Assembly (NCBI GenBank): GCA_024636785.1
Contig: JAGXGK010000015.1
Span: forward strand, 136,900-200,899
Source: Gammaproteobacteria bacterium
GTDB lineage: Bacteria > Pseudomonadota > Gammaproteobacteria > SZUA-229
Reading direction: 5' to 3'
Length of the DNA: 64,000 nucleotides
This document shows positions 1-64,000 of this stretch, piece after piece. A program made the position numbers and the translations under genes. How positions within the stretch are numbered: position 1 is the first letter of the stretch; each line of letters begins with the position of its first letter. Under the pieces are notes generated by a model. That model did not search any database. It was not told the DNA's origin and saw only the letters and a program-made list of their open reading frames with translations.

Positions 1-724
1 GCGAGCCGCCAAGGGCCATGATATCGATCCCGCAAAGCTCAATTATAAATCCGGCGATCACTATCTGGCAGCGGCTTCGGGACGGAGTAATCAGATGGCG
101 GTGTTCCTTGACTCCACTGGACGCGCCTACACCTTGCCGGCTCACAAACTGCCCTCAGCGCGCGGTCAGGGTGATCCCCTCAGCAGCTATTTCACGCCGC
201 CGGCCGGTGCCAATTTTGTTTCTGTAATCATGGGGCACGCCGATGATCTTTATCTGCTGTGTAGTTCCTTCGGTTATGGTTTTGTCACCAAAATGGCGGA
301 TTTACAATCGCGGACAAAATCGGGCAAGGCCGTGCTTAATGTCGCCAAAGGCGCGAAAGTGTTGCCACCGGTTAAAGTGCGAAATCTCGAAAACGAGCAG
401 ATTGTAGTGGTGAGTTCGGAAGGTCACCTGCTGGTCACGCCGCTGGCACAGCTGCCGCAAATGGCACGTGGTAAGGGCAATAAGATCATCAATATTCCGA
501 GCAAGAAACTCAGTGCTGGTGAAGAGGCGGTGGTTGCCGCCACCCTGCTGCGCCCCGATGAAAAGCTGGTGGTGCACTCGGGCAAAAAATATAAAACCAT
601 GAAACCCTCGGAGATTGAGATTTATTCAGGTGAACGCGGGCGACGCGGACTTAAGTTACCTCAGGGCTACAGGAATGTGGAGTCGTTGGTGGTTGAATAT
701 AAAGTAGTGAAAGAAGAGGACTGA
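1..724 (+). CDS. parC: DNA topoisomerase IV subunit A, C-terminal part (5' end outside window)
   Basis: Frame open from position 2 (RAAKGHDIDP...KSGD...GRSNQMAVFLDSTGRAY...LPSARGQGDP), beta-pinwheel CTD repeats typical of ParC. Confidence 0.93.
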   Translation, partial: RAAKGHDIDPAKLNYKSGDHYLAAASGRSNQMAVFLDSTGRAYTLPAHKLPSARGQGDPLSSYFTPPAGANFVSVIMGHADDLYLLCSSFGYGFVTKMADLQSRTKSGKAVLNVAKGAKVLPPVKVRNLENEQIVVVSSEGHLLVTPLAQLPQMARGKGNKIINIPSKKLSAGEEAVVAATLLRPDEKLVVHSGKKYKTMKPSEIEIYSGERGRRGLKLPQGYRNVESLVVEYKVVKEED

Positions 725-727
725 GCT

Positions 728-2818
728 TCATCCCCCCATATCGGTAAAGTCATAATTCATGACAGGTGAGGGTTCCTGCAAAAAGTACCCCTGAATAAAA
801 TTGACGTTCATGCCCCATAGTATCGACAGGCTGCCTGCATCAGGTACGAACTGGGTGATGGTTAATTTGCCGCGTTCAGTGGCCTGGGCCGTGATGCGCT
901 GTATAGCCTTCTGGTTCTGTTCGCTTTCAGTCAGGTTGTCCATAAAACTTCTATCAAGACGAATATAATCAACATCTATATGGTCGAGCAGCTGAAATGG
1001 GTTCGCACCGGTACCAAAGTCGTCCAGCACGAAACCACAGTTGATTTTCCGGAGATTTTCAGACATGGCTTTGGTGTATTTTAGGTTGGTCACGGCGGCG
1101 GCTTCCTTTACTTCGAAAACAAGACAGTCAGCGGGTAATTTTTTCTCCTTGATCTGGTAGTCCAGCCAGGCGATGAGAGTGTCATCTTTCAGTGAAGGGG
1201 CTGAAAGCTTGATGAAAAAACGGGTGCGGCTGCCTTTTTTCCAGCGCTCAGACAATACCTGGATAGTGCGTGTCAGTACCCAGCGATCAATGGCGATGGC
1301 CATGCCGATGCGTTCTGCAGCAGGAAAAAAGTCCTGAGGCATAATTAGAGTGCCGTCCTCACCTTTCAGGCGTACGAAAACTTCATAGCGCTCGTCAGTA
1401 TCACCATGAAGGCTGACTATGGGCTGGTAGTAGAGAACGAACCTGTTATGCATTATCGCATTAGTTAGTTGTCCCTTGAATTTCGAATCGGCCTCGTGCC
1501 GGGTTAACTCACCCTCTTTCGGAACGTAAAGACTGATCTGATTCGTGCCGTTGGCAGCGGCTTCATTAGAAGCTTTTTCTACGCGCGCTAAAACTTCATT
1601 GCAATCCGGAGAATTTCTGTTGATAAGAACAATGCCGGCACTGCAGGTAGTATTGACAGTTGCATCTTTAATCTGAACTTCGTATTCACTGAGCTTTGCC
1701 AGAATTTCTTTTGCATACTTCTCGATGAATTCCTTGTCGCTTCCACGCCTGAGGATAGTGAAGCTGGCATGAGTGTAACGCGATAAAATATCATTTTCAT
1801 GTGTGCATTCGGCAAGGGCTTTGGCGATGCCAACGATGTAATGGTCTACCCCGACAACGCCGACTTCATTTTTAATACTGTCAAAGTTATCGAGGTGTAT
1901 CTCCATAATGGCAGCGATATTGTCATTGCCCTCGCATTCACTAATGATAGTTTCTACTTCCTCCAGACAATGCTGGCGATTGTATAATCCGGTCAGCTGA
2001 TCCTTCTGGCTGAGGAGTTTTAACTGGCGCTCAAGCTCTTCAGTATTGACATCTTCTTTGCGAATAACGATTTGTATGCAGGGCTCGCCATCAATGCGTG
2101 CTGCCGAGAATTCCATTTCACCATCAAATTCCTTGCCATCGGGTTTGTGCAGGCGGGTAACCAGTTTTTTGAGGCCGCTATTTGTTTTCATATATTCGCG
2201 CAAAAAGGCCTTAAAATCATCGCGACTGCTAGTTGCCACCATATCAAGTATAGGGATACCTTCGAGATCGTCAGACTGACCAATGTCGAACAATTCCAGA
2301 TAGGAGGCATTTGAATAGACATGCATGCCTTCATGGATATAGGCAATGGCGTCTCGCGAGCTGTCGAGTAGTGAGTTACAACGCAGTTCAGACTCGTCCA
2401 GAACTTTTTGCAGTTCCAGATTTTTCTTCCAGTTACGATAGGCACGCACTTCGCGATGTATAACCTGAGCAAGATGTTTCATGTTCTGGTAGGAAGAGAG
2501 GTCCATGGCGCCGGCACTGATGACATCCGTTATAGCAGTAGTTGCTTCGTTTTTATCCACCGCAATAACTGGAATAAGTGCATTGTCGGTATTTTCCTGT
2601 ATTATTTTGCAGGTCTGCTCCAGACTGATTAACTCCATGCCCTGTGAATACAGCACCAGATCAGGATGACGTGATTTAATGGCGTCTATCAGGTCTTCAT
2701 CATCTTCCACCCGCGATGAACGTGTGGCGTAACCCAGTGCTCTGAGTGTGCTGATAACTTTTTCTTCGGTGTCGAAGGAGTCATCGACAATAATCAGATT
2801 AATGGTTTTTTCAGCCAT
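728..2818 (-). CDS. fimX: FimX-like REC-PAS-degenerate GGDEF-EAL c-di-GMP receptor
   Basis: 696 aa; degenerate REC, PAS (LLDSSRDAIAYIHEGMHVYSN), GGDEF position reads THASF, EAL reads EVF, DDFG present, AEGVE-equivalent is TQFVP; adjacent to fimW-like gene. Confidence 0.8.
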   Translation of the reverse strand: MAEKTINLIIVDDSFDTEEKVISTLRALGYATRSSRVEDDEDLIDAIKSRHPDLVLYSQGMELISLEQTCKIIQENTDNALIPVIAVDKNEATTAITDVISAGAMDLSSYQNMKHLAQVIHREVRAYRNWKKNLELQKVLDESELRCNSLLDSSRDAIAYIHEGMHVYSNASYLELFDIGQSDDLEGIPILDMVATSSRDDFKAFLREYMKTNSGLKKLVTRLHKPDGKEFDGEMEFSAARIDGEPCIQIVIRKEDVNTEELERQLKLLSQKDQLTGLYNRQHCLEEVETIISECEGNDNIAAIMEIHLDNFDSIKNEVGVVGVDHYIVGIAKALAECTHENDILSRYTHASFTILRRGSDKEFIEKYAKEILAKLSEYEVQIKDATVNTTCSAGIVLINRNSPDCNEVLARVEKASNEAAANGTNQISLYVPKEGELTRHEADSKFKGQLTNAIMHNRFVLYYQPIVSLHGDTDERYEVFVRLKGEDGTLIMPQDFFPAAERIGMAIAIDRWVLTRTIQVLSERWKKGSRTRFFIKLSAPSLKDDTLIAWLDYQIKEKKLPADCLVFEVKEAAAVTNLKYTKAMSENLRKINCGFVLDDFGTGANPFQLLDHIDVDYIRLDRSFMDNLTESEQNQKAIQRITAQATERGKLTITQFVPDAGSLSILWGMNVNFIQGYFLQEPSPVMNYDFTDMGG

Positions 2819-2881
2819 TGTTTATTATGATCCAATAAATGCCCGCGCATTAAATAACCCGGGTGAGTTGCAGTTTAGTTA

Positions 2882-4699
2882 TTACAGCGAAGACCAGATT
2901 TCGTCGAAGTCGTCCCTTTTTTTGGAGGTTTCTTCCTGTTTTTCGACCTTTTTCTGTTGAACGTGCTGATCCAGATGTGTGAACAGAAATTGTGTGAATA
3001 AGCCGGTATGTTCTTTCCGCTCATTTAGCCTTATTCTTATACTTTGGTCGAAAACCTCTACTTTTATTGTATCACCTGTTTTGAAGGTATGTGCGGGCAA
3101 TATGATTGTCGCAGGTTGATTGAGGGGCTTGATTCCCGGCACCATGAGTGCATCAAAGGGCGGGTCCTGAGGTCGATTGATGCGTTGCACTACCGTGGCA
3201 ACGACCTTGGGTGACAGTATCTGTACGCCTATTTCCAGGCCGTTGGTCACACTGAACTGCATCCAGCGTATGCTGCCTATGCGCCATTCGTTATTCCCAC
3301 GGGCATCCTGTTCGTGGATGGCGATGAGCTCTCCAATCTGGGCTTTGGAGGTGGTTTCCGAATTCCAGCGCAGGCAGTAACCGCCGGCGCTGACATTGGC
3401 CACCTGCCAGTGTAGATCTTCATCTTCCTTGTTCAGTTTGAGCTCTTCGGCAGCCTGCAGGGCTCGTTGGTTATGAAAGGTGTTGGTCATTGCCGTACCC
3501 TTGGCGACCATATCCCAGGCGTCACCGGATGCGTCGTTGGTGGCGGTATGAGTCATATAGGGCGATGAATTGTCATACATGGATTTTGCTTCATCAGGAA
3601 TATGTTCCAGAGTAAAGCCGTCGCCTCTATCGAAGGCGTTATGCACCGATTCGACTGACTCCGGTAAATTTCTTTCCCGAATCATTTCTGTTGCATGTTT
3701 TAGTCCGATAGCAGCAGCGATACCGCCCTGTTTCCCGGTTCTGGAGAATCGGCGTTTAGGCATTACTCCCCATGACAGGGACAGAGCTTTAAGTGTCTCT
3801 ATCGAAAGCTCCTCGCCGATGGTAATGGCATCGTGGTTATCTGAACTGTTGATCTGTTTGCGAATGTTGTCAACAAGCTCGGTGGTCTCCAGGGTAAAAA
3901 GCCGGCTGTCGTTCGCGCAGTCCTGTGGGTTCAGGTAGGACGGGGGCCGGTCTTCTTCAACGCGCGCACAAAAAAAACGGTCAATCTGGTTCTCCTGGGG
4001 ATGTATATCCAGTCTGGTTTGTGCAGCCCACTGATACAGCTTGTTGTAAACGCGTTGACTGTCGCTTTGACGCAGAGCAGTGGGTCGGGAGAGTGAAAAC
4101 AGCAACATTTGTTTATACAGGTCTTCGATGGTGGTTTTTTCACCGGGATGCTCATTGTCCCTGACCATGATTTTATATATTTCCAAATCAACCGCATAAG
4201 CGAACATCTGATGCGCGTCCCGCCAGACATTGGCGGGCACGGAGGCGTATATTTCGCTGGCGCGGAGGAAAAGCTCTGACTGATATTTGATGGCCCGGCT
4301 GATGGCGATGGCCTGAGTTTTGTTATCAATCTTTTCGATTTTATCGGCGGCCTGCTGGATGATGATCTTATAACCCAGTGCCATTTCCTGGAGCATGGCC
4401 TGATTGAGATTGACGATTTTTTTGCTTTTTTCGGGCAACGGAAAGGTGCGATTGACGAAATATTTTTTCAGATTATCAAAGATACCGCGGCAGGGCAGGC
4501 GCAGCATTTCCATAATCTCCAGACGGTGTTTGGCGGGTATTTTTTTACGGTTGAGCTCGCGAATCAGGCCGAAAATCTGTTTGGTCATTTCGCCCATATT
4601 GGCTTGGGGTAAATCGGACAGCCATTTCTTGAGCTTGCGCGGATGAATCGGAAAAGTGCTGTTGCCGATCTCAGTTTGTTCTGGTATGAGTAATTTCAT
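2882..4699 (-). CDS. fimW: FimW-like c-di-GMP-binding protein (PilZ-like C-terminal barrel)
   Basis: 605 aa; RRFSR and NVSAGG motifs (RxxxR / NxSxxG PilZ-type), helical N-terminus, directly upstream of fimX as in Pseudomonas. Confidence 0.7.
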   Translation of the reverse strand: MKLLIPEQTEIGNSTFPIHPRKLKKWLSDLPQANMGEMTKQIFGLIRELNRKKIPAKHRLEIMEMLRLPCRGIFDNLKKYFVNRTFPLPEKSKKIVNLNQAMLQEMALGYKIIIQQAADKIEKIDNKTQAIAISRAIKYQSELFLRASEIYASVPANVWRDAHQMFAYAVDLEIYKIMVRDNEHPGEKTTIEDLYKQMLLFSLSRPTALRQSDSQRVYNKLYQWAAQTRLDIHPQENQIDRFFCARVEEDRPPSYLNPQDCANDSRLFTLETTELVDNIRKQINSSDNHDAITIGEELSIETLKALSLSWGVMPKRRFSRTGKQGGIAAAIGLKHATEMIRERNLPESVESVHNAFDRGDGFTLEHIPDEAKSMYDNSSPYMTHTATNDASGDAWDMVAKGTAMTNTFHNQRALQAAEELKLNKEDEDLHWQVANVSAGGYCLRWNSETTSKAQIGELIAIHEQDARGNNEWRIGSIRWMQFSVTNGLEIGVQILSPKVVATVVQRINRPQDPPFDALMVPGIKPLNQPATIILPAHTFKTGDTIKVEVFDQSIRIRLNERKEHTGLFTQFLFTHLDQHVQQKKVEKQEETSKKRDDFDEIWSSL

Positions 4700-4816
4700 G
4701 ATTTTCTTGTCATTTATTTTTAGTGCATATTATATCGATAGTTACTAGAAGGTATAAGTACGGGTCTGTAAACATACACGGTATTCATCCCTGTTTTCAG
4801 CAAGTCTAGCTCAGAT

Positions 4817-5827
4817 CTAAGAAATTACTGATTTTGAGCAGGTGCCTTTTTCCTCGGCGACCAGCCGGGGAACCAGGTAGCCGGGTAATTTTGAGCGCAT
4901 ATTATCAATGATTCGGCAGGCTTTTTTACGGTTCACATCAAAGTGCATGCCTCCCTGAACCGGATCCAGCAAATGCAGATAGTAGGGCATGACGCCGCAA
5001 TCGTAGAGCCGGTGGCTCAGGGCGATCAGCGTGGCGGCGTCATCATTGATCGCTTTTAGTAAAACGCTCTGGTTTAACAGGGTGATGTTGGCGTTTTGCA
5101 GCGCCTGCAAAGCACGCATTTCATCCGCCGCTAATTCATTGGCGTGGTTAGCATGAATCACCATTGTGATTCGGAAACGCGACGCCTGCATCCAGCCGAG
5201 CAGGGCGGGGGTAATACGCGCAGGCAATACCACAGGTAAACGCGTGTGGATGCGCAGCCATTTAATATGCGCGATGCTTTCCAGATCGCGGCACAGCGAA
5301 GCCAGTTTGTCGTCATCCAGCACCAGCGGGTCGCCACCGCTCAGAATCACTTCATGAATATCAGTCTGCGCTTGCAAATAGGCCAACGTGGCCGGCCATT
5401 GCGATGATAACGCCTGAGCTTCGCTATAGGGAAAGTGGCGGCGGAAACAGTAACGGCAGTGGATGGCACAGGCGGCAGTGCTGATAATCAGGGCGCGACC
5501 GTGATATTTATGCAGCAGCCCGGGCGAGGGCATGGCGTTCAGGTCGCCGACCGGGTCGGCCTCGCCGCTCAGCGCATGTTCGGCCAGAGTTGGCAGAATC
5601 TGTAGCAGCAGCGGGTCGCGGGCATCCCCTTTATTCATCTTGTTGACATAGGCCTGCGGTACGCGCAGTCGAAATTCGGGGTTCAACTCAGTGTGTTCAA
5701 GCAGTAAATGTTCGAGTCCCAGCTGTTGCAGTAGCTCTGCCGGTGACGAAATGGCTTCTGCCAGCTGTCTTTTCCAGTCGCTTTTCAGGGTGGGCGGCAA
5801 AATAGTGTAGAGAGGTTGTGATTGCAT
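4817..5827 (-). CDS. epmB: EF-P beta-lysylation protein EpmB (KamA-family radical SAM)
   Basis: LLHKYHGR, CAIHCRYCFRR radical-SAM motif, SGGDPL, NQSVLLK; divergent from efp. Confidence 0.93.
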   Translation of the reverse strand: MQSQPLYTILPPTLKSDWKRQLAEAISSPAELLQQLGLEHLLLEHTELNPEFRLRVPQAYVNKMNKGDARDPLLLQILPTLAEHALSGEADPVGDLNAMPSPGLLHKYHGRALIISTAACAIHCRYCFRRHFPYSEAQALSSQWPATLAYLQAQTDIHEVILSGGDPLVLDDDKLASLCRDLESIAHIKWLRIHTRLPVVLPARITPALLGWMQASRFRITMVIHANHANELAADEMRALQALQNANITLLNQSVLLKAINDDAATLIALSHRLYDCGVMPYYLHLLDPVQGGMHFDVNRKKACRIIDNMRSKLPGYLVPRLVAEEKGTCSKSVIS

Positions 5828-5895
5828 ATGTGAAAACTGTGCCTATTCAGGGTATTATTGCGCCAACTTAAAACATCCAGCGGCAGCTTAACAAC

Positions 5896-6459
5896 ATGGC
5901 TACATATAGTACAAATCAATTCAAAAACGGGTTAAAGGTGATGGTCGATGGCGATCCGTATACGATTACAGAAAATATTCTGGTGAAGCCGGGTAAGGGG
6001 CAGGCGTTCAACCGCGTCAAATTGAAGAACCTGAAAAGCGGGCGTACGTTAGAGCGCACTTTGAAGGCTACCGAGTCGCTGGAAGGCGCAGATGTGGAAG
6101 AGCGCGATGTTGATTTTTTGTATAGCGACGGTGAAAACTGGCACTTCATGGAACCCGAAACTTTTGAGCAGCATGCCGCTGACAGTGTCGCCGTGGGTGA
6201 TGCGGCCAAATGGCTCAAGGGTCAGGAGCGATGTGTCATGACCTTATGGAATAATGCGCCGCTGACCATTGCTGTGCCAAATTTCGTTGAACTGGCCGTG
6301 GTGCAGACCGATCCTGGCCTGAAGGGTGACACCGCGCAGGGTGGCACCAAACCGTCGACACTGGAAACCGGCACAGAAGTGAAGGTTCCGCTGTTTATCG
6401 AAATCGGCGACATCCTTAAAATCGACACCCGTACCGGTGAGTATGTCTCTCGGGCCTGA
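5896..6459 (+). CDS. efp: translation elongation factor P
   Basis: KPGKGQAF loop, [23 protein letters not shown]. Confidence 0.97.
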
Positions 6460-6503
6460 GCATTGATCCCTGATCAATCGTCATCTGATTTTTATTGATT
6501 GAT

Positions 6504-7478
6504 ATGATGATAGAGAAAGAGAACTGGCCTCCGCTGGCCAGTCTGGAGTTGATAAAAACAAGGGCTCGCATGTTGAGAGACATACGGGCCTTTTTTGATG
6601 CCCGTGATGTTCTCGAGGTGGAGACGCCGCTGCTGGCCTCCGCCGGCACCACCGACCCGCACATAGAAAGCCTGCAAACGGTTTTTGCTGAGCAGCGCTA
6701 TTGTCTACAGACCTCGCCCGAGCACGCTATGAAACGGCTGCTGGCCGAACACGGCGCAGCCATATTCCAGATTTGCAAAGTCTTTCGCGATGAGGAGCTG
6801 GGGCCGATGCACAACCCCGAATTTTCCATGCTCGAGTGGTATCGCCCTGGTTTTGATATGCACCCGCTGATGACGGAAGTGGAAGCGCTGGTTACGGCGC
6901 TGGCGGGTGGTCATTTACAGTCGTTTATTCGCCTCAGCTACAGGCAGGCTTTTGAGCAGTACGCCGGGTTGAATCCGCATCAGGCCAGTGCTGGGGATTG
7001 CCGGGAGTGCGCGTTGCAGCGCGGCATCGAGCAGCCGGCAGGGCTGTATGAGCAGAAGGATGAGTGGCTGGACTGGCTGCTGACGCAGCTGATATTTCCC
7101 GCCCTGCCGACCGGCCAGTTCACCTTTATTTACGACTACCCGGCCTCGCAGTGTGCGCTGGCTCGCCTGAAAGAGAATGAGCAGGGCGAGCTTGTGGCCA
7201 GCCGTTTTGAGCTTTTCTACGGTGACACCGAACTGGCCAACGGCTTCCACGAGCTGACACAGGCCGGAGAGCAGCGGCGGCGCTTTGAAGCTGATAACGC
7301 AGCCAGAGCGGCGGATAATAAACCGCAGGTGAAAATCGATGAGTATCTGCTGGCTGCAATGGCGAGTGGCCTGCCGGACTGTTCAGGTGTCGCTCTGGGG
7401 CTGGATCGCCTGCTGATGGCGCTGAACGGAGAGGCTTCAATTGACCGGGTACTGGCGTTTCCCTGGGCACGTATATAG
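6504..7478 (+). CDS. epmA: EF-P lysine aminoacylase EpmA (GenX/PoxA)
   Basis: LEVETP, LQTSPE, HNPEFSMLEWYR, ELANGFHEL, GVALGLDRL; LysRS-like lacking anticodon domain; follows efp. Confidence 0.94.
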   Translation: MMIEKENWPPLASLELIKTRARMLRDIRAFFDARDVLEVETPLLASAGTTDPHIESLQTVFAEQRYCLQTSPEHAMKRLLAEHGAAIFQICKVFRDEELGPMHNPEFSMLEWYRPGFDMHPLMTEVEALVTALAGGHLQSFIRLSYRQAFEQYAGLNPHQASAGDCRECALQRGIEQPAGLYEQKDEWLDWLLTQLIFPALPTGQFTFIYDYPASQCALARLKENEQGELVASRFELFYGDTELANGFHELTQAGEQRRRFEADNAARAADNKPQVKIDEYLLAAMASGLPDCSGVALGLDRLLMALNGEASIDRVLAFPWARI

Positions 7479-7638
7479 GACTTCGGTCGATGGCATGCAT
7501 AATGTAAGGAATCGGGTCAGCCGCTTTAAGCTAATGTATAACGCGACGCCACCGAACGTGGAAGTGCTGGCGACGGCGGCGAAAACAAAACCCTGATCAC
7601 CGGCACGGTGACCGGCAAAACAGTTCAGGAGAACAGAT

Positions 7639-8628
7639 ATGGGCATGCTGATTAACGGCGAGCTGGCTGACAGCTGGCTGGATAAAGAGATTGAAGCCGG
7701 TGAATTTAAACGCATGGAATCCTCCTTTCGCCACTGGGTGACTGCGGATGGCAGTGCCGGATCCAGTGGTGAAGCCGGCTTTAAAGCCGAAGCCGGACGT
7801 TATCATCTGTATGTTTCGGAGGCCTGTCCGTGGGCGCACCGCACCGTGATAATGCGCCGCCTGAAAAAACTGGAATCGGTACTCGGCATCTCCTATGTCG
7901 AAGCCGAGATGCTCGACCACGGCTGGACATTTTCCAGCGAAGGAAAATACCGCGATGTGTTGTTTGGTTATCGCTATGTCTACCAGCTTTATCAGCAGGC
8001 GGATGCCCATTTTACCGGCCAGATTACGGTGCCGATTTTGTGGGACAAAAAACACAACACCATAGTGAATAACGAATCCCCGGAAATCATGCGCATGCTC
8101 AATTCCGCGTTTGCTGCTCTGACGGATGTCGACACCGACTATTATCCCGAAACCCTGCGCACGCAGATCGAGCGCATCAATCAGCCGATTTACGAGCACA
8201 TTAATAACGGCGTCTATCGCTGTGGTTTTGCCACCAGTCAGGGCGCGTATGAAAAAGCCTTTGACCATCTGTTTGGCGAGCTGGATCGCGTGGAAGCGAT
8301 ATTATCCACCCAGCGCTATCTGGTGGGTGATCAGCTCACCGAAGCCGACTGGCGCCTGTTTACCACGCTAGTGCGTTTTGATGCGGTCTATGTCGGCCAT
8401 TTCAAATGCAACTTAAAACGCATCGCGGATTATCCTAACCTGTCGAATTTCCTGAGAGAGCTTTATCAGCTTCCCGGCATCGCCGGGACGGTCGACATCG
8501 ATTATATCAAGCGTCACTATTATTTTAGTCACACCAGCGTCAACCCCAGCCAGATTATCCCCAAAGGACCGGCGCTGAATTTTTCAGCCCCGCACGATCG
8601 AGCCATAAAATTTGCAGGTGCAGCATGA
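7639..8628 (+). CDS. yqjG: glutathionyl-hydroquinone reductase (omega-like GST, YqjG family)
   Basis: RYHLYVSEACPWAHR, TVPILWD, IVNNES, NNGVYRCGFA, LVRFDAVY. Confidence 0.9.
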   Translation: MGMLINGELADSWLDKEIEAGEFKRMESSFRHWVTADGSAGSSGEAGFKAEAGRYHLYVSEACPWAHRTVIMRRLKKLESVLGISYVEAEMLDHGWTFSSEGKYRDVLFGYRYVYQLYQQADAHFTGQITVPILWDKKHNTIVNNESPEIMRMLNSAFAALTDVDTDYYPETLRTQIERINQPIYEHINNGVYRCGFATSQGAYEKAFDHLFGELDRVEAILSTQRYLVGDQLTEADWRLFTTLVRFDAVYVGHFKCNLKRIADYPNLSNFLRELYQLPGIAGTVDIDYIKRHYYFSHTSVNPSQIIPKGPALNFSAPHDRAIKFAGAA

Positions 8629-9353
8629 GCCTGGAATTACACGAAGTCACCACCGTGCCGGAAGGTGACGGCGTAGATGTGAAGCGACTGTTCCCGTTGC
8701 CCGGCTTTATGAATTTTGACCCGTTTGTATTGTGGGATCATTTCAACATCGGGCCGGGACGCGGTTTTCCCGAGCATCCGCACCGTGGTTTTGAAGCCAT
8801 CACCTACATGTTCGATGGTGGCATGAAGCATAAGGATAATCTGGGCAATGAATCCTATGTCAGCACCGGCGGCGCGCAGCGTTTTACCGCAGGCCGGGGT
8901 CTGGTGCATTCTGAAATGCCCGCCGAGACAGGTGAAAGCAACGGCATTCAGCTGTGGATAAATTTGCCGCAGAGGCTGAAAAAAATCGAACCGGATTATC
9001 AGCAGGTCAACGCGGAAGAGTTTCCGGTGATTGCACTGGCCGGCGGTCAGGCCAAAATATTAGTCGGCGAAGACTCCCCGCTGCTGTTAAACACTAAAGT
9101 CATTTATCAGCACCTAACACTAAAAAAAGAGGCGGACTATTCACTGAGACCGGCCCATGGAATGCGCGGCATTATTTATCTCATGCAGGGCGAAATTGAG
9201 GTGAATGGGAATTTGATAAAAGCCGACCAGGCCCTGCTTGTGGAGCACGAAACGATACTCAAATTTAAAGCAACGCAGGACAGCCGGTTTATGATCTGCA
9301 TGGGCGTGCCGCACGGTGAACCTATACGGCAATACGGGCCTTATGTTGATTAA
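8625..9353 (+). CDS. pirin family protein
   Basis: FDPFVLWDHF, HPHRGFE, AGRGLVHSE, QLWINLP; overlaps upstream stop (ATGA). Confidence 0.92.
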   Translation: MSLELHEVTTVPEGDGVDVKRLFPLPGFMNFDPFVLWDHFNIGPGRGFPEHPHRGFEAITYMFDGGMKHKDNLGNESYVSTGGAQRFTAGRGLVHSEMPAETGESNGIQLWINLPQRLKKIEPDYQQVNAEEFPVIALAGGQAKILVGEDSPLLLNTKVIYQHLTLKKEADYSLRPAHGMRGIIYLMQGEIEVNGNLIKADQALLVEHETILKFKATQDSRFMICMGVPHGEPIRQYGPYVD

Positions 9354-9375
9354 AAGATAGTTGGCAGTTAAAAGC

Positions 9376-9620
9376 TTTCACCGCAGAGGCGCAGAGAACG
9401 CAGAGGAAGTACGGAGAAAAGATAAAACGGGTTGCGTAGGATGCTGGTGAGGCACGAACCGCATCGATTGTGGTAGGCAAGGTCAAGTGCTTTTACCGCA
9501 GAGGCGCAGAGAAAATCTTTTTTTGTTTGTGCCTATTTATAACATCCGTGTAATGCATTTAGATTATTAGCCCAACCTCAATGTTTTTCTCTGCGCCCTC
9601 TGCGCCTCTGCAGTGAAAAA
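9376..9620. repeat. inverted CGCAGAG-unit arms enclosing a GTAG-type REP-like palindrome
   Basis: TTTCACCGCAGAGGCGCAGAGAACGCAGAG (9376-9405), second arm 9491-9515, inverse arm CTCTGCGCCCTCTGCGCCTCTGCAGTGAAA ending ~9618; CGTAGGATGCTGGTGAGGCACGAACCGCATCG at 9435-9466. Confidence 0.8.
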
Positions 9621-9625
9621 GATTT

Positions 9626-10357
9626 TCAATTCAACATGTCTAAAAAGTTTAATAACCACGGTAGAATCACCGCTGTGGCGAAGGCTGATAGTGCCATGGC
9701 CAGTGCCGAGAAGGCACCCATTTCCGGGCTTACCTGAAAGGCGCGGGCGGTGCCGATGCCGTGTGCGGATATGCCCATGGCGATGCCTTTCACGCTGTCG
9801 TCCTTGATGCGCATCAGTTCAAAAAGTTTGCTGCCGATGACGGCGCCAATGATGCCGGTGAGCACCACCAGCACGGCGGTGAGTGAGGGCAGACCGCCGA
9901 TCTGTTCGGAGATGCCCATGGCTACCGGCGCGGTTACCGATTTGGGCGCGAGCGATAGCTGGGTCTGTAAACTCGCACCCAGAAACCAGGCGATTCCAAT
10001 CGAGCTGAAAGCGCCGATGAGCGCCCCCGAGATAACGGTAATGGCGACGGGTAAAAACAGTTTTCTTAATTTTGAGCACTGCTGGTAGAGCGGAACGGCC
10101 AGGGCAACGGTGGCGGGGCCGAGCAGGAAATGTACAAACTGGCCGCCCTCGAAATAGGTTTCATACGAGGTGCCGGTGAGTACAAGCAAGATGATTAGCG
10201 CGATCACCGAAGTCAGTACCGGGTTCAACAGCGGATTGGAATGGGCATAAATATAAAGCTGATGGGCCAGGCTGTAGGTCACCAGTGTAATGGTGAGCCC
10301 CAGTAACGGGGTGGTGGATAGATAGACCCAGATTGCGGCCAGGTCCCGTTCAATCAT
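9626..10357 (-). CDS. LrgB/CidB family membrane protein
   Basis: LLGPATVALAVPLY, SLAPKSVTAPVAMG, AHGIGTARA; ATG at 10357 overlaps upstream stop. Confidence 0.92.
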   Translation of the reverse strand: MIERDLAAIWVYLSTTPLLGLTITLVTYSLAHQLYIYAHSNPLLNPVLTSVIALIILLVLTGTSYETYFEGGQFVHFLLGPATVALAVPLYQQCSKLRKLFLPVAITVISGALIGAFSSIGIAWFLGASLQTQLSLAPKSVTAPVAMGISEQIGGLPSLTAVLVVLTGIIGAVIGSKLFELMRIKDDSVKGIAMGISAHGIGTARAFQVSPEMGAFSALAMALSAFATAVILPWLLNFLDMLN

Positions 10358-10718
10358 CTTTTTCAACCTTCTTCGCGAGCAGTCGTCGGCTTGCCAGCAT
10401 GATCGCTGCCGTCGCCGCCATGGTGATCACCGTGCTCAGTATCAGCGCAATGCTGATGGGCAGCCATTCATTAATAATGCGGTCGAAGTGCACCATCATG
10501 CCGACACCGGCCGGTACAAAAAGCAGGGAGAGATGACTCAATAACGCAGTGGATGCTGAGTCCAGTGAGGTGCTGGAGCGTCCTCGCCATACCAGCGTGA
10601 TAAAAAGCATGATCATGCCCAGTACCGGGCCGGGCACAGGAATGCGCAGCAAAAGCACGCTGATTTCGCCCGCTAACTGGTAAATTAAAAGTAGGGTTAT
10701 GCCATTAAGAAAATTCAT
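10350..10718 (-). CDS. CidA/LrgA family holin-like protein
   Basis: MNFLNGITLLLIYQLAGE...PGPVLGM...LSLLFVPAGVG; true start taken at ATG 10718. Confidence 0.9.
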   Translation of the reverse strand: MNFLNGITLLLIYQLAGEISVLLLRIPVPGPVLGMIMLFITLVWRGRSSTSLDSASTALLSHLSLLFVPAGVGMMVHFDRIINEWLPISIALILSTVITMAATAAIMLASRRLLAKKVEKDD

Positions 10719-10728
10719 CCCTGAAAAA

Positions 10729-11220
10729 TTATTCCCATTTAAACTCGGCCAGCATTTTAACATTGTCGTGATATTTAAGCTGCACGCCGGTGAGGAACTT
10801 GCGCAAAATCTGATCCTTGCAGGCGCGGTAATGTTTGTGACCGGCCTTGCGGAACAGCGCACTTAATTCAGGCTTGCTTAAGGGGAATTCAGCCAGATCC
10901 ATAATATCCAGAATGTCTTCGTCTTTAAGGTCTAAAGCGATTTTTAATTTCCTCATAATGATGTTGTTGGTCAGGCGTTTTTCAGGTTCAGGTTGAGGGC
11001 CGTCTTTTTTGCCGCGCTTCTCGTTAATGAAGCCATTGAGAAAAATGGCCAGATGAAGATCATTGCATTTCTGAAAGGCAGGGTCGTCTTCCTTCTTCAG
11101 CCAGTCGCTAATCTGAGCACGGGTCACTTCATGCCCGGCTTGCTTGAATATGTCTATCATTTTCGAATCACTGAGCTCGAAGCTGTAGCGAAGACGACGC
11201 AAAATATCGTTGTTGGTCAT
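10729..11220 (-). CDS. DUF1456 (YehS) family protein
   Basis: MTNNDILRRLRY, FLNGFI.EKRG, NNIIMRKLKIAL, CKDQILRKFL.G. Confidence 0.88.
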   Translation of the reverse strand: MTNNDILRRLRYSFELSDSKMIDIFKQAGHEVTRAQISDWLKKEDDPAFQKCNDLHLAIFLNGFINEKRGKKDGPQPEPEKRLTNNIIMRKLKIALDLKDEDILDIMDLAEFPLSKPELSALFRKAGHKHYRACKDQILRKFLTGVQLKYHDNVKMLAEFKWE

Positions 11221-11271
11221 GGTTGGCCTTTAGTTAAATTCTAATTGAGGTGTGAGTGTTGCAGTAAGTCA

Positions 11272-11745
11272 TTAGCGCATGTAGGCATAGCCTTCTTCGT
11301 TATGAAGTTTAATGATTTCAGCATCGGCCATGGGAACCATGTTTACAAAGCCGTGTATGTCTGCCGGACTAAACCCCTGCATTTTTGCAGAAGCCTGACA
11401 CATTCTGTATTCGATTCGGGTGGCAAGTTTCAGGTCTTGTGCGCGTTGCATCAAAGCTTTGTGTTTTTCGAACTGGGTTTTAGCGAAAAACGGGATTGCT
11501 GAGCCATGTATTATAATGACAATAGATGCGTCAAACGGGTCGTTGTTATAAAGTTTATTTAGAAGGCTGGCTCGGTCTAAAATACTGTTTATCTTTTTCT
11601 CATTCCCCGCAGTCAAGTTATACAAAACTTTTTGCGGTGCATAGTTCATCGTCGAGGCCTCGGCACTTCCCCAGGGAGAGTTCTCTTGAGCGATGGCTAA
11701 TGAGCAGACGTTTATAATAATCAGCAGGCTAACAAAAAATTTCAT
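11272..11745 (-). CDS. exported DsrE-family protein
   Basis: Signal peptide, KVLYNL, IVIIIHG, MCQAS single mature Cys, C-terminal GYAYMR. Confidence 0.72.
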   Translation of the reverse strand: MKFFVSLLIIINVCSLAIAQENSPWGSAEASTMNYAPQKVLYNLTAGNEKKINSILDRASLLNKLYNNDPFDASIVIIIHGSAIPFFAKTQFEKHKALMQRAQDLKLATRIEYRMCQASAKMQGFSPADIHGFVNMVPMADAEIIKLHNEEGYAYMR

Positions 11746-12049
11746 AAGTTATAATTCCGCTGGATCTGGTATAAGTAATCGCACAGTATACCGATCGGGA
11801 TGTTGAAGGGGGTTATTTTGGGGATTCGGGTTATTGCCGAAATATTAACAGATTTTTTGCGTTTTTTCTGAGCGGCCTTCAACTGGATTAAAAAAACCGG
11901 CATCGGCCGCTTCTTTTTAAGGCATTAGCCGGGCGATTGGGCAAAAGTAGATGCAATGCATTAGAATGTATTGCATTCACCGGCTGATCACACTGAAAAA
12001 TCAGCCGGTACAAATTGAATATCAATAATCGCGTATTTGGAGCAGGGCT

Positions 12050-12922
12050 ATGAGAATGATTCGTCGTTTTTTTGTATATGTGGCGTCAATTTTGGCCATT
12101 CTAATCATCACTTATGGCTATGTTTACTGGGGTAATCTGCTGGGTGAGAACACCCCCGCAGGTCAGGTGATTGCCTGGCTGTCGGGCGAAGAGACGAAAT
12201 CACTGGAGTTTCTCACCGAACCGAAAGACTCCAGACCCAGGCAAGATGCAGAAACGATGCCCGAAAGTGTGCTCAACGGCGATCAGGTTGAAGCTCAAAT
12301 CGAAGCCGAGTCTGTTATCGATGTGCAAGATAGCGCCGAGCCTGCCGTGGATGATGCCGGCGTTGCCACGCAGGCCGATACCGGTCGTGTAGTGATACCG
12401 GCTGAAACCCGTCCCGAGAAAGAAACTGAAAGCACAGAAAGTTCGATTTCTGAAATCGTGCCGACTGAGGAAGCGCCGTTTGAAACAGCACCGATTAAGG
12501 CAGCATCACCTGACACAACAGTCACCGAATTGCCCGCCGCCGATGATGGGGATCTGACAGAGGCAAAAATCGATACCACCGAAGCCCGCGGACAGCCATT
12601 AAACGGCATGGCCATACACGATTTAATGCTGCGCGCCCGCAACGCTTTTCACTACCGCGACTACGATGCGGCCATCGCCAGTTATCAGCAGTTGATCGAG
12701 CGAGCACCCGATCACTTTGACGCCTACATTGAGCTGGGTGATGTCTATTCTTATCAAGGTAAGGAGAAGCAGGCCGCGGCAGCCTATTTCGAGGCCGCTG
12801 CAATTCTGGTGCGACTGGGTCAGGTTAATCGCGCCACCGCGTTAATGGATCCGATAAGCCGGATGGATACCGACCGTGCCAGAACGCTGCTTGATCTGAT
12901 TGACGCAGCCCGTGGCAAATAG
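12050..12922 (+). CDS. membrane-anchored TPR protein with acidic linker
   Basis: N-terminal TM helix, Glu/Asp/Pro-rich linker, TPR helices (YDAAIASYQQLIERAPDHFDAYIELGDVY). Confidence 0.75.
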   Translation: MRMIRRFFVYVASILAILIITYGYVYWGNLLGENTPAGQVIAWLSGEETKSLEFLTEPKDSRPRQDAETMPESVLNGDQVEAQIEAESVIDVQDSAEPAVDDAGVATQADTGRVVIPAETRPEKETESTESSISEIVPTEEAPFETAPIKAASPDTTVTELPAADDGDLTEAKIDTTEARGQPLNGMAIHDLMLRARNAFHYRDYDAAIASYQQLIERAPDHFDAYIELGDVYSYQGKEKQAAAAYFEAAAILVRLGQVNRATALMDPISRMDTDRARTLLDLIDAARGK

Positions 12923-12938
12923 CCCGGCGCAAAGCCGG

Positions 12939-13799
12939 TCAGGGCTGGTAGACGCCGAGGCGCTGCCCCAGTTTTACTTCATTGCCGGCGCTCATGGCTT
13001 CGTCCAGTTTGAATTTTTCTGTTGCCAGCACGATCACCGTTGAACCCAGATTGAAGCGCCCCATCTCCTGGCCGCGTTCCAGACAAACTTCGCCTTTTTT
13101 GTAATCAAAGTGACGGATCTTTTTGGCGATGCTGGTGACCAGTCCGTGCCAAACGGTTTCGGTGGCAGAGACATTAATCGCCCCCACCAGAATCATCGCC
13201 ATCGGGCCGTGTTCGGTCTCGAAAAAACAGGCGACGCGTTCATTGCGGGCGAATAATCGGGGCACTGTGGTCACGGTGTGGTCAGCCACGCTGAACAGTC
13301 GCCCCGGAATGTAGGTCATGTGGGTGAGTTCGCCACCGATCGGCATGTGAATGCGGTGATAATCCCGGGGCGAAAGATAGATGGTGGCGAAGTTGCCGTT
13401 GACAAAAGGCGCGGCTAGCTCTTCATTGCCACCGACCAGTTCTAGCAGGCTGTAGTCGTGGCCCTTGGCCTGAAACAGACGGCCGTTTTCTATTTTGGTC
13501 GCCTGGCTCACCGCGCCATCCACTGGACATAACCAGGAGTTTTCAGTGTCGTCGAAAGGCCGGCATTCAGGTTTCAGGGCGCGGGTGAAAAAAGCGTTGA
13601 GACTTTCATAAGCGTGCCTGTCTTCAATTACCGCTTCGTGCATTTTGACCTCGTGCAGTGACGAGTAGGCGCTGATAATAAAGTTTTTTACCGGCGTGTA
13701 CTTGATGCGCGCCAGCTTGAACATCAGCCATGAAATGGCGTGATGCGGTAAAATATAAAAAGGCGTGGATAGCAGGTAGTCCCGCAAAGAAGCTTTCAT
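12939..13799 (-). CDS. psd: phosphatidylserine decarboxylase proenzyme
   Basis: FFTRALK, PVDG, YLSPRDYHRIHMP, RNER, FNLGST cleavage motif. Confidence 0.95.
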   Translation of the reverse strand: MKASLRDYLLSTPFYILPHHAISWLMFKLARIKYTPVKNFIISAYSSLHEVKMHEAVIEDRHAYESLNAFFTRALKPECRPFDDTENSWLCPVDGAVSQATKIENGRLFQAKGHDYSLLELVGGNEELAAPFVNGNFATIYLSPRDYHRIHMPIGGELTHMTYIPGRLFSVADHTVTTVPRLFARNERVACFFETEHGPMAMILVGAINVSATETVWHGLVTSIAKKIRHFDYKKGEVCLERGQEMGRFNLGSTVIVLATEKFKLDEAMSAGNEVKLGQRLGVYQP

Positions 13800-13800
13800 C

Positions 13801-14280
13801 TTAATGGTGCATGTGTTTGCTATGATCGGTGTTCTGTGAGTCCTGTGTGCCCTGTTTTTTCACCGGCACAGTAAGTTTAATAGTCTCACCATTTTCCAGG
13901 GTGAAATCAAAATTAACCTGATCACCGCCTGTTAATTTTTTCACCGGTTCGAATAACATGATGTGATGGCTGCCCGCTTCCAGCACCAGCTTGCCGTTAG
14001 CCGGTATGATTAATGCGTCACTGTGCTGCATGGTCGCCATCTCGCCTTTCTGTTGAGTCTGATGAAAGGTAATGCGTTTGAAGCTCCCGGAGCTGGCGGA
14101 GACGATTTTTGCTACTTCATCCCCGCTGTTTTTGATTTCCATGTAGGCAACCAGAACCTTGCTTCTAGGCGGTGCTTCAGCGATCCACGCGCCCTCAAAT
14201 TCAAGGTTTGAAGCAGCGCCGGCACTCTGGCTGAAAAAGAATAGTGAAAATAGCAGCGATAAAAATGGAAATGTTTTCAT
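13801..14280 (-). CDS. periplasmic copper chaperone PCu(A)C
   Basis: Signal peptide, AWIAEAPP, AYMEI.N, H..(x)..M.M, HIMLF; His-rich tail; start taken at ATG 14280. Confidence 0.85.
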   Translation of the reverse strand: MKTFPFLSLLFSLFFFSQSAGAASNLEFEGAWIAEAPPRSKVLVAYMEIKNSGDEVAKIVSASSGSFKRITFHQTQQKGEMATMQHSDALIIPANGKLVLEAGSHHIMLFEPVKKLTGGDQVNFDFTLENGETIKLTVPVKKQGTQDSQNTDHSKHMHH

Positions 14281-14526
14281 TGATTGAGCCCTCATTATAA
14301 AGTAGCGGATTATAGGCGTTGCCCCACTAACAAGGAAGTACTGCGTATCCTGATCCATGCAGCGGGTTTTGTGCAGACGGATTCGGCAACGGCTAAAATG
14401 CCGTGAAGTTATATCCGGTGCTGAATGGCCCGTGCACATCAGGATGATTTTAAGGCGCATAGAGTGGTAACATCCGGTGTAACTTGAGCGCCAGCTCACA
14501 CTAATAATCGCAGAGATCTAGTCAAC

Positions 14527-15633
14527 ATGTCTGGCAATACTATCGGAAAACTGTTCACCGTCACCACCAGTGGCGAATCTCATGGTCCGGCTCTGCTGGG
14601 TATTGTCGACGGCTGTCCGCCGGGGCTGGAAATTTCTGAGGCCGATCTACAGCTGGAGCTGGATCGCCGCAAACCCGGTACCTCACGCCACACCACGCAG
14701 CGCCGTGAGCCGGATGCGGTGAAAATCCTCTCCGGCGTGTTCGAAGGCAAAACCACCGGTTGCAGCATCGGCCTGATGATCGAAAACGTCGACCAGCGCT
14801 CCAAAGATTACGGCAATATCATGAACACCTTTCGACCCGGTCACGCCGATTACACCTATCAGCAGAAATACGGTTTCCGCGATTATCGCGGCGGTGGCCG
14901 TTCCTCGGCGCGCGAAACCGCGATGCGCGTAGCCGCCGGTGCCATCGCCAAAAAATACCTGAAAGACCGCTTCGGCATCAATATTTACGGCTATCTCTCC
15001 CAGCTGGGGCCAATTGAAATCGAGCATATTGATCTTACCGAGGTGCGCAACAACCCCTTCTTCTGCCCCGATGCCGGCAAGGTCGAAGCCATGGAAGCCT
15101 ATATGGATGCCCTGCGCAAAGAGGGCAACTCGGTCGGTGCCAAAATCACCACTATTGCCGAAGGCGTGCCGCCGGGCCTGGGCGAGCCGGTATTCGATCG
15201 CCTCGACGCTGACATCGCCCAATCGATGATGGGCATCAACGCTGCCAAAGGCGTGGAGATCGGCGACGGTTTCGCCTGTGTTGCCGCCAAGGGCACCGAC
15301 TTCCGCGATGAGATCACTCCCGAAGGTTTTCTCAGCAATCACATGGGCGGCGTGCTGGGCGGTATTTCATCGGGTCAGGATATTGTCGTGCACACCGCCT
15401 TCAAGCCGACTTCGAGCATGCGCCTGCCGGGGCGCTCAGTGGATATCCACGGTGAGCCTGCTGAAGTGGTCACCAAGGGTCGGCACGATCCCTGCGTCGG
15501 CATCCGCGCCACTCCCATCTGTGAAGCCATGCTGGCAATCACGCTGCTCGATCACATGCTGCGCTTCAGGGCGCAGTGCGCTGATGTGCAGTCGCCGACA
15601 CCGGTGATTCCCGCCAGCGCCGAACAGGGGTGA
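14527..15633 (+). CDS. aroC: chorismate synthase
   Basis: [39 protein letters not shown]. Confidence 0.98.
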
Positions 15634-15754
15634 GGGCTGTTTCGGTGACAGCGACGGTCCGCAAAAATAGCGTATCCTGCCGATGCGTTTCACGGCATCC
15701 GTTTTATTCACCCGGGCTGTTTTCTCACCCCGTTTTTTAAACGCTGTACCCACA

Positions 15755-16918
15755 ATGAATGATCAACGCGCCAGCCTGAGCCTTGTTCCTTATTGGCGGC
15801 TCAGCAGCTTCTATTTTTTCTATTTCGCCTCGCTCGGCGCAATAGTGCCTTACTGGAGCCTGTACCTGAAAGCGCAGGGTTTTGGTGCCCAGGAAATCGG
15901 CACACTCATCGCTTTCATTCCCGCCACGAAAATTTTCGCGCCCTACATCTGGGGCTGGGTGGCCGACCATACTCAGCGTCCTATCACTATCATTCGCATA
16001 GCCAACCTGCTCGCCGTACTGGCGTTTATCGGCGTGTTTTTTGGCAACAGCTACTGGTGGCTGGCGCTGGTCATGTTCATGTTCAGTTTCTTCTGGAACT
16101 CCTCACTGCCGCAATTCGAAGCCACTACCCTGAATCACCTCAATAAAGAGATACACCGTTATAGCAACATCCGGCTCTGGGGTTCACTGGGTTTTATTTT
16201 TATAGTGGTCGGGCTCGGCGAGTTTTTTCAAAGTCAGAGCATCGGCGGCTTACCGTTTTTTATTCTAGCCTTGCTGGTGGCCATATTTCTGGTCAGCCTG
16301 ACAGTGCCCGATTGCTTGCAGGTAGAACACGAAGAGCAGGGCCACATCATGAACGTGGTACGTCGACCTGTGGTGCTGGCGTTTCTGGCGATATGTTTTT
16401 TAATGGTGCTTAGCCACGGCCCCTATTACACCTTCTACAGTATCTACCTCGAAGACCACGGCTACAGCCGCCGATTCATCGGCCTCTTCTGGGCCGTCGG
16501 TGTCATCGCCGAAGTGGGCATCTTTCTGCTCATGCATCGTATCATTCCTCTGCTGGGCGTACGTTTGTTATTGCTCATCACCTTCGCACTCACCGCCCTA
16601 CGCTGGCTGCTCATCGGCTACTTTCCGGACAACAGCACCATCCTGTTCATCGCGCAGTTATTCCACGCCTTTAGTTTTGGAATGTTTCATGCAGTGGGAA
16701 TTTTACTGGTGCATCAATTTTTTAAAGGCAAACATCAGGGCAGGGGACAGGCGTTATACGCCAGCCTGAGTTTTGGCGTCGGCGGCGCAGCAGGCAGTTT
16801 GCTTAGCGGTTTATTGTGGGATCGAATGGATCATTCGAGTTTGTTTGCGCTGGCGGCACTGGCGGCATTGTTAGCGTGGGGGATAGTCTGGAAGTTTATG
16901 CGAATAAGTCTCAAATAG
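15755..16918 (+). CDS. MFS transporter (MFS_1_like)
   Basis: ~12 TM segments; FYFFYFASLG...PYWSLYL, YSNIRLWGSLGF, GVIAEV; typical aroC neighbour. Confidence 0.88.
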   Translation: MNDQRASLSLVPYWRLSSFYFFYFASLGAIVPYWSLYLKAQGFGAQEIGTLIAFIPATKIFAPYIWGWVADHTQRPITIIRIANLLAVLAFIGVFFGNSYWWLALVMFMFSFFWNSSLPQFEATTLNHLNKEIHRYSNIRLWGSLGFIFIVVGLGEFFQSQSIGGLPFFILALLVAIFLVSLTVPDCLQVEHEEQGHIMNVVRRPVVLAFLAICFLMVLSHGPYYTFYSIYLEDHGYSRRFIGLFWAVGVIAEVGIFLLMHRIIPLLGVRLLLLITFALTALRWLLIGYFPDNSTILFIAQLFHAFSFGMFHAVGILLVHQFFKGKHQGRGQALYASLSFGVGGAAGSLLSGLLWDRMDHSSLFALAALAALLAWGIVWKFMRISLK

Positions 16919-17040
16919 ATTAAAAACGCGGTGCATCTCTGTCATAATCGCGCAGGTCGCTCACCAGTAATCAAACTGTTCTAATAAAAATGGCAATGGC
17001 GGTTAAAGCTTTTTAATTTATTTCCGCAGGAATCTATTTC

Positions 17041-18369
17041 ATGAAAACACTGACCGCACCCGATCATCCTAGCCTCTGGCAGGCTATGCAATACTGGTTC
17101 AAACTGGGCTTCATTAGTTTCGGCGGACCCGCCGGACAAATTTCAATCATGCATCAGGAACTGGTGGAAAAACGCCGCTGGATTTCCGAACGCCGCTTTC
17201 TGCATGCGCTGAATTACTGTATGTTATTGCCCGGCCCCGAGGCCATCCAGCTGGCTATCTATATCAGCTGGCTCATGCACGGCGTCATCGGCGCCATCAT
17301 CGCCGGCGTATTATTTTTTCTACCCGCATTTATTCTGTTATCACTGCTGGCTGTCATTTATCTCACCTGGGGCGACGTCACTTTAGTGCAGGGCATTTTT
17401 TACGGCATTAAACCGGCCGTGGTGGCAGTGGTGTTATTTGCCGCCTGGCGCATTGGCTCACGTGCACTCAAAAATAAAATTCTGTGGACTATGGCGGCGC
17501 TCGCCTTTGTTGGTATTTTTGTTTTTGATATCAGCTTCCCCTGGATTGTGCTGGCCGCAGCCATACTGGGTGCAGCGGGCGGCAAGTGGCTGCCGGAAAA
17601 ATTCAAAACCGGTGGCGGTCACGGCAGCAGCGACAAAGACTACGGCCCGGCAATCATCGACGATGATTCACCCGTGCCGGCACATGCGCGTTTTTCCCTT
17701 AAAAAACTGGCGGCAAAGATAATTTTGTTCAGCCTGATCTGGCTTGTCGCCATGTACGTTGTTAGCGCTGAACCTACGCTGTTGAAGATGGGCGAATTTT
17801 TCACCAAAGCCGCCTTCCTGACCATCGGCGGTGCCTACGCCGTTCTGCCCTACGTATATCAGGGTGCCGTCGAAAATTACCAATGGCTGACCGGCCCGCA
17901 AATGATCGACGGCCTCGCCTTAGGTGAAACCACGCCCGGTCCACTCATCATGATCGTGACCTGGGTCGGTTATCTCGGTGCGGTTTCAAAAGAAATATTC
18001 GCTAACACGTTTGTCGCCGGACTGGCCGGTGCAGCTGTCGCCACTTTCTTTACTTTTCTGCCTTCATTTTTATTTATCCTCACCGGCGGCCCCATGGTCG
18101 AAGCCACTCGCAACGAACTGAAATTCACCGCTCCCCTAACGGGTATCACCGCCGCCGTAGTTGGCGTTATTGTCAACCTGGCCGTATTTTTTGCATGGCA
18201 CACCTTCTGGCCCAGCGCTACCATCAGTAAACCTTTTTCAGGCTCATTTGAATGGTTGCCAGTAATAGTTGCCATCGCCAGTTTCATTGCTCTATGGAAA
18301 TACAAAATCGATATCATGAAAGTGATAGGTGTATGTGCTTTGATTGGTCTGGTTTATGCGTATCAGTAG
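17041..18369 (+). CDS. chrA: chromate efflux transporter (long-chain CHR)
   Basis: SFGGPAGQI, LPGPEA.QL, TIGGAYAVL, GETTPGPLI; two homologous halves. Confidence 0.92.
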   Translation: MKTLTAPDHPSLWQAMQYWFKLGFISFGGPAGQISIMHQELVEKRRWISERRFLHALNYCMLLPGPEAIQLAIYISWLMHGVIGAIIAGVLFFLPAFILLSLLAVIYLTWGDVTLVQGIFYGIKPAVVAVVLFAAWRIGSRALKNKILWTMAALAFVGIFVFDISFPWIVLAAAILGAAGGKWLPEKFKTGGGHGSSDKDYGPAIIDDDSPVPAHARFSLKKLAAKIILFSLIWLVAMYVVSAEPTLLKMGEFFTKAAFLTIGGAYAVLPYVYQGAVENYQWLTGPQMIDGLALGETTPGPLIMIVTWVGYLGAVSKEIFANTFVAGLAGAAVATFFTFLPSFLFILTGGPMVEATRNELKFTAPLTGITAAVVGVIVNLAVFFAWHTFWPSATISKPFSGSFEWLPVIVAIASFIALWKYKIDIMKVIGVCALIGLVYAYQ

Positions 18370-18424
18370 AAATTAAGTTGGGCGGTTTTTTTATCGGCCA
18401 GGCGCGACAAATTCGACAGGCACG

Positions 18425-18590
18425 GTGGTGCACGGAAGTACTGATGATAAACCTAAGGATGGAATGAATTTGAATAGCCGATTTTAGGCTAGCCCCATCG
18501 GGGCAAATACCATGGAAGGTATTTGTAATATTAAACAGCCGTTTTATGGCTGGCCTGCAGGGCAAAACACAGGGAAGTATTTTGTAATCC
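18425..18590 (+). ncRNA. candidate CsrB/Rsm-type RNA or CsrA-binding leader (multiple GGA hairpins)
   Basis: gtgCACGGAAGtac, cctAAGGATgg, caaatacCATGGAAGgtatttg, caaaacaCAGGGAAGtattttg; two ~60-nt related units. Confidence 0.5.
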
Positions 18591-18892
18591 CGCTCGCTGA
18601 TCTTAATTCGCCGTCATTAGTTAAGTCTCCAGCCAATAATCAGGCCTGCTCACCTGATATTTATTTACTCGGATAGGCTCAGTGGCCGCACACGCTTCGT
18701 TGATTTTCGTTGAAAGTGGGTTTTCATTTACTATAACTAACTGAAATATCAGTGGATTATTTTTATCCTGAAAGCGTACGAATTTTGACGAACAAATTAC
18801 TGGCAATCACTGGTCATCCTTATTAACTTGGTCTCTGCTACAGAAACGAACATTTAGCTGGTTATTAAATAAAAAAATATGGAGTAAATGAG

Positions 18893-20329
18893 ATGAACAA
18901 AAATGATACAAAATGTGCCACCGGTTCCTGTCTTGGGCGTTGGGTAAAGAAAACGCTTTATGGCAGTGCCCTGGTGGGTCTGGCCATGACCATGGCTTCA
19001 CCTGTCGCAATGGCGGATGACAAGAAAGGTTTCCAGACTTTTACCCCCTATAATCGTGTGGCCAAGTTGCCGGTAGTGTTGAACGCCGACCGTAAAACTG
19101 ACTACGTTGCCACCTATAACAAGGCAAAAGCGGCATCACTGGCGCTGGCCAATTACGTGGCGCGTTACCATGATGAAGAAGTGCTCGGTGCAGATGTTAT
19201 CAAGGGCGATGACTGGGTACTCGGCGGCACCTCGCTGGCCTGCCGTAAGGCCCGCACCTGTACTGATGAAGAAATTTCCGGTGCCATTCTGGGTATTCCG
19301 GCACCGGAGCCGATCGACCCGGCGCTGCCATTGTCGAAAGCCAACACCAAAAAAGCCAACGTAATGGATTTCTGCAACGAGCATTACGCCAAGCAGGCTT
19401 TGGGCGTGTCACCGATTGTGGGCGACAAGAAAGTTGTGAACGGTTATTCACACACTTCGGCGCTGCCCTGTGAAGTCTCCATCTGGAATGATGGCGACTA
19501 TATCTATGTGGATATGCTCGATCCCAATGCGATTTTCAGTCTGTTCTTCACCGACGTGCTGTTCAGTGATGACATGAATGACCCGGCTTTCGCCGAAGCC
19601 ATTTCTGCGCTGCCGCCACAGGTAAAATCTGAAATCCGCGCCATCGTCCAGCACGCCATGGTCGAGTTCGATCCCAAGGCCGAGCCCATGAACAAGCCCC
19701 TGGGGCCCAAGTACAAGAAAATGGACGAGGTGGTCAGCGTGGTGGCTATGTCACCGGAACAATCCCCCTACAAGCACGTGAGCTACACCCGTGTTGATGG
19801 TGGTGTGTTTACCGCTGCCGATTCCTCAGGCGTCACCCAGGCTATCATCAACACGATGAGTATCCATGGTACGGCTGATGAAGGTGTTCACTCAACGGTG
19901 ATCGAAGACGACGGGTCCACTCTGGACAGCATTCTCAGCCCCAAATCGAGCTGGCGTTCGGCGCGTGCCACACCGCTGACGCTGCCAGGCAAAAACCATA
20001 TCGTCGAGGCCTGCTCACCGAAGTACGCCAAGATGGCGATGAGCACCGGCCTGCACCACGTCACCGCACTGCCCTGTGAAATCACGGTGCAGATTCTCGA
20101 CAGAGACGGTGATGGCAGCAAGGAAACTCTGGTAGTCAGCTACCTGGATCCACACTTTATGCTGGGTGCTCTGTTCGCGGATATTTCCGCGGAAGACCAG
20201 GTTGCTTTCGCAGACATTCCAGGCAACATCTTGGATGATCTGCAGAAGATTGTAGCTGCGGCATTGGAGTTCAATTCAGGTATTGCTCTGAACGAAGGTG
20301 TGCAGATTAGTTACAACATGCTGCCCTGA
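18893..20329 (+). CDS. exported protein with two DUF302-like domains
   Basis: Signal peptide ending AMA; repeated motif FCNEHYAKQAL...HTSALPCEVSI...MLDP and ACSPKYAKMAM...HVTALPCEITV...YLDP. Confidence 0.65.
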   Translation: MNKNDTKCATGSCLGRWVKKTLYGSALVGLAMTMASPVAMADDKKGFQTFTPYNRVAKLPVVLNADRKTDYVATYNKAKAASLALANYVARYHDEEVLGADVIKGDDWVLGGTSLACRKARTCTDEEISGAILGIPAPEPIDPALPLSKANTKKANVMDFCNEHYAKQALGVSPIVGDKKVVNGYSHTSALPCEVSIWNDGDYIYVDMLDPNAIFSLFFTDVLFSDDMNDPAFAEAISALPPQVKSEIRAIVQHAMVEFDPKAEPMNKPLGPKYKKMDEVVSVVAMSPEQSPYKHVSYTRVDGGVFTAADSSGVTQAIINTMSIHGTADEGVHSTVIEDDGSTLDSILSPKSSWRSARATPLTLPGKNHIVEACSPKYAKMAMSTGLHHVTALPCEITVQILDRDGDGSKETLVVSYLDPHFMLGALFADISAEDQVAFADIPGNILDDLQKIVAAALEFNSGIALNEGVQISYNMLP

Positions 20330-20400
20330 TAAGCGTGATGAGTGAGTAAAACGCCTCCTGGTGAGTCCGTGGTGAGTTCGGTATGTAGTAAGTATTGCCG

Positions 20401-20436
20401 ACCTCCATGCCACGGATTTACCCAGGAGGTTTTTTT
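20401..20436 (+). terminator. possible intrinsic terminator
   Basis: ACCTCC...GGAGGT stem followed by T-run; loop is long. Confidence 0.4.
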
Positions 20437-20458
20437 GGATGAACAGGCTGGATCAACA

Positions 20459-20974
20459 ATGAAAATAATGATTGCTTTAACCATTGCCCTGCTGGGCATG
20501 AGCCTGCAGGCGAGGGCGGTCGATTATGAATTACCGGATCTCGACGGCAAACCACAGGCGCTCGACCAGTACCTCGGTAAGTGGGTGGTGGTGAATTACT
20601 GGGCCACCTGGTGCAACACATGCATCAAGGAACTGCCGGACCTTATCGCCTTGCATGAAGGTAATAAAGATGGCGAAATAGTCGTCGTCGTCGGCATAAA
20701 TTACGAGATGATAAATTTAGATAGACTGAAAAACTTTGTGGCACAGTATTCCATTCCCTATTTGGTTCTACGCAGCGAACCGGTGTCGACGACACCGCTG
20801 GGCCCAGTGCCGGCCCTGCCTACCACCTATATCATTAACCCCGAGGGGATAACCGTAGCCGGCGAGATCGGTATAGTCACCCGGCAAAATCTTGAAGATT
20901 ATATAAATGAGAGAAAAGCCGCCTATGAACGCACTAAAATCACACGGCAGCCCGAAGCTGAAATTCAGGGTTGA
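20459..20974 (+). CDS. TlpA-family thiol-disulfide oxidoreductase, exported
   Basis: Signal peptide, GKWVVVNYWATWCNTCIKELP, LPTTYII; start taken at ATG 20459. Confidence 0.9.
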   Translation: MKIMIALTIALLGMSLQARAVDYELPDLDGKPQALDQYLGKWVVVNYWATWCNTCIKELPDLIALHEGNKDGEIVVVVGINYEMINLDRLKNFVAQYSIPYLVLRSEPVSTTPLGPVPALPTTYIINPEGITVAGEIGIVTRQNLEDYINERKAAYERTKITRQPEAEIQG

Positions 20975-21343
20975 ATTTTAACTGGATTGAGACCGATTCT
21001 CTGAGCAAAGCAGTTCAGATAAAGGCTTAGGCTCCTAACTTTTATCATCTATAACGCCTGCGAGAAATCTCTGAAATAGTGGTTGAAGTGTCAGCTCTTT
21101 ATGCAGGCATTGACGTGCTAAATGGATTGCTCCAGGAAGGATCACCCTTTGCTTTAATCGCCATAAACCCGACAGTCTACTGGAACCATAAACAGCACAT
21201 CCTTTCACCATGGCCCTGATCTGTGCCGCCTGTGAACCCAGCACAGATTTGCGCGGCAGAGTCTATTCTTCCTGCTGATAGTATGGCGTCACCATAGTCA
21301 GCTATACTTTTATGGATGGTTATTAAGAGTATGGTTATTTCCT

Positions 21344-21775
21344 ATGTTGTTTAATATTCAAAAGCCGGGCATGGTTATATTACTGCTGCTGGCTTCACCA
21401 TTGTGGGCGAATTCCAGGTCGGTCGCGCCGGAGAGTATTCCCGGTGCGGTGATGGTGAGTGCGGAGGAGGTGATCGAGCTGATTCTGACCAGTCCTGAGC
21501 TGGTGGTGATTGATTCGCGCAAGAAAAACGAGTACAGCAAAGGGCATATCGAGAGCGCGGTGAATCTGCTGAATGCCGATATGCAGCCGGAGATGCTGGC
21601 CGAACTGGTGCCGGACAAGTCGGGCGCGATTCTATTTTACTGTAATGGGATTCACTGTCTGCGCAGTGCTGATGCGGTGAGCAAAGCGTTGAGCTGGGGA
21701 TATGAAAATATTTTCTGGTTCAGAGGCGGTTGGCAGGAATGGACAGAAAAACGGCTTCCGATGATATCCGATTAA
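21344..21775 (+). CDS. exported single-domain rhodanese
   Basis: Signal peptide (LWA), VIDSR, GHIESAVNL, FYCNGIHCLRS, FRGGWQEW. Confidence 0.88.
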   Translation: MLFNIQKPGMVILLLLASPLWANSRSVAPESIPGAVMVSAEEVIELILTSPELVVIDSRKKNEYSKGHIESAVNLLNADMQPEMLAELVPDKSGAILFYCNGIHCLRSADAVSKALSWGYENIFWFRGGWQEWTEKRLPMISD

Positions 21776-21811
21776 TCGCTGAGTTTGATTATATATTTCG
21801 GTTATAAACTA

Positions 21812-23683
21812 ATGCGCGTAGAAAATATTTCTATCAGGGCGGCAACGATATTCATTTTTACAATGATTGCAGTGGTAGCGATTATTCTGTCGTTGTTTGC
21901 CGGTAATTATTTCAGGCAGTCGGCGCTGGATGCGCAGGTGAGTAATCTATCGCGTGTAATTGAAGTGGCTGCACAGGAAATGTTCAAGCATGTAAGAGAT
22001 CATACTTTTGATCTGGGGATGAAGCTGGGTAACAATGCCGAGCTGATTAAGGCGGTTGATGAAATTGAGTCACCAGGAGGTGAGTCGAAGCTGGAGGCGT
22101 TACTGGATGATCCGTTTATTAATGGCTTTGTTGGTATTGCCGAAATCGATATGGTCAAGCTCAGGGTTTATGATCTGAATTTGCGCCTACTGGCCGAGAG
22201 CAGTCAGGGGGTGACCGATCTGGTGCGTGCGCCGTCTGTTTATCTGCAAAATATACTTCAACAGCGCCGGGGGGTTGAACGCCTGAAAGCCGTTGATGGA
22301 CTGTGGAACTCGCCGCACGGGCCATTATATTCTACGGTGGTGCCGGTGGGCGGATTACGACTGATGGCTTATCTGGAAGTGGTCGTTAACCCGGCGTTTA
22401 ATGTTCCGGAAATCGGCAAAATCACTAAAACACCGGTCAATGTGTTTTCCGCCACCGGCAAGCCGTTGAGCAATGCTGCAAACGAAGACCGTGCTCATTT
22501 TCTGCCTGTGGAATTTAATCTTTTGGCCTCAGACGGCGAACTCGCCTTTCGTATTGTTGGCTACGAAAATGTCGAAAAACTCAATGAGGAAATGGAAAAC
22601 ACGCGCACGGTCACTATCAGTGGTTTTTTGCTGCTCTCAATGCTGTCACTGGCTTTCGCGCTCTGGCTGTTTAACCGTTTTCTATTTATACCGGTGAGCC
22701 GGATGATCACTGATATGGATAAGATCGCCGGTGGCAATATGAAAATAGAAGTAAACAGAACGGGTCTGCGGGAATTTTATCTGCTTGCCAAAAGCTTTAA
22801 TGCCATGGCTGACAAGGTAAAACTCAGAACAGATGAACTCAGAGATTCGCAAAACCGTCTGCGCCATCTGCTCGATCTGGATGAATACGCCATTTTGTAT
22901 TTTGCTCTTGATCATGGCGTGCTTTATTTTAATAAAAGCACTTCGGATCTTTTTGGTTATGACAATGGCGAAATCAATGATCTGGAATTCACTGATCTGT
23001 TTACCGATGATGTTACAAAATTAATATCCAGTCTGAATAAGGACGCGGGGCAAAACAGATTACAGATGAAAATGCAGTGTCGGACTAAAGCCGGCGCAGT
23101 TTTTCAGTGTCATGCGATGGTCAGGCAATTAGAAATTATGGGGGAGCCGGGCTATGCCGTGGTCATCCGCCCTGCAGCCAGCCTGCCGGCTGATCTGAAC
23201 CAGCAGTTCACTACGAATAGTGGCGAGCTTGATGAAGTCGGCGCTAGACAGGTTGAACAGTCGCTGAAACGGATCATAGAAATCGCCAGTGATAACCCGG
23301 CACTGTTACTGGGGCTGGATGTGTCAGGGTTGTCCGAGTCGCAACTGAATACAGCAGCAGACAAGAAAACCTTGCTGCGTGAACGTGCTGTTGCGGTAAT
23401 GTCGGCGGTACTGGCTTGCTGGGAATATGATCTGGGCAAGAGCAAGGTTGATCTGGCAGATGCGAGCGGCATCTGGCCGGTATACATGGACAAGTCGACA
23501 CCGACCACGCGCACCCTTGACCGATACCTGCATATCGACACCTGTCCCAAAAATCCGCGCTGTCAGCGGGTAGTAGATACCGCTGAATTTGTACTCAGGC
23601 AAATCGGTGGTCGGCAGACCTCATACCGGCAAAAACTGGCCGAGACGCTCGACGCGTTACGTCAGACGATAACAGGCGTGTAG
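21812..23683 (+). CDS. membrane sensor: TM-periplasmic domain-TM-HAMP-PAS-uncharacterised output domain
   Basis: Two TM helices, HAMP (PVSRMITDMDKIAGGNM...EFYLLAKSFNAMA), PAS (LLDLDEYAILYF...YFNKSTSDLFGY); no H-box, GGDEF, EAL or MCP motif. Confidence 0.78.
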   Translation: MRVENISIRAATIFIFTMIAVVAIILSLFAGNYFRQSALDAQVSNLSRVIEVAAQEMFKHVRDHTFDLGMKLGNNAELIKAVDEIESPGGESKLEALLDDPFINGFVGIAEIDMVKLRVYDLNLRLLAESSQGVTDLVRAPSVYLQNILQQRRGVERLKAVDGLWNSPHGPLYSTVVPVGGLRLMAYLEVVVNPAFNVPEIGKITKTPVNVFSATGKPLSNAANEDRAHFLPVEFNLLASDGELAFRIVGYENVEKLNEEMENTRTVTISGFLLLSMLSLAFALWLFNRFLFIPVSRMITDMDKIAGGNMKIEVNRTGLREFYLLAKSFNAMADKVKLRTDELRDSQNRLRHLLDLDEYAILYFALDHGVLYFNKSTSDLFGYDNGEINDLEFTDLFTDDVTKLISSLNKDAGQNRLQMKMQCRTKAGAVFQCHAMVRQLEIMGEPGYAVVIRPAASLPADLNQQFTTNSGELDEVGARQVEQSLKRIIEIASDNPALLLGLDVSGLSESQLNTAADKKTLLRERAVAVMSAVLACWEYDLGKSKVDLADASGIWPVYMDKSTPTTRTLDRYLHIDTCPKNPRCQRVVDTAEFVLRQIGGRQTSYRQKLAETLDALRQTITGV

Positions 23684-24029
23684 CCTGATCAGTCAAAAGT
23701 TTAGGTAATGAATTTAGTCGCCATTCATGGCGAATGGCCGCTACCAATGCCGGAAGCTGAGGCAGTTTGTAAAGGGAGGGTTAAAAGCGCCTTTCTATTT
23801 CATGCTGGCGCATAAAAAAATGTAGAATCTGCAACGAATTGTGCAGTAGTAGTCGATTCTCAGGGCCAGGTATTACTTATCAAATGTTATAATATGGGAT
23901 CCAAATCTGTATTTGTTAAGTGATGGTGAACGATTTTTAACCAATTCCAGTACTTTTAGACTCATTTATATTGGACAAGGTGCGGGGTGGTTTTCAGCGA
24001 AATGGAGGAGTTTATACCTTACTATACTC

Positions 24030-24376
24030 AAATTCCTGGCGAGCATACCGGTGAGGGAATGCATCTGGTTGCGGCTGGTGAACAGAGTGAATTTCCCGGG
24101 GCCGGTCTCGCGCAGGCGGTCTTCCATGATCTGGAAGGCCTCATCCCGGGAGATCACTACAAAATCCGGGCTGTCCCGGTCGGTTGACGCCTTTGCGGTA
24201 TCGAAGCAGCCTGGTCAGTCGCGCCAGCGAATACCGCTTCATATCGCCCCAGCTGGCTTTGGCGTAGATTACCCCCCCTTACTGAGAGGGTGGTTCGGGT
24301 TGTTCTGGATGTGGCGCACCTCAACGTCGCGTAGGCTGAATCATATGCTACAACGACAGATGCACACGTAAAAAGG
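24030..24376 (-). pseudogene. soeA: decayed 5' fragment of SoeA-like molybdopterin sulfite dehydrogenase
   Basis: Three-frame reading: YVCICRCSI*FSLRDVEVRHIQNNPNHPLSKG / VIYAKASWGDMKRYSLARLTRLL / DFVVISRDEAFQIMEDRLRETGPGKFTLFTSRNQMHSLTGML; one stop, two frameshifts. Confidence 0.72.
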
Positions 24377-24492
24377 GGGTATAACTTTTTTGTATAGGGG
24401 GCTTAGTATTACTATGCTCGACATTTGCTCATTTTAAAGATAACCTATCGCCCAATAATTCAATAACGATAATTTTTTAGAGGATAATCCCA

Positions 24493-25344
24493 ATGTTCAC
24501 GAACAATCCTTTTGCCGAGCTTTCGGCATCTATACCACCCAATATAATGCAGGGGTATCTCATTTTGATGGTGCTGCTGGTTATAGGTGGCACAATACTT
24601 GACATGATTCACAAAAAAAGCGCGCGGTACTTTTTCGAAAATGCGGAAAAGGCGAAGGCGAATGCGAAACGGGCAGTGGGTACTGGAGAAAAAGCAAGTA
24701 TTGCTATTTCAACGGTAGCAAGCGAAGTATTAACTTCTTCTGAATTCTGTAACGTAAGACGTAGATTTTCACATCTTTTGACCATGTACGGTTTCATTAT
24801 ATTTGTTGTTACTACCGTCATTATGATTTTTGGCTATTCAGCTCCTGGATCATCCATGCCGGGCATCCTGCCACTACTCTGGCATATAGGTGCGCTCATG
24901 CTGGCTGTTGGTGGTTACTGGTTCTGGTTTTTTATCCGGGTTGATGTCTCTGCGGAGGGCCTGCCATGGAATCGTCTGGAACGTGCAGATTTGTTTATTC
25001 TCTCACTGCTCGCAACCTCAACTTTCGGATTGATCTGGTCCTTTCTACAGTCACAAGGTGTTTCTATGGCATCAACCATAGCCTTCGCTTTGTTTATCGT
25101 GTCAAGTACGGTGCTTTTTGGCGGCGTACTGTGGTCCAAGTTTGCGCATATGTTCTTCAAGCCAGCGGCAGCTTTTCAGAAAAAAGTTACCAGAGCGGAT
25201 GGCTCCAGAGAGAATTTACCTGAAGAGTATGATTTGACCGATCCTGCTGTACAGAAAAGATTTCCCGATATCCCTGAGTATATGGGCAAGACTCCACCCT
25301 ATATGGGGCTTGGTATTAAGCGTGAGAAACCAAACCACTACTAA
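24493..25344 (+). CDS. aprM: APS reductase membrane anchor AprM
   Basis: Multi-TM, HKKSARYFF, SHLLTMYG, WFWFFIRVDV, WSKFAHMFFKP; directly upstream of aprB. Confidence 0.9.
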   Translation: MFTNNPFAELSASIPPNIMQGYLILMVLLVIGGTILDMIHKKSARYFFENAEKAKANAKRAVGTGEKASIAISTVASEVLTSSEFCNVRRRFSHLLTMYGFIIFVVTTVIMIFGYSAPGSSMPGILPLLWHIGALMLAVGGYWFWFFIRVDVSAEGLPWNRLERADLFILSLLATSTFGLIWSFLQSQGVSMASTIAFALFIVSSTVLFGGVLWSKFAHMFFKPAAAFQKKVTRADGSRENLPEEYDLTDPAVQKRFPDIPEYMGKTPPYMGLGIKREKPNHY

Positions 25345-25386
25345 TACTCACATAACTAAATTAACTTTAAAATAAAGAGAAATATT

Positions 25387-25869
25387 ATGCCAACTTTTGT
25401 ATATATGACTCGTTGTGATGGTTGTGGGCAATGCGTAGATATTTGTCCATCCGACATCATGCACATCGATAAAACACTGAGACGTGCTTATAACATTGAA
25501 CCTAACATGTGCTGGGAATGTTATTCCTGTGTAAAGGCCTGCCCTCACCAGGCAATTGATGTACGTGGCTACGCCGATTTTGCGCCACTGGGTCATTCGG
25601 TACGTGTACTTCGTGATGAAGAAAAAGGCACCATTGCCTGGCGCATCAAGTTCCGCAACGGTAAAAAAGACATGGAGCTGCTGGCGCCTATCACAACCAA
25701 GCCATGGGGCGAATTTATTCCTCAGCTTGCTGATGAGCCTGTTCCTAGCAAGGAGATGCGCGATAGCCATCTGCTGTACAACGAACCTAAATACATTCGT
25801 CTCGATGAAGGTGGTCTCCACACGCTCGAGTCCAATGGGCTGACACTGAAAGCGGGAGTATATTACTGA
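25387..25869 (+). CDS. aprB: adenylylsulfate reductase beta subunit
   Basis: MPTFV, CDGCGQCVDICP and CWECYSCVKACP ferredoxin motifs, VRGYADFAP. Confidence 0.97.
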   Translation: MPTFVYMTRCDGCGQCVDICPSDIMHIDKTLRRAYNIEPNMCWECYSCVKACPHQAIDVRGYADFAPLGHSVRVLRDEEKGTIAWRIKFRNGKKDMELLAPITTKPWGEFIPQLADEPVPSKEMRDSHLLYNEPKYIRLDEGGLHTLESNGLTLKAGVYY

Positions 25870-27740
25870 TGGGATACAAAACAATTATTGAAGACGATAT
25901 TGACGTTCTGGTCGTTGGCGCTGGTTTAGGCGGTACTGGTGCGGCTTTCGAAGCAAGATATTGGGGCAAGGATAAGAAAATTGTCATTGCAGAAAAAGCA
26001 AATATCGATCGTTCCGGTGCGGTAGCTCAGGGTCTTTATGCTATCAACTGTTACATGGGTACACGCTGGGGTGAGAACAATCCAGAAGATCACGTCCGTT
26101 ATGCTCGTATGGATCTGATGGGTATGGTTCGTGAAGATCTCGCCTTCGATATGGCGCGTCACGTTGACTCCGCTGTACATCAGTTTGAAGACTGGGGTCT
26201 GCCACTGATGAAAAACCCTGAGACAGGTGCATACCTGCGTGAAGGGCGTTGGCAGATCATGATTCACGGTGAATCATATAAGCCGATTGTTGCAGAAGCA
26301 GCGAAAAAATCAGCAGACAAAGTGTTTAACCGTATCTGCGTAACCCATCTGCTGATGGATGACGCCAAAGAGAACCGTGTCGCGGGTGCTGTAGGCTTCA
26401 ATGTACGTACTGGTAACTACCATGTATTCAAGTCCAAAACCGTAATCTGTGGCGCCGGTGGTGCATCCAATATCTTCAAGCCGCGTTCAGTTGGTGAAGG
26501 TGCGGGTCGTGTCTGGTACGCACCATGGTCATCCGGGTCTGCGTATGGTCTTATGATCGATGCAGGCGCGAAGATGACTCAAATGGAAAACCGTATCGTA
26601 CTGGCCCGATTCAAGGATGGTTACGGTCCTGTAGGCGCATACTTCCTGCACCTCAAGACTTATACGCAAAACTGTCTGGGTGAAGAGTATGAATCCAAGT
26701 GGTTCCCGGCTCTAACTGAAATGGTAGGTAAAGAGTATCTGGATACGGAAGGTCAGCATTTATCCCACAAACCAATACCGACCTGTTTGCGTAACCATGC
26801 ATTTATTTCAGAAGTAAATGCCGGTCGTGGTCCGATCCACATGGTCACTATGGAAGCCTTCCAGGACCCTCATCTTGAAGAGATTGGCTGGCACAACTTC
26901 CTGGGTATGACTGTTGGTCAGGCAGTACTTTGGGCTGCAACTGACGTTGATCCTAAATACGAAAACCCTGAATTAACAACTTCTGAGCCGTATGTAATGG
27001 GTTCGCATGCAACAGGTTGTGGTGCATGGTGCTCAGGTCCGGAAGATGTGTCTCCAGATGAATATTTTTGGGGCTACAACCGTATGACCTCAGTCGAAGG
27101 CCTGTTTGGCGCAGGTGATGCGGTAGGTGGTACACCTCATGCGTTCTCATCGGGCTCTTTCACGGAAGGTCGTCTGGCTGCTAAAGCTGCCTGTCAATAT
27201 ATTGATGATGGCAAAGCGAAGGGCATTCGTGTTTCCGAGCAACAGATTGAAAACCGTAAAAAAGAAATCTACAAACCAATGGAAACATATACTGTAGGTC
27301 GTAACGAAATTGTTGGGGGTAGTGTTAACCCTAATTACATCAACCCACGTCAGGGGCTTGATCGTCTGCAGAAGATGATGGACGAGTACTGTGGTGGTTT
27401 TGGTGTGAACTACATGACCAACGAAAAGCTACTCCAGATCGGTCTTAAGAAAATGAAGATTTTTGAGGAAGATCTGGAAAAAGTCGCTGCTGAAGATATC
27501 CATGAACTACTGCGTGCATGGGAACTGAAGCACCGTTTCCGTACTTCTGAGAGCGTGTTCCAGCATACGTTGTTCCGTAAGGAGACACGTTGGCCTGGTT
27601 ACTACTACCGTGGTGATGCGATGAAGCTGGATGATGAAAACTGGCATGTATTGACAGTTTCTCATCGTGATCGTAAAACTGGTGAGTACACAATGGAAAA
27701 AGCGCCTTGTTACCATCTGGTAGGTGAGAACGAGGAATAA
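25869..27740 (+). CDS. aprA: adenylylsulfate reductase alpha subunit
   Basis: GAGLGG FAD motif, RSGAVAQGL, WQIMIHGESYK, RFKDGYGPVGA, FSSGSFTEG, ETRWPGYYYR. Confidence 0.98.
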   Translation: MGYKTIIEDDIDVLVVGAGLGGTGAAFEARYWGKDKKIVIAEKANIDRSGAVAQGLYAINCYMGTRWGENNPEDHVRYARMDLMGMVREDLAFDMARHVDSAVHQFEDWGLPLMKNPETGAYLREGRWQIMIHGESYKPIVAEAAKKSADKVFNRICVTHLLMDDAKENRVAGAVGFNVRTGNYHVFKSKTVICGAGGASNIFKPRSVGEGAGRVWYAPWSSGSAYGLMIDAGAKMTQMENRIVLARFKDGYGPVGAYFLHLKTYTQNCLGEEYESKWFPALTEMVGKEYLDTEGQHLSHKPIPTCLRNHAFISEVNAGRGPIHMVTMEAFQDPHLEEIGWHNFLGMTVGQAVLWAATDVDPKYENPELTTSEPYVMGSHATGCGAWCSGPEDVSPDEYFWGYNRMTSVEGLFGAGDAVGGTPHAFSSGSFTEGRLAAKAACQYIDDGKAKGIRVSEQQIENRKKEIYKPMETYTVGRNEIVGGSVNPNYINPRQGLDRLQKMMDEYCGGFGVNYMTNEKLLQIGLKKMKIFEEDLEKVAAEDIHELLRAWELKHRFRTSESVFQHTLFRKETRWPGYYYRGDAMKLDDENWHVLTVSHRDRKTGEYTMEKAPCYHLVGENEE

Positions 27741-27802
27741 GCAAATAAAGGCTTTATTTTGCTACAAACAGGCTAACAATATTTACGTTAACCTGGTTGT
27801 GT

Positions 27803-27842
27803 AAAAAAAGGGACCGGCATGTTTAGTGTTGGTCCTTTTTTT
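27803..27842. terminator. intrinsic terminator after aprA (A- and T-tracts on both sides)
   Basis: AAAAAAAGGGACCGGCAT-GTTTA-GTGTTGGTCCTTTTTTT. Confidence 0.75.
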
Positions 27843-27919
27843 ATTATTATATAAGAGTGGAATAATCACCGCTGTGAACAATATTGAAAAACATTGTGTT
27901 TTTTGATGGGGCTTGTTTA

Positions 27920-28270
27920 ATGAATATTATTGAAAAAACAGATGAAGAGATTTTAGCGCTGGCAAACCCGATGTGGGCAGACCTTGTCAAATACTCGAAT
28001 GAAAAAAACTACGGTGCTTTCACCCGTAATTTTTCAACTGCTCTGCAAATGGGTGCTAATGAAATAGAAATGGGTAAGCAGTTTGCAAGAAGCGACCTGG
28101 CGAAAAACCTGTCTGAAGATTATGAATATCTTGGTATCATTCGTCGTGGTGAATATGTGACTGTTCTGTATAAACAGAGAAATAGCAAGGATGGAAGTGA
28201 ATGGCTGGGCAGATTGGTGCTGGGTTATGAAAATGACAAGATAAGAATCTTTGGTGCTACATTGTTCTAA
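27920..28270 (+). CDS. hypothetical protein
   Basis: 116-aa ORF filling the gap, co-oriented with neighbours; no recognised motif. Confidence 0.7.
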   Translation: MNIIEKTDEEILALANPMWADLVKYSNEKNYGAFTRNFSTALQMGANEIEMGKQFARSDLAKNLSEDYEYLGIIRRGEYVTVLYKQRNSKDGSEWLGRLVLGYENDKIRIFGATLF

Positions 28271-28302
28271 GATAGATTTATATAAAGCAGGCTATTCTAG
28301 TT

Positions 28303-28803
28303 ATGTCAGATATAATACAAAACGAAAAATTCGTTGAACTAAGTTATAAGGTCATCGATAAAAAAACCGGCGACGTACTTGTTACCATTGATTATTCTCT
28401 GGGTTATGTTCATGGTGTGAACGATGTTCTGTCAGAACAGGTGACTAAGGAGCTGGATGGTAAAAAGGTGGGTGATGTCATCGAAGTGCCGGTTGACACC
28501 AGACTATTATATGGTGAGAGAGATGAATCGCTGGTGTTTACCGATAATATCGAAAATGTCCCGGAGGAATATCGGGAAATCGGTATGACCATTACCATGG
28601 AAAGTGAGAAAGGTGAGCCCAGAAATTTTATCGTCACTCGCTTTGATGACAAAACATTAACCGTCGATGGCAATAATCCGCTGTGTGGTAGAGATGTTAT
28701 TTTCACGTTGGAGGTACTGAACATACGTGAAGCAACTGATGAAGAAATCGACCTTGGTGGTGCAGTAGGCGCGGATCCGGATATCAATGAAATTCTCAAA
28801 TAA
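28303..28803 (+). CDS. SlyD-like FKBP-type peptidyl-prolyl isomerase (no His-rich tail)
   Basis: YVHG, LDGKKVGD, YGERDE, VDGNNPLCGRDVIF.LEV, REATDEEI. Confidence 0.85.
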   Translation: MSDIIQNEKFVELSYKVIDKKTGDVLVTIDYSLGYVHGVNDVLSEQVTKELDGKKVGDVIEVPVDTRLLYGERDESLVFTDNIENVPEEYREIGMTITMESEKGEPRNFIVTRFDDKTLTVDGNNPLCGRDVIFTLEVLNIREATDEEIDLGGAVGADPDINEILK

Positions 28804-29806
28804 TTATATTTTTTATCCAGACAATAAAGCGCTGGAAAAAGCAGTTGAACACTATAAGTCTCTGGTTTCTGATGATGAAGCCACGAGCGCTAATGCTGAT
28901 AACAGGGTGACCGTGCCGGATAATTTTATTTATACGCGCGGTAATTTTGAGCAACATCGTTACAGTGCCAATGTGTTCACAAATGCGTGCAATGTGCTTG
29001 AAGCTACATTGACTGAGGAAATTCGTCAGCAATCACCTTTAGATTGGGCTGCAACACAGAATAGCCTTGGTAATATATTATCGGCACTTGGTCAGCAACA
29101 AAGGAATGCCGATTTGTTTAACAAGGCAATCGCATGCTTTAACCATGCACTGGAAGTGTTTGGCCAGGAAGATTCACCGCTAGACTGGGCTGCTACGCAA
29201 TCTAATCTGGGTTCTGCCCTGCAGGCGCTGGGCAGGCAGGAGTCTGACTCAAAAGCATTGAAAAATTCCATTGATGCTTATTCTGCTGCGTTATTGGAAT
29301 ATTCCCGAAAAGAGACGCCGCAACAATGGGCTTCGGTAATGTTTCAACTGGGCGTGACTTTTCATACATATGGACGTCTTCTCAAAGGTAACCGCACTTT
29401 CCAAAAGTCGGTTGTAGCTTATAAGAATGCACTTGCAGAGTTCGATGCAGATGATTACGCTCTCGAATTAACCACCACTCATAATAACCGTGGCGCAGTA
29501 CTGCATCATTTGGGCGAGTCCGAAGAAAACCCAGAACGTCTGGAAGAAGCAATTAGAGCCTATGAGACGGCATTAACGGTATGCATGGAACAACAACTTC
29601 CTTTTCACCTGGCAGTATTATGCCGGGTCAATAAAGCAACGGCACAAGGTGTGCTCGCTGAATTAACAAATAATTCAGTGCTTGCTGACGAAGTCGCAGA
29701 TGAATTTGAATTGATTATCGAATGTTTTCCGCACGTCCTTCAACCATTGTGCCTAAAACACTGCGAAGAGCAGTTGAGTAAGGTGCAATCCTTGTCGCTC
29801 AACTGA
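28787..29806 (+). CDS. tetratricopeptide repeat protein
   Basis: Repeated PLDWAATQNSLG/PLDWAATQSNLG/PQQWASVMFQLG TPR units. Confidence 0.85.
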   Translation: MKFSNNYIFYPDNKALEKAVEHYKSLVSDDEATSANADNRVTVPDNFIYTRGNFEQHRYSANVFTNACNVLEATLTEEIRQQSPLDWAATQNSLGNILSALGQQQRNADLFNKAIACFNHALEVFGQEDSPLDWAATQSNLGSALQALGRQESDSKALKNSIDAYSAALLEYSRKETPQQWASVMFQLGVTFHTYGRLLKGNRTFQKSVVAYKNALAEFDADDYALELTTTHNNRGAVLHHLGESEENPERLEEAIRAYETALTVCMEQQLPFHLAVLCRVNKATAQGVLAELTNNSVLADEVADEFELIIECFPHVLQPLCLKHCEEQLSKVQSLSLN

Positions 29807-29811
29807 CTGCC

Positions 29812-30228
29812 ATGAGTAATGAATGCATTTTTTGCAAGTTCAGGGATGAGAGAGTTCTAGGAGAATGTGAATATACAATAACTTTTCTGGATACTTACCC
29901 CGCGACTCCTGGACACACATTGATAGTTCCGAAGCGGCATTTTGCCTCTTTTTTTGAAGCTACAGAAGACGAGATGCTCGCTATTGGCAAGGCTATTCAG
30001 AAGGCTAAAGTTATTTTAGATAAAGAGTTCGCACCAGATGGTTACAATATCGGGATTAATGTTGGTGAGACTGCTGGGCAGAGTGTTCACCATTTGCACG
30101 TGCATGTTATGCCAAGATATAAAGGTGATGTTGAGGATCCGCGAGGTGGCGTGCGATGGATTTTATGGAACAAGGCTAACTACTGGAAAGACAAAAAAAT
30201 AGTTAATACAATATCAAATTCGTTCTGA
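29812..30228 (+). CDS. HIT family nucleotide hydrolase/transferase
   Basis: CIFC, PATPGHTLIVPKRH, GYNIGINVGETAGQSVHHLHVHVMPR. Confidence 0.93.
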   Translation: MSNECIFCKFRDERVLGECEYTITFLDTYPATPGHTLIVPKRHFASFFEATEDEMLAIGKAIQKAKVILDKEFAPDGYNIGINVGETAGQSVHHLHVHVMPRYKGDVEDPRGGVRWILWNKANYWKDKKIVNTISNSF

Positions 30229-30645
30229 AAGCTGATAATCTATATTAATAAACGCCCCGATCTCTGCCAGAAATTTAACCATTCTGGCACCGAAGCCTAC
30301 ATCCGGACAGGTTTCATCCTTATCAACCGATAAGGTTAGTACCACGCCAATTCTGGGCGACAGGTTGTGGCTTTTACACACTTGCAGAATTCCTTCCTTG
30401 ACTGGTTCAAGTTGCTTAAGAATGATTTCAGTCAACTTATAAACATCGACCTCATCAGTGCCATTTTCCGTCGTGACAGTATCTGTCGATAATTCCCATG
30501 AGCTAATCGCGGGTTTATCCAGTCCGCTTCTGGTACCGGCACTATCGACTGAGGTGGGCTCTATGCCAAGCAAGCGAGTGATGTCATCGGGGTTAAAATG
30601 ATAACCAGCAAGTGTGAAGTGGACTCGTGCTTTATTAGATGCCAA
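30214..30645 (-). CDS. DUF4279-like protein
   Basis: FTL.G..FNPDDITRLLGIEPT, W.L, FLAEIGA.I.ID; TTG start with GGAGG RBS. Confidence 0.7.
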   Translation of the reverse strand: MASNKARVHFTLAGYHFNPDDITRLLGIEPTSVDSAGTRSGLDKPAISSWELSTDTVTTENGTDEVDVYKLTEIILKQLEPVKEGILQVCKSHNLSPRIGVVLTLSVDKDETCPDVGFGARMVKFLAEIGAFINIDYQLSERI

Positions 30646-30951
30646 AACTTTTTCCTCCAGGAATTTGTTTACATTAATGAACTGTAAATATAGTCTGTGA
30701 TTATAACGTATAGACTGAATAGACGCGGCTTTCTAATTGAAAATCACGTAAAACGCAGGACGAAGCCAAAGATGTCGATTCTCTTGTGATAATTATCGTT
30801 ATTAGAAATATGAATGCCAGGTTAAAAAAATTATAGAAGTCTTCTATTGCGATTCTGCTCCAAAAAGATGTAAAATTACGTAATATATCGTGATAGTTTT
30901 AAAGTGCAATTTCTTGTAGTGGCCATCACGATTTTTAGCAAGAGGTTACTC

Positions 30952-31116
30952 ATGAGCGGACACGCACCTGCAACCAGACCAAAAGTTCCTGAAGGTAAAT
31001 CACGCTTTTTGACAACACGTCAGAAAGAGGCAAATGAAAAGGGTTACGTAGGGTACGATACTATCTGGGAATCGTTCCAGAAAGAAGTCCCTTATACGAC
31101 TCCAAAAAAGCCATAA
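30952..31116 (+). CDS. small hydrophilic protein (54 aa)
   Basis: GAGG RBS before ATG 30952, own AT-rich upstream region, long hairpin downstream. Confidence 0.6.
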   Translation: MSGHAPATRPKVPEGKSRFLTTRQKEANEKGYVGYDTIWESFQKEVPYTTPKKP

Positions 31117-31364
31117 AATCCCAGTCGCACGCCCAAAAGCTTGTATGACCCATTAATCTGAACATTGGGCTACCGTACTAGCCTTTGGGCGTTCTTTATC
31201 GCCCTCTGTAAGTGCTTGTGCTTTTACCCATAAGGCAGAATACAGACGTTCTGAATCAAACTTTTCTGTGGCAGTTAAATAATGCTGCGAGTCATCCATG
31301 GCGTTCCCTTTCGCAGAATGTTGATACAGATAAGTTCGTTGGCATTGGAGGAATGTACACAGCT

Positions 31365-31545
31365 AAACGACGCCAAACAAAACTCTAAGATATTTTTTTG
31401 ACTTTTTCGCGTCCTTGGCGTTCTTCGCGGACTATCGTTAAGTTATTATTTTTATTCAAACTGCGTGGCTGCATAACGCCTTGCACCTATCACCAGACTA
31501 TTGCGTACGCCTTAATCAACCATGCCTTAACTCTGCGGTGAATGC
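31365..31545. repeat. degenerate CGCCAA/CGCGAA and CGCAGAG arm remnants
   Basis: TTTTTCGCGTCCTTGGCGTTCTTCGCGGAC (~31403-31432), CTCTGCGGTGAA (~31532-31543). Confidence 0.6.
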
Positions 31546-31553
31546 CTTAATCG

Positions 31554-32048
31554 CTATTGTGATTCCAGACTAAACAGCGCTTCATTTTCATTGAACACGG
31601 TCGAGCCCTGCGTCACGGATAATGATTTGATCACCCCGTTAACCGGTGCTTTTACATAAAAATAATCCAGCCAGGCCTGGTGCATTTCAAGCTCGCCCTG
31701 GGCTTTTATTAAGGCCTGCTCAGCCAGTTCCAGATCACGTTTGGCACGTTCCAGGGGTCGGCGGGCGATGACGGTGCGGTCGTACATGTCCAGTGTCTGT
31801 TCGTATTCAATTTTAGTGTCTTCCAGTGCAGCTTTGCGATAATTAACTTCTGCTGCCAGGGCTTTCAGTTCTGCCTGATAACGACGATCGTCAATTTTTA
31901 ATACCAACTCGCCAGCTTTCACCTGCTGGCCGGTTTTTACCTTTAGCTGAGTGACCTGGCCTGTTACCAGCGCACCTACTTTTACTTCATCGGCGTGGAG
32001 ATTAAATGCGAGCAGTGATGCCGCCATTAACAATGTGATTTTTTTCAT
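31554..32048 (-). CDS. short periplasmic adaptor (lipoyl-hairpin-lipoyl, MFP-like)
   Basis: Signal peptide, VTGQV.QLKVKTGQQVKAGELVLKID, coiled hairpin, VKAPVNGVI...QGSTV; ends after the lipoyl half. Confidence 0.8.
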   Translation of the reverse strand: MKKITLLMAASLLAFNLHADEVKVGALVTGQVTQLKVKTGQQVKAGELVLKIDDRRYQAELKALAAEVNYRKAALEDTKIEYEQTLDMYDRTVIARRPLERAKRDLELAEQALIKAQGELEMHQAWLDYFYVKAPVNGVIKSLSVTQGSTVFNENEALFSLESQ

Positions 32049-32054
32049 AATGTG

Positions 32055-33347
32055 TTACTCCGATGCCTGTTTTTGTTGTTCGGCCAGGTTTTGTATTCCG
32101 GTTAGCGCCTGCATTTTTGCCCATAGCAGGGCACGTTTTAAATTGAACTCGAGGACATCGTAATCCGTTTGGGTAATGCGCACCATGGCATTGCCCAGGT
32201 CGGTCTGTTGTTCATTTTCATAGATGGCGCGTTTGTAATCCAGGTTGTAATCCGCTGCGGTCTGGCTCGCTTCCACGGCCCGCTTCTCGACCGCCAGCAA
32301 CTCTAGCTGAAAGTACAGGTTCATTATTTTTTCACGAATCTGCTGTTCGATTTCGAAAACCCCGGCACGGGTTTCGAGGCGTTGTGCGCGTTCACGATCC
32401 ACTCGGGACTTGCTCAGGCCGCCATCGTATAAAGGAAAGTCGATCGAAACCTGAGCCTGCCAGTGGCCTTCACGTTCCTCCGGATAACTCGATAACTGAC
32501 CCACCCAGGCATCGGCACGGATTACCGGACGGGCACCGGCCTGGGCACTTTCTACGCGATACTGGCTGGCATCGTACGCCTGTTTTGCGGCCAGTATGTC
32601 CGGGTTATTATCGAGCGCTAGACGCAGATAATCTTCCAGCTCTAATAAAGCTTCAGGCGGACCGGTTAATTCCGGCAGTGTCAGGTCGGGAAGAATAGCA
32701 TCGGTGCGTCCCATCGCGTTTACCAGCAGCATCGGCAGTCGGCGTAAATCGGTGAGTGCCCGCTGGCGTTTTAGCAGCACTTTCTGATAGTTTTCTTCAT
32801 TCTCGTAGAGCTCGGTATCTGATGCCAGGCCGAGTTCATGGGCTTCACGAATTTTATCCAGAGTGACGTAAGCGATGGCCATGGCTTCGTTTTCAACGCG
32901 GTAACGCATTTCGGTGAGTAGAACATTAAAGTAGGCGCGCATCAGATCCAGGCGAAACTGTTGTTCAATCGATTCCAGTCGATACTCATTGGCTTTGGCA
33001 TCCAGCGTCCAGGCCTGTTCGCTGGCAGCCGTGCGCCCGAAGTCATACAGCGGCAGGCCCATGTGTAAAGCGGCGAGATTGTAATCCTGATCCTCGTTTC
33101 GAAACTCCCGTTTGCCCAGTCGTCCCTGCAAATCAAAATTCAGGCTGTCCTGCGCGGTGACTTCCATCTGTTGTGCCTGCGCCTGTAATATGCTCGCCTG
33201 CTGGCGTAAAAAAGATGGACTCATGTGAGCGGGCTGCTCAAGCACATACTCCAGGGTCAATGGTGTCGGCAAAGGTTCGGTTTCCTCTGCCTGAACGCTG
33301 AATACGCTCATCAGGCAGGTCAGGCTAACCAGAGTAAATCGTTTCAT
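32055..33347 (-). CDS. TolC family outer-membrane protein
   Basis: Signal peptide, LPLYDFG, AYFNVL, ALDNNPDI, FPLYDGG duplicated OEP repeats. Confidence 0.88.
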   Translation of the reverse strand: MKRFTLVSLTCLMSVFSVQAEETEPLPTPLTLEYVLEQPAHMSPSFLRQQASILQAQAQQMEVTAQDSLNFDLQGRLGKREFRNEDQDYNLAALHMGLPLYDFGRTAASEQAWTLDAKANEYRLESIEQQFRLDLMRAYFNVLLTEMRYRVENEAMAIAYVTLDKIREAHELGLASDTELYENEENYQKVLLKRQRALTDLRRLPMLLVNAMGRTDAILPDLTLPELTGPPEALLELEDYLRLALDNNPDILAAKQAYDASQYRVESAQAGARPVIRADAWVGQLSSYPEEREGHWQAQVSIDFPLYDGGLSKSRVDRERAQRLETRAGVFEIEQQIREKIMNLYFQLELLAVEKRAVEASQTAADYNLDYKRAIYENEQQTDLGNAMVRITQTDYDVLEFNLKRALLWAKMQALTGIQNLAEQQKQASE

Positions 33348-33368
33348 AGCGGAGGGTTCACTGTTCGG

Positions 33369-33878
33369 TTATTTGGACTGAGCGCGTTTGTAGCGGGTAA
33401 ACGGCATCTCTTTGTAACTGCCGCTGACGGCATATTCACCGAACATTATCAGCTCTTCCTTGCTTCTGGTCGGACCGGTAAAGCGCGCTACCGGCTTGCC
33501 TTCCAGGTCAAAGATGATCATTACCGGCGTGGCTCTGACCCGATATTTTTTTTCAGCCATCTCTTTGCCGGTGTCGTATTCGGTGCCGTCAAAATCAACC
33601 ACCGGGCTGCCACCTAGAATATCGAAAGTGTAATTATTGAAATGCTCACGAAAATAGGCGATGACTTCGGGTTCAAGCAGGATGGTTTCCTGCATACGCT
33701 GACAAAACGGGCAGTCATCCATTTCAAAGAATACAAATACCCCTTGCTTGTCGTCGTCACGCGCTAACACCAGCTCTTCTTCAAAGTTGCCAAAGCCAAG
33801 ATCAAACAATTCGGCCGACCAGGCCTGGCTCGATATGGCCGGCAGTAGCGTCATCAATAATAGTCTTATAAATTTCAT
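33369..33878 (-). CDS. SoxW-like periplasmic thioredoxin
   Basis: Signal peptide, FFEMDDCPFCQRM, YRVRATPVMIIFD. Confidence 0.8.
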   Translation of the reverse strand: MKFIRLLLMTLLPAISSQAWSAELFDLGFGNFEEELVLARDDDKQGVFVFFEMDDCPFCQRMQETILLEPEVIAYFREHFNNYTFDILGGSPVVDFDGTEYDTGKEMAEKKYRVRATPVMIIFDLEGKPVARFTGPTRSKEELIMFGEYAVSGSYKEMPFTRYKRAQSK

Positions 33879-33983
33879 CTAACACTCCCAAAATCAGGTC
33901 AGGTATTATTTTGAACTTCCAGAGTATGGCAACATCCAATCGTTCTTGTTCAAACTTTTAACGGTTTTCAATGGATTGAGGTT

Positions 33984-34025
33984 TTTATGATCAATTATTT
34001 ATGATCAATTATTTATGATCAATTA
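33984..34025. repeat. perfect 14-bp tandem repeat x3
   Basis: TTTATGATCAATTA at 33984, 33998, 34012. Confidence 0.95.
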
Positions 34026-34225
34026 AAGGGGCATTTTAGTTTAAAGCGGATGACAGCTGTAGGGTGTGGAGTGTGATTTGGCGGAAATTAAATCGATTCT
34101 TCTATCAGAATGAGCGCAGACTGCCTTTTATCTTTTACCTGAAGCAGTAGGCAGCGTAAAATCTGCGCCTCTTTTTCACATACTGTCCGTATCGCGAGTC
34201 CACATTGCAAATCGATTTTAAATTA

Positions 34226-37200
34226 ATGACTGCCCAGCTGCTGATAAAAAAATGTGGCTACGGGGCTTATGAACGCGGCCGTGATTATTTCATTCAGGGG
34301 CGCGCCGACATTGTCGAAACCCGTGATGACGGATTCGGTCGCCTCACGCTGATAAGCACCGCCCGCGGCAGCAGTCTCTATGGACAGGAAATCATCCTCA
34401 AACAGAGCCGTCAGAGTCTGGAGATCAGCGGATTTTGCGACTGCCCGATGGACTACAACTGCAAGCATGTCGTAGCCGCCTGCCTTGCCTGGAAAGCGGA
34501 AATGGAGTCGACCGGGAAAGTCTCCTCCGGCGATTTCGAGCAGTGGCTCGGCCATTTTACCGGTCAGGGTGAGAAGGTAGAGCTAATAGCAGAGGAGAAA
34601 CTGCTCTATCACCTCTCGCCTGCGCGGCGTCAGGGAAACGGTATAAGAGTGGCTTTCAGCATCGCCAAACGCAAGCGCAATGGTGAGTGGGGCAAAGGCC
34701 GTCAGGTTACCCTCTCGACGCTCACCAACCACTACAGCACACCACGCTATATGCAGCCGCTGGACGAGGATATTGTAGCGCTACTCAAGGTCACCAGACT
34801 CAATCTCTGGAGTGGCGACACCATCTTGAGCGGTGTCACCGGCCATACCGCGTTGATGCTGATGGTGGAGAGCGGCCGGGCTTTCTGGGGCGAGGAGCGC
34901 GCCACACCTTTGCAGCTCTCCGGCGAGCGCGAGGCGATACTGGTCTGGACGAAAAAGGGTGATCAGTATCAGTTGGGGCTTGAGCTGGCGGAAGACGGAC
35001 AGATGTTGCCGGTCAATCCGCCCTGTTATATCGACCCTGAACATTCTGCCGTGGGTGAACTGCAACTGCTGCCTGGCATCACTGCGGACAAAATCGCCCT
35101 GCTGGCGAAGGCGCCACCGGTCAGCGCGAGCGAGGCCCGGCGGATCAGCCATCAGCTGGCATTGCACCATCCCGAACTGCCGACACCGGAACCGGTGCAG
35201 GTGGATGAGCTGCATGAGCCGCCAGTTGCGCATCTGTCCCTGCATTTCAATCCCGAGCGGCCATTCGAAGCGGCCATGAGCCTGGCTTTTCGCTATGGTA
35301 AGAAGCAGATCAACCCGACCAACCCGGCGCCGGTGATCACCTGCGAGAAGGAAGATCGGCTGCTGCACATCCATCGCGACTTTGAAGCTGAAGCCGCTGC
35401 CCGCGCCACACTGCTCAATGAAACGGCGGTAATCGCGATGGAGCAGCCGGGGCAATTTATCCTGCACAGCAGCGCTACGCCCGGACGCCAGACGGCCCTG
35501 AATGACTGGTTCGATTTTCTCGATACCGCCGTGCCGCGCCTTGAGGCGCGGGGCTGGGTGGTCGAACCGGCGCCAGAAAGCCCGTTCATTCTGAGCCATG
35601 CCGAAGCGGTGGACGCCGAGGTGGATGCCTCGGAGAACGACTGGTTCGGCCTGCGTTTTGATCTGGAAGTGGAGGGCAAGAAGCTGCCGCTACTGCCGCT
35701 GGTGAGTGAGCTGCTGGCCGATTACCAAACCGGCGAGCTGCCTGAAATTCTCTATCTCGATGCCGGTGACGGTCGCTATATAACTGTGGCGGCAAGCCAG
35801 ATCGAACCGGTGTTGCAGACCATTGTTGATCTCTATGATCGCGGCGGGCAGGGCGGCGAGAGCCTGCGCCTGTCACGCCTCGACGCGCCGCGCCTGCTGG
35901 AGCTGGGCGAGACCCGTGTGCGCGGCGGCGCGACTCTGCAAGCACTGGCGCGGCGGCTGCGTAATTTCGAAGGCATCAAGCCAGCCAAGGTACCCACCAC
36001 CTTCAAGGGCACACTGCGCGGTTACCAGCAGCAGGGCCTCGACTGGTTACAGTTTCTACGCAAGTACCAGCTGGCGGGCATTCTCGCCGATGATATGGGG
36101 CTGGGCAAAACCGTGCAGGCGCTGGCGCATCTGGCCATCGAAAAGCGTGCAGGGCGGATGAAACACCCCAGCCTGATCGTTGCCCCCACAAGCCTGATGG
36201 GCAACTGGCGGCGCGAGGCGGCGCAGTTTACGCCGGGACTGAAGGTGCTGGTGCTGCACGGCCCCGAGCGCAGCGAACACTTCGCCACGCTGGACAACTA
36301 CGACATTATTCTCACCACCTATCCGCTACTGCCGCGTGACCACGAGGTGCTGCTGGCGAAGTCGTGGCACTATTTGATTCTCGACGAGGCGCAGCAGATC
36401 AAAAATCCCCGCTCCCAGGCCGCGCAACTGGTGCGTGAGTTGCAGGCCAAACACCGTCTCTGCCTCACTGGCACGCCCATGGAAAACCATCTGGGCGAGC
36501 TGTGGGCGCAGTTCGATTTTCTGCTGCCCGGTTTTCTCGGTGACCAGAAGAGCTTCGTTCGCCACTACCGCACCCCCATCGAAAAACAGGGCGACAACGA
36601 CAAGCTCAAACGCCTTACCCAGCGCACCGCCCCCTTCATGCTGCGTCGTACCAAGGAGGTTGTCGCCAGCGAACTGCCGCCGAAGAGTGAGCTGCTGCGC
36701 ACCGTCCCTATCGAGGGCAGGCAGGCCGCGTTATATGAAAGCATCCGCCTGAGCATGGAGAAAAAGGTGCGCGACGCCATCGCCCGGAAGGGGCTGGCGC
36801 GTAGCCACATCACCATCCTCGACGCCCTGCTGAAACTGCGTCAGGTCTGCTGTGATCCGCGCCTGCTGCCCGCGGGAACCGGCGGCGTAAAAACCGGCAA
36901 GCCCATTGCTTCGGCCAAGCTGGCGATGCTGATGGAGCTGCTGCCGGAGATGCTCGACGAGGGCCGACGCATCTTGTTGTTTTCCCAGTTCACCTCCATG
37001 CTGAGCCTGATCGAAGAGGCGCTGCAGGGCGAGAATATCGCCTACACCAAACTCACCGGCCAGACCCGCAAACGCGACGAAGCAATCGAAACCTTCCGTA
37101 GCGGCGAGGTGAACCTTTTTCTCATCAGCCTCAAGGCGGGCGGTGTCGGCCTCAACCTCACCGAAGCCGACACCGTCATCCACTACGACCCGTGGTGGAA

Positions 37201-37423
37201 CCCGGCAGTGGAAATGCAGGCCACCGACCGCGCCCACCGCATCGGCCAGCAGAAACCGGTGTTCGTCTACAAACTGATCACCGAAGGCACGGTGGAAGAG
37301 AAAATCCTCGCCATGCAGGCGAAAAAACAGCAACTGGCCAACAACGTCTACGGCAAAGGCAAAAAAGAGGGCGAGCTGCTAATCGACGCCAGCACCCTTA
37401 GTGACCTGCTGGCGGCTGATTAA
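34226..37423 (+). CDS. SWIM zinc-finger SNF2-family helicase
   Basis: CDCP...CKHVVA SWIM; LADDMGLGKT, LDEAQ.IKN, LTGTP.ENHL, SLKAGGVGLNL, QATDRAHRIGQ. Confidence 0.93.
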   Translation: MTAQLLIKKCGYGAYERGRDYFIQGRADIVETRDDGFGRLTLISTARGSSLYGQEIILKQSRQSLEISGFCDCPMDYNCKHVVAACLAWKAEMESTGKVSSGDFEQWLGHFTGQGEKVELIAEEKLLYHLSPARRQGNGIRVAFSIAKRKRNGEWGKGRQVTLSTLTNHYSTPRYMQPLDEDIVALLKVTRLNLWSGDTILSGVTGHTALMLMVESGRAFWGEERATPLQLSGEREAILVWTKKGDQYQLGLELAEDGQMLPVNPPCYIDPEHSAVGELQLLPGITADKIALLAKAPPVSASEARRISHQLALHHPELPTPEPVQVDELHEPPVAHLSLHFNPERPFEAAMSLAFRYGKKQINPTNPAPVITCEKEDRLLHIHRDFEAEAAARATLLNETAVIAMEQPGQFILHSSATPGRQTALNDWFDFLDTAVPRLEARGWVVEPAPESPFILSHAEAVDAEVDASENDWFGLRFDLEVEGKKLPLLPLVSELLADYQTGELPEILYLDAGDGRYITVAASQIEPVLQTIVDLYDRGGQGGESLRLSRLDAPRLLELGETRVRGGATLQALARRLRNFEGIKPAKVPTTFKGTLRGYQQQGLDWLQFLRKYQLAGILADDMGLGKTVQALAHLAIEKRAGRMKHPSLIVAPTSLMGNWRREAAQFTPGLKVLVLHGPERSEHFATLDNYDIILTTYPLLPRDHEVLLAKSWHYLILDEAQQIKNPRSQAAQLVRELQAKHRLCLTGTPMENHLGELWAQFDFLLPGFLGDQKSFVRHYRTPIEKQGDNDKLKRLTQRTAPFMLRRTKEVVASELPPKSELLRTVPIEGRQAALYESIRLSMEKKVRDAIARKGLARSHITILDALLKLRQVCCDPRLLPAGTGGVKTGKPIASAKLAMLMELLPEMLDEGRRILLFSQFTSMLSLIEEALQGENIAYTKLTGQTRKRDEAIETFRSGEVNLFLISLKAGGVGLNLTEADTVIHYDPWWNPAVEMQATDRAHRIGQQKPVFVYKLITEGTVEEKILAMQAKKQQLANNVYGKGKKEGELLIDASTLSDLLAAD

Positions 37424-37441
37424 GTGTGAATGATTTAAAGC

Positions 37442-37590
37442 TTTTACCGCAGAGGCCGCAGAGAAAAACAAATGCTTTAATCCGCAAAAAACGCCAAGGA
37501 CGCCAAAAAATCTTTTTCAATTATTATTTTTTCTTTTGCCTTTTTCGCGGATATAGCTTTCGCTTTTATCTGTGTGCATCTGCGGATACA
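37442..37590. repeat. mixed CGCAGAG / CGCCAA / CGCAGAT arm cluster
   Basis: TTTTACCGCAGAGGCCGCAGAG; TCCGCAAAAAACGCCAAGGACGCCAA ... TTTTTCGCGGA; ATCTGTGTGCATCTGCGGA. Confidence 0.65.
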
Positions 37591-37625
37591 GGTTTTCGTC
37601 TTTATCAACATCCACCCACGTTCAG

Positions 37626-38999
37626 CTAATCTTTTTTAGGTCCCACCCAAACCTGCTGCACATTCACAAATTCGAGAATGCCGTGTGGTCCCAGCTCGCG
37701 TCCGTAACCGGAGCGTTTAATGCCGCCACTGGGCAGGCGTGGATCTGTTTTTACCAGGCCGTTAATGGTCACCTGTCCCGCTTCGATATCGCGCGCCATC
37801 TTTTCGGCTTTCGCGACATCCGCGCTCCAGATGGATGAGGCCAGACCATAAGGTGTGTCATTGGCAATGGCCAGAGCGTGTTCGGCGGAATCCGCTTTTA
37901 TCACCACGGCGATGGGGCCAAAGGTCTCTTCGCAGGAGACCTGCATTTCCGGGGTGACGTCTACCAGCAGGGTTACCGGATAAAAGTAACCGGGGCCTTC
38001 GGGCATCTCTCCGCCCAGCAGGCAGCGTGCGCCCTGTTCGATGGTGGTGCTGACCTGACGGTGCAATGCATCGCGCAGGTCAGCGCGCGCAATGGGGCCA
38101 ACCTGGGTTGTTTCTTCGGCGGGATCACCCATTTTCAGGCCGGCCAGATGCTTGTGAAAACGCTCGATAAAGGCGTCATAAACCGGCGCTTCTACGATGA
38201 TGCGTTTGGCGGCGATGCAGGACTGACCGGCATTGATGATGCGCGATAGAGCCAGTGTTTGTGCCGCGCTGTCGAGATCGGCATCGGCCAGAACCAGGCT
38301 GGGGTCTGAGCCGCCCAGTTCCAGTACCGCAGGTTTAATCTGTCGCGCGGCCAGCGAAGCCACCTGACTTCCGGCGGCGCTGGAACCGGTTAAGGAAACG
38401 CCCTGTACGGCATCATGTTCCAGCACCAGTTTAGTCTGTTCATTTTCGATGCGAATATTCTGCATCAGCCCTGCCGGAGCACCGGCTTTTACAAACAGCT
38501 CCGCAATGGCTTCACCGCAGGCGGGTACATGTGAATCGTGTTTCATCAGGCAGGTATTGCCCGCCATTATCGCCGGGGCGCAAAATCGGAACGCCAGCCA
38601 GAAAGGGGCGTTCCAGGGCAGAATGCCCAGCACCGGTCCCAGCGGCAGATGCTGGACGTAGCTGTGGGTGGCATCGGAAGGCAGGGTTCTGGAGGCCAGA
38701 TATTCCGCGCCGTGTTCGGCATAGTGCTCGGCGCAGCTGGCGGATTTTTCGACTTCCCCGCGAGCCTCATTAATGGGCTTGCCCATCTCCTGCGTCATCA
38801 GTTGGGCAAGATGCTCTTTATCGCTGCGCATTAATTCTGCAACCTTTCTTAACAGCTCGGCGCGCTCGGAAAAATCGGTTTTTCGCCAGTGTGCATAGGC
38901 CTGTGCAGAAGTTTCGATGCACTGTTTAAGGCTATTATCGTCAAGTGTTTCGAAACGGTGTAACTCGCTACCCGTGGTGGGATTCGTTGCTATATACAT
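37626..38999 (-). CDS. doeC: NAD(P)-dependent aldehyde dehydrogenase (SSADH-like; DoeC role inferred)
   Basis: PWNAP, LTGS, LELGGSDP, NAGQSCIA, EETFGP, SGYGRELG; last gene of doe-like operon. Confidence 0.7.
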   Translation of the reverse strand: MYIATNPTTGSELHRFETLDDNSLKQCIETSAQAYAHWRKTDFSERAELLRKVAELMRSDKEHLAQLMTQEMGKPINEARGEVEKSASCAEHYAEHGAEYLASRTLPSDATHSYVQHLPLGPVLGILPWNAPFWLAFRFCAPAIMAGNTCLMKHDSHVPACGEAIAELFVKAGAPAGLMQNIRIENEQTKLVLEHDAVQGVSLTGSSAAGSQVASLAARQIKPAVLELGGSDPSLVLADADLDSAAQTLALSRIINAGQSCIAAKRIIVEAPVYDAFIERFHKHLAGLKMGDPAEETTQVGPIARADLRDALHRQVSTTIEQGARCLLGGEMPEGPGYFYPVTLLVDVTPEMQVSCEETFGPIAVVIKADSAEHALAIANDTPYGLASSIWSADVAKAEKMARDIEAGQVTINGLVKTDPRLPSGGIKRSGYGRELGPHGILEFVNVQQVWVGPKKD

Positions 39000-39008
39000 G
39001 GGGCCTCT

Positions 39009-40271
39009 TTATTCGTTAGCGCTTTTTTTGGATAGGTCGGGTTTGTTTTTGGAGCTTTTTTTATCGCTGGTGGCGATCAGACTGGTATTGATTGCCGCGC
39101 CCTGATCGGCTTTAACGGTAAAGTTCTGTTCTACATCGTGAAAGAATGAGCCGCAGCCGTGGTCGGTGATGTAGAAGGTATCGGAGATGCCGCATGACTT
39201 GTCGCCATCAATGCCCCACATCCAGGGGATGACGTGAAAGGTCATGCCCGGCTCCAGGACGTGCGATGAGCCCTGATACAGGCTCATGATGTAACCTTCA
39301 TCCCAGCTGGGGGGAAAGGCGATGCCAATGGAGTAACCCGAACGGGTAATCAGTCTGGCGCCGACATCGTTGTCGCTGATGATGTTGCGCAGCATTTTGT
39401 CGACGTCGGAAACCGTCAGGCCGGGGCGCAGTTCTTCGCGAACATGCCTGAGTGCCGTCTTCATCAACTCCTGTGATTTGTGCATGCTGTCACTGAGTTC
39501 TCCGCAGACTACGGTGCGCATCATGGCGGTGTGGTAGCGGCGATAACAGCCGGCGATTTCCAGAAACACATGCTCGCCGGGCTGAACTACCCGTCCTTCC
39601 CAGGAGGCGTGACCGATCATACTGCGCGGACCGGAGGTGACATAGGGCATGACCGCCGGAATTTCACCGCCGGCGGAGAACATGGCCTGACAGATGGCCG
39701 CGCCGATTTCATTTTCAGTCACCCCTGCCTGTGCGGCATCGATGCCGGCCTGCATGCCGGCTTTGGTGGCGATGGCGGCTTTCTGCATGACCTCCATTTC
39801 CACCGCTGATTTGTGCACCCGACTCTGTTCGACAATGCCGAAGCAGTCCATCAGACGGTTGTTGGTAAAAGAGGTATGAAAATAGTCCTGATGATAGGCG
39901 GTAAAATAATAGGAGTTGCGTTCATAGCCGATGGTTTTGGTAGCCAGGCCAAATTCGATCAGGGAGGTGACCAGCATCTGGATGGCATCGCCGGTATCGG
40001 GATAGGGCCGGGATATTTCGACCCAGGTACGGGCGAACACGTTCGACTCTTCCAGCTTACGTGTGACCATAAACGGCTCACTTTCGAGCGGCACCACCAG
40101 CGCCTGAAAAAAGGAGTAGCCGGTGGTCTGGTAGTCGGTCAGGTACATGATGTTTTCAGCATCCGAAATAATCACCGCATCCAGCAGGCGCTGTGACATG
40201 CGTTCGCGCAGCTCGCTGATACGGCGCTGATATTCCGAAAATGGAAAGGTCATGTCGTCTCTTTCAAGCAT
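39009..40271 (-). CDS. doeA: M24 peptidase family, ectoine hydrolase-like
   Basis: EYQRRI..LR..M, YLTDY, RRYH.AMMRT, R.GYSIGIAFPPSWDEG, LEPGMTFH. Confidence 0.75.
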   Translation of the reverse strand: MLERDDMTFPFSEYQRRISELRERMSQRLLDAVIISDAENIMYLTDYQTTGYSFFQALVVPLESEPFMVTRKLEESNVFARTWVEISRPYPDTGDAIQMLVTSLIEFGLATKTIGYERNSYYFTAYHQDYFHTSFTNNRLMDCFGIVEQSRVHKSAVEMEVMQKAAIATKAGMQAGIDAAQAGVTENEIGAAICQAMFSAGGEIPAVMPYVTSGPRSMIGHASWEGRVVQPGEHVFLEIAGCYRRYHTAMMRTVVCGELSDSMHKSQELMKTALRHVREELRPGLTVSDVDKMLRNIISDNDVGARLITRSGYSIGIAFPPSWDEGYIMSLYQGSSHVLEPGMTFHVIPWMWGIDGDKSCGISDTFYITDHGCGSFFHDVEQNFTVKADQGAAINTSLIATSDKKSSKNKPDLSKKSANE

Positions 40272-40274
40272 GGC

Positions 40275-41528
40275 TTAGGCCTCCATCTGGCGGTCGACGG
40301 CGGCGCTGAGAATCGCCAGACCTTCATTCAGATCATTGTCGGGAATGGTTAAGGGCGGGATCAGTTTGATGACCGAGCCGCCGACGCCGCAGGGGCCGAA
40401 CAACATGCCATGATCAAAACAGTCGCGGGCAATGGCTTTGGCCAGCGTGCCGTCACCGGTATCCAGTGCCTGCATCATGCCTACGCCGCGGGCAGTGAAT
40501 CCCCGACTACTGAATTTTTCGGCGATGCCAGCCAGATGCTCAGCCATTATTTCGCCTTTGCGGCGGGTGTCCGCGAGCAGAGTGTCGTCTTCAAAAAAGC
40601 GCAAAGCTTCTCGACCGGCAACGAAGGAGATGCTCTGTCCCCGGAAGGTGCCGGTGTGTTCGCCCGGCTGCCAGTGTTTGTCGTGTTCCGGTTTGACCAG
40701 GTTCATAGCCAGCGGGGTGCCCAGCCCGCCGATGCCTTTGGCCAGAGTGACGATGTCAGGGTCGATGCCGCTTTCTTCAAAACTGAAATAGCGACCGGTA
40801 CGGCCACAGCCCGACTGGATATCGTCGACTATGAGCAATGCGCCCAGATCGCGGGCGAGCTGCTGGAGTTCCTGCAACCATTCGGTGCTGGCGGCATTGA
40901 CGCCACCTTCGGCCTGTAGTGATTCCACGATAAACGCGGCCGGTTTCTCGGCACCCCCCGAAGAGTTTTCATATAAGGCTCTGAGGGTTTTCAGGCTTTG
41001 CACGCCGCCGCCCTCATTGGTATCGAAAGGCCAGTGAGAAACTTTGCACAACGGCGCGCCGGCGGCATTACGAAAATATTCATTGGCGGTGCAGGCGAGG
41101 GCACCCAGCGTCATGCCATGAAAACCCTGACTGAAGGCCACCACATCGCTGCGCCCGGTCACGCGGCGGGCCAGCTTCAGTGCCGCTTCCACGGCGTTGG
41201 TGCCGGTGGGGCCCATGAACTGTAATTTGTAGTCCATGTTGCGTGGCTTGAGAATGGTTTCGACAAAGCCCTTGATGAACTCGCGTTTGACGGAGGTCAT
41301 CATATCCAGAGTATGCAGCACACCATCGGCCTGCATATATTCGATCACGGCCTGTTTTAATTTCGGATGGTTATGACCAAAATTGAGGACCCCGGCACCG
41401 GCGAAAAAGTCGATGTACTCCTTGCCGTTTTCATCGGTCTGGCGCGCATTGCGGGCGCTCACAAAAACTGCGGGATAAGCCCGGCAGTAAGCGCGGATGT
41501 CGGATTCATAGGTTTCAAACCAGTCCAT
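40275..41528 (-). CDS. doeD: diaminobutyrate aminotransferase (EctB-like; DoeD role inferred)
   Basis: ES.IR.YCR, DFFAGAGVLNFGHN, GPTGTNAVEAALK, DDIQSGCGRTG, GEHTGTFRG; GAGGAG RBS before ATG 41528. Confidence 0.75.
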   Translation of the reverse strand: MDWFETYESDIRAYCRAYPAVFVSARNARQTDENGKEYIDFFAGAGVLNFGHNHPKLKQAVIEYMQADGVLHTLDMMTSVKREFIKGFVETILKPRNMDYKLQFMGPTGTNAVEAALKLARRVTGRSDVVAFSQGFHGMTLGALACTANEYFRNAAGAPLCKVSHWPFDTNEGGGVQSLKTLRALYENSSGGAEKPAAFIVESLQAEGGVNAASTEWLQELQQLARDLGALLIVDDIQSGCGRTGRYFSFEESGIDPDIVTLAKGIGGLGTPLAMNLVKPEHDKHWQPGEHTGTFRGQSISFVAGREALRFFEDDTLLADTRRKGEIMAEHLAGIAEKFSSRGFTARGVGMMQALDTGDGTLAKAIARDCFDHGMLFGPCGVGGSVIKLIPPLTIPDNDLNEGLAILSAAVDRQMEA

Positions 41529-41575
41529 AAAATACTCCTCTTGATTAATGGTCGTTACAGTCGTGTCGTTACTAA

Positions 41576-41754
41576 GGGACCCGGAAAATACTAATATACC
41601 ATCACGCATCCCGTCTTCAGGCCATCTTTGGCCGCTCCTCAATCGCAAAATCCTCGCCGTAGCCCTGCTACGCCTGCGGTTTTGCTCAATCAGCGCAACC
41701 AAATATGACCCAAATCCGGGCGCGATCCAAGTACATTAGTATGTTCCGGATCCC
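41576..41754. mobile_element. MITE, 179 bp, ~24-bp imperfect TIRs, TAA target duplication
   Basis: TAA-GGGACCCGGAAAATACTAATATAC ... GTACATTAGTATGTTCCGGATCCC-TAA; central GTAGCCCTGCTAC palindrome. Confidence 0.8.
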
Positions 41755-41779
41755 TAAGCAGCTATTACAGTAACATTAG

Positions 41780-42952
41780 TTATTTGGTGGCAGGTGTCGA
41801 AACACCGGCTAATCGACAGAAAACCCGCATGACCGATTCAATAATCCGGTCATTGAAGTGATACTCGGGGCTGTGGCAGGGGGCCTGATAGGCCGTGCCC
41901 GCCGCTGCCTCCTCGGCCATGCCGATGAGGGCGAAAGCGCCCGGTATCTCATTCAGATAGTAGCTGAAATCTTCCGATGCCATGATCGGCAGCAGCAGAT
42001 CGGAGTCCAGATAATGCTCGCCCAGCTCCTGTTGCAGTGCCTGACGGTAGCGGTGTGCCTCCTCGGGGTGATTGACGGTGGCTTCATAACGCGAGCGAAT
42101 TTCGACCTCGGCGGTAACGCCATAGGTGTGCGCGGTGTTGTGGGCGATCTCTACAATCAGTTCGTTCATCAGCGTGCGCCAGCGCGGATCGGAGATACGA
42201 ATGCTGCCTTCCAGGCGAACGTTGTCGGGAATAACCGTTACATTGCTGTCGGCGAGAATTGAGGTGACGCTGACCACCGCCGCTGCTTGCGGTGGCAGTC
42301 GCCGGCTGACGATCTGCTGTAAGTTAAGTGTAATGGCGGCGGCGGCGAGTACCGGATCGCGCGCGGCTTCGGGTTGTGAAGCATGCCCGCCGCGGCCCTG
42401 GATAGTCATGTGGAAAGTGCCGTTGCCGGACATCACCGCGCCATCGGGGCAGACAGCCTGACCGGCCCTAAGCGCCGGCCAGTTATGCCAGCCGAAGATG
42501 CTGTCGACACCGTCCAGCGCACCCTCTGCAATCATTTTTTTTGCGCCGTGGCCGCCTTCTTCGGCGGGCTGAAACAGCAGTGTGATCGGCCCTTGCAGTT
42601 GCGCCTCCTGTTGCTTGAACCAGACGGCAGCACCCAGCAGCGCGGCCATGTGCCCGTCATGGCCACAGGCGTGCATTTTGCCGGGTTCGTCCGAGCAGTA
42701 ATCGAGGGTCAGTTTTTCGGTGATGGGCAAGGCATCCATGTCAGCACGAAAGGCGATATGCTCACCGGCCGCCTGAGGTGCCAGCATCGCAACGGTGCCG
42801 TGTTCAGCACAGGCACGCCAGGGGATTTGCCATGCACTGAGTTGCTCACGGATACGCGCTGCCGTGTGTTGTTCTTCCCAGGTGAGTTCGGGATGACGGT
42901 GAAACCAGTGACGCAGTTCCACCGATTGTTCTACAGCATTGTTCCAGTTCAT
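41780..42952 (-). CDS. doeB: M20D amidohydrolase (N-acetyl-diaminobutyrate deacetylase role inferred)
   Basis: HRHPEL, RADMDALP, MHACGHDGH, FQPAEEG, SEDFSYY, HSPEY. Confidence 0.7.
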   Translation of the reverse strand: MNWNNAVEQSVELRHWFHRHPELTWEEQHTAARIREQLSAWQIPWRACAEHGTVAMLAPQAAGEHIAFRADMDALPITEKLTLDYCSDEPGKMHACGHDGHMAALLGAAVWFKQQEAQLQGPITLLFQPAEEGGHGAKKMIAEGALDGVDSIFGWHNWPALRAGQAVCPDGAVMSGNGTFHMTIQGRGGHASQPEAARDPVLAAAAITLNLQQIVSRRLPPQAAAVVSVTSILADSNVTVIPDNVRLEGSIRISDPRWRTLMNELIVEIAHNTAHTYGVTAEVEIRSRYEATVNHPEEAHRYRQALQQELGEHYLDSDLLLPIMASEDFSYYLNEIPGAFALIGMAEEAAAGTAYQAPCHSPEYHFNDRIIESVMRVFCRLAGVSTPATK

Positions 42953-43176
42953 TTACTAAGTGACTCCGTCAATCCGAGTGAGTTCGTCTAGCTATTTAAA
43001 AGTATAGAAAACAGTTATTCAAAATGTGAAATTAAAATGATCGTAGCATTAATGTCATACAACACAAAGCACGGTATCGGATGTGTGTGAGCGAGGTAAA
43101 TAGTTTTGTTTCTGCATTGCACTATAAAAGGGCAGCGCTTTCGAATTGTGCGTTGATGTAATTGATCCTTCCGGGT

Positions 43177-44046
43177 TCAGGTATGGTTGCCGTTGAGTAT
43201 CTCCAATAAAGCATTCGCCGGGCTGGAACGGGTTCTGGCTTTGTGGAATACCACGCCCAGCTCGCGCTGCATTTTGCCGGTTTTGACCGCTACAATTTTC
43301 AGTGACGCATCGAGCATGGAGTCGGGAATCACGCCCCAGCCCAGTCCGGTTTCGACCATGGCCTTGATGGTTTCCAGATAATTGGTCTCCATCAAGATAT
43401 TGCTGTGCTCATCGAGTTGCAGGGCGCGGTTGATCAGAGCGCGGGTATAGGTGTCGCTCGAGGGCAGAATCGAAGGCTGTTGCAGCAGCTGTTTGCGACT
43501 AACTTTTTCTTTTGACGCCAGCGGATGATCAGCGGCCACCACGCAGTGCATGGGGTCGTGCCAGATCGTTTGCAGCGTCAGCCGGGCATCGGGCTGGCTG
43601 GGCAGGGTGACGATGCCGAGTTCGATCTCGCCGTGCAATACCTGCTGGCAGGCCTGTTCGGAATCCATGAATTGCAGCTCCAGATCGACCTCGGGATATT
43701 GCCGGGAAAACTGCCGCAGCACCGCAGGCAGGCGATGCAGGCCGATGTGATGGCTGGTGGCGAAGCGCAGGTGGCCACGGGTGGTCTGGCGCAGGTTGCT
43801 GATGATGCGCTCGCTCTCTTCGAGCTCGTCGAGAATGCGTCGATAGCCAGGGATGAGTGCCTGCCCGGCTTCGGTGAGCTGCACGCTCTTGCCGATGCGG
43901 TCGAACAGCTTGATGTCGAGAAACAGTTCCATGGCCTGGATGCGTTTACTGATGGCGGGCTGGGTCAGGTGCAGGCGTTCGCCAGCGCGCGAGAAGGAGG
44001 CGGTTTCACTGACGGCAAGAAAAGCGCGAATGTTCTGGATGTCCAT
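43177..44046 (-). CDS. LysR family transcriptional regulator divergent from leuCD
   Basis: SFSRAGERLHLTQPAISKRI HTH, LTEAG, TSHHIGLHRLP. Confidence 0.92.
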   Translation of the reverse strand: MDIQNIRAFLAVSETASFSRAGERLHLTQPAISKRIQAMELFLDIKLFDRIGKSVQLTEAGQALIPGYRRILDELEESERIISNLRQTTRGHLRFATSHHIGLHRLPAVLRQFSRQYPEVDLELQFMDSEQACQQVLHGEIELGIVTLPSQPDARLTLQTIWHDPMHCVVAADHPLASKEKVSRKQLLQQPSILPSSDTYTRALINRALQLDEHSNILMETNYLETIKAMVETGLGWGVIPDSMLDASLKIVAVKTGKMQRELGVVFHKARTRSSPANALLEILNGNHT

Positions 44047-44183
44047 GCGCATTATCATATAACAATATGGAATGAATATTATAAAAATAATGAATTTGTG
44101 TTATTGATGATTTGGGGCTAATCTCATCCTCAAGATATTTCACGTGTGTGAAAAACGAACGCCGACAGCTAAGAGTGAATCCG

Positions 44184-45581
44184 ATGAGCGCTAAAACTTT
44201 ATACGACAAATTGTGGGATGCACACGTGGTGCGCAGTGAAGACGATGGTACCGCCCTGCTGTACATCGACCGACATCTGGTGCACGAGGTGACTTCGCCG
44301 CAGGCCTTTGAAGGGTTGCGCATCGCCGGGCGTAAACCCTGGCGCGCGGATTCGGTGATGGCAGTGCCTGATCACAACGTACCGACCACCGACCGCAGCG
44401 CCGGTATCGAAGATCCGGTGGCGCGTTTGCAGGTGCAGACGCTGGACAGTAACTGTCAGGAATTTGGCCTCAATGAATTTGTCATGTCCGACATCCGCCA
44501 GGGCATTGTCCATGTCATCGGTCCGGAGCAGGGCGCGACCCTGCCGGGCATGACCGTGGTCTGCGGTGATTCGCACACCTCCACCCACGGCGCCTTCGGT
44601 GCGCTGGCTTTCGGCATCGGCACCTCCGAAGTCGAGCACGTACTGGCGACCCAGTGCCTGTTGCAGAATAAAAGTAAAAACATGCTGGTCAGTGTTGATG
44701 GCAAGGCCGCTGATGGTGTCACCGCAAAAGACATCGTGCTGGCGATTATCGGCGAGCTCGGCACCGCCGGTGGCACCGGTTATGCTATCGAATTCGGTGG
44801 CGAGGCGATCCACGCGCTCAGCATGGAAGGGCGCATGACGGTGTGCAACATGGCCATCGAAGCCGGTGCCCGCGCCGGTATGGTGGCCGTCGATGCCACT
44901 ACCATTGACTATGTGAAAGGCCGACCCTACGCGCCGAAGGCGAAGCTCTGGGATCAGGCGGTAGCCGAATGGCAGGATCTGCATTCCGATGCCGGTGCGA
45001 AATTCGACAAGACAATTCATCTTGATGCTGCCGCCATCAGGCCGCAGGTCACCTGGGGCACCTCACCGGAAATGGTGGTGGCAATTGATGATGTCGTGCC
45101 CGATCCTGATCAGGAAAGCGACAGCGTCAAGGCCGAGGGCATGCGCAAGGCGCTGACCTATATGGATCTGAAAGCGGGTACGCCGATTAAAGACATTGCT
45201 GTTGATAAAGTCTTCATCGGCTCCTGTACCAATTCGCGCATCGAAGATCTGCGCGCCGCGGCCAAAGTCGCGGCAGGCAAGCAGGTGGCGGCGAATGTGA
45301 AGCTGGCGATGGTGGTGCCGGGTTCGGGGTTGGTGAAACAGCAGGCGGAAAAAGAGGGGCTGGATAAGATTTTCCTCGCTGCCGGTTTTGAATGGCGCGA
45401 GCCGGGCTGCTCTATGTGTCTGGCTATGAATGCTGACCGGCTGGAGCCGGGTGAGCGTTGTGCCTCCACTTCAAACCGCAACTTTGAAGGCCGTCAGGGT
45501 GCCGGCGGGCGCACCCATCTGGTAAGTCCGGCGATGGCGGCAGCGGCGGCCATCGCGGGGCATTTTGCCGATATAGATTAG
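44184..45581 (+). CDS. leuC: 3-isopropylmalate dehydratase large subunit
   Basis: [44 protein letters not shown]. Confidence 0.98.
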
Positions 45582-45655
45582 TAGTTATAAATTAAATTGA
45601 GTTTTTAGCGCAGAGACGCATCGTTTTCGCGCTGAGCCATAACAGGTAAAGAATT

Positions 45656-46291
45656 ATGCAGGCATTTACACAGCACACCGGTATCGTTGCACCCATGGAT
45701 CGAGCCAATGTCGATACCGATGCGATTATTCCGAAACAGTTTTTGAAATCGATCAAGCGGACCGGTTTCGGCCCCAATGCATTTGACGACTGGCGTTATC
45801 TGGATAAGGGCGGCCCGGATATTGATAATGCCACGCGCCGAGCCAATCCGGATTTTGTGCTGAATCAGCCGCCGTTTGATAAGGCGACCATTCTGGTCGC
45901 CAGAGAAAACTTCGGCTGCGGTTCCTCGCGCGAACATGCGGTCTGGGCGCTGGAGGATTTTGGTTTTCGCGCGGTGCTGGCTCCCAGCTTTGCCGACATC
46001 TTTTTCAATAATAGTTTCAAGAACGGCCTGTTGCCGATGGTGCTCGACGCCGAAACGATCGATTTCATTTTTAAGGCCATCGCGCAAAAGCCGGGTTTTG
46101 AAATCACCATCGATCTGGAAACGCAGACCCTCACTATGGAAGGCTATGCGCTGGTTAAATTTGAAGTGGATGCGTTTCGCAAACACTGTTTGCTGCACGG
46201 TCTGGATGACATCGCCCTGACGTTGCAGCATGCGGATGAGATCAAAGCCTATGAGAAAAAGAGAAGCCAGGAGACGCCGTGGTTGTTTTAG
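45656..46291 (+). CDS. leuD: 3-isopropylmalate dehydratase small subunit
   Basis: [30 protein letters not shown]. Confidence 0.98.
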
Positions 46292-46303
46292 TAGCGCGGT
46301 CCA

Positions 46304-46867
46304 ATGAAGCATCCGCTTAACTGGCTCGGTGTTTTTGTCGGGGCGCTGCTGGTCGGCTGCGCGGCTGGCCCGTCGGTATTTGTTCCAGTCGCGCCTTCGG
46401 CAGAAAACGCTTCGGTAGTCTATATATATCGACCGTCCAAAACCGCGAATATGATGCTCTCGCCGGCGGTGAGCGTTGCTGGCAGCAAAAGCTTCGAGAT
46501 AAAAAATGGCCAGTATAAGCGGCTGACGCTGTCGCCGGGAAAATACACCGTAAGGCTGGCGGCGACCGAGGGCAACACCCCTGCGGTCGAGCACGATTTA
46601 GAGGTTGCCGAAGCGCAGATTTATTACCTGCGGGTGGAAGCTTCGCTCAAGCTGGGGCCAGGCGAAGGCTACCAGCCTTACCGGCGTAAGTTTGAGTTGC
46701 TGACGGTGCCGGCTGAAAAGGCGCACCTTGAGATCGCGGCCTGTACCGATATGGATGGCCGGGATAAACAGAAGAGCGCGGCAACAGAGGTTGACGACAA
46801 AGCGCGCGGAGCAGGCGATGAGGCGGTATTCTCGGTGGAGAAAACCACCAATCCATTCTCCCGCTGA
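46304..46867 (+). CDS. lipoprotein, DUF2846-like
   Basis: Lipobox LLVGC, VVYIYRP, NGQY..L.LSPGKY, YYLRV. Confidence 0.72.
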   Translation: MKHPLNWLGVFVGALLVGCAAGPSVFVPVAPSAENASVVYIYRPSKTANMMLSPAVSVAGSKSFEIKNGQYKRLTLSPGKYTVRLAATEGNTPAVEHDLEVAEAQIYYLRVEASLKLGPGEGYQPYRRKFELLTVPAEKAHLEIAACTDMDGRDKQKSAATEVDDKARGAGDEAVFSVEKTTNPFSR

Positions 46868-46963
46868 CAGACAGTAGATTGTTATTAACGTATAATTGAT
46901 TGATTTTATTGGGCGCCTTAATGTGCGCAGTATAGACAAACCAACAGGAAAACCGGGTTAGAT

Positions 46964-48034
46964 ATGAATAAAAAAATTGCAGTTCTGCCGGGTGACGGCA
47001 TTGGCGTAGAGATTATCGCTGAAGCGGTTAAGGTGCTGGAGCATCTAAAGAGCGAAGGCCTCGATGTGGAATTGAGCGAAGCGCCCGTGGGCGGTGCCGG
47101 TTACGATGCCGCGGGCAAGCCGTTGCCTGATGAAACCCTGGCGCTGGTGAAACAGGCCGATGCCATTTTGCTGGGCGCGGTTGGCGGCCCACAGTACGAA
47201 AATCTGCCCAGAGAGCTGCGCCCCGAACGGGGTCTGCTGGGTTTGCGCTCCGAGCTGGGTCTGTTCGCCAATTTGCGCCCCGCGATTTTATATCCCCAGC
47301 TGGCCGAGGCCTCCTCATTAAAAGCCGACGTGGTTTCCGGCCTGGATATCATGATTGTGCGCGAGCTGACCGGCGGCATCTATTTCGGTGAGCCGCGCGG
47401 CATCCGCACTAATGCCGACGGCGAGCGCGAAGGATTTAATACGCTGGTTTATAGCGAACCGGAAATAGATCGCATTGCTCGTGTTGCCTTTGATATCGCC
47501 ATGAAGCGTGGCAAGCAACTGTGTTCAGTGGATAAGGCTAATGTGCTGGAAGTCTCCGAACTGTGGCGCGAAGTGGTGAAGAATGTCGGCGCGGAATACG
47601 ACGAAGTCGAGCTCAGCCACATGTATGTCGATAACGCCGCCATGCAGCTGGTGAAATGGCCGAAACAGTTTGATGTCATGGTTACCAAAAACATGTTTGG
47701 TGATATTCTTTCCGATGCCGCAGCCATGCTCACCGGTTCAATCGGCATGCTGCCCTCGGCCTCACTGGATGCTAACAGCAAGGGCATGTACGAGCCGATT
47801 CACGGCTCGGCGCCGGATATCGCCGGCAAGGGCGTGGCCAATCCGTTGGCCACCATTTTATCGGTGGCGATGATGTTGCGTTACAGTCTGGATGAGCCAG
47901 TGCTGGCCGACAGGATTGACGCCGCCGTCGGGCGCGTGCTCGACAAGGGCCTGCGCACACCGGATATTATGACGGCCGGTGGCAGACAGATTGGCACCGT
48001 GGAAATGGGTGAGGCTGTTCTGGCGGAGCTTTGA
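46964..48034 (+). CDS. leuB: 3-isopropylmalate dehydrogenase
   Basis: [44 protein letters not shown]. Confidence 0.98.
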
Positions 48035-48151
48035 TTATCTATCTATACTGCACGCATTTTTTAAACCATTTGCGTGCATCGGGGAGCAGGGGTTTTGGTT
48101 CCCATCCCTCAGTAGCATGGTTTAACAACAAATTTAAGATTGGGGAAAATT

Positions 48152-49174
48152 ATGAGTAAAACATTTGATGTTGCAATAGTGGGCGCCACCGGCGCTGTAG
48201 GCGAAACCATGCTATCCATTCTGGCTGAGCGTAATTTCCCGGTGGGCAAGGTGTATGCACTGGCCAGCAGTCGCTCGGCGGGCAAGCGCGTCGAATTCGG
48301 CGACAAAATGCTGGTGGTGAGCGATCTGGCGGAGTTTGATTTTTCCAAAGTACAAATCGGCCTGTTTTCCGCGGGTGCCTCCCTTTCTGAAAAGTATGCA
48401 CCGATCGCTGCTGCCGCCGGTTGCGTCGTCATTGATAACACCTCGCAGTTTCGTTATGACGAAGAGATTCCGCTGGTGGTGCCGGAAGTCAATCCGCACG
48501 CCATCGCGGGCTACAAAAAACACGGCATCATCGCCAATCCTAACTGCTCTACCATTCAGATGCTGGTGGCTCTGAAGCCAATTTATGATGCAGTGGGTAT
48601 CACCCGCATCAACGTTGCCACCTATCAGGCGGTTTCCGGTACCGGCAAGGAGGCGATCTCTGAGCTGGCCAATCAGACGGCGGCGCTGCTGAACGGGCAA
48701 CCGGCTAAATGCGAGGTCTATCCCAAACAGATCGCTTTTAATGCGTTACCGCAGATTGATGTATTCATGGATAACGGCTACACCAAGGAAGAGATGAAAA
48801 TGGTCTGGGAAACACGCAAGATTTTTGAAGATGAGGCCATTATGGTCAACCCCACCGCAGTGCGTGTGCCGGTTTTCTACGGCCATTCCGAAGCGATACA
48901 CATTGAAACGCGCGACAAGGTCAGTGTGGAAAGAGTGTTCGAACTGCTGACAGCGGCTGATGGCGTGACTGTTCTGGATGAGCATAAGGATGGCGGTTAT
49001 CCCACAGCAGTGACTGAAGGCGTTAACAGCGACCCGGTTTATGTAGGGCGTATTCGTGAGGATATTTCTCATGAAAAGGGCGTCGATATGTGGGTAGTTT
49101 CGGACAATGTCAGGAAGGGCGCTGCATTAAATAGCGTACAAATTGCTGAAATTTTGATAAAAGAATATTTATAA
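48152..49174 (+). CDS. asd: aspartate-semialdehyde dehydrogenase
   Basis: VGATGAVG, PLVVPEVN, ANPNCST, YQAVSGTG, DNVRKGAALN. Confidence 0.97.
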   Translation: MSKTFDVAIVGATGAVGETMLSILAERNFPVGKVYALASSRSAGKRVEFGDKMLVVSDLAEFDFSKVQIGLFSAGASLSEKYAPIAAAAGCVVIDNTSQFRYDEEIPLVVPEVNPHAIAGYKKHGIIANPNCSTIQMLVALKPIYDAVGITRINVATYQAVSGTGKEAISELANQTAALLNGQPAKCEVYPKQIAFNALPQIDVFMDNGYTKEEMKMVWETRKIFEDEAIMVNPTAVRVPVFYGHSEAIHIETRDKVSVERVFELLTAADGVTVLDEHKDGGYPTAVTEGVNSDPVYVGRIREDISHEKGVDMWVVSDNVRKGAALNSVQIAEILIKEYL

Positions 49175-49306
49175 CCTATAGTTAGGCCAGTAAAGTTAAT
49201 GTGTCTTCTTAAGGTGCATGATTAGAATAACAACAATAAAAGCTGTTGACCAGGAACGAAATGCGGTGAGTTCCTGTGAGAAAAGAGCAAATAAAGGGGA
49301 AATGCA

Positions 49307-52276
49307 GTGCGTAAATTGATCTTTACCTTAGCGTTCGGGACGATATTACTTCCCAGTCATGGATTTGCTCTGGGGCTGGGCGAAATTGAAGTCAATTCGG
49401 CGTTAAATCAAAAGCTTGCTGCTCGTATAGATCTGCTTTCAGCAGCGCCCGAAGAAGCTGAATCGTTGCTAATCAGTCTGGGTTCGCGGGAAGAATTTTT
49501 GCGCGCGGGACTGGATCGCCCCATGGTATTGAACACGCTGAAATTCGATACTCGAGTTGAAAATGGTGATGTCTTTGTTGATGTCACTTCGCCTAAACCT
49601 ATTCGTGAGCCCTTCCTGAATTTTCTCCTAGAAGTCGATTGGCCTCAGGGCCATTTGATTCGTGAATACACCATTCTGCTCGATCCGCCTGTATTTATGG
49701 GTCGCCGGGACAGCCAGGCGGCACCTGCTTCAGGCCGCCCTGCCATGCAGGCTGCGGACAGCCGGGCTCCATCGACCGGTGCTTCCGTCCCTGCCGCATC
49801 GGCTCCGGCGCCAATAGCTGCTGAAGCCTATGCGCCGAAATCCACACCGTCGAGCAGTTATGCCGCACCGGCGGAACGGCGTGTGCAGGAGGGAGATACC
49901 GCCTGGAGTCTGGCTAACAGCATGAGGCCCGATGCCTCCGTTTCCACCCAGCAAATGCTGCTGGCGCTGTTACGGGCTAATCCGGGCGCGTTCATTAATG
50001 ACAACATCAACGGTCTTAAACGGGGTTATATTCTGCGCACGCCCGATGCCGGCGACATTAAGGTGGTCAGCAGCGAGGAAGCCCGGGCGATAGTGCGCCA
50101 GCAGAATGCCATGTGGCGTGAATATCAGCAGTCCTCGGTCAGCGACGAACCGGCTTCCGCTCTTAATGATGATCGCAGCAAGCCGGATTCCGGCTCTACC
50201 GTCGCTACCAGTAATAATTCACGTCTCGCTATCGTCAGTGCCGGCACCGGTTCTTCCGCGGAGAACGAAAGCAAAAACCCATCCGAGCTGAGTGCCAGTG
50301 AGTTGCGTGAGCAACTGGCACTAGCGCGTGAACGTATTGAGACCGAACGGGTAGAAAAAGAGAACCTGCAGAAGCAGGTAAGCTCCTTAGGCCGGCAGGT
50401 GGATAAGATGAAGAGCTTGCTGTCCATCGAAGATGACGCTCTGGCGGAAATTCAGTCTGTTGGTATGTCATCCGAAGAGATGAACGCTGTCGATCAAGCC
50501 GCGGAAGTCGCTGATGAAAAAGCGGTAACGGAAATCGATGCGGAGATCAAAGCACAGGATACATTGAAGACTGAGACGGAAGATGAAGCCGCCGAGATTG
50601 TTGCTGACGGCGAAGCAGTATTTACAGACGAAGCGTCGGAGCCGGTTGCGGTGGTCGCTCCGGATACTGAGCTCATGATGGACGAAGCGACATCGGCTGA
50701 GTCTGACTATGTCCAGAAAAAAGACACAAGCCTGATTGGTACCCTGCTCGACAACAGAATGCTGCTTGCTGGCCTGTTGCTGCTGCTGCTGATTATTGGC
50801 GCTCTCGCCTATCTGGTTAAGCGTCGCCGCAATAACGCCTCTGATGAAGCTGAAGAATCCGGCAATAGCAGGGCTTTCGCAGTCAGCGAGGAAAATGCGC
50901 TGGAAGATGTTGCTGACACTATTGACGCTGAATCGATTGATGAGGTAGTGAGCGATGAAGAAGTCAAAGCCTCCATGGCCGAAGCGGAGTCTAAAGAAGA
51001 AGAGTTTGATGCTGAAACGACCATGATTCTGTCTTCCGATACCGATTCCGACGTGACCAGCGAGAATGAGTTTCAGGCCGAGGAGCCGGATGATGTGCTG
51101 GCAGAGGCCGATGTCTACCTGGCTTATGGGATTTATCAGCAGGCTGAAGAGCTGCTGGAAGCGGCGATTGCAGAGTATCCGGACAAGGACTCATACCGGG
51201 TCAAGCTGGCAGAGACCTTTTTTGCGAGCAAGAATGCCAAAGCCTTAGAGAAACTGGGCGTAGAGATGAAGCAGCGCCTGGGTGATGAAGAGAGCCCTGC
51301 CTGGATCAAAGTGGCGGCAATGGGCAAGGAGCTATGTCCTGATGCCGAGGTATTCCAGCAGGCCGATCTGGATATCGATCTGGACATTAATGACCTGATG
51401 CCCAAATCACCTGAACCCATGGATTTTGATCTGGGCGATATTGATGACAGCGGCGCGGATGAAAGTGTACCTGAGCTGGATATGGACTTTGATGCACCAC
51501 TGGATGATTCGAGCGAAGAGAATAACTTCGATTTGCCCTCTCTGGAAGAGACCCCCGACGAACTCGAATTTGATCTAAGTGAAACCGATGCTATAGAAGA
51601 AGCTCCGGCAGAAACATCTGCTCTGGAAGATTTGGAAGAGCCTGAAGCGCTGGATGAGCTTGAGTTCGATATGAGTGAAGCAGCCACTGAGGAAACTGAG
51701 ACAGAGGACGTGGCCACGGAACTCTCCTTTGATGATGACGAAGAAGAGGAATTTTCACTCGATATTGAAGCTTCAGAGCTTGATCTGGAAGATTCAGCTG
51801 AAACTGATGAAGCGGATCTGAATTTTGATATGCCCATGGATGCCGCAACTGAAACTGAAGAAGCCGTAGCGGTCAACGAGACGGAAGAAAAAGATGATGG
51901 GCTGGACATGGATTTAAGTACGGACATGTCGGACGAAGTCACACCGGTCAATAAGACGGAAGAAAAAGATGACGCGCTGGACATGGACTTCAGTCTGGAT
52001 ATGTCGGAAGAAGGTGACGTGGAAACCGAAGAGGGCGAGTTTGACCTTTCCGCCGAAGCCGCTGACTATGATCTTTCGGATGACGATGATCAGGGAGGCA
52101 TGGATCTGACAGAGCCATTGGATGCAGATGAAATCAATACCAAGCTGGATCTGGCCAGGGCCTATCTGGATATGGGCGACCATGAAGGCGCGCGCGATAT
52201 CCTCGAAGAAGTAGTGGAAGGCGGCAATGCCGAGCAGAAGAAGGAGGCAGAAGATTTAATGGCGCAGGCAGGTTAG
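49307..52276 (+). CDS. fimV: FimV/HubP polar landmark protein
   Basis: ALGLGEI...SALNQ, EPFLNFL, REYTILLDPP, LysM-like region, TM, acidic region, C-terminal KLDLARAYLDMGD. Confidence 0.95.
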   Translation: MRKLIFTLAFGTILLPSHGFALGLGEIEVNSALNQKLAARIDLLSAAPEEAESLLISLGSREEFLRAGLDRPMVLNTLKFDTRVENGDVFVDVTSPKPIREPFLNFLLEVDWPQGHLIREYTILLDPPVFMGRRDSQAAPASGRPAMQAADSRAPSTGASVPAASAPAPIAAEAYAPKSTPSSSYAAPAERRVQEGDTAWSLANSMRPDASVSTQQMLLALLRANPGAFINDNINGLKRGYILRTPDAGDIKVVSSEEARAIVRQQNAMWREYQQSSVSDEPASALNDDRSKPDSGSTVATSNNSRLAIVSAGTGSSAENESKNPSELSASELREQLALARERIETERVEKENLQKQVSSLGRQVDKMKSLLSIEDDALAEIQSVGMSSEEMNAVDQAAEVADEKAVTEIDAEIKAQDTLKTETEDEAAEIVADGEAVFTDEASEPVAVVAPDTELMMDEATSAESDYVQKKDTSLIGTLLDNRMLLAGLLLLLLIIGALAYLVKRRRNNASDEAEESGNSRAFAVSEENALEDVADTIDAESIDEVVSDEEVKASMAEAESKEEEFDAETTMILSSDTDSDVTSENEFQAEEPDDVLAEADVYLAYGIYQQAEELLEAAIAEYPDKDSYRVKLAETFFASKNAKALEKLGVEMKQRLGDEESPAWIKVAAMGKELCPDAEVFQQADLDIDLDINDLMPKSPEPMDFDLGDIDDSGADESVPELDMDFDAPLDDSSEENNFDLPSLEETPDELEFDLSETDAIEEAPAETSALEDLEEPEALDELEFDMSEAATEETETEDVATELSFDDDEEEEFSLDIEASELDLEDSAETDEADLNFDMPMDAATETEEAVAVNETEEKDDGLDMDLSTDMSDEVTPVNKTEEKDDALDMDFSLDMSEEGDVETEEGEFDLSAEAADYDLSDDDDQGGMDLTEPLDADEINTKLDLARAYLDMGDHEGARDILEEVVEGGNAEQKKEAEDLMAQAG

Positions 52277-52319
52277 TCTTAAACCTAAAGCTTCGAAAAT
52301 ACGGGCTTATCGTTTAAAA

Positions 52320-52351
52320 TAAAAACGGCATCTTAAATAGGTGCCGTTTTT
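52320..52351. terminator. intrinsic terminator after fimV
   Basis: AAAAACGGCATC-TTAAATA-GGTGCCGTTTTT. Confidence 0.75.
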
Positions 52352-52373
52352 ATTGGTATTTTAGAAAAAAATA

Positions 52374-52562
52374 TTCACCGCAGAGGGCGCAGATTTAAAC
52401 AAAAGCATTCACCGCAGAGGCGCAGAGACGCGGAGAAACCTTTGTTTTTTATTTATCATTTAACATCAATCTTGTGCATGGTAAACGTTAAGGTAAGCAA
52501 TCGGTTTTTGAATAAATCTACTACGGCTTTTCTCTGCGCCTCCGCGCCTCTGCGGTGAAAAA
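52374..52562. repeat. inverted CGCAGAG-unit arms
   Basis: TTCACCGCAGAGGGCGCAGA, TTCACCGCAGAGGCGCAGAGACGCGGAGA ... TCTCTGCGCCTCCGCGCCTCTGCGGTGAA; same family as 9376-9620. Confidence 0.82.
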
Positions 52563-52606
52563 AGGTTTTAGTCACCATATACAAATTCAAGTCAGAACAA
52601 TTCAAA

Positions 52607-53398
52607 ATGACAACATCACGCATCGCTATCGGCATTGAATATAATGGCAGCCATTTTAATGGCTGGCAGATTCAGGCGCGCGATGCCCGCACCGTTCAGC
52701 ATGAAGTGCAGCAGGCGCTGAGCAGGATTGCGGTGCATCCGGTGAGTCTGATCTGTGCCGGGCGCACCGATACCGGGGTGCATGCCACGGCGCAGGTGGC
52801 GCATTTTGATACCAGCGTCGAGCGTGAGCTCAAGGCCTGGGTGATGGGCGGGAACAATCATCTGCCTGAAGATGTCAGCATTATATGGGCGAAAAAAGTC
52901 GACGAAAATTTCAGCGCACGCTTCAGCGCGACCCGGCGCAGCTATCGCTATGTGATTTTGAATCGCCTCGCCAGAACCGCGATACACAGCAAACAGGTGA
53001 CCTGGATTTACGATACTCTGGATGTCGCGCTCATGCACGAAGCGGCGCAGGCGCTGCTGGGCGAACAGGATTTTTCCGCCTTTCGATCATCCAAATGTCA
53101 GGCCAGCCATGCGCACCGGATCATGAATTCGGTTCACGTATTCCGCGAAGGTGAGTATATTTATCTGGACATCTGCGCCAATGCTTTTCTGCACCACATG
53201 GTGCGTAATCTAGTCGGTTCATTGCTGATGATCGGCAGGGGTGAACGGCCGGTAAGCTGGATGGGGGAGCTGCTGAAACTGAAAGACCGGACTCAGGCCG
53301 GACCCACTGCGGCGGCGGCGGGGCTGTATCTGGTTGCGGTACAATACCCGCAGGAATATGACCTGCCATCCACTGGCTTTTTGCCGCGATTTGCTTAA
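52607..53398 (+). CDS. truA: tRNA pseudouridine(38-40) synthase
   Basis: GWQ.Q, AGRTDTGVHA, ARFSA..RSY.Y, FLHHMVRN. Confidence 0.97.
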   Translation: MTTSRIAIGIEYNGSHFNGWQIQARDARTVQHEVQQALSRIAVHPVSLICAGRTDTGVHATAQVAHFDTSVERELKAWVMGGNNHLPEDVSIIWAKKVDENFSARFSATRRSYRYVILNRLARTAIHSKQVTWIYDTLDVALMHEAAQALLGEQDFSAFRSSKCQASHAHRIMNSVHVFREGEYIYLDICANAFLHHMVRNLVGSLLMIGRGERPVSWMGELLKLKDRTQAGPTAAAAGLYLVAVQYPQEYDLPSTGFLPRFA

Positions 53399-53431
53399 CT
53401 GCAGGATAACTTTGCTTAACTACAGGATAAC
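53390..53431 (+). repeat. 21-bp tandem duplication (1 mismatch)
   Basis: TTTGCTTAACTGCAGGATAAC / TTTGCTTAACTACAGGATAAC. Confidence 0.85.
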
Positions 53432-53432
53432 T

Positions 53433-54077
53433 ATGTCTTATACGCGTGTTAAAGTATGCGGAATTACCCGAACAGAAGATGCGCTGCACGCGGCAGCCGA
53501 AGGCGTGGATGCCATCGGTCTGGTTTTTTACCCGAAAAGTCCGCGTTTTATTAGCGCCAGTCAGGCCGCCGATATCTGTCGCAGTCTGCCGGCATTTGTC
53601 ACCAGTGTGGCGCTGTTCAAAGATGCTGATGCCGAAACGGTGCAGCAGGTGCTGGCGCAGGTGCCGGTCGATCTGTTGCAATTTCACGGCAGTGAGAGCG
53701 CCGAATACTGCCGTCAATTTGGCCGACCCTATATCAAGGCATTGGGGATGGCGGGTGAATCGGTAGTGCCGAAACGGGTCGAGGCCTATCACGATGCCCG
53801 CGGCCTGTTGCTGGACGGCCATGCGCCGGGGGCAGCCGGGGGTGGCGGTGAGAGTTTTGAATGGAGCCTGATTCCCGCTGATGTGGGCTATCCACTGATA
53901 CTGGCGGGCGGGCTTGATGCCACCAACGTGGCCGAGGCGATCAGGATCGTGCGCCCCTATGCCATTGATGTCAGCAGTGGCGTGGAGAGCGACAAGGGCA
54001 TCAAGGATGCCGCGCTGGTGACGGCATTTATGAACAGGGTGAGACAGGCGAATCGTGAAATCAATGAAACCAACTGA
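53433..54077 (+). CDS. trpF: phosphoribosylanthranilate isomerase
   Basis: [35 protein letters not shown]. Confidence 0.96.
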
Positions 54078-54100
54078 GAAACCAACAGGCACAGGCGAGA

Positions 54101-55321
54101 ATGAGCGACAAAAAAGACAGTATTGATTATTCCAGCATGCCCGATGAGCGCGGGCACTTCGGCGTGTATGGCGGCTGCTTTGCCTCGGAAACGCTGATGC
54201 AGGCACTCGATGAGCTTAAAGAGGCTTATCACAGTTCGATGAGCGACGCCGATTTTCAGGCGCAGTTTGATGCCGATCTGGCGCACTATGTTGGTCGCCC
54301 CAGCCCGCTGTATCACGCCGAACGCCTGTCCAGAGAGACCGGCGGTGCGCAAATTTATCTCAAGCGCGAAGACCTCAATCACACCGGCGCGCACAAAATC
54401 AATAACACCATCGGCCAGGCCCTGCTGGCCAAGGCCATGGGCAAAAAGCGCGTCATTGCTGAAACCGGTGCCGGTCAGCATGGCGTGGCCACCGCGACGG
54501 TCGCGGCCCGCTTTGGCATGGAGTGCGTGGTTTACATGGGCGCCGAAGACATCGTGCGTCAGGCACCCAATGTCTATCGCATGAAGTTGCTGGGTGCCAC
54601 GGTTGTGCCGGTGACCTCGGGTTCAAAAACGCTGAAAGATGCGCTCAACGAAGCCATGCGCGACTGGGTCACCAATGTTGACGACACTTTTTATATTATC
54701 GGCACGGTGGCCGGGCCGCATCCTTATCCGGCCATGGTGCGCGATTTTCAGGCCATCATCGGTCGCGAAGCCCGCGAGCAGATACAGCAACAAACCGGGC
54801 GACTACCCGATGCGCTGGTGGCCTGTATCGGTGGCGGCTCAAACGCCATCGGCCTGTTCCACCCCTTTCTGGCGGATGAGTCGGTGCAAATGTACGGCGT
54901 CGAAGCGGCGGGTGAGGGCATCGAAACCGGCCATCATGCCGCACCTTTATGTGCCGGCAAACCGGGCGTGCTGCACGGCAACCGCACCTATCTGATGGAA
55001 GACGCCGACGGCCAGATCATCGAAACCCATTCGGTCTCCGCCGGTCTGGATTACCCCGGCGTCGGCCCCGAGCACGCCTGGCTGAAAGACATCGGCCGCG
55101 TCAATTACGATTCGGTGACCGACGAAGAGGCGCTGAAAGCCTTTCATCAGCTAACCCGTATCGAAGGTATCATTCCGGCGCTGGAATCCAGTCACGCCGT
55201 GGCCTATGGCATCAAGCTGGCGGCGCGGATGTCGCCGCAACAAACCATCATCGTTAATTTATCGGGACGCGGCGACAAGGACATCAATACCGTCGCTGGG
55301 CTGGAAGGTATTGAACTATGA
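54101..55321 (+). CDS. trpB: tryptophan synthase beta chain
   Basis: [48 protein letters not shown]. Confidence 0.98.
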
Positions 55322-56148
55322 GTCGTCTGCAAGCCTGTTTTGAACGTCTGAGTGCAGACTCCAGAAAAGCCCTGATTCCCTATGTGATGACCGCCGATCC
55401 GGCCCCTGAAGTGACTCTGCCGCTGATGCATGCGATGGTGGCAGCGGGCGCTGATATCATCGAACTGGGCGCGCCGTTCTCCGATCCCATGGCCGACGGC
55501 CCGGTGATACAGGCGGCCGCCGAGCGTTCGCTGGCATTTCATACCAGCCTGCACAGTGTCTTTGAAACGGCCCGGCAGTTTCGCCAAACCGATACGCAGA
55601 CACCCATCGTCTTAATGGGCTACCTCAATCCTGTCGAAGTGATGGGCTACGAAGCCTTTGCCCGACAGGCCGCTGAAAACGGCATCGATGGTGTCATCAC
55701 CGTCGATATGCCGCCGGAAGAGGCTGATGAATATGTCGCTGCCCTGCGCGCCCATCAGCTCGATCCGATTTTCCTGATCGCCCCGACCACCACCGAAGCG
55801 CGCATGGAAAAAATCGCCGCCGTGGCCAGCGGCTTTGTCTACTATGTGTCATTGAAAGGCGTCACCGGTGCCGCCACCCTGGATGTGGCGGGCGTAACTG
55901 AGCGGCTGGCGCTGATTCGCAAGCACATTGATCTGCCCATCGGCGTCGGTTTCGGCATCAGCAATGCCGAAACCGCCGCCAGCGTTTCGCACTGTGCCGA
56001 TGCAGTGATTGTCGGCAGCGCCATTGTCAATAAAATGGCCGCACAAAAAGACAATAAGTCTGAACAAACGGCTACAATTGCGAGAAATGTAACAGCTTTG
56101 TTACAATCCATGCGTGTAGCGATGGACAGCAACCGAACAAAAGTATAA
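55318..56148 (+). CDS. trpA: tryptophan synthase alpha chain
   Basis: [32 protein letters not shown]. Confidence 0.97.
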
Positions 56149-56195
56149 TTTGCCTGCAAGGGCCGCAATCGGGTGACCATGAGAGGACCCAACAC

Positions 56196-57068
56196 ATGAG
56201 CTGGTTTGAAAAATTAATGCCGTCACGAATTCGTACCGAAGTGACGAATAAAGGCACCGTGCCCGAAGGGCTGTGGACCAAATGTACCTCATGCAGCGCC
56301 GTGCTATACCGTGCCGAGTTAGAGCGTAATCAGGATGTCTGTCCCAAGTGTAATCAGCACATGCGCATTTTCGGACGTCGTCGGCTGGATCTGTTTCTGG
56401 ATGAATCGCCGCGCGAAGAGATCGCCAATAATCTCATGCCCATTGATAAGTACAAGTTCAAGGATTCTAAAAAATATAAAGACCGCCTTCTGATCGCGCA
56501 GAAAAACACCGGTGAAAAAGATGCGCTGATTACCATGAAAGGCAAGGTGAAAGGTGTCGAGGTGGTTGCGGCGGCTTTCGATTTCCGTTTTATGGGCGGC
56601 TCCATGGGCTCGGTCGTCGGTGAGAAATTTGTCCGCGCCGTGAATGTGTCGCTGGCGGAAAACATCCCCTTCATCTGCTTTTCCGCTTCGGGCGGTGCAC
56701 GTATGCAGGAAGCGTTGCATTCGCTGATGCAGATGGCGAAAACCAGCGCGGTACTGGCCAAACTGGCGAAGCAGAGAGTGCCCTATATTTCCGTACTCAC
56801 CGACCCGACTATGGGCGGTGTCTCGGCGAGCTTCGCCATGCTGGGCGATGTCAATATTGCTGAACCCAAGGCCCTGATCGGTTTTGCCGGTCCGCGCGTA
56901 ATCGAGCAGACCGTGCGTGAACAGTTGCCGGAAGGCTTCCAGCGCAGCGAGTTTCTGCTGGATCATGGCGCGATTGATATGATCGTCGATCGCCGCGACC
57001 TGCGTGATCGCATCGCCAGTCTGTGTCTTATGCTATCAAACCGCCCCGCCACTCAGTCTATTAGCTAG
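56196..57068 (+). CDS. accD: acetyl-CoA carboxylase carboxyltransferase beta
   Basis: LWTKC..C...CPKC zinc ribbon, [26 protein letters not shown]. Confidence 0.98.
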
Positions 57069-57300
57069 GAGCCTGACAGAGGATAGACAGTCTTACTGCG
57101 GAACTGCGATTTTGGTCATATTTCCCGATCATTATATTCCGGGCTTCCTGCCCTCCACCCTGCGGGCCGGTCTGACGACCGTTCCCCTGAACTCCCGGCT
57201 CAGTGGTCGTTAAATAGCGCAACTATTCGCCTCAAATGATCGAAAAATCTGACTCAAAATCACCGCTCCTCGCTACAGACGCTATTCTCGGTCAGGCTCC
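57068..57300. mobile_element. MITE with TA target duplication and nested GC-rich insert
   Basis: TA-GGAGCCTGACAGAGGATAG ... CTATTCTCGGTCAGGCTCC-TA. Confidence 0.8.
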
Positions 57301-57432
57301 TATGCCCGGTTCACTTTCGCATCGTCGCTACGATGTGAAAGTGAGTCAAAAACCGCTGATTTCGTCTCCTTCTATTATCGATCTTCCACCCTTTTATGAT
57401 TTCCTCTGCGACCTCTGCGCTAAAACGCCGTT

Positions 57433-58779
57433 ATGAGATTTAACAGCCTCAACGCCTGGCTGGAATGGCAGGCAACGCTTAATCCGGTCGAAATCGATCT
57501 GGGTCTGGAGCGTGTGGTCGAGGTTATGCAGCGCATGGGACTGGCGCGCGAATTTACCTGCCCACTGATTATGGTCGCGGGCACCAATGGCAAAGGTTCG
57601 GTGGTGAGCCTGCTGGCAGCGATGGCCCGCACTGCGGGTCTAAAGGTGGGCTGTTATACCTCGCCGCACATTATCAGTTATAACGAACGCATCACGCTCG
57701 ACGGTGAAAATATCAATGATGACCGTTTATGTCAGGCGTTCGAGCGCATCGATCAGGCTCGGGGTGAAGTCACGCTGACCTATTTTGAATTCGGTACCCT
57801 GGCGGCGATTGATATTTTCATGCACGCCGACATTGATCTGGTGATTATGGAGGTCGGTCTGGGCGGCAGGCTGGATGCGGTGAATGTCATGGAGCCGGAT
57901 GTTTCGGTAATCACCTCGATTGCGCTGGATCACACCGACTGGCTGGGCGATAACCGCGAAGCCATTGCCCTGGAAAAGGCCGGTATCATGCGCGCGCAGA
58001 AACCGGTGATCTGCGGCGAGAGCGACGCCCCGGCAACACTGCTGGAGGCGGCAGCGCAAAAATCAGCACAGCTATTTCAGCTGGGAGAACATTACCGGAT
58101 CGAAGCTTCATCGCCCGATAGCTGGAACCTGATCAGCCCGCTGGGTGATATTCACGATCTACCCGCACCCGCGCTGCACGGTGAATTTCAGCTCGGCAAT
58201 GCCGCCACCGCGATTCTGGCGCTACAGGCGATGGCATCAAGAGTGGCATCAAAGCTGACCATCACCCCGGCAGACATGCGCCGGGGTTTGCAGCAAGCGC
58301 GCCTGCGCGGCCGCTTTGAAACCCTGCACCGGCAGCCGCAGGTGATTGTCGATGTTGCGCACAATCCGCACGCCGTGGCCTCGCTGGTCGCGCAGTTGCA
58401 GACGCAGCGCATCGAAGGCTCGACTCGTATCGTGCTGGCCATGCTGGCGGACAAACCTGTCAATGAGGTGATTGAATTGCTACTGCCGATTGCCGACGAC
58501 TGGTATTGTGCGGGTCTGGAAGAAAATCCCAGGGGCTTACCGGCTGCAACCATGGCCGGAAAGATCAGGCAAAAATTAAACAGCTCTGCGCGGCTTACTC
58601 AGCCGCCCGCTGATGTTAAACTTTGCGCTGAGTTAACGGTGCAAGCCGCCATTGAAGCGGCTCTACGCGATGCAAAACCTGAGGATAGAATTATTATCCT
58701 GGGCTCTTTTTACACAGTCGCTGCAGCGATAGATTATTTCTCCCGAATGGCAATGCTAAATCATCAAGCTGAATCATAA
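57433..58779 (+). CDS. folC: bifunctional folylpolyglutamate/dihydrofolate synthase
   Basis: VAGTNGKGS, TSPH...YNER, EVGLGGRLDAVN, DVAHNP. Confidence 0.97.
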   Translation: MRFNSLNAWLEWQATLNPVEIDLGLERVVEVMQRMGLAREFTCPLIMVAGTNGKGSVVSLLAAMARTAGLKVGCYTSPHIISYNERITLDGENINDDRLCQAFERIDQARGEVTLTYFEFGTLAAIDIFMHADIDLVIMEVGLGGRLDAVNVMEPDVSVITSIALDHTDWLGDNREAIALEKAGIMRAQKPVICGESDAPATLLEAAAQKSAQLFQLGEHYRIEASSPDSWNLISPLGDIHDLPAPALHGEFQLGNAATAILALQAMASRVASKLTITPADMRRGLQQARLRGRFETLHRQPQVIVDVAHNPHAVASLVAQLQTQRIEGSTRIVLAMLADKPVNEVIELLLPIADDWYCAGLEENPRGLPAATMAGKIRQKLNSSARLTQPPADVKLCAELTVQAAIEAALRDAKPEDRIIILGSFYTVAAAIDYFSRMAMLNHQAES

Positions 58780-58787
58780 TTAGGAAT

Positions 58788-59270
58788 ATGGATAAAATAC
58801 TTCAACAACGTCTGGTAGGTGCCGTGGTGCTGGTGGCACTGGGCGTCATTCTGCTTCCGGCGTTACTGGACGGCAATGGTTATAGTTCACGCCATGACCG
58901 TAACATACAGATTCCCGCCAAACCTCAGTTCACCATCGTCGAAGAGGAGAAGCTCGAGCCTGCGGTGATACCAACCCCGATGGATGCGAGACGGGAAACG
59001 CTGGATCTGGCCAGTGAGGGTCCGCCCGAGCCGATCCAGTCCTGGACATTACAGGTTGGCACCTTCAGTCAGGAAGACAATGCTCTGGCCTTCCGTACCA
59101 CTCTGCGCAAACAGGGCTATACCGCTTATCTCGAAAGTAGCCGCAGCAACGGAGAGAAAAGTTACCGGGTCTTTATCGGCCCCGAGCTGGAAATAGCTCA
59201 GCTGGAAAAAATCAAGGCGAAGCTTAAGGCTGAAAAAAACATTGATGCCTTCATGCTCCGCCATCCCTGA
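58788..59270 (+). CDS. dedD: SPOR-domain cell division protein
   Basis: QRLVGAVVLVALGVI TM, WTLQVGTF...YRVFIGP SPOR; between folC and cvpA. Confidence 0.85.
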   Translation: MDKILQQRLVGAVVLVALGVILLPALLDGNGYSSRHDRNIQIPAKPQFTIVEEEKLEPAVIPTPMDARRETLDLASEGPPEPIQSWTLQVGTFSQEDNALAFRTTLRKQGYTAYLESSRSNGEKSYRVFIGPELEIAQLEKIKAKLKAEKNIDAFMLRHP

Positions 59271-59383
59271 AAAATCATCGCTGACAATCACACCTATGCA
59301 AGCTAAGGCAGAGCGTTTTTTGAGTATATTCAGCTTATTCATATGCGTATAATGAGCCTCTTTCCAGGAGACACCAGAGCACC

Positions 59384-59878
59384 ATGACCGTTGTTGATGT
59401 GATCATCCTTTTCGTGATCTTTCTGTCGGCGCTATTCAGTTTGATGCGCGGCTTTGTCAAAGAGGCCATATCGCTCACCACCTGGCTGATGGCGATCTGG
59501 ATATCCGCCACTTTTGCGCCCCGTCTGGCCGCGCTTCTGCCCGTGGACATCGAATCCGAAGCGGTGCGTCTGGCGCTGGGTTTTGGTCTGTTATTTATAC
59601 TTACGCTGATGTTCGGTGCGCTGGTGAATTTCATCGTCGCCCAATTTGTAAAAAAGACAGGGCTGTCGGGCGCTGATCGTATCTTCGGCGTGCTCTTTGG
59701 TTTTCTGCGCGGTATATTAATTATCCTGGTCTTTGTAGTGGTCGGCAGCATGACGCCACTGCCCGAACAGGACTGGTGGCAGTCATCGGATTTGCTGGGA
59801 CGCTTTGAAAAACTCACCCTTATGTTAAAACCCTATTTTCCGGAAAATATATTATCTTCCGGAGGGACGATAAAATAA
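59384..59878 (+). CDS. cvpA: colicin V production protein family
   Basis: RGFVKEA.SL, GLSGADR.FG..FG.LRG; upstream of purF. Confidence 0.93.
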
Positions 59879-59880
59879 TT

Positions 59881-61383
59881 ATGTGTGGTATCGCTGGTAT
59901 CGTTAGTCATTCACCGGTCAATATTGATCTGTACGAATCCCTGTCTGTTTTGCAGCATCGAGGTCAGGATGCCGCCGGCATCGTCACCTGTGATCAGGGC
60001 CGCTTTTACATGCGCAAAGCAAACGGTCTGGTGCGTGATGTTTTCTACAGTCAGCACATCAAAAAGCTGATCGGTAACATGGGTATCGCGCATGTGCGTT
60101 ATCCCACCGCCGGCTGTTCATCCTCGCTGGAGGCGCAGCCCTTTTACGTTAACTCCCCGTACGGCATTGCCCTGGCGCACAACGGTAATCTCACCAATAC
60201 CGAAGCGCTAAAAGAAGAGCTGTTCATGGAAGATCTGCGCCACCTCAATACTGAATCTGACACCGAAGCGCTGCTCAATGTGTTCGCACATGAACTGGCC
60301 ACTCTGGCCAGACCGGCTTTTGATCGCGATGCAATTTTCAAGGCCGTCTCCGCCGTGCACCGTCGTTGCCGGGGCGGCTACGCCGTCATCGCCATGATCG
60401 TAGGCAAGGGCATACTGGCCTTTCGTGATCCTAACGGCATTCGCCCGGTCGTATACGGCAAGCGTGAAACTAAAGCCGGTGTGGAATATATGGTGGCCTC
60501 CGAAAGCGTGGCCTTGCAGGCACAGGGTTTTGAGCTGGTACGCGATCTGGCACCGGGTGAAGCCGTCTTCATTGACCAGGACTGCCAGTTATACAGCCAG
60601 CAATGCGCCGAAAATCCCAAGCTGGTGCCGTGCATTTTTGAGTATGTCTATTTCGCCCGGCCCGATTCCATTATTGATAACGTCTCGGTCTACAAGGCGC
60701 GTTTGCGCATGGGTAAAACGCTGGTGCAAAAAATCCTGCGTGAGCGCCCCGATCACGACATCGATGTGGTCATTCCTATTCCCGATACCAGTCGCAGCAC
60801 CGCGCTGGAAGTGGCCTATCACCTTAATGTGAAATACCGCGAAGGCTTCATTAAAAATCGCTACATTGGCCGTACCTTCATCATGCCGGGCCAGCAGGAG
60901 CGCAAGAAATCCGTGCGCCAGAAACTCAACCCCATCGGTCTGGAATTCTCGGGCAAAAACGTATTGCTGGTCGATGATTCAATTGTGCGTGGCACCACCT
61001 CCAAACAGATTATTCAGATGGCACGCGAAGCGGGCGCGAAAAAAGTTTATATGGCCTCAGCAGCGCCACCGGTGCGTTACCCCAATGTCTATGGCATCGA
61101 CATGCCGGCACCGGAAGAGTTTGTCGCCCATAACCGCACCGTGGAAGAAATCGGCGAACTGATCGGTGCCGACTGGCTGATTTATCAGGATCTGGAAGAC
61201 CTGGTGGCAGCGGTCAACAAAGGCAATAAAACGCTTAGTGAATTTGACTGCTCCTGCTTTGATGGCAAGTACATCACCAATGATATTGACAGTAAATATT
61301 TCCGCCGACTACAGGACAAACGCAACGACGCCGCAAAACAGGATGTGGAAGACAGAAGTGCGTCTGAAACTGTCGAGCTGTGA
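59881..61383 (+). CDS. purF: amidophosphoribosyltransferase
   Basis: [38 protein letters not shown]. Confidence 0.98.
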
Positions 61384-61393
61384 GATTCTCGAA

Positions 61394-61568
61394 TGAGCGC
61401 AGATGAAATGAAAAATCTTTAAAAATGTCCGCGAAGGACGCGAAAAAAACAAAAGCATATATGGTTTATGCGCCGCAGGCGCACAGGTCGGCATTGCTTT
61501 TATCCGCGTTCATCTGCGTTCATCTGTGGACTAATTAATTTTTTGACCTTTTCGCGTTTTTCGCGGAC
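61394..61568. repeat. interleaved CGCGAA and CGCAGAT inverted arms
   Basis: GTCCGCGAAGGACGCGAA ... TTCGCGTTTTTCGCGGAC; GCGCAGATGAA ... ATCCGCGTTCATCTGCGTTCATCTGTGG. Confidence 0.72.
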
Positions 61569-61606
61569 AATGTGTTTTCTATCCGTAGTGTTCCAATAAT
61601 CAAAAC

Positions 61607-61942
61607 TCATTCCTGCACAATTCTAATTTCTGTTTCAGCCGTTAACTTGTCGATTAAAAACAGCATTTCACCATAAGCGTTGACCAGCATGGGGTCATCA
61701 CCGCAGCCGCAACAGATCACAATCTCGGTAAAGAAAATACCCGCCAGCACCTGAATGTGCCCGTCCTGATCAGTCACCCGTAATATGGTGGCTGTTATTG
61801 CTTCATCGCTGACGTAGCCGCCCTGGTTAGTGGCGCTCTCCAACGGCAACAATTTCCGCTCGCACTGTTCAATCGCCGCTTTTACCCGGCGCGAGAATTC
61901 TTTTGAAGGGTAATGGCTGAGGCATTGTGAAAAATCAATCAT
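61607..61942 (-). CDS. hypothetical protein with CCGCGDDP motif
   Basis: 111-aa ORF, LPL...QGGYV, GIFF.E...CCGCGDDP. Confidence 0.7.
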   Translation of the reverse strand: MIDFSQCLSHYPSKEFSRRVKAAIEQCERKLLPLESATNQGGYVSDEAITATILRVTDQDGHIQVLAGIFFTEIVICCGCGDDPMLVNAYGEMLFLIDKLTAETEIRIVQE

Positions 61943-61978
61943 AATAATGTGGACAGTGTTATAGCTTTTATGGAGTGA

Positions 61979-62146
61979 CCAGGAGGCTGTCGGGCTTAGG
62001 GGGGATTGAAGCGAGGGAGTGGGAGAGTGAGCACACTATTCCCGATTTTGAGGCGCATAGTTATTCTACGCAACGAAAAATCAGGGAGATTTGGGTCGCT
62101 CTCCCGCTTCCGCAGCCAATTCATCCTAAATCCGACGGCCTCCTGG
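61979..62146. mobile_element. MITE (~165 bp) with 22-bp imperfect TIRs
   Basis: CCAGGAGGCTGTCGGGCTTAGG ... CCTAAATCCGACGGCCTCCTGG; central TAGTTATTCTA. Confidence 0.75.
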
Positions 62147-62212
62147 CATTGATTAACGGGCTGACTATGTAATACTAATCGCCCGCAGGATTTTTAACTT
62201 ACAGGCAGAACC

Positions 62213-62695
62213 ATGAACTCCATACATATTAGCATCAAAGACCAGTTATTAACCCTGCGAGATGAAGCCGGGCAGGAGCTGCACCGCTATCCGGTCTCAA
62301 CCTCAAAGTATGGCACCGGTGCACGCAATGACAGTAATCAGACGCCATTAGGGCTGCATCGCATCAAGGATAAAATTGGCGGTGCCATGCCGGTCAACGA
62401 AGTCTTCATCGGCCGCATGCCGCACGGCAATCTGGAAGAGTGTATCGAGGCCGGGGTCGAGCTGCCCGAGGACGTTATCACCAGCCGCATCATGTGGCTG
62501 GAGGGCATGGAGCCGGGCAGAAATCAGGGCGGATATGTAGACAGTTATCAGCGATACATATACATTCACGGTACCAGCGACGAAGACAGCATCGGCACAC
62601 CGGCATCGATAGGCTGCATCCGCATGCTGAATAAAGATGTGGTGGAACTGTTCAGGCTGGTTGAGCCGGGTACTGAAGTGATGATTGAGGAATAA
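62213..62695 (+). CDS. L,D-transpeptidase (YkuD) family protein
   Basis: YPVSTS, TPLG.H, IYIHGT...SIGCIRM. Confidence 0.9.
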   Translation: MNSIHISIKDQLLTLRDEAGQELHRYPVSTSKYGTGARNDSNQTPLGLHRIKDKIGGAMPVNEVFIGRMPHGNLEECIEAGVELPEDVITSRIMWLEGMEPGRNQGGYVDSYQRYIYIHGTSDEDSIGTPASIGCIRMLNKDVVELFRLVEPGTEVMIEE

Positions 62696-62699
62696 AAAA

Positions 62700-63884
62700 A
62701 TGAGCGATTATGTAGACGACGGCAATGACGGCTTTGCCACACGCGCGGTGCGTGCCGGGCAGGTGCGCACGCATGAAGGCGAACACGGCGAACCCATCTT
62801 CCCGACTTCGAGTTTTGTTTTCGCCTCCGCCGCCGAAGCCGCCGCCCGTTTCTCCGGTGAACAGCCGGGCAACATCTATTCGCGCTTCACCAATCCCACC
62901 GTGCGCACGTTTGAAGAGCGCCTGGCCTCGCTGGAAGGTGCTGAACGCTGCGTCGCCACCGCCTCGGGCATGTCGGCGATCACCAGCACCTTTCTCGGCC
63001 TGTTGAGCGCGGGCGATCACATCGTCTCTTCGCGCAGCATCTTTGGCACCACCACGGTTCTGTTCACCAGCTTCATGGCCAAACTCGGCATCGCCACCAC
63101 CTTTGTCGATCTGCCCGACCTCAATGCCTGGGAAACAGCGATCACGCCCAAAACCAGATTGCTGTTTCTGGAAACCCCCTCCAACCCGTTACTCGATCTG
63201 GTGGATATCAAAGCGCTCGCTGAAATCGCGCACCGCAAAGACTGTCTGCTGGTGGTCGATAACTGCCTGTGCACCCCCGCGCTGCAACAACCGCTGGCAC
63301 TGGGTGCCGACATCATTATTCACTCCGCCACCAAATACATCGACGGCCAGGGTCGCTGCATGGGTGGCGCAGTCTGCGGCACGCATGAAATAGTCGGCGG
63401 CGGCGTCTACGGATTTTTGCGCTCCGCCGGTCCCACCATGAGCGCGTTCAACGCCTGGGTGTTTTTAAAAGGGCTGGAAACACTGCAACTGCGCATGAAA
63501 GCCCATTGCGAAAATGCACAGGCACTGGCCGAATGGCTGGAACAGCAGCCCAACGTGAAACGAGTCTATTATCCCGGTCTGCCCAGCCATTCTCAGCACA
63601 TGCTGGCCAAACGCCAGCAGAGCGGTTTCGGTGGTCTGGTCTCCTTTGAATTAAACGGTGGCAAGGAAGAGGGCTGGAAGTTGATCGATGCCACGAAGAT
63701 GGTTTCCATCACCGCTAATCTGGGCGACACCAAAACCACGATCACGCATCCGGCCACGACCACGCATGGGCGGTTAACACCCGAACAAAAACAGGAAGCG
63801 GGGATTTCAGATGCTTTGATTCGAGTCGCTGTGGGGCTGGAGGATATTGAGGATATTAAGGCGGATTTAGCGAGAGGCATGTAA
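62700..63884 (+). CDS. metZ: O-succinylhomoserine sulfhydrylase
   Basis: YSRFTNPTV, SGMSAI, ETPSNP, HSATKYIDGQGR, ANLGD.K, HPATTTHGRL. Confidence 0.93.
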   Translation: MSDYVDDGNDGFATRAVRAGQVRTHEGEHGEPIFPTSSFVFASAAEAAARFSGEQPGNIYSRFTNPTVRTFEERLASLEGAERCVATASGMSAITSTFLGLLSAGDHIVSSRSIFGTTTVLFTSFMAKLGIATTFVDLPDLNAWETAITPKTRLLFLETPSNPLLDLVDIKALAEIAHRKDCLLVVDNCLCTPALQQPLALGADIIIHSATKYIDGQGRCMGGAVCGTHEIVGGGVYGFLRSAGPTMSAFNAWVFLKGLETLQLRMKAHCENAQALAEWLEQQPNVKRVYYPGLPSHSQHMLAKRQQSGFGGLVSFELNGGKEEGWKLIDATKMVSITANLGDTKTTITHPATTTHGRLTPEQKQEAGISDALIRVAVGLEDIEDIKADLARGM

Positions 63885-63890
63885 TTTTAT

Positions 63891-63943
63891 TCGTCATGCC
63901 GGCGGCATGCTTTTGGCCGGAGTAGTGGTGCATGGATGCACCG
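63891..63943. repeat. REP-like palindromes after metZ
   Basis: GTCATGCCGGCGGCATG and GGTGCATGGATGCACC hairpins. Confidence 0.45.
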
Positions 63944-64000
63944 TTATCGAATCTAAGGATGAAATCTACATTTGGGCTTTTGTAAAATACCAAGCCTTCT

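Follow-up and report, generated by a model that had tools for sequence, protein, structure and literature searches.

In the 64,000-nucleotide stretch of gammaproteobacterial DNA analysed here (the window), a gene for an exported rhodanese is followed by a gene for a membrane sensor with a ChiS-type DNA-binding domain (DBD) at its C terminus. We consider it fairly probable that the sensor is a kinase-less, membrane-anchored one-component regulator of the ChiS type, which has the rhodanese as its co-sensor and controls exported redox proteins. Judged from gene order, rhodanese and sensor are a fixed gene pair in sulfur-oxidising bacteria, and the genes that the pair switches on are probably neighbouring ones that encode exported redox proteins, not the apr genes. 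The open reading frames, coordinates and motifs on which the original prediction had been built (two transmembrane segments, HAMP, PAS, a two-Cys rhodanese and a 36-nt gap between the genes) were all reproduced. The features are listed in Table 1.

Table 1. Position and basis of the features discussed in the text
Feature	Position in window	Strand	Basis
Distal operator element (candidate): TTCGT twice, 10 bp apart, in inverted orientation to the proximal pair	18696..18715	+	read from sequence
Proximal operator (candidate): tandem ACGAA repeats 10 bp apart; core TTTTGACGAA at 18783-18792, then CTGG	18772..18807	+	k-mer, PWM
Predicted target 1: exported 478-aa protein, two DUF302-like repeats	18893..20329	+	Pfam DUF302, E 5.5e-11
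Predicted target 2: exported TlpA/ResA-like thiol-disulfide oxidoreductase (WCxxC)	20459..20974	+	Pfam AhpC-TSA, NCBIfam ResA
Exported single-domain rhodanese, 143 aa, two-Cys loop C100-N-G-x-x-C105-x-R-S; proposed periplasmic co-sensor	21344..21775	+	Pfam
Membrane one-component regulator (predicted), 623 aa	21812..23683	+	TM1, tandem-PAS periplasmic domain, TM2, HAMP, PAS, helical linker, ChiS-family DBD
Periplasmic domain (residues 33-267), tandem PAS / dCache-like fold	21908..22612	+	AF2 pLDDT 87, Foldseek
Cytoplasmic HAMP (~residues 291-340) and PAS (~344-453)	22682..23170	+	Pfam HAMP, PAS_9; NCBIfam sensory_box
ChiS-family DBD (residues 514-623): helix, beta-hairpin, helix	23351..23680	+	phmmer, AF2, Foldseek vs 7KPO
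aprM, aprB, aprA (downstream of sensor)	24493-27740		Pfam/NCBIfam

Domain organization of the sensor

The start codon of the sensor gene, ATG 21812, is located 36 nt past the rhodanese stop codon; it is conserved and agrees with the N-termini of homologues, and the extension of the ORF to a TTG at 21785 is non-conserved. Two hydrophobic spans (residues ~10–32 and 268–290) enclose 235 periplasmic residues, close to the ~240 originally described. The HAMP and PAS domains gave weak Pfam matches (E 4e-4 each, below gathering), and the protein scored 29.8 bits against NCBIfam sensory_box (cut-off 22.9); the HAMP and PAS coordinates in Table 1 were converted from the numbering of the 632-aa ORF. Pfam and NCBIfam searches detected no HisKA, HATPase, receiver, GGDEF, EAL or MCP domain, in line with the kinase-less sensor first proposed. 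Because HisKA, HATPase_c and receiver domains are absent, the sensor is neither an orthologue of ChiS nor a two-component kinase.

In the AF2 model, the periplasmic domain consists of a long N-terminal helix and two PAS-like alpha/beta modules. Foldseek gave 111 matches in the PDB (E<=1e-3); KinD, LuxQ, CqsR, DctB and Tlp3 headed the list, and TM scores were only 0.4–0.55. The KinD sensor (4jgo, E 1.6e-8) was the best match, followed by the LuxQ periplasmic domain (3c38, E 5e-7, TM 0.51–0.55). The domain matched no Pfam family even at E<=10, dCache and sCache models included.

The rhodanese as a candidate partner of the sensor

With an E-value of 8e-18 and 65.2 bits (cut-off 22.2) against Pfam Rhodanese (PF00581), the product of the first gene is assigned to the Rhodanese sulfurtransferases, and sulfur-transfer activity is predicted for it. 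Its N-terminus is hydrophobic (MVILLLLASPLWA), with a signal peptide as judged by eye, and it scored below the NCBIfam cut-offs of PspE, GlpE, TsoB and the LYCAU family. The loop YCNGIHCLRS holds C100 and C105. This two-Cys loop, with C100 at its head, is invariant in 47 rhodanese sequences. It is not the standard six-residue loop: compared with 6MXV, two residues are inserted and a further Cys is present.

The original prediction made the rhodanese a partner of the sensor, and proposed a neighbourhood survey and a complex prediction as checks; both supported it. Among the 55 loci having upstream DNA, a rhodanese gene lies 15–133 nt upstream of the sensor gene on the same strand in 54, and 2.6 kb from it in the remaining one. 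This linkage spans beta- and gammaproteobacterial lineages and is tighter than that of the sensor to any target gene (26/50). When the periplasmic domain was modelled together with the mature rhodanese (residues 23–143), the ipSAE reached 0.70 (0.68, 0.70 and 0.70 in three runs), against 0.00 for the best of 3 controls. Residues 158–161 and 180–183 of the sensor and the tail of the rhodanese, residues 136–142, are part of the predicted interface. The runs shared at least 96% of contacts, with a partner pLDDT of at least 92. The ipSAE score is the model's own confidence; 116 of 157 solved complexes and 2 of 215 mismatched pairs scored at least as high, counts that are rough because our own alignments served as input. 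On the sensor side of the predicted interface, 10 of 16 residues fall in columns conserved at >=90%, versus 72 of 235 overall (p 0.0065). From gene order and the complex model together, the rhodanese looks like a dedicated partner of the sensor.

The main competitor of this reading is that the rhodanese is merely a co-transcribed enzyme or a regulated product, and that the tandem-PAS domain of a ChiS-type sensor binds a small ligand alone. Direct small-ligand binding is the usual mode of tandem-PAS/dCache-type domains, which counts against the rhodanese as a subunit, and the fold found here matches those of the ligand-binding KinD (pyruvate), DctB, Tlp3 and CqsR. The model itself offers two further points in the same direction: the active-site loop of the rhodanese lies outside the predicted interface, which also counts against the co-sensor reading, and conservation of the rhodanese-side interface is not significant (7/13 vs 43/120, p 0.13). 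We nevertheless regard small-ligand binding alone as rather unlikely, in view of the near-obligate linkage across beta- and gammaproteobacterial lineages, the difference between the complex model and its controls, the conserved sensor-side interface and the use of periplasmic partner proteins by both ChiS and LuxQ.

The C-terminal domain belongs to the ChiS DBD family

ChiS of Vibrio cholerae is a hybrid sensor kinase that binds DNA from the membrane; its DBD spans residues 1024–1129 and has a known structure (PDB 7KPO). Phmmer aligned 82 residues of the sensor C-terminal domain with 7KPO_A without a gap (E 2.8e-18). The AF2 model of the domain, in which residues 45–154 of the model are mostly above pLDDT 89, superposed on 7kpo over 105 columns (Foldseek E 6.9e-8, TMt 0.90, rmsd 1.5 A), the only Foldseek match at E<=1e-3. 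Its secondary structure (H76–83, E89–91, E94–96 and H98–102 in model numbering) corresponds to a helix-sheet-helix fold, in which a beta-hairpin is inserted between HTH helices 2 and 3; the helix-turn-helix with an inserted hairpin guessed originally thus turned out to be the ChiS fold. The domain sits at the extreme C terminus of the 623-aa protein. [quoted passage not shown]

DNA binding by ChiS has been reported to require R1068, R1074, K1078, R1090 and R1092. In the phmmer alignment, the first four correspond to K561, R567, R571 and R583 of the sensor and are kept as K or R; these positions are invariant or nearly so among relatives, most of which have K at 571. R1092 aligns with Q585, which is invariant and is followed by an invariant R586. 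No stretch of the sensor protein is more conserved than the recognition helix. By alignment and model, the C-terminal domain belongs to the ChiS-family helix-sheet-helix DBDs, and DNA binding itself is predicted.

A candidate operator accompanies the sensor gene

The k-mer ACGAACAA occurred in 21 of 27 DUF302-upstream regions (shuffle maximum, 7), and a site was recognized by inspection in all 27. In 20 of these regions TTTCGT precedes the proximal site by exactly 71 nt, and in three more, including the window (73 nt), by 68–82 nt. A PWM trained only on the 27 regions was used at a threshold of 10 bits. In the 1.94-Mb assembly it gave a single match at or above the threshold, the proximal site before the DUF302 gene (53 bits); one site in the genome is a lower bound, because the assembly is just 72.55% complete. 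The exact TTTTGACGAA is present once in the window, at 18783.

PWM sites also preceded the pentaheme cytochrome gene in 10 of 11 loci, none of which had been used for training, and variant sites were found 3′ of the sensor gene in 9/9 Thiodiazotropha loci. In 49 of 60 loci, a tandem site was present on the coding strand <=600 nt past the sensor stop codon; in all, 64 hits fell on the coding strand after the sensor, versus 13 each for the opposite strand and for reversed sequence. The other 11 loci had no tandem site within 600 nt of the sensor, and 4 of them had none in the flanking DNA examined. The same sites occur in other lineages before genes for the pentaheme cytochrome, other c-type cytochromes or a porin-like protein. 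The operator-like element accompanies the sensor before at least three unrelated target genes.

The published Pchb probe contains two ChiS sites, TTTTGACGTT. The candidate core TTTTGACGAA is similar to them, and TTTTGACG is common to both. Changing the CGT of the TTTTGACGTT sites abolishes ChiS binding in that probe. An alternative is that the ACGAA-repeat element is a site of another regulator or a promoter element, and that the sensor has its targets elsewhere or does not bind DNA. Two observations would fit this alternative: the details of sequence and the arrangement of the element are not those of the ChiS sites, and R1092 of ChiS is not conserved in the sensor (Q585). We judge it improbable, because the element travels with the sensor gene before unrelated targets, shares TTTTGACG with experimentally defined ChiS sites and is unique in the assembly, and because the recognition helix is so strongly conserved.

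Upstream of the rhodanese gene, TTTTGACG was present in 0 of 44 regions, and a k-mer search of the same regions gave nothing above shuffles (top 8-mer CTGGCACC in 7; shuffle maximum, 6). Scans of 18300–24600 found 8 sigma-70 promoters (shuffle mean, 9.4) and 7 terminators (6.1 in shuffles), neither of which exceeds the shuffled level, with no prediction at the operator, and Rfam gave 0 matches at gathering scores. A composite regular expression combining the distal and proximal elements was rejected as too loose: it matched 44 of 66 loci and 7 of 66 reversed controls, and 3 places genome-wide versus 18 in the reversed genome. Searches of four genomes for ACGA-N6-ACGAACAA with 1 mismatch gave counts not above the backwards control. 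Three matches to this pattern pointed to the Thiodiazotropha variant sites.

Predicted targets and the neighbouring apr genes

The two genes behind the candidate operator encode exported proteins with paired cysteines. Each DUF302 repeat of the first has a Cys pair, C161/C193 and C374/C395, invariant in 24 sequences. This protein had no solved relative by sequence (best E 0.41), and its Atlas clusters are labelled “DUF302 hypothetical” only; DUF302 proteins are described in PMC5037610 as long noted beside sox genes without a function. The second matched Pfam AhpC-TSA (E 1.1e-15) and NCBIfam ResA (E 2.9e-22, below cut-off), and its WCxxC motif is invariant in 22 sequences. In 26 of 50 loci the gene immediately after the sensor gene is a DUF302 gene, and in 24 of 50 the DUF302 gene is in turn followed by a TlpA-like gene. 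Predicted targets differ between lineages, which counts against our best explanation.

The original prediction named both apr and the neighbouring thiol proteins as possible targets. The ChiS-like operator upstream of the DUF302/TlpA genes favours the thiol proteins. That the pair instead controls the downstream aprMBA genes via 23684–24492 is suggested by adjacency, which is seen in this window only, and is very improbable: tblastn found AprM, AprB and AprA in 0/66 related loci with flanks of up to 6 kb, and neither a PWM match of at least 10 bits nor a second exact TTTTGACGAA in the window was found outside the proximal operator, the sole operator-like site of the assembly. By their distribution among these loci, the apr genes next door are outside the system. 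The soeA relic proposed for 23684–24492 was not confirmed either; the five longest stop-to-stop frames of this interval had no Pfam match at E<=1, which is a weak test.

Relatives of the sensor and previous descriptions

The best 120 of 431 matches to the sensor are all 590–648 aa in length, with 50–81% identity and 97–100% coverage. It is scarcely credible that the gene is a decayed or truncated ChiS-type hybrid histidine kinase, a concern already raised with the original prediction and prompted by the occurrence of the same DBD at the end of HK-Rec proteins of ~1100 aa, because these relatives are full-length, the gene is intact as a single HSP in 47 loci and the architecture is listed as a group of its own in the 2021 catalogue.

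That catalogue, Data Set S1 of Klancher et al. 2021 (mBio, PMC8092284), includes a “HAMP-PAS-ChiS DBD” group of 13 accessions from sulfur-oxidising symbionts. Its sources are Ca. Thiodiazotropha, a Ctena symbiont, a Galathealinum endosymbiont, Hydrogenophilales bacterium 28-61-23 and unclassified gammaproteobacteria (PMC8092284). The sensor has the order of this group (TM-periplasmic-TM-HAMP-PAS-DBD, ~620 aa), and the loci examined here come from the same lineages; the two are likened by order and lineage, not by sequence. One of our loci, L042, is from a Hydrogenophilales MAG of the same name as the listed 28-61-23. The original prediction had called the system undescribed, which was wrong for the domain and the architecture, since the DBD, its structure and the HAMP-PAS-ChiS DBD order were published in 2021. 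The catalogue entry for the group consists of a list and a domain diagram, and gives no function, partner, operator, targets or signal (PMC8092284). Subscription journals aside, literature searches yielded no paper joining a ChiS DBD with a rhodanese and no periplasmic rhodanese tied to a sensor and transcription. Searches on the ChiS DBD or HAMP-PAS found only the ChiS papers to be relevant, and those on ChiS-family or transmembrane transcriptional regulators and sulfur found nothing relevant. In this scope, no record in print was found of the rhodanese linkage, the predicted complex or the operator.

Discussion

We propose that the two genes form one ChiS-type signalling unit without the kinase and receiver modules. 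The sensor would stay in the membrane, with its periplasmic tandem-PAS domain carrying the exported rhodanese as an accessory subunit, much as ChiS carries the chitin-binding protein CBP and LuxQ carries LuxP. HAMP and the cytoplasmic PAS would relay the signal to the C-terminal ChiS-family domain, which is predicted to bind two ACGAA-repeat pairs (core TTTTGACGAA) ~71 bp apart; in the window these repeats would front the adjacent DUF302/TlpA operon (18893–20974). By analogy with ChiS, binding would most likely activate transcription. The signal may lie in the C100/C105 loop of the rhodanese, whose sulfuration or redox state would depend on thiosulfate, polysulfide or related periplasmic sulfur species. 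A fuller version of this proposal, which we put forward tentatively as possible and somewhat on the unlikely side, makes the rhodanese the signal-receiving subunit: the persulfide or disulfide state of its loop would be read by the tandem-PAS domain and passed by a phosphorylation-free relay to the ChiS DBD, switching on a periplasmic thiol/haem module (double-DUF302 protein and TlpA, pentaheme cytochrome, porin) in sulfur oxidisers, free-living and symbiotic alike.

To our knowledge, no member of the DNA-binding family of ChiS other than ChiS itself has been studied. The locus described here would provide a second and much simpler member, without a kinase and without a receiver, and the partner, the operator and the target genes predicted for it can each be tested. 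If the proposal is true, it would explain how periplasmic sulfur chemistry is sensed in sulfur oxidisers, among them lucinid-clam symbionts (Ca. Thiodiazotropha) and Thiobacillus, would tie DUF302 proteins to a defined regulatory circuit, and would place a sulfurtransferase among the few periplasmic accessory proteins by which transmembrane regulators are controlled. Should the rhodanese also be the signal-receiving subunit, the system would be the first sensor of reactive sulfur outside the cytoplasm to be based on a sulfurtransferase, and its regulon would offer an entry point to the DUF302 proteins of sulfur oxidisers.

Among known systems, ChiS is the closest. It shares with the sensor the C-terminal helix-sheet-helix DBD, two TM segments flanking a periplasmic domain, a PAS domain just before the DBD, a periplasmic partner protein and paired sites with a TTTTGACG core, the last two being predicted in the case of the sensor. 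ChiS needs two phased DNA sites and is controlled by periplasmic CBP. The sensor differs in having no HisKA, HATPase or receiver domain and therefore no phosphorylation control, and in its proposed partner, which is a rhodanese, whereas that of ChiS is a solute-binding protein. The ChiS sites are two direct sites ~30 bp apart, whereas the candidate sites with TTTTGACGAA form an inverted pair ~71 bp apart, and the CG core is followed by AA in the candidate operator and by TT in the ChiS sites. ChiS targets chitobiose genes, whereas the predicted targets of the sensor are exported redox proteins. LuxP-LuxQ, the Vibrio autoinducer-2 receptor (complexes 2hj9 and 1zhh), is similar in its tandem-PAS periplasmic fold with a bound periplasmic regulator; in contrast to the system proposed here, it pairs a hybrid kinase (LuxQ) with a periplasmic binding protein (LuxP) and signals through a phosphorelay. 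The rhodanese has its fold and the Cys at the loop start in common with PspE, GlpE, Sud and its closest solved relative, 6MXV, and we know of no signalling role for rhodaneses of this type. The loop of 6MXV is CGG--GFRS, whereas that found here, CNGxxCxRS, is two residues longer and has a second invariant Cys; a CxGxxC loop is also present in BH2092 (3o3w). CstR, SqrR and FisR are soluble cytoplasmic sulfane-sulfur regulators that sense via their own Cys. If the rhodanese does receive the signal, the pair would share with them Cys-based reactive-sulfur sensing for the control of sulfur-oxidation genes, but sensing would take place in the periplasm, on a separate rhodanese, and would be sent across the membrane.

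Locus organization

Layout of the locus in the window
Feature	Coordinates	Strand	Remark
Chromate-transporter gene	17041–18369	+	
Spacer, 523 nt			between the chromate-transporter and DUF302 genes
Predicted operator, distal element	18696–18715		
Predicted operator, proximal element	18772–18807		some 100 nt ahead of the DUF302 start codon
Exported DUF302 protein gene (478 aa)	18893–20329	+	
TlpA/ResA-like thioredoxin gene	20459–20974	+	start probable
Spacer, 369 nt			between the TlpA/ResA-like and rhodanese genes
Rhodanese gene	21344–21775	+	
Sensor gene	21812–23683	+	begins 36 nt past the rhodanese stop
Spacer, 809 nt	23684–24492		sensor to aprM
aprM, aprB, aprA	24493–27740	+	

The sensor ends in a ChiS-type DNA-binding domain

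The sensor has two hydrophobic spans with a 235-residue periplasmic domain between them and weak but consistent matches to HAMP and PAS, and no kinase, cyclase, phosphodiesterase or MCP module was found in it; the original prediction had described it correctly in these terms. When the last 154 residues were compared with PDB sequences, one strong match was obtained, 7KPO chain A (E = 2.8e-18, gap-free over 82 residues), which is the DNA-binding domain of ChiS, the chitin sensor of Vibrio cholerae (2021, PMC8092284). An AlphaFold model of the C-terminal part (52-row alignment; pLDDT mostly >89 from residue 45 on) contained a helix (76–83), two strands (89–91 and 94–96) and a further helix (98–102). 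When this model was searched with Foldseek, only 7kpo in the PDB stayed within E ≤ 1e-3; it matched with E = 6.9e-8, 37% identity, TMt 0.90 and rmsd 1.5 Å. The earlier description of this segment as an XRE-like helix-turn-helix with an inserted hairpin was a good reading of the helix–strands–helix arrangement; the output domain is not undescribed, having already been published as the ChiS DNA-binding domain.

Five ChiS residues whose substitution by Gln abolishes DNA binding (R1068, R1074, K1078, R1090 and R1092; PMC8092284) were mapped through the sensor/7KPO alignment, chain position 3 being taken as ChiS 1024 from the construct description in that paper. They correspond to sensor K561, R567, R571 (K in most relatives), R583 and Q585 (with R586 next), respectively. 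Across 25 aligned family sequences these residues show no or almost no variation, and W555–R586 is the best-conserved stretch of the entire protein.

Among 8000 candidates scored from a large protein collection, 431 sensor relatives were obtained at E ≤ 1e-3, and the best 120 of them were all 590–648 aa long, with 50–81% identity and 97–100% coverage. As judged from these sequences, the sensor family is stable and full-length. The possibility, named in the original prediction, that the gene is a truncated kinase in relatives is not supported by the same lengths and coverages. The C-terminal part alone matched 890 cluster representatives at E ≤ 1e-3; thirteen representatives scanned with Pfam displayed HAMP-PAS, 7TMR-DISM-HK-Rec-PAS, HAMP-HK-Rec, Ser/Thr kinase-STAND-GAF-PAS, dCache-HAMP and other architectures, in agreement with the report that the ChiS-type domain occupies the C-terminus and is often fused to sensory domains (PMC8092284). 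Data Set S1 of that 2021 paper includes a group "HAMP-PAS-ChiS DBD" of 13 accessions, whose sources are Ca. Thiodiazotropha endoloripes, a Ctena orbiculata symbiont, a Galathealinum endosymbiont, Hydrogenophilales bacterium 28-61-23 and unclassified gammaproteobacteria. This architecture is catalogued, yet unstudied.

The rhodanese is a fixed partner of the sensor

The exported-type rhodanese, with its hydrophobic N-terminus and two-Cys loop (YCNGIHCLRS), was found as originally described, 36 nt ahead of the sensor. Scanning of one genome per species for related sensors yielded 66 loci, which by record titles belong mostly to gammaproteobacterial MAGs, Thiobacillus/Thiobacillaceae/Hydrogenophilales, Thiotrichales, Thiogranum and Ca. 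Thiodiazotropha, with three odd bins labelled Methylococcales, Rhodothermales and Gemmatimonadota. The neighbourhood survey suggested earlier was performed on the 55 loci containing the sensor N-terminus and >150 nt of upstream DNA: in 54 of them the sensor is preceded on the same strand by a rhodanese homologue at a distance of 15–133 nt, in the 55th (L059) the homologue is 2.6 kb upstream, and none of the 55 is without it. The rhodanese is a fixed partner of the sensor.

A hydrophobic N-terminus and the loop CNGxxCxRS are present in all 47 rhodanese sequences, and C77, N78, G79, C82, R84 and S85 (C100 to S108 of the precursor) are invariant in a 34-row alignment of the mature protein. Among relatives of solved structure, 6MXV is the closest (E = 3.8e-27); compared with it, the loop is longer by a two-residue insertion and has one Cys more. 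In locus L055 (4158–5169), IS91-family transposase fragments (Zn_Tnp_IS91, Y2_Tnp) lie immediately upstream of the rhodanese gene.

Predicted binding of the rhodanese to the periplasmic domain

The 235-residue periplasmic domain had no Pfam match, even at E ≤ 10. In its model (pLDDT 87), two PAS-like modules come after a long helix, and Foldseek returned 111 PDB matches at E ≤ 1e-3, the best being the KinD sensor domain (E = 1.6e-8) and the LuxQ periplasmic domain (E = 5e-7, TM 0.51–0.55), followed by CqsR, DctB and Tlp3. Control of a domain of this type by a periplasmic protein that binds to it is classically illustrated by LuxQ.

The periplasmic domain (41-row alignment) and the mature rhodanese (34-row alignment) were then modelled together, as the co-sensor proposal had called for. 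Three runs gave ipSAE values of 0.68, 0.70 and 0.70, against 0.00 for the best of three controls, with at least 96% of contacts in agreement and partner pLDDT of at least 92. For comparison, 116 of the 157 solved complexes attain this ipSAE mark, as do 2 of the 215 mismatched pairs; both figures are approximate, since the alignments were our own. The model supports binding of the rhodanese to the periplasmic domain. To our knowledge, no solved structure shows a rhodanese bound to a tandem-PAS domain, so the score seems unlikely to reflect a memorised structure. The predicted interface comprises sensor residues 66–67, 70–71, 74, 155, 158–161, 177–178 and 180–183 (10 of 16 in columns at least 90% conserved vs 72 of 235 overall; p = 0.0065) and rhodanese residues 41, 44–45, 47–48, 70 and the C-terminal tail 136–142 (7 of 13 in conserved columns vs 43 of 120 overall; p = 0.13, not significant). 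The rhodanese catalytic loop is outside this interface.

A conserved operator-like site accompanies the sensor gene

Genes for DUF302 and TlpA proteins are found downstream of the sensor in 26 and 24, respectively, of the 50 loci with at least 2 kb of downstream DNA; the window differs in order, both genes being upstream of the rhodanese. The 27 DUF302-upstream regions (26 loci plus the window) were used for site discovery. The 8-mer ACGAACAA occurred in 21 of them (maximum 7 in 20 shuffles) and GACGAACAA in 19 (shuffle maximum 4). Regions aligned on ACGAACAA share cgTACGAAttttGACGAACAAa...CTGG, and the six regions without exact ACGAACAA carry variants of one or two bases at the same place. 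A distal element, TTTCGT with CGT 10 bp before, which is the proximal repeat pair inverted, lies exactly 71 nt upstream of the proximal site in 20 regions and at 68–82 nt in three more, while four are without the exact word. Ahead of the operator, the 523-nt spacer also contains a short element of about 60 nt twice, side by side (18468–18590); elsewhere in this assembly, contigs C2, C6 and C53 carry four partial copies of it (30–55 nt, 90–97% identical).

A 36-column weight matrix built from 26 sites of DUF302 regions only, with ACG at one of two repeat positions as prefilter, gave a single match of at least 10 bits over the 1.94-Mb assembly (72.55% complete), the window site at 53 bits. Control of apr by the pair, which had been raised as a possibility, is not supported: tblastn detected no AprM, AprB or AprA in the 66 related loci, taken with up to 6 kb of flanking DNA, the spacer between sensor and aprM contains no operator-like site, and the sole match in the assembly is the proximal element. 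The same spacer contains no Pfam-recognisable frame or Rfam match, and the soeA relic placed there by the original prediction found no support.

The tandem site ACG[AG]-N6-ACGA[AC] was present on the coding strand within 600 nt past the sensor stop in 49 of the 60 loci with at least 250 nt of DNA downstream of the sensor. Five of the other 11 (L001, L002, L021, L036 and L045) have the site, also scored by the matrix, 1.8–5 kb downstream, before a DUF302, cytochrome or Tll0287-like gene. L063 has, by eye, a variant with 7-nt spacing at the usual place, and L028 has the site on the opposite strand, ahead of a divergent cytochrome gene; no tandem site was found in the DNA examined around the sensor in L003, L011, L015 and L058. 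Over 603,076 bases in all, the coding strand had 64 matches, compared with 13 each for the opposite strand and for reversed sequence. Computationally, these data indicate that a conserved, putative ChiS-like site travels with the sensor gene, before varying genes for exported proteins.

Predicted targets

The 478-aa DUF302 protein has two DUF302-like repeats, each with an invariant Cys pair (C161/C193 and C374/C395), and in the window, as for the homologues in 23 loci, a gene for a WCxxC TlpA-like protein is always next. DUF302 genes have been noted beside sox genes, with no role known (PMC5037610). From their sequences, the double-DUF302 and TlpA-like proteins look like a periplasmic thiol-redox couple.

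The DUF302-trained matrix also scored 17.7–34.9 bits just upstream of another gene, in 10 of the 11 loci carrying that gene (L018, L021, L023, L025, L027, L028, L031, L045, L051, L055 and L060); L031 had no site of at least 12 bits. The product is exported, is about 790 aa long and contains five CxxCH motifs; no homologue was found in the 64-kb window. It is conserved, has only faint c554/MtrC-like Pfam matches, and takes the place of DUF302/TlpA behind the operator. In L021 (7932–9206) and L045 (8155–9354), the sensor is separated from the operator-cytochrome unit by a gene for a PLP-dependent enzyme of the PALP family. The site also precedes a Tll0287-like protein gene in L001 and a c554-like multihaem fragment in L024, and in a Thiobacillus MAG (L061, 10338) an extra 30.1-bit site follows TlpA, before a cadherin/cytochrome c/cytochrome d1 protein. 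In L013 (5280), the rhodanese gene itself is preceded by an extra operator-like site of 22.8 bits.

The matrix gave <12 bits in each of the nine Ca. Thiodiazotropha loci. All nine have the variant ACGAA-N5-ACGAAAAA plus the distal element, 160–166 nt past the sensor stop (1281 nt in L059); in L040 the gene behind the variant site encodes a 447-aa protein that weakly matches OprD porin. In the L059 chromosome (3358–6000), both the 2.6 kb between rhodanese and sensor and the 1.3 kb to the operator, instead of about 160 nt, are likely to reflect insertions.

Proposed mechanism

The pair is a real, coherent system, best read as a transmembrane transcription regulator of a ChiS-like kind that lacks a kinase and has a rhodanese as partner; its operator and regulon are predicted. 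The domain identities, the fixed gene pair and the confident complex model were established by computation. By analogy with ChiS and LuxPQ, the rhodanese would modulate the periplasmic domain, sitting on the part of it that is distal to the membrane, HAMP and PAS would relay the signal to a dimeric DNA-binding domain, and this domain, on two site pairs, would activate the downstream promoter. The chemistry suggests that the input may be the persulfide, disulfide or thiol state of C100/C105. Such an input would fit the predicted targets (a double-DUF302 protein in which two Cys pairs are invariant, a WCxxC oxidoreductase and c-type cytochromes) as well as the carriers, which are sulfur-oxidising lineages. 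A literature search found no description of the rhodanese partner, the operator or the targets.

Comparison with ChiS sites

The primer table of PMC8092284 gives a 60-bp Pchb probe and its non-binding mutant; both ChiS sites in the probe are TTTTGACGTT, and the mutant alters only the CGT. The proximal site of the window contains TTTTGACGAA (18783–18792), the sole exact copy in 64 kb, and TTTTGACG occurs in 13 of the 27 DUF302-upstream regions, against a mean of 0.29 and a maximum of 2 after shuffling; none of 44 rhodanese-upstream regions contains it. In Pchb and in the operator described here alike, a second ACG lies one helical turn from the core, at 9 bp in Pchb (our count from the primer table) and 10 bp here. 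ChiS is described as requiring a pair of sites in helical phase, and binding from the membrane as two dimers has been proposed for it. Unlike the ChiS sites, the operator here has AA after the core, and its two pairs are inverted and about 71 bp apart.
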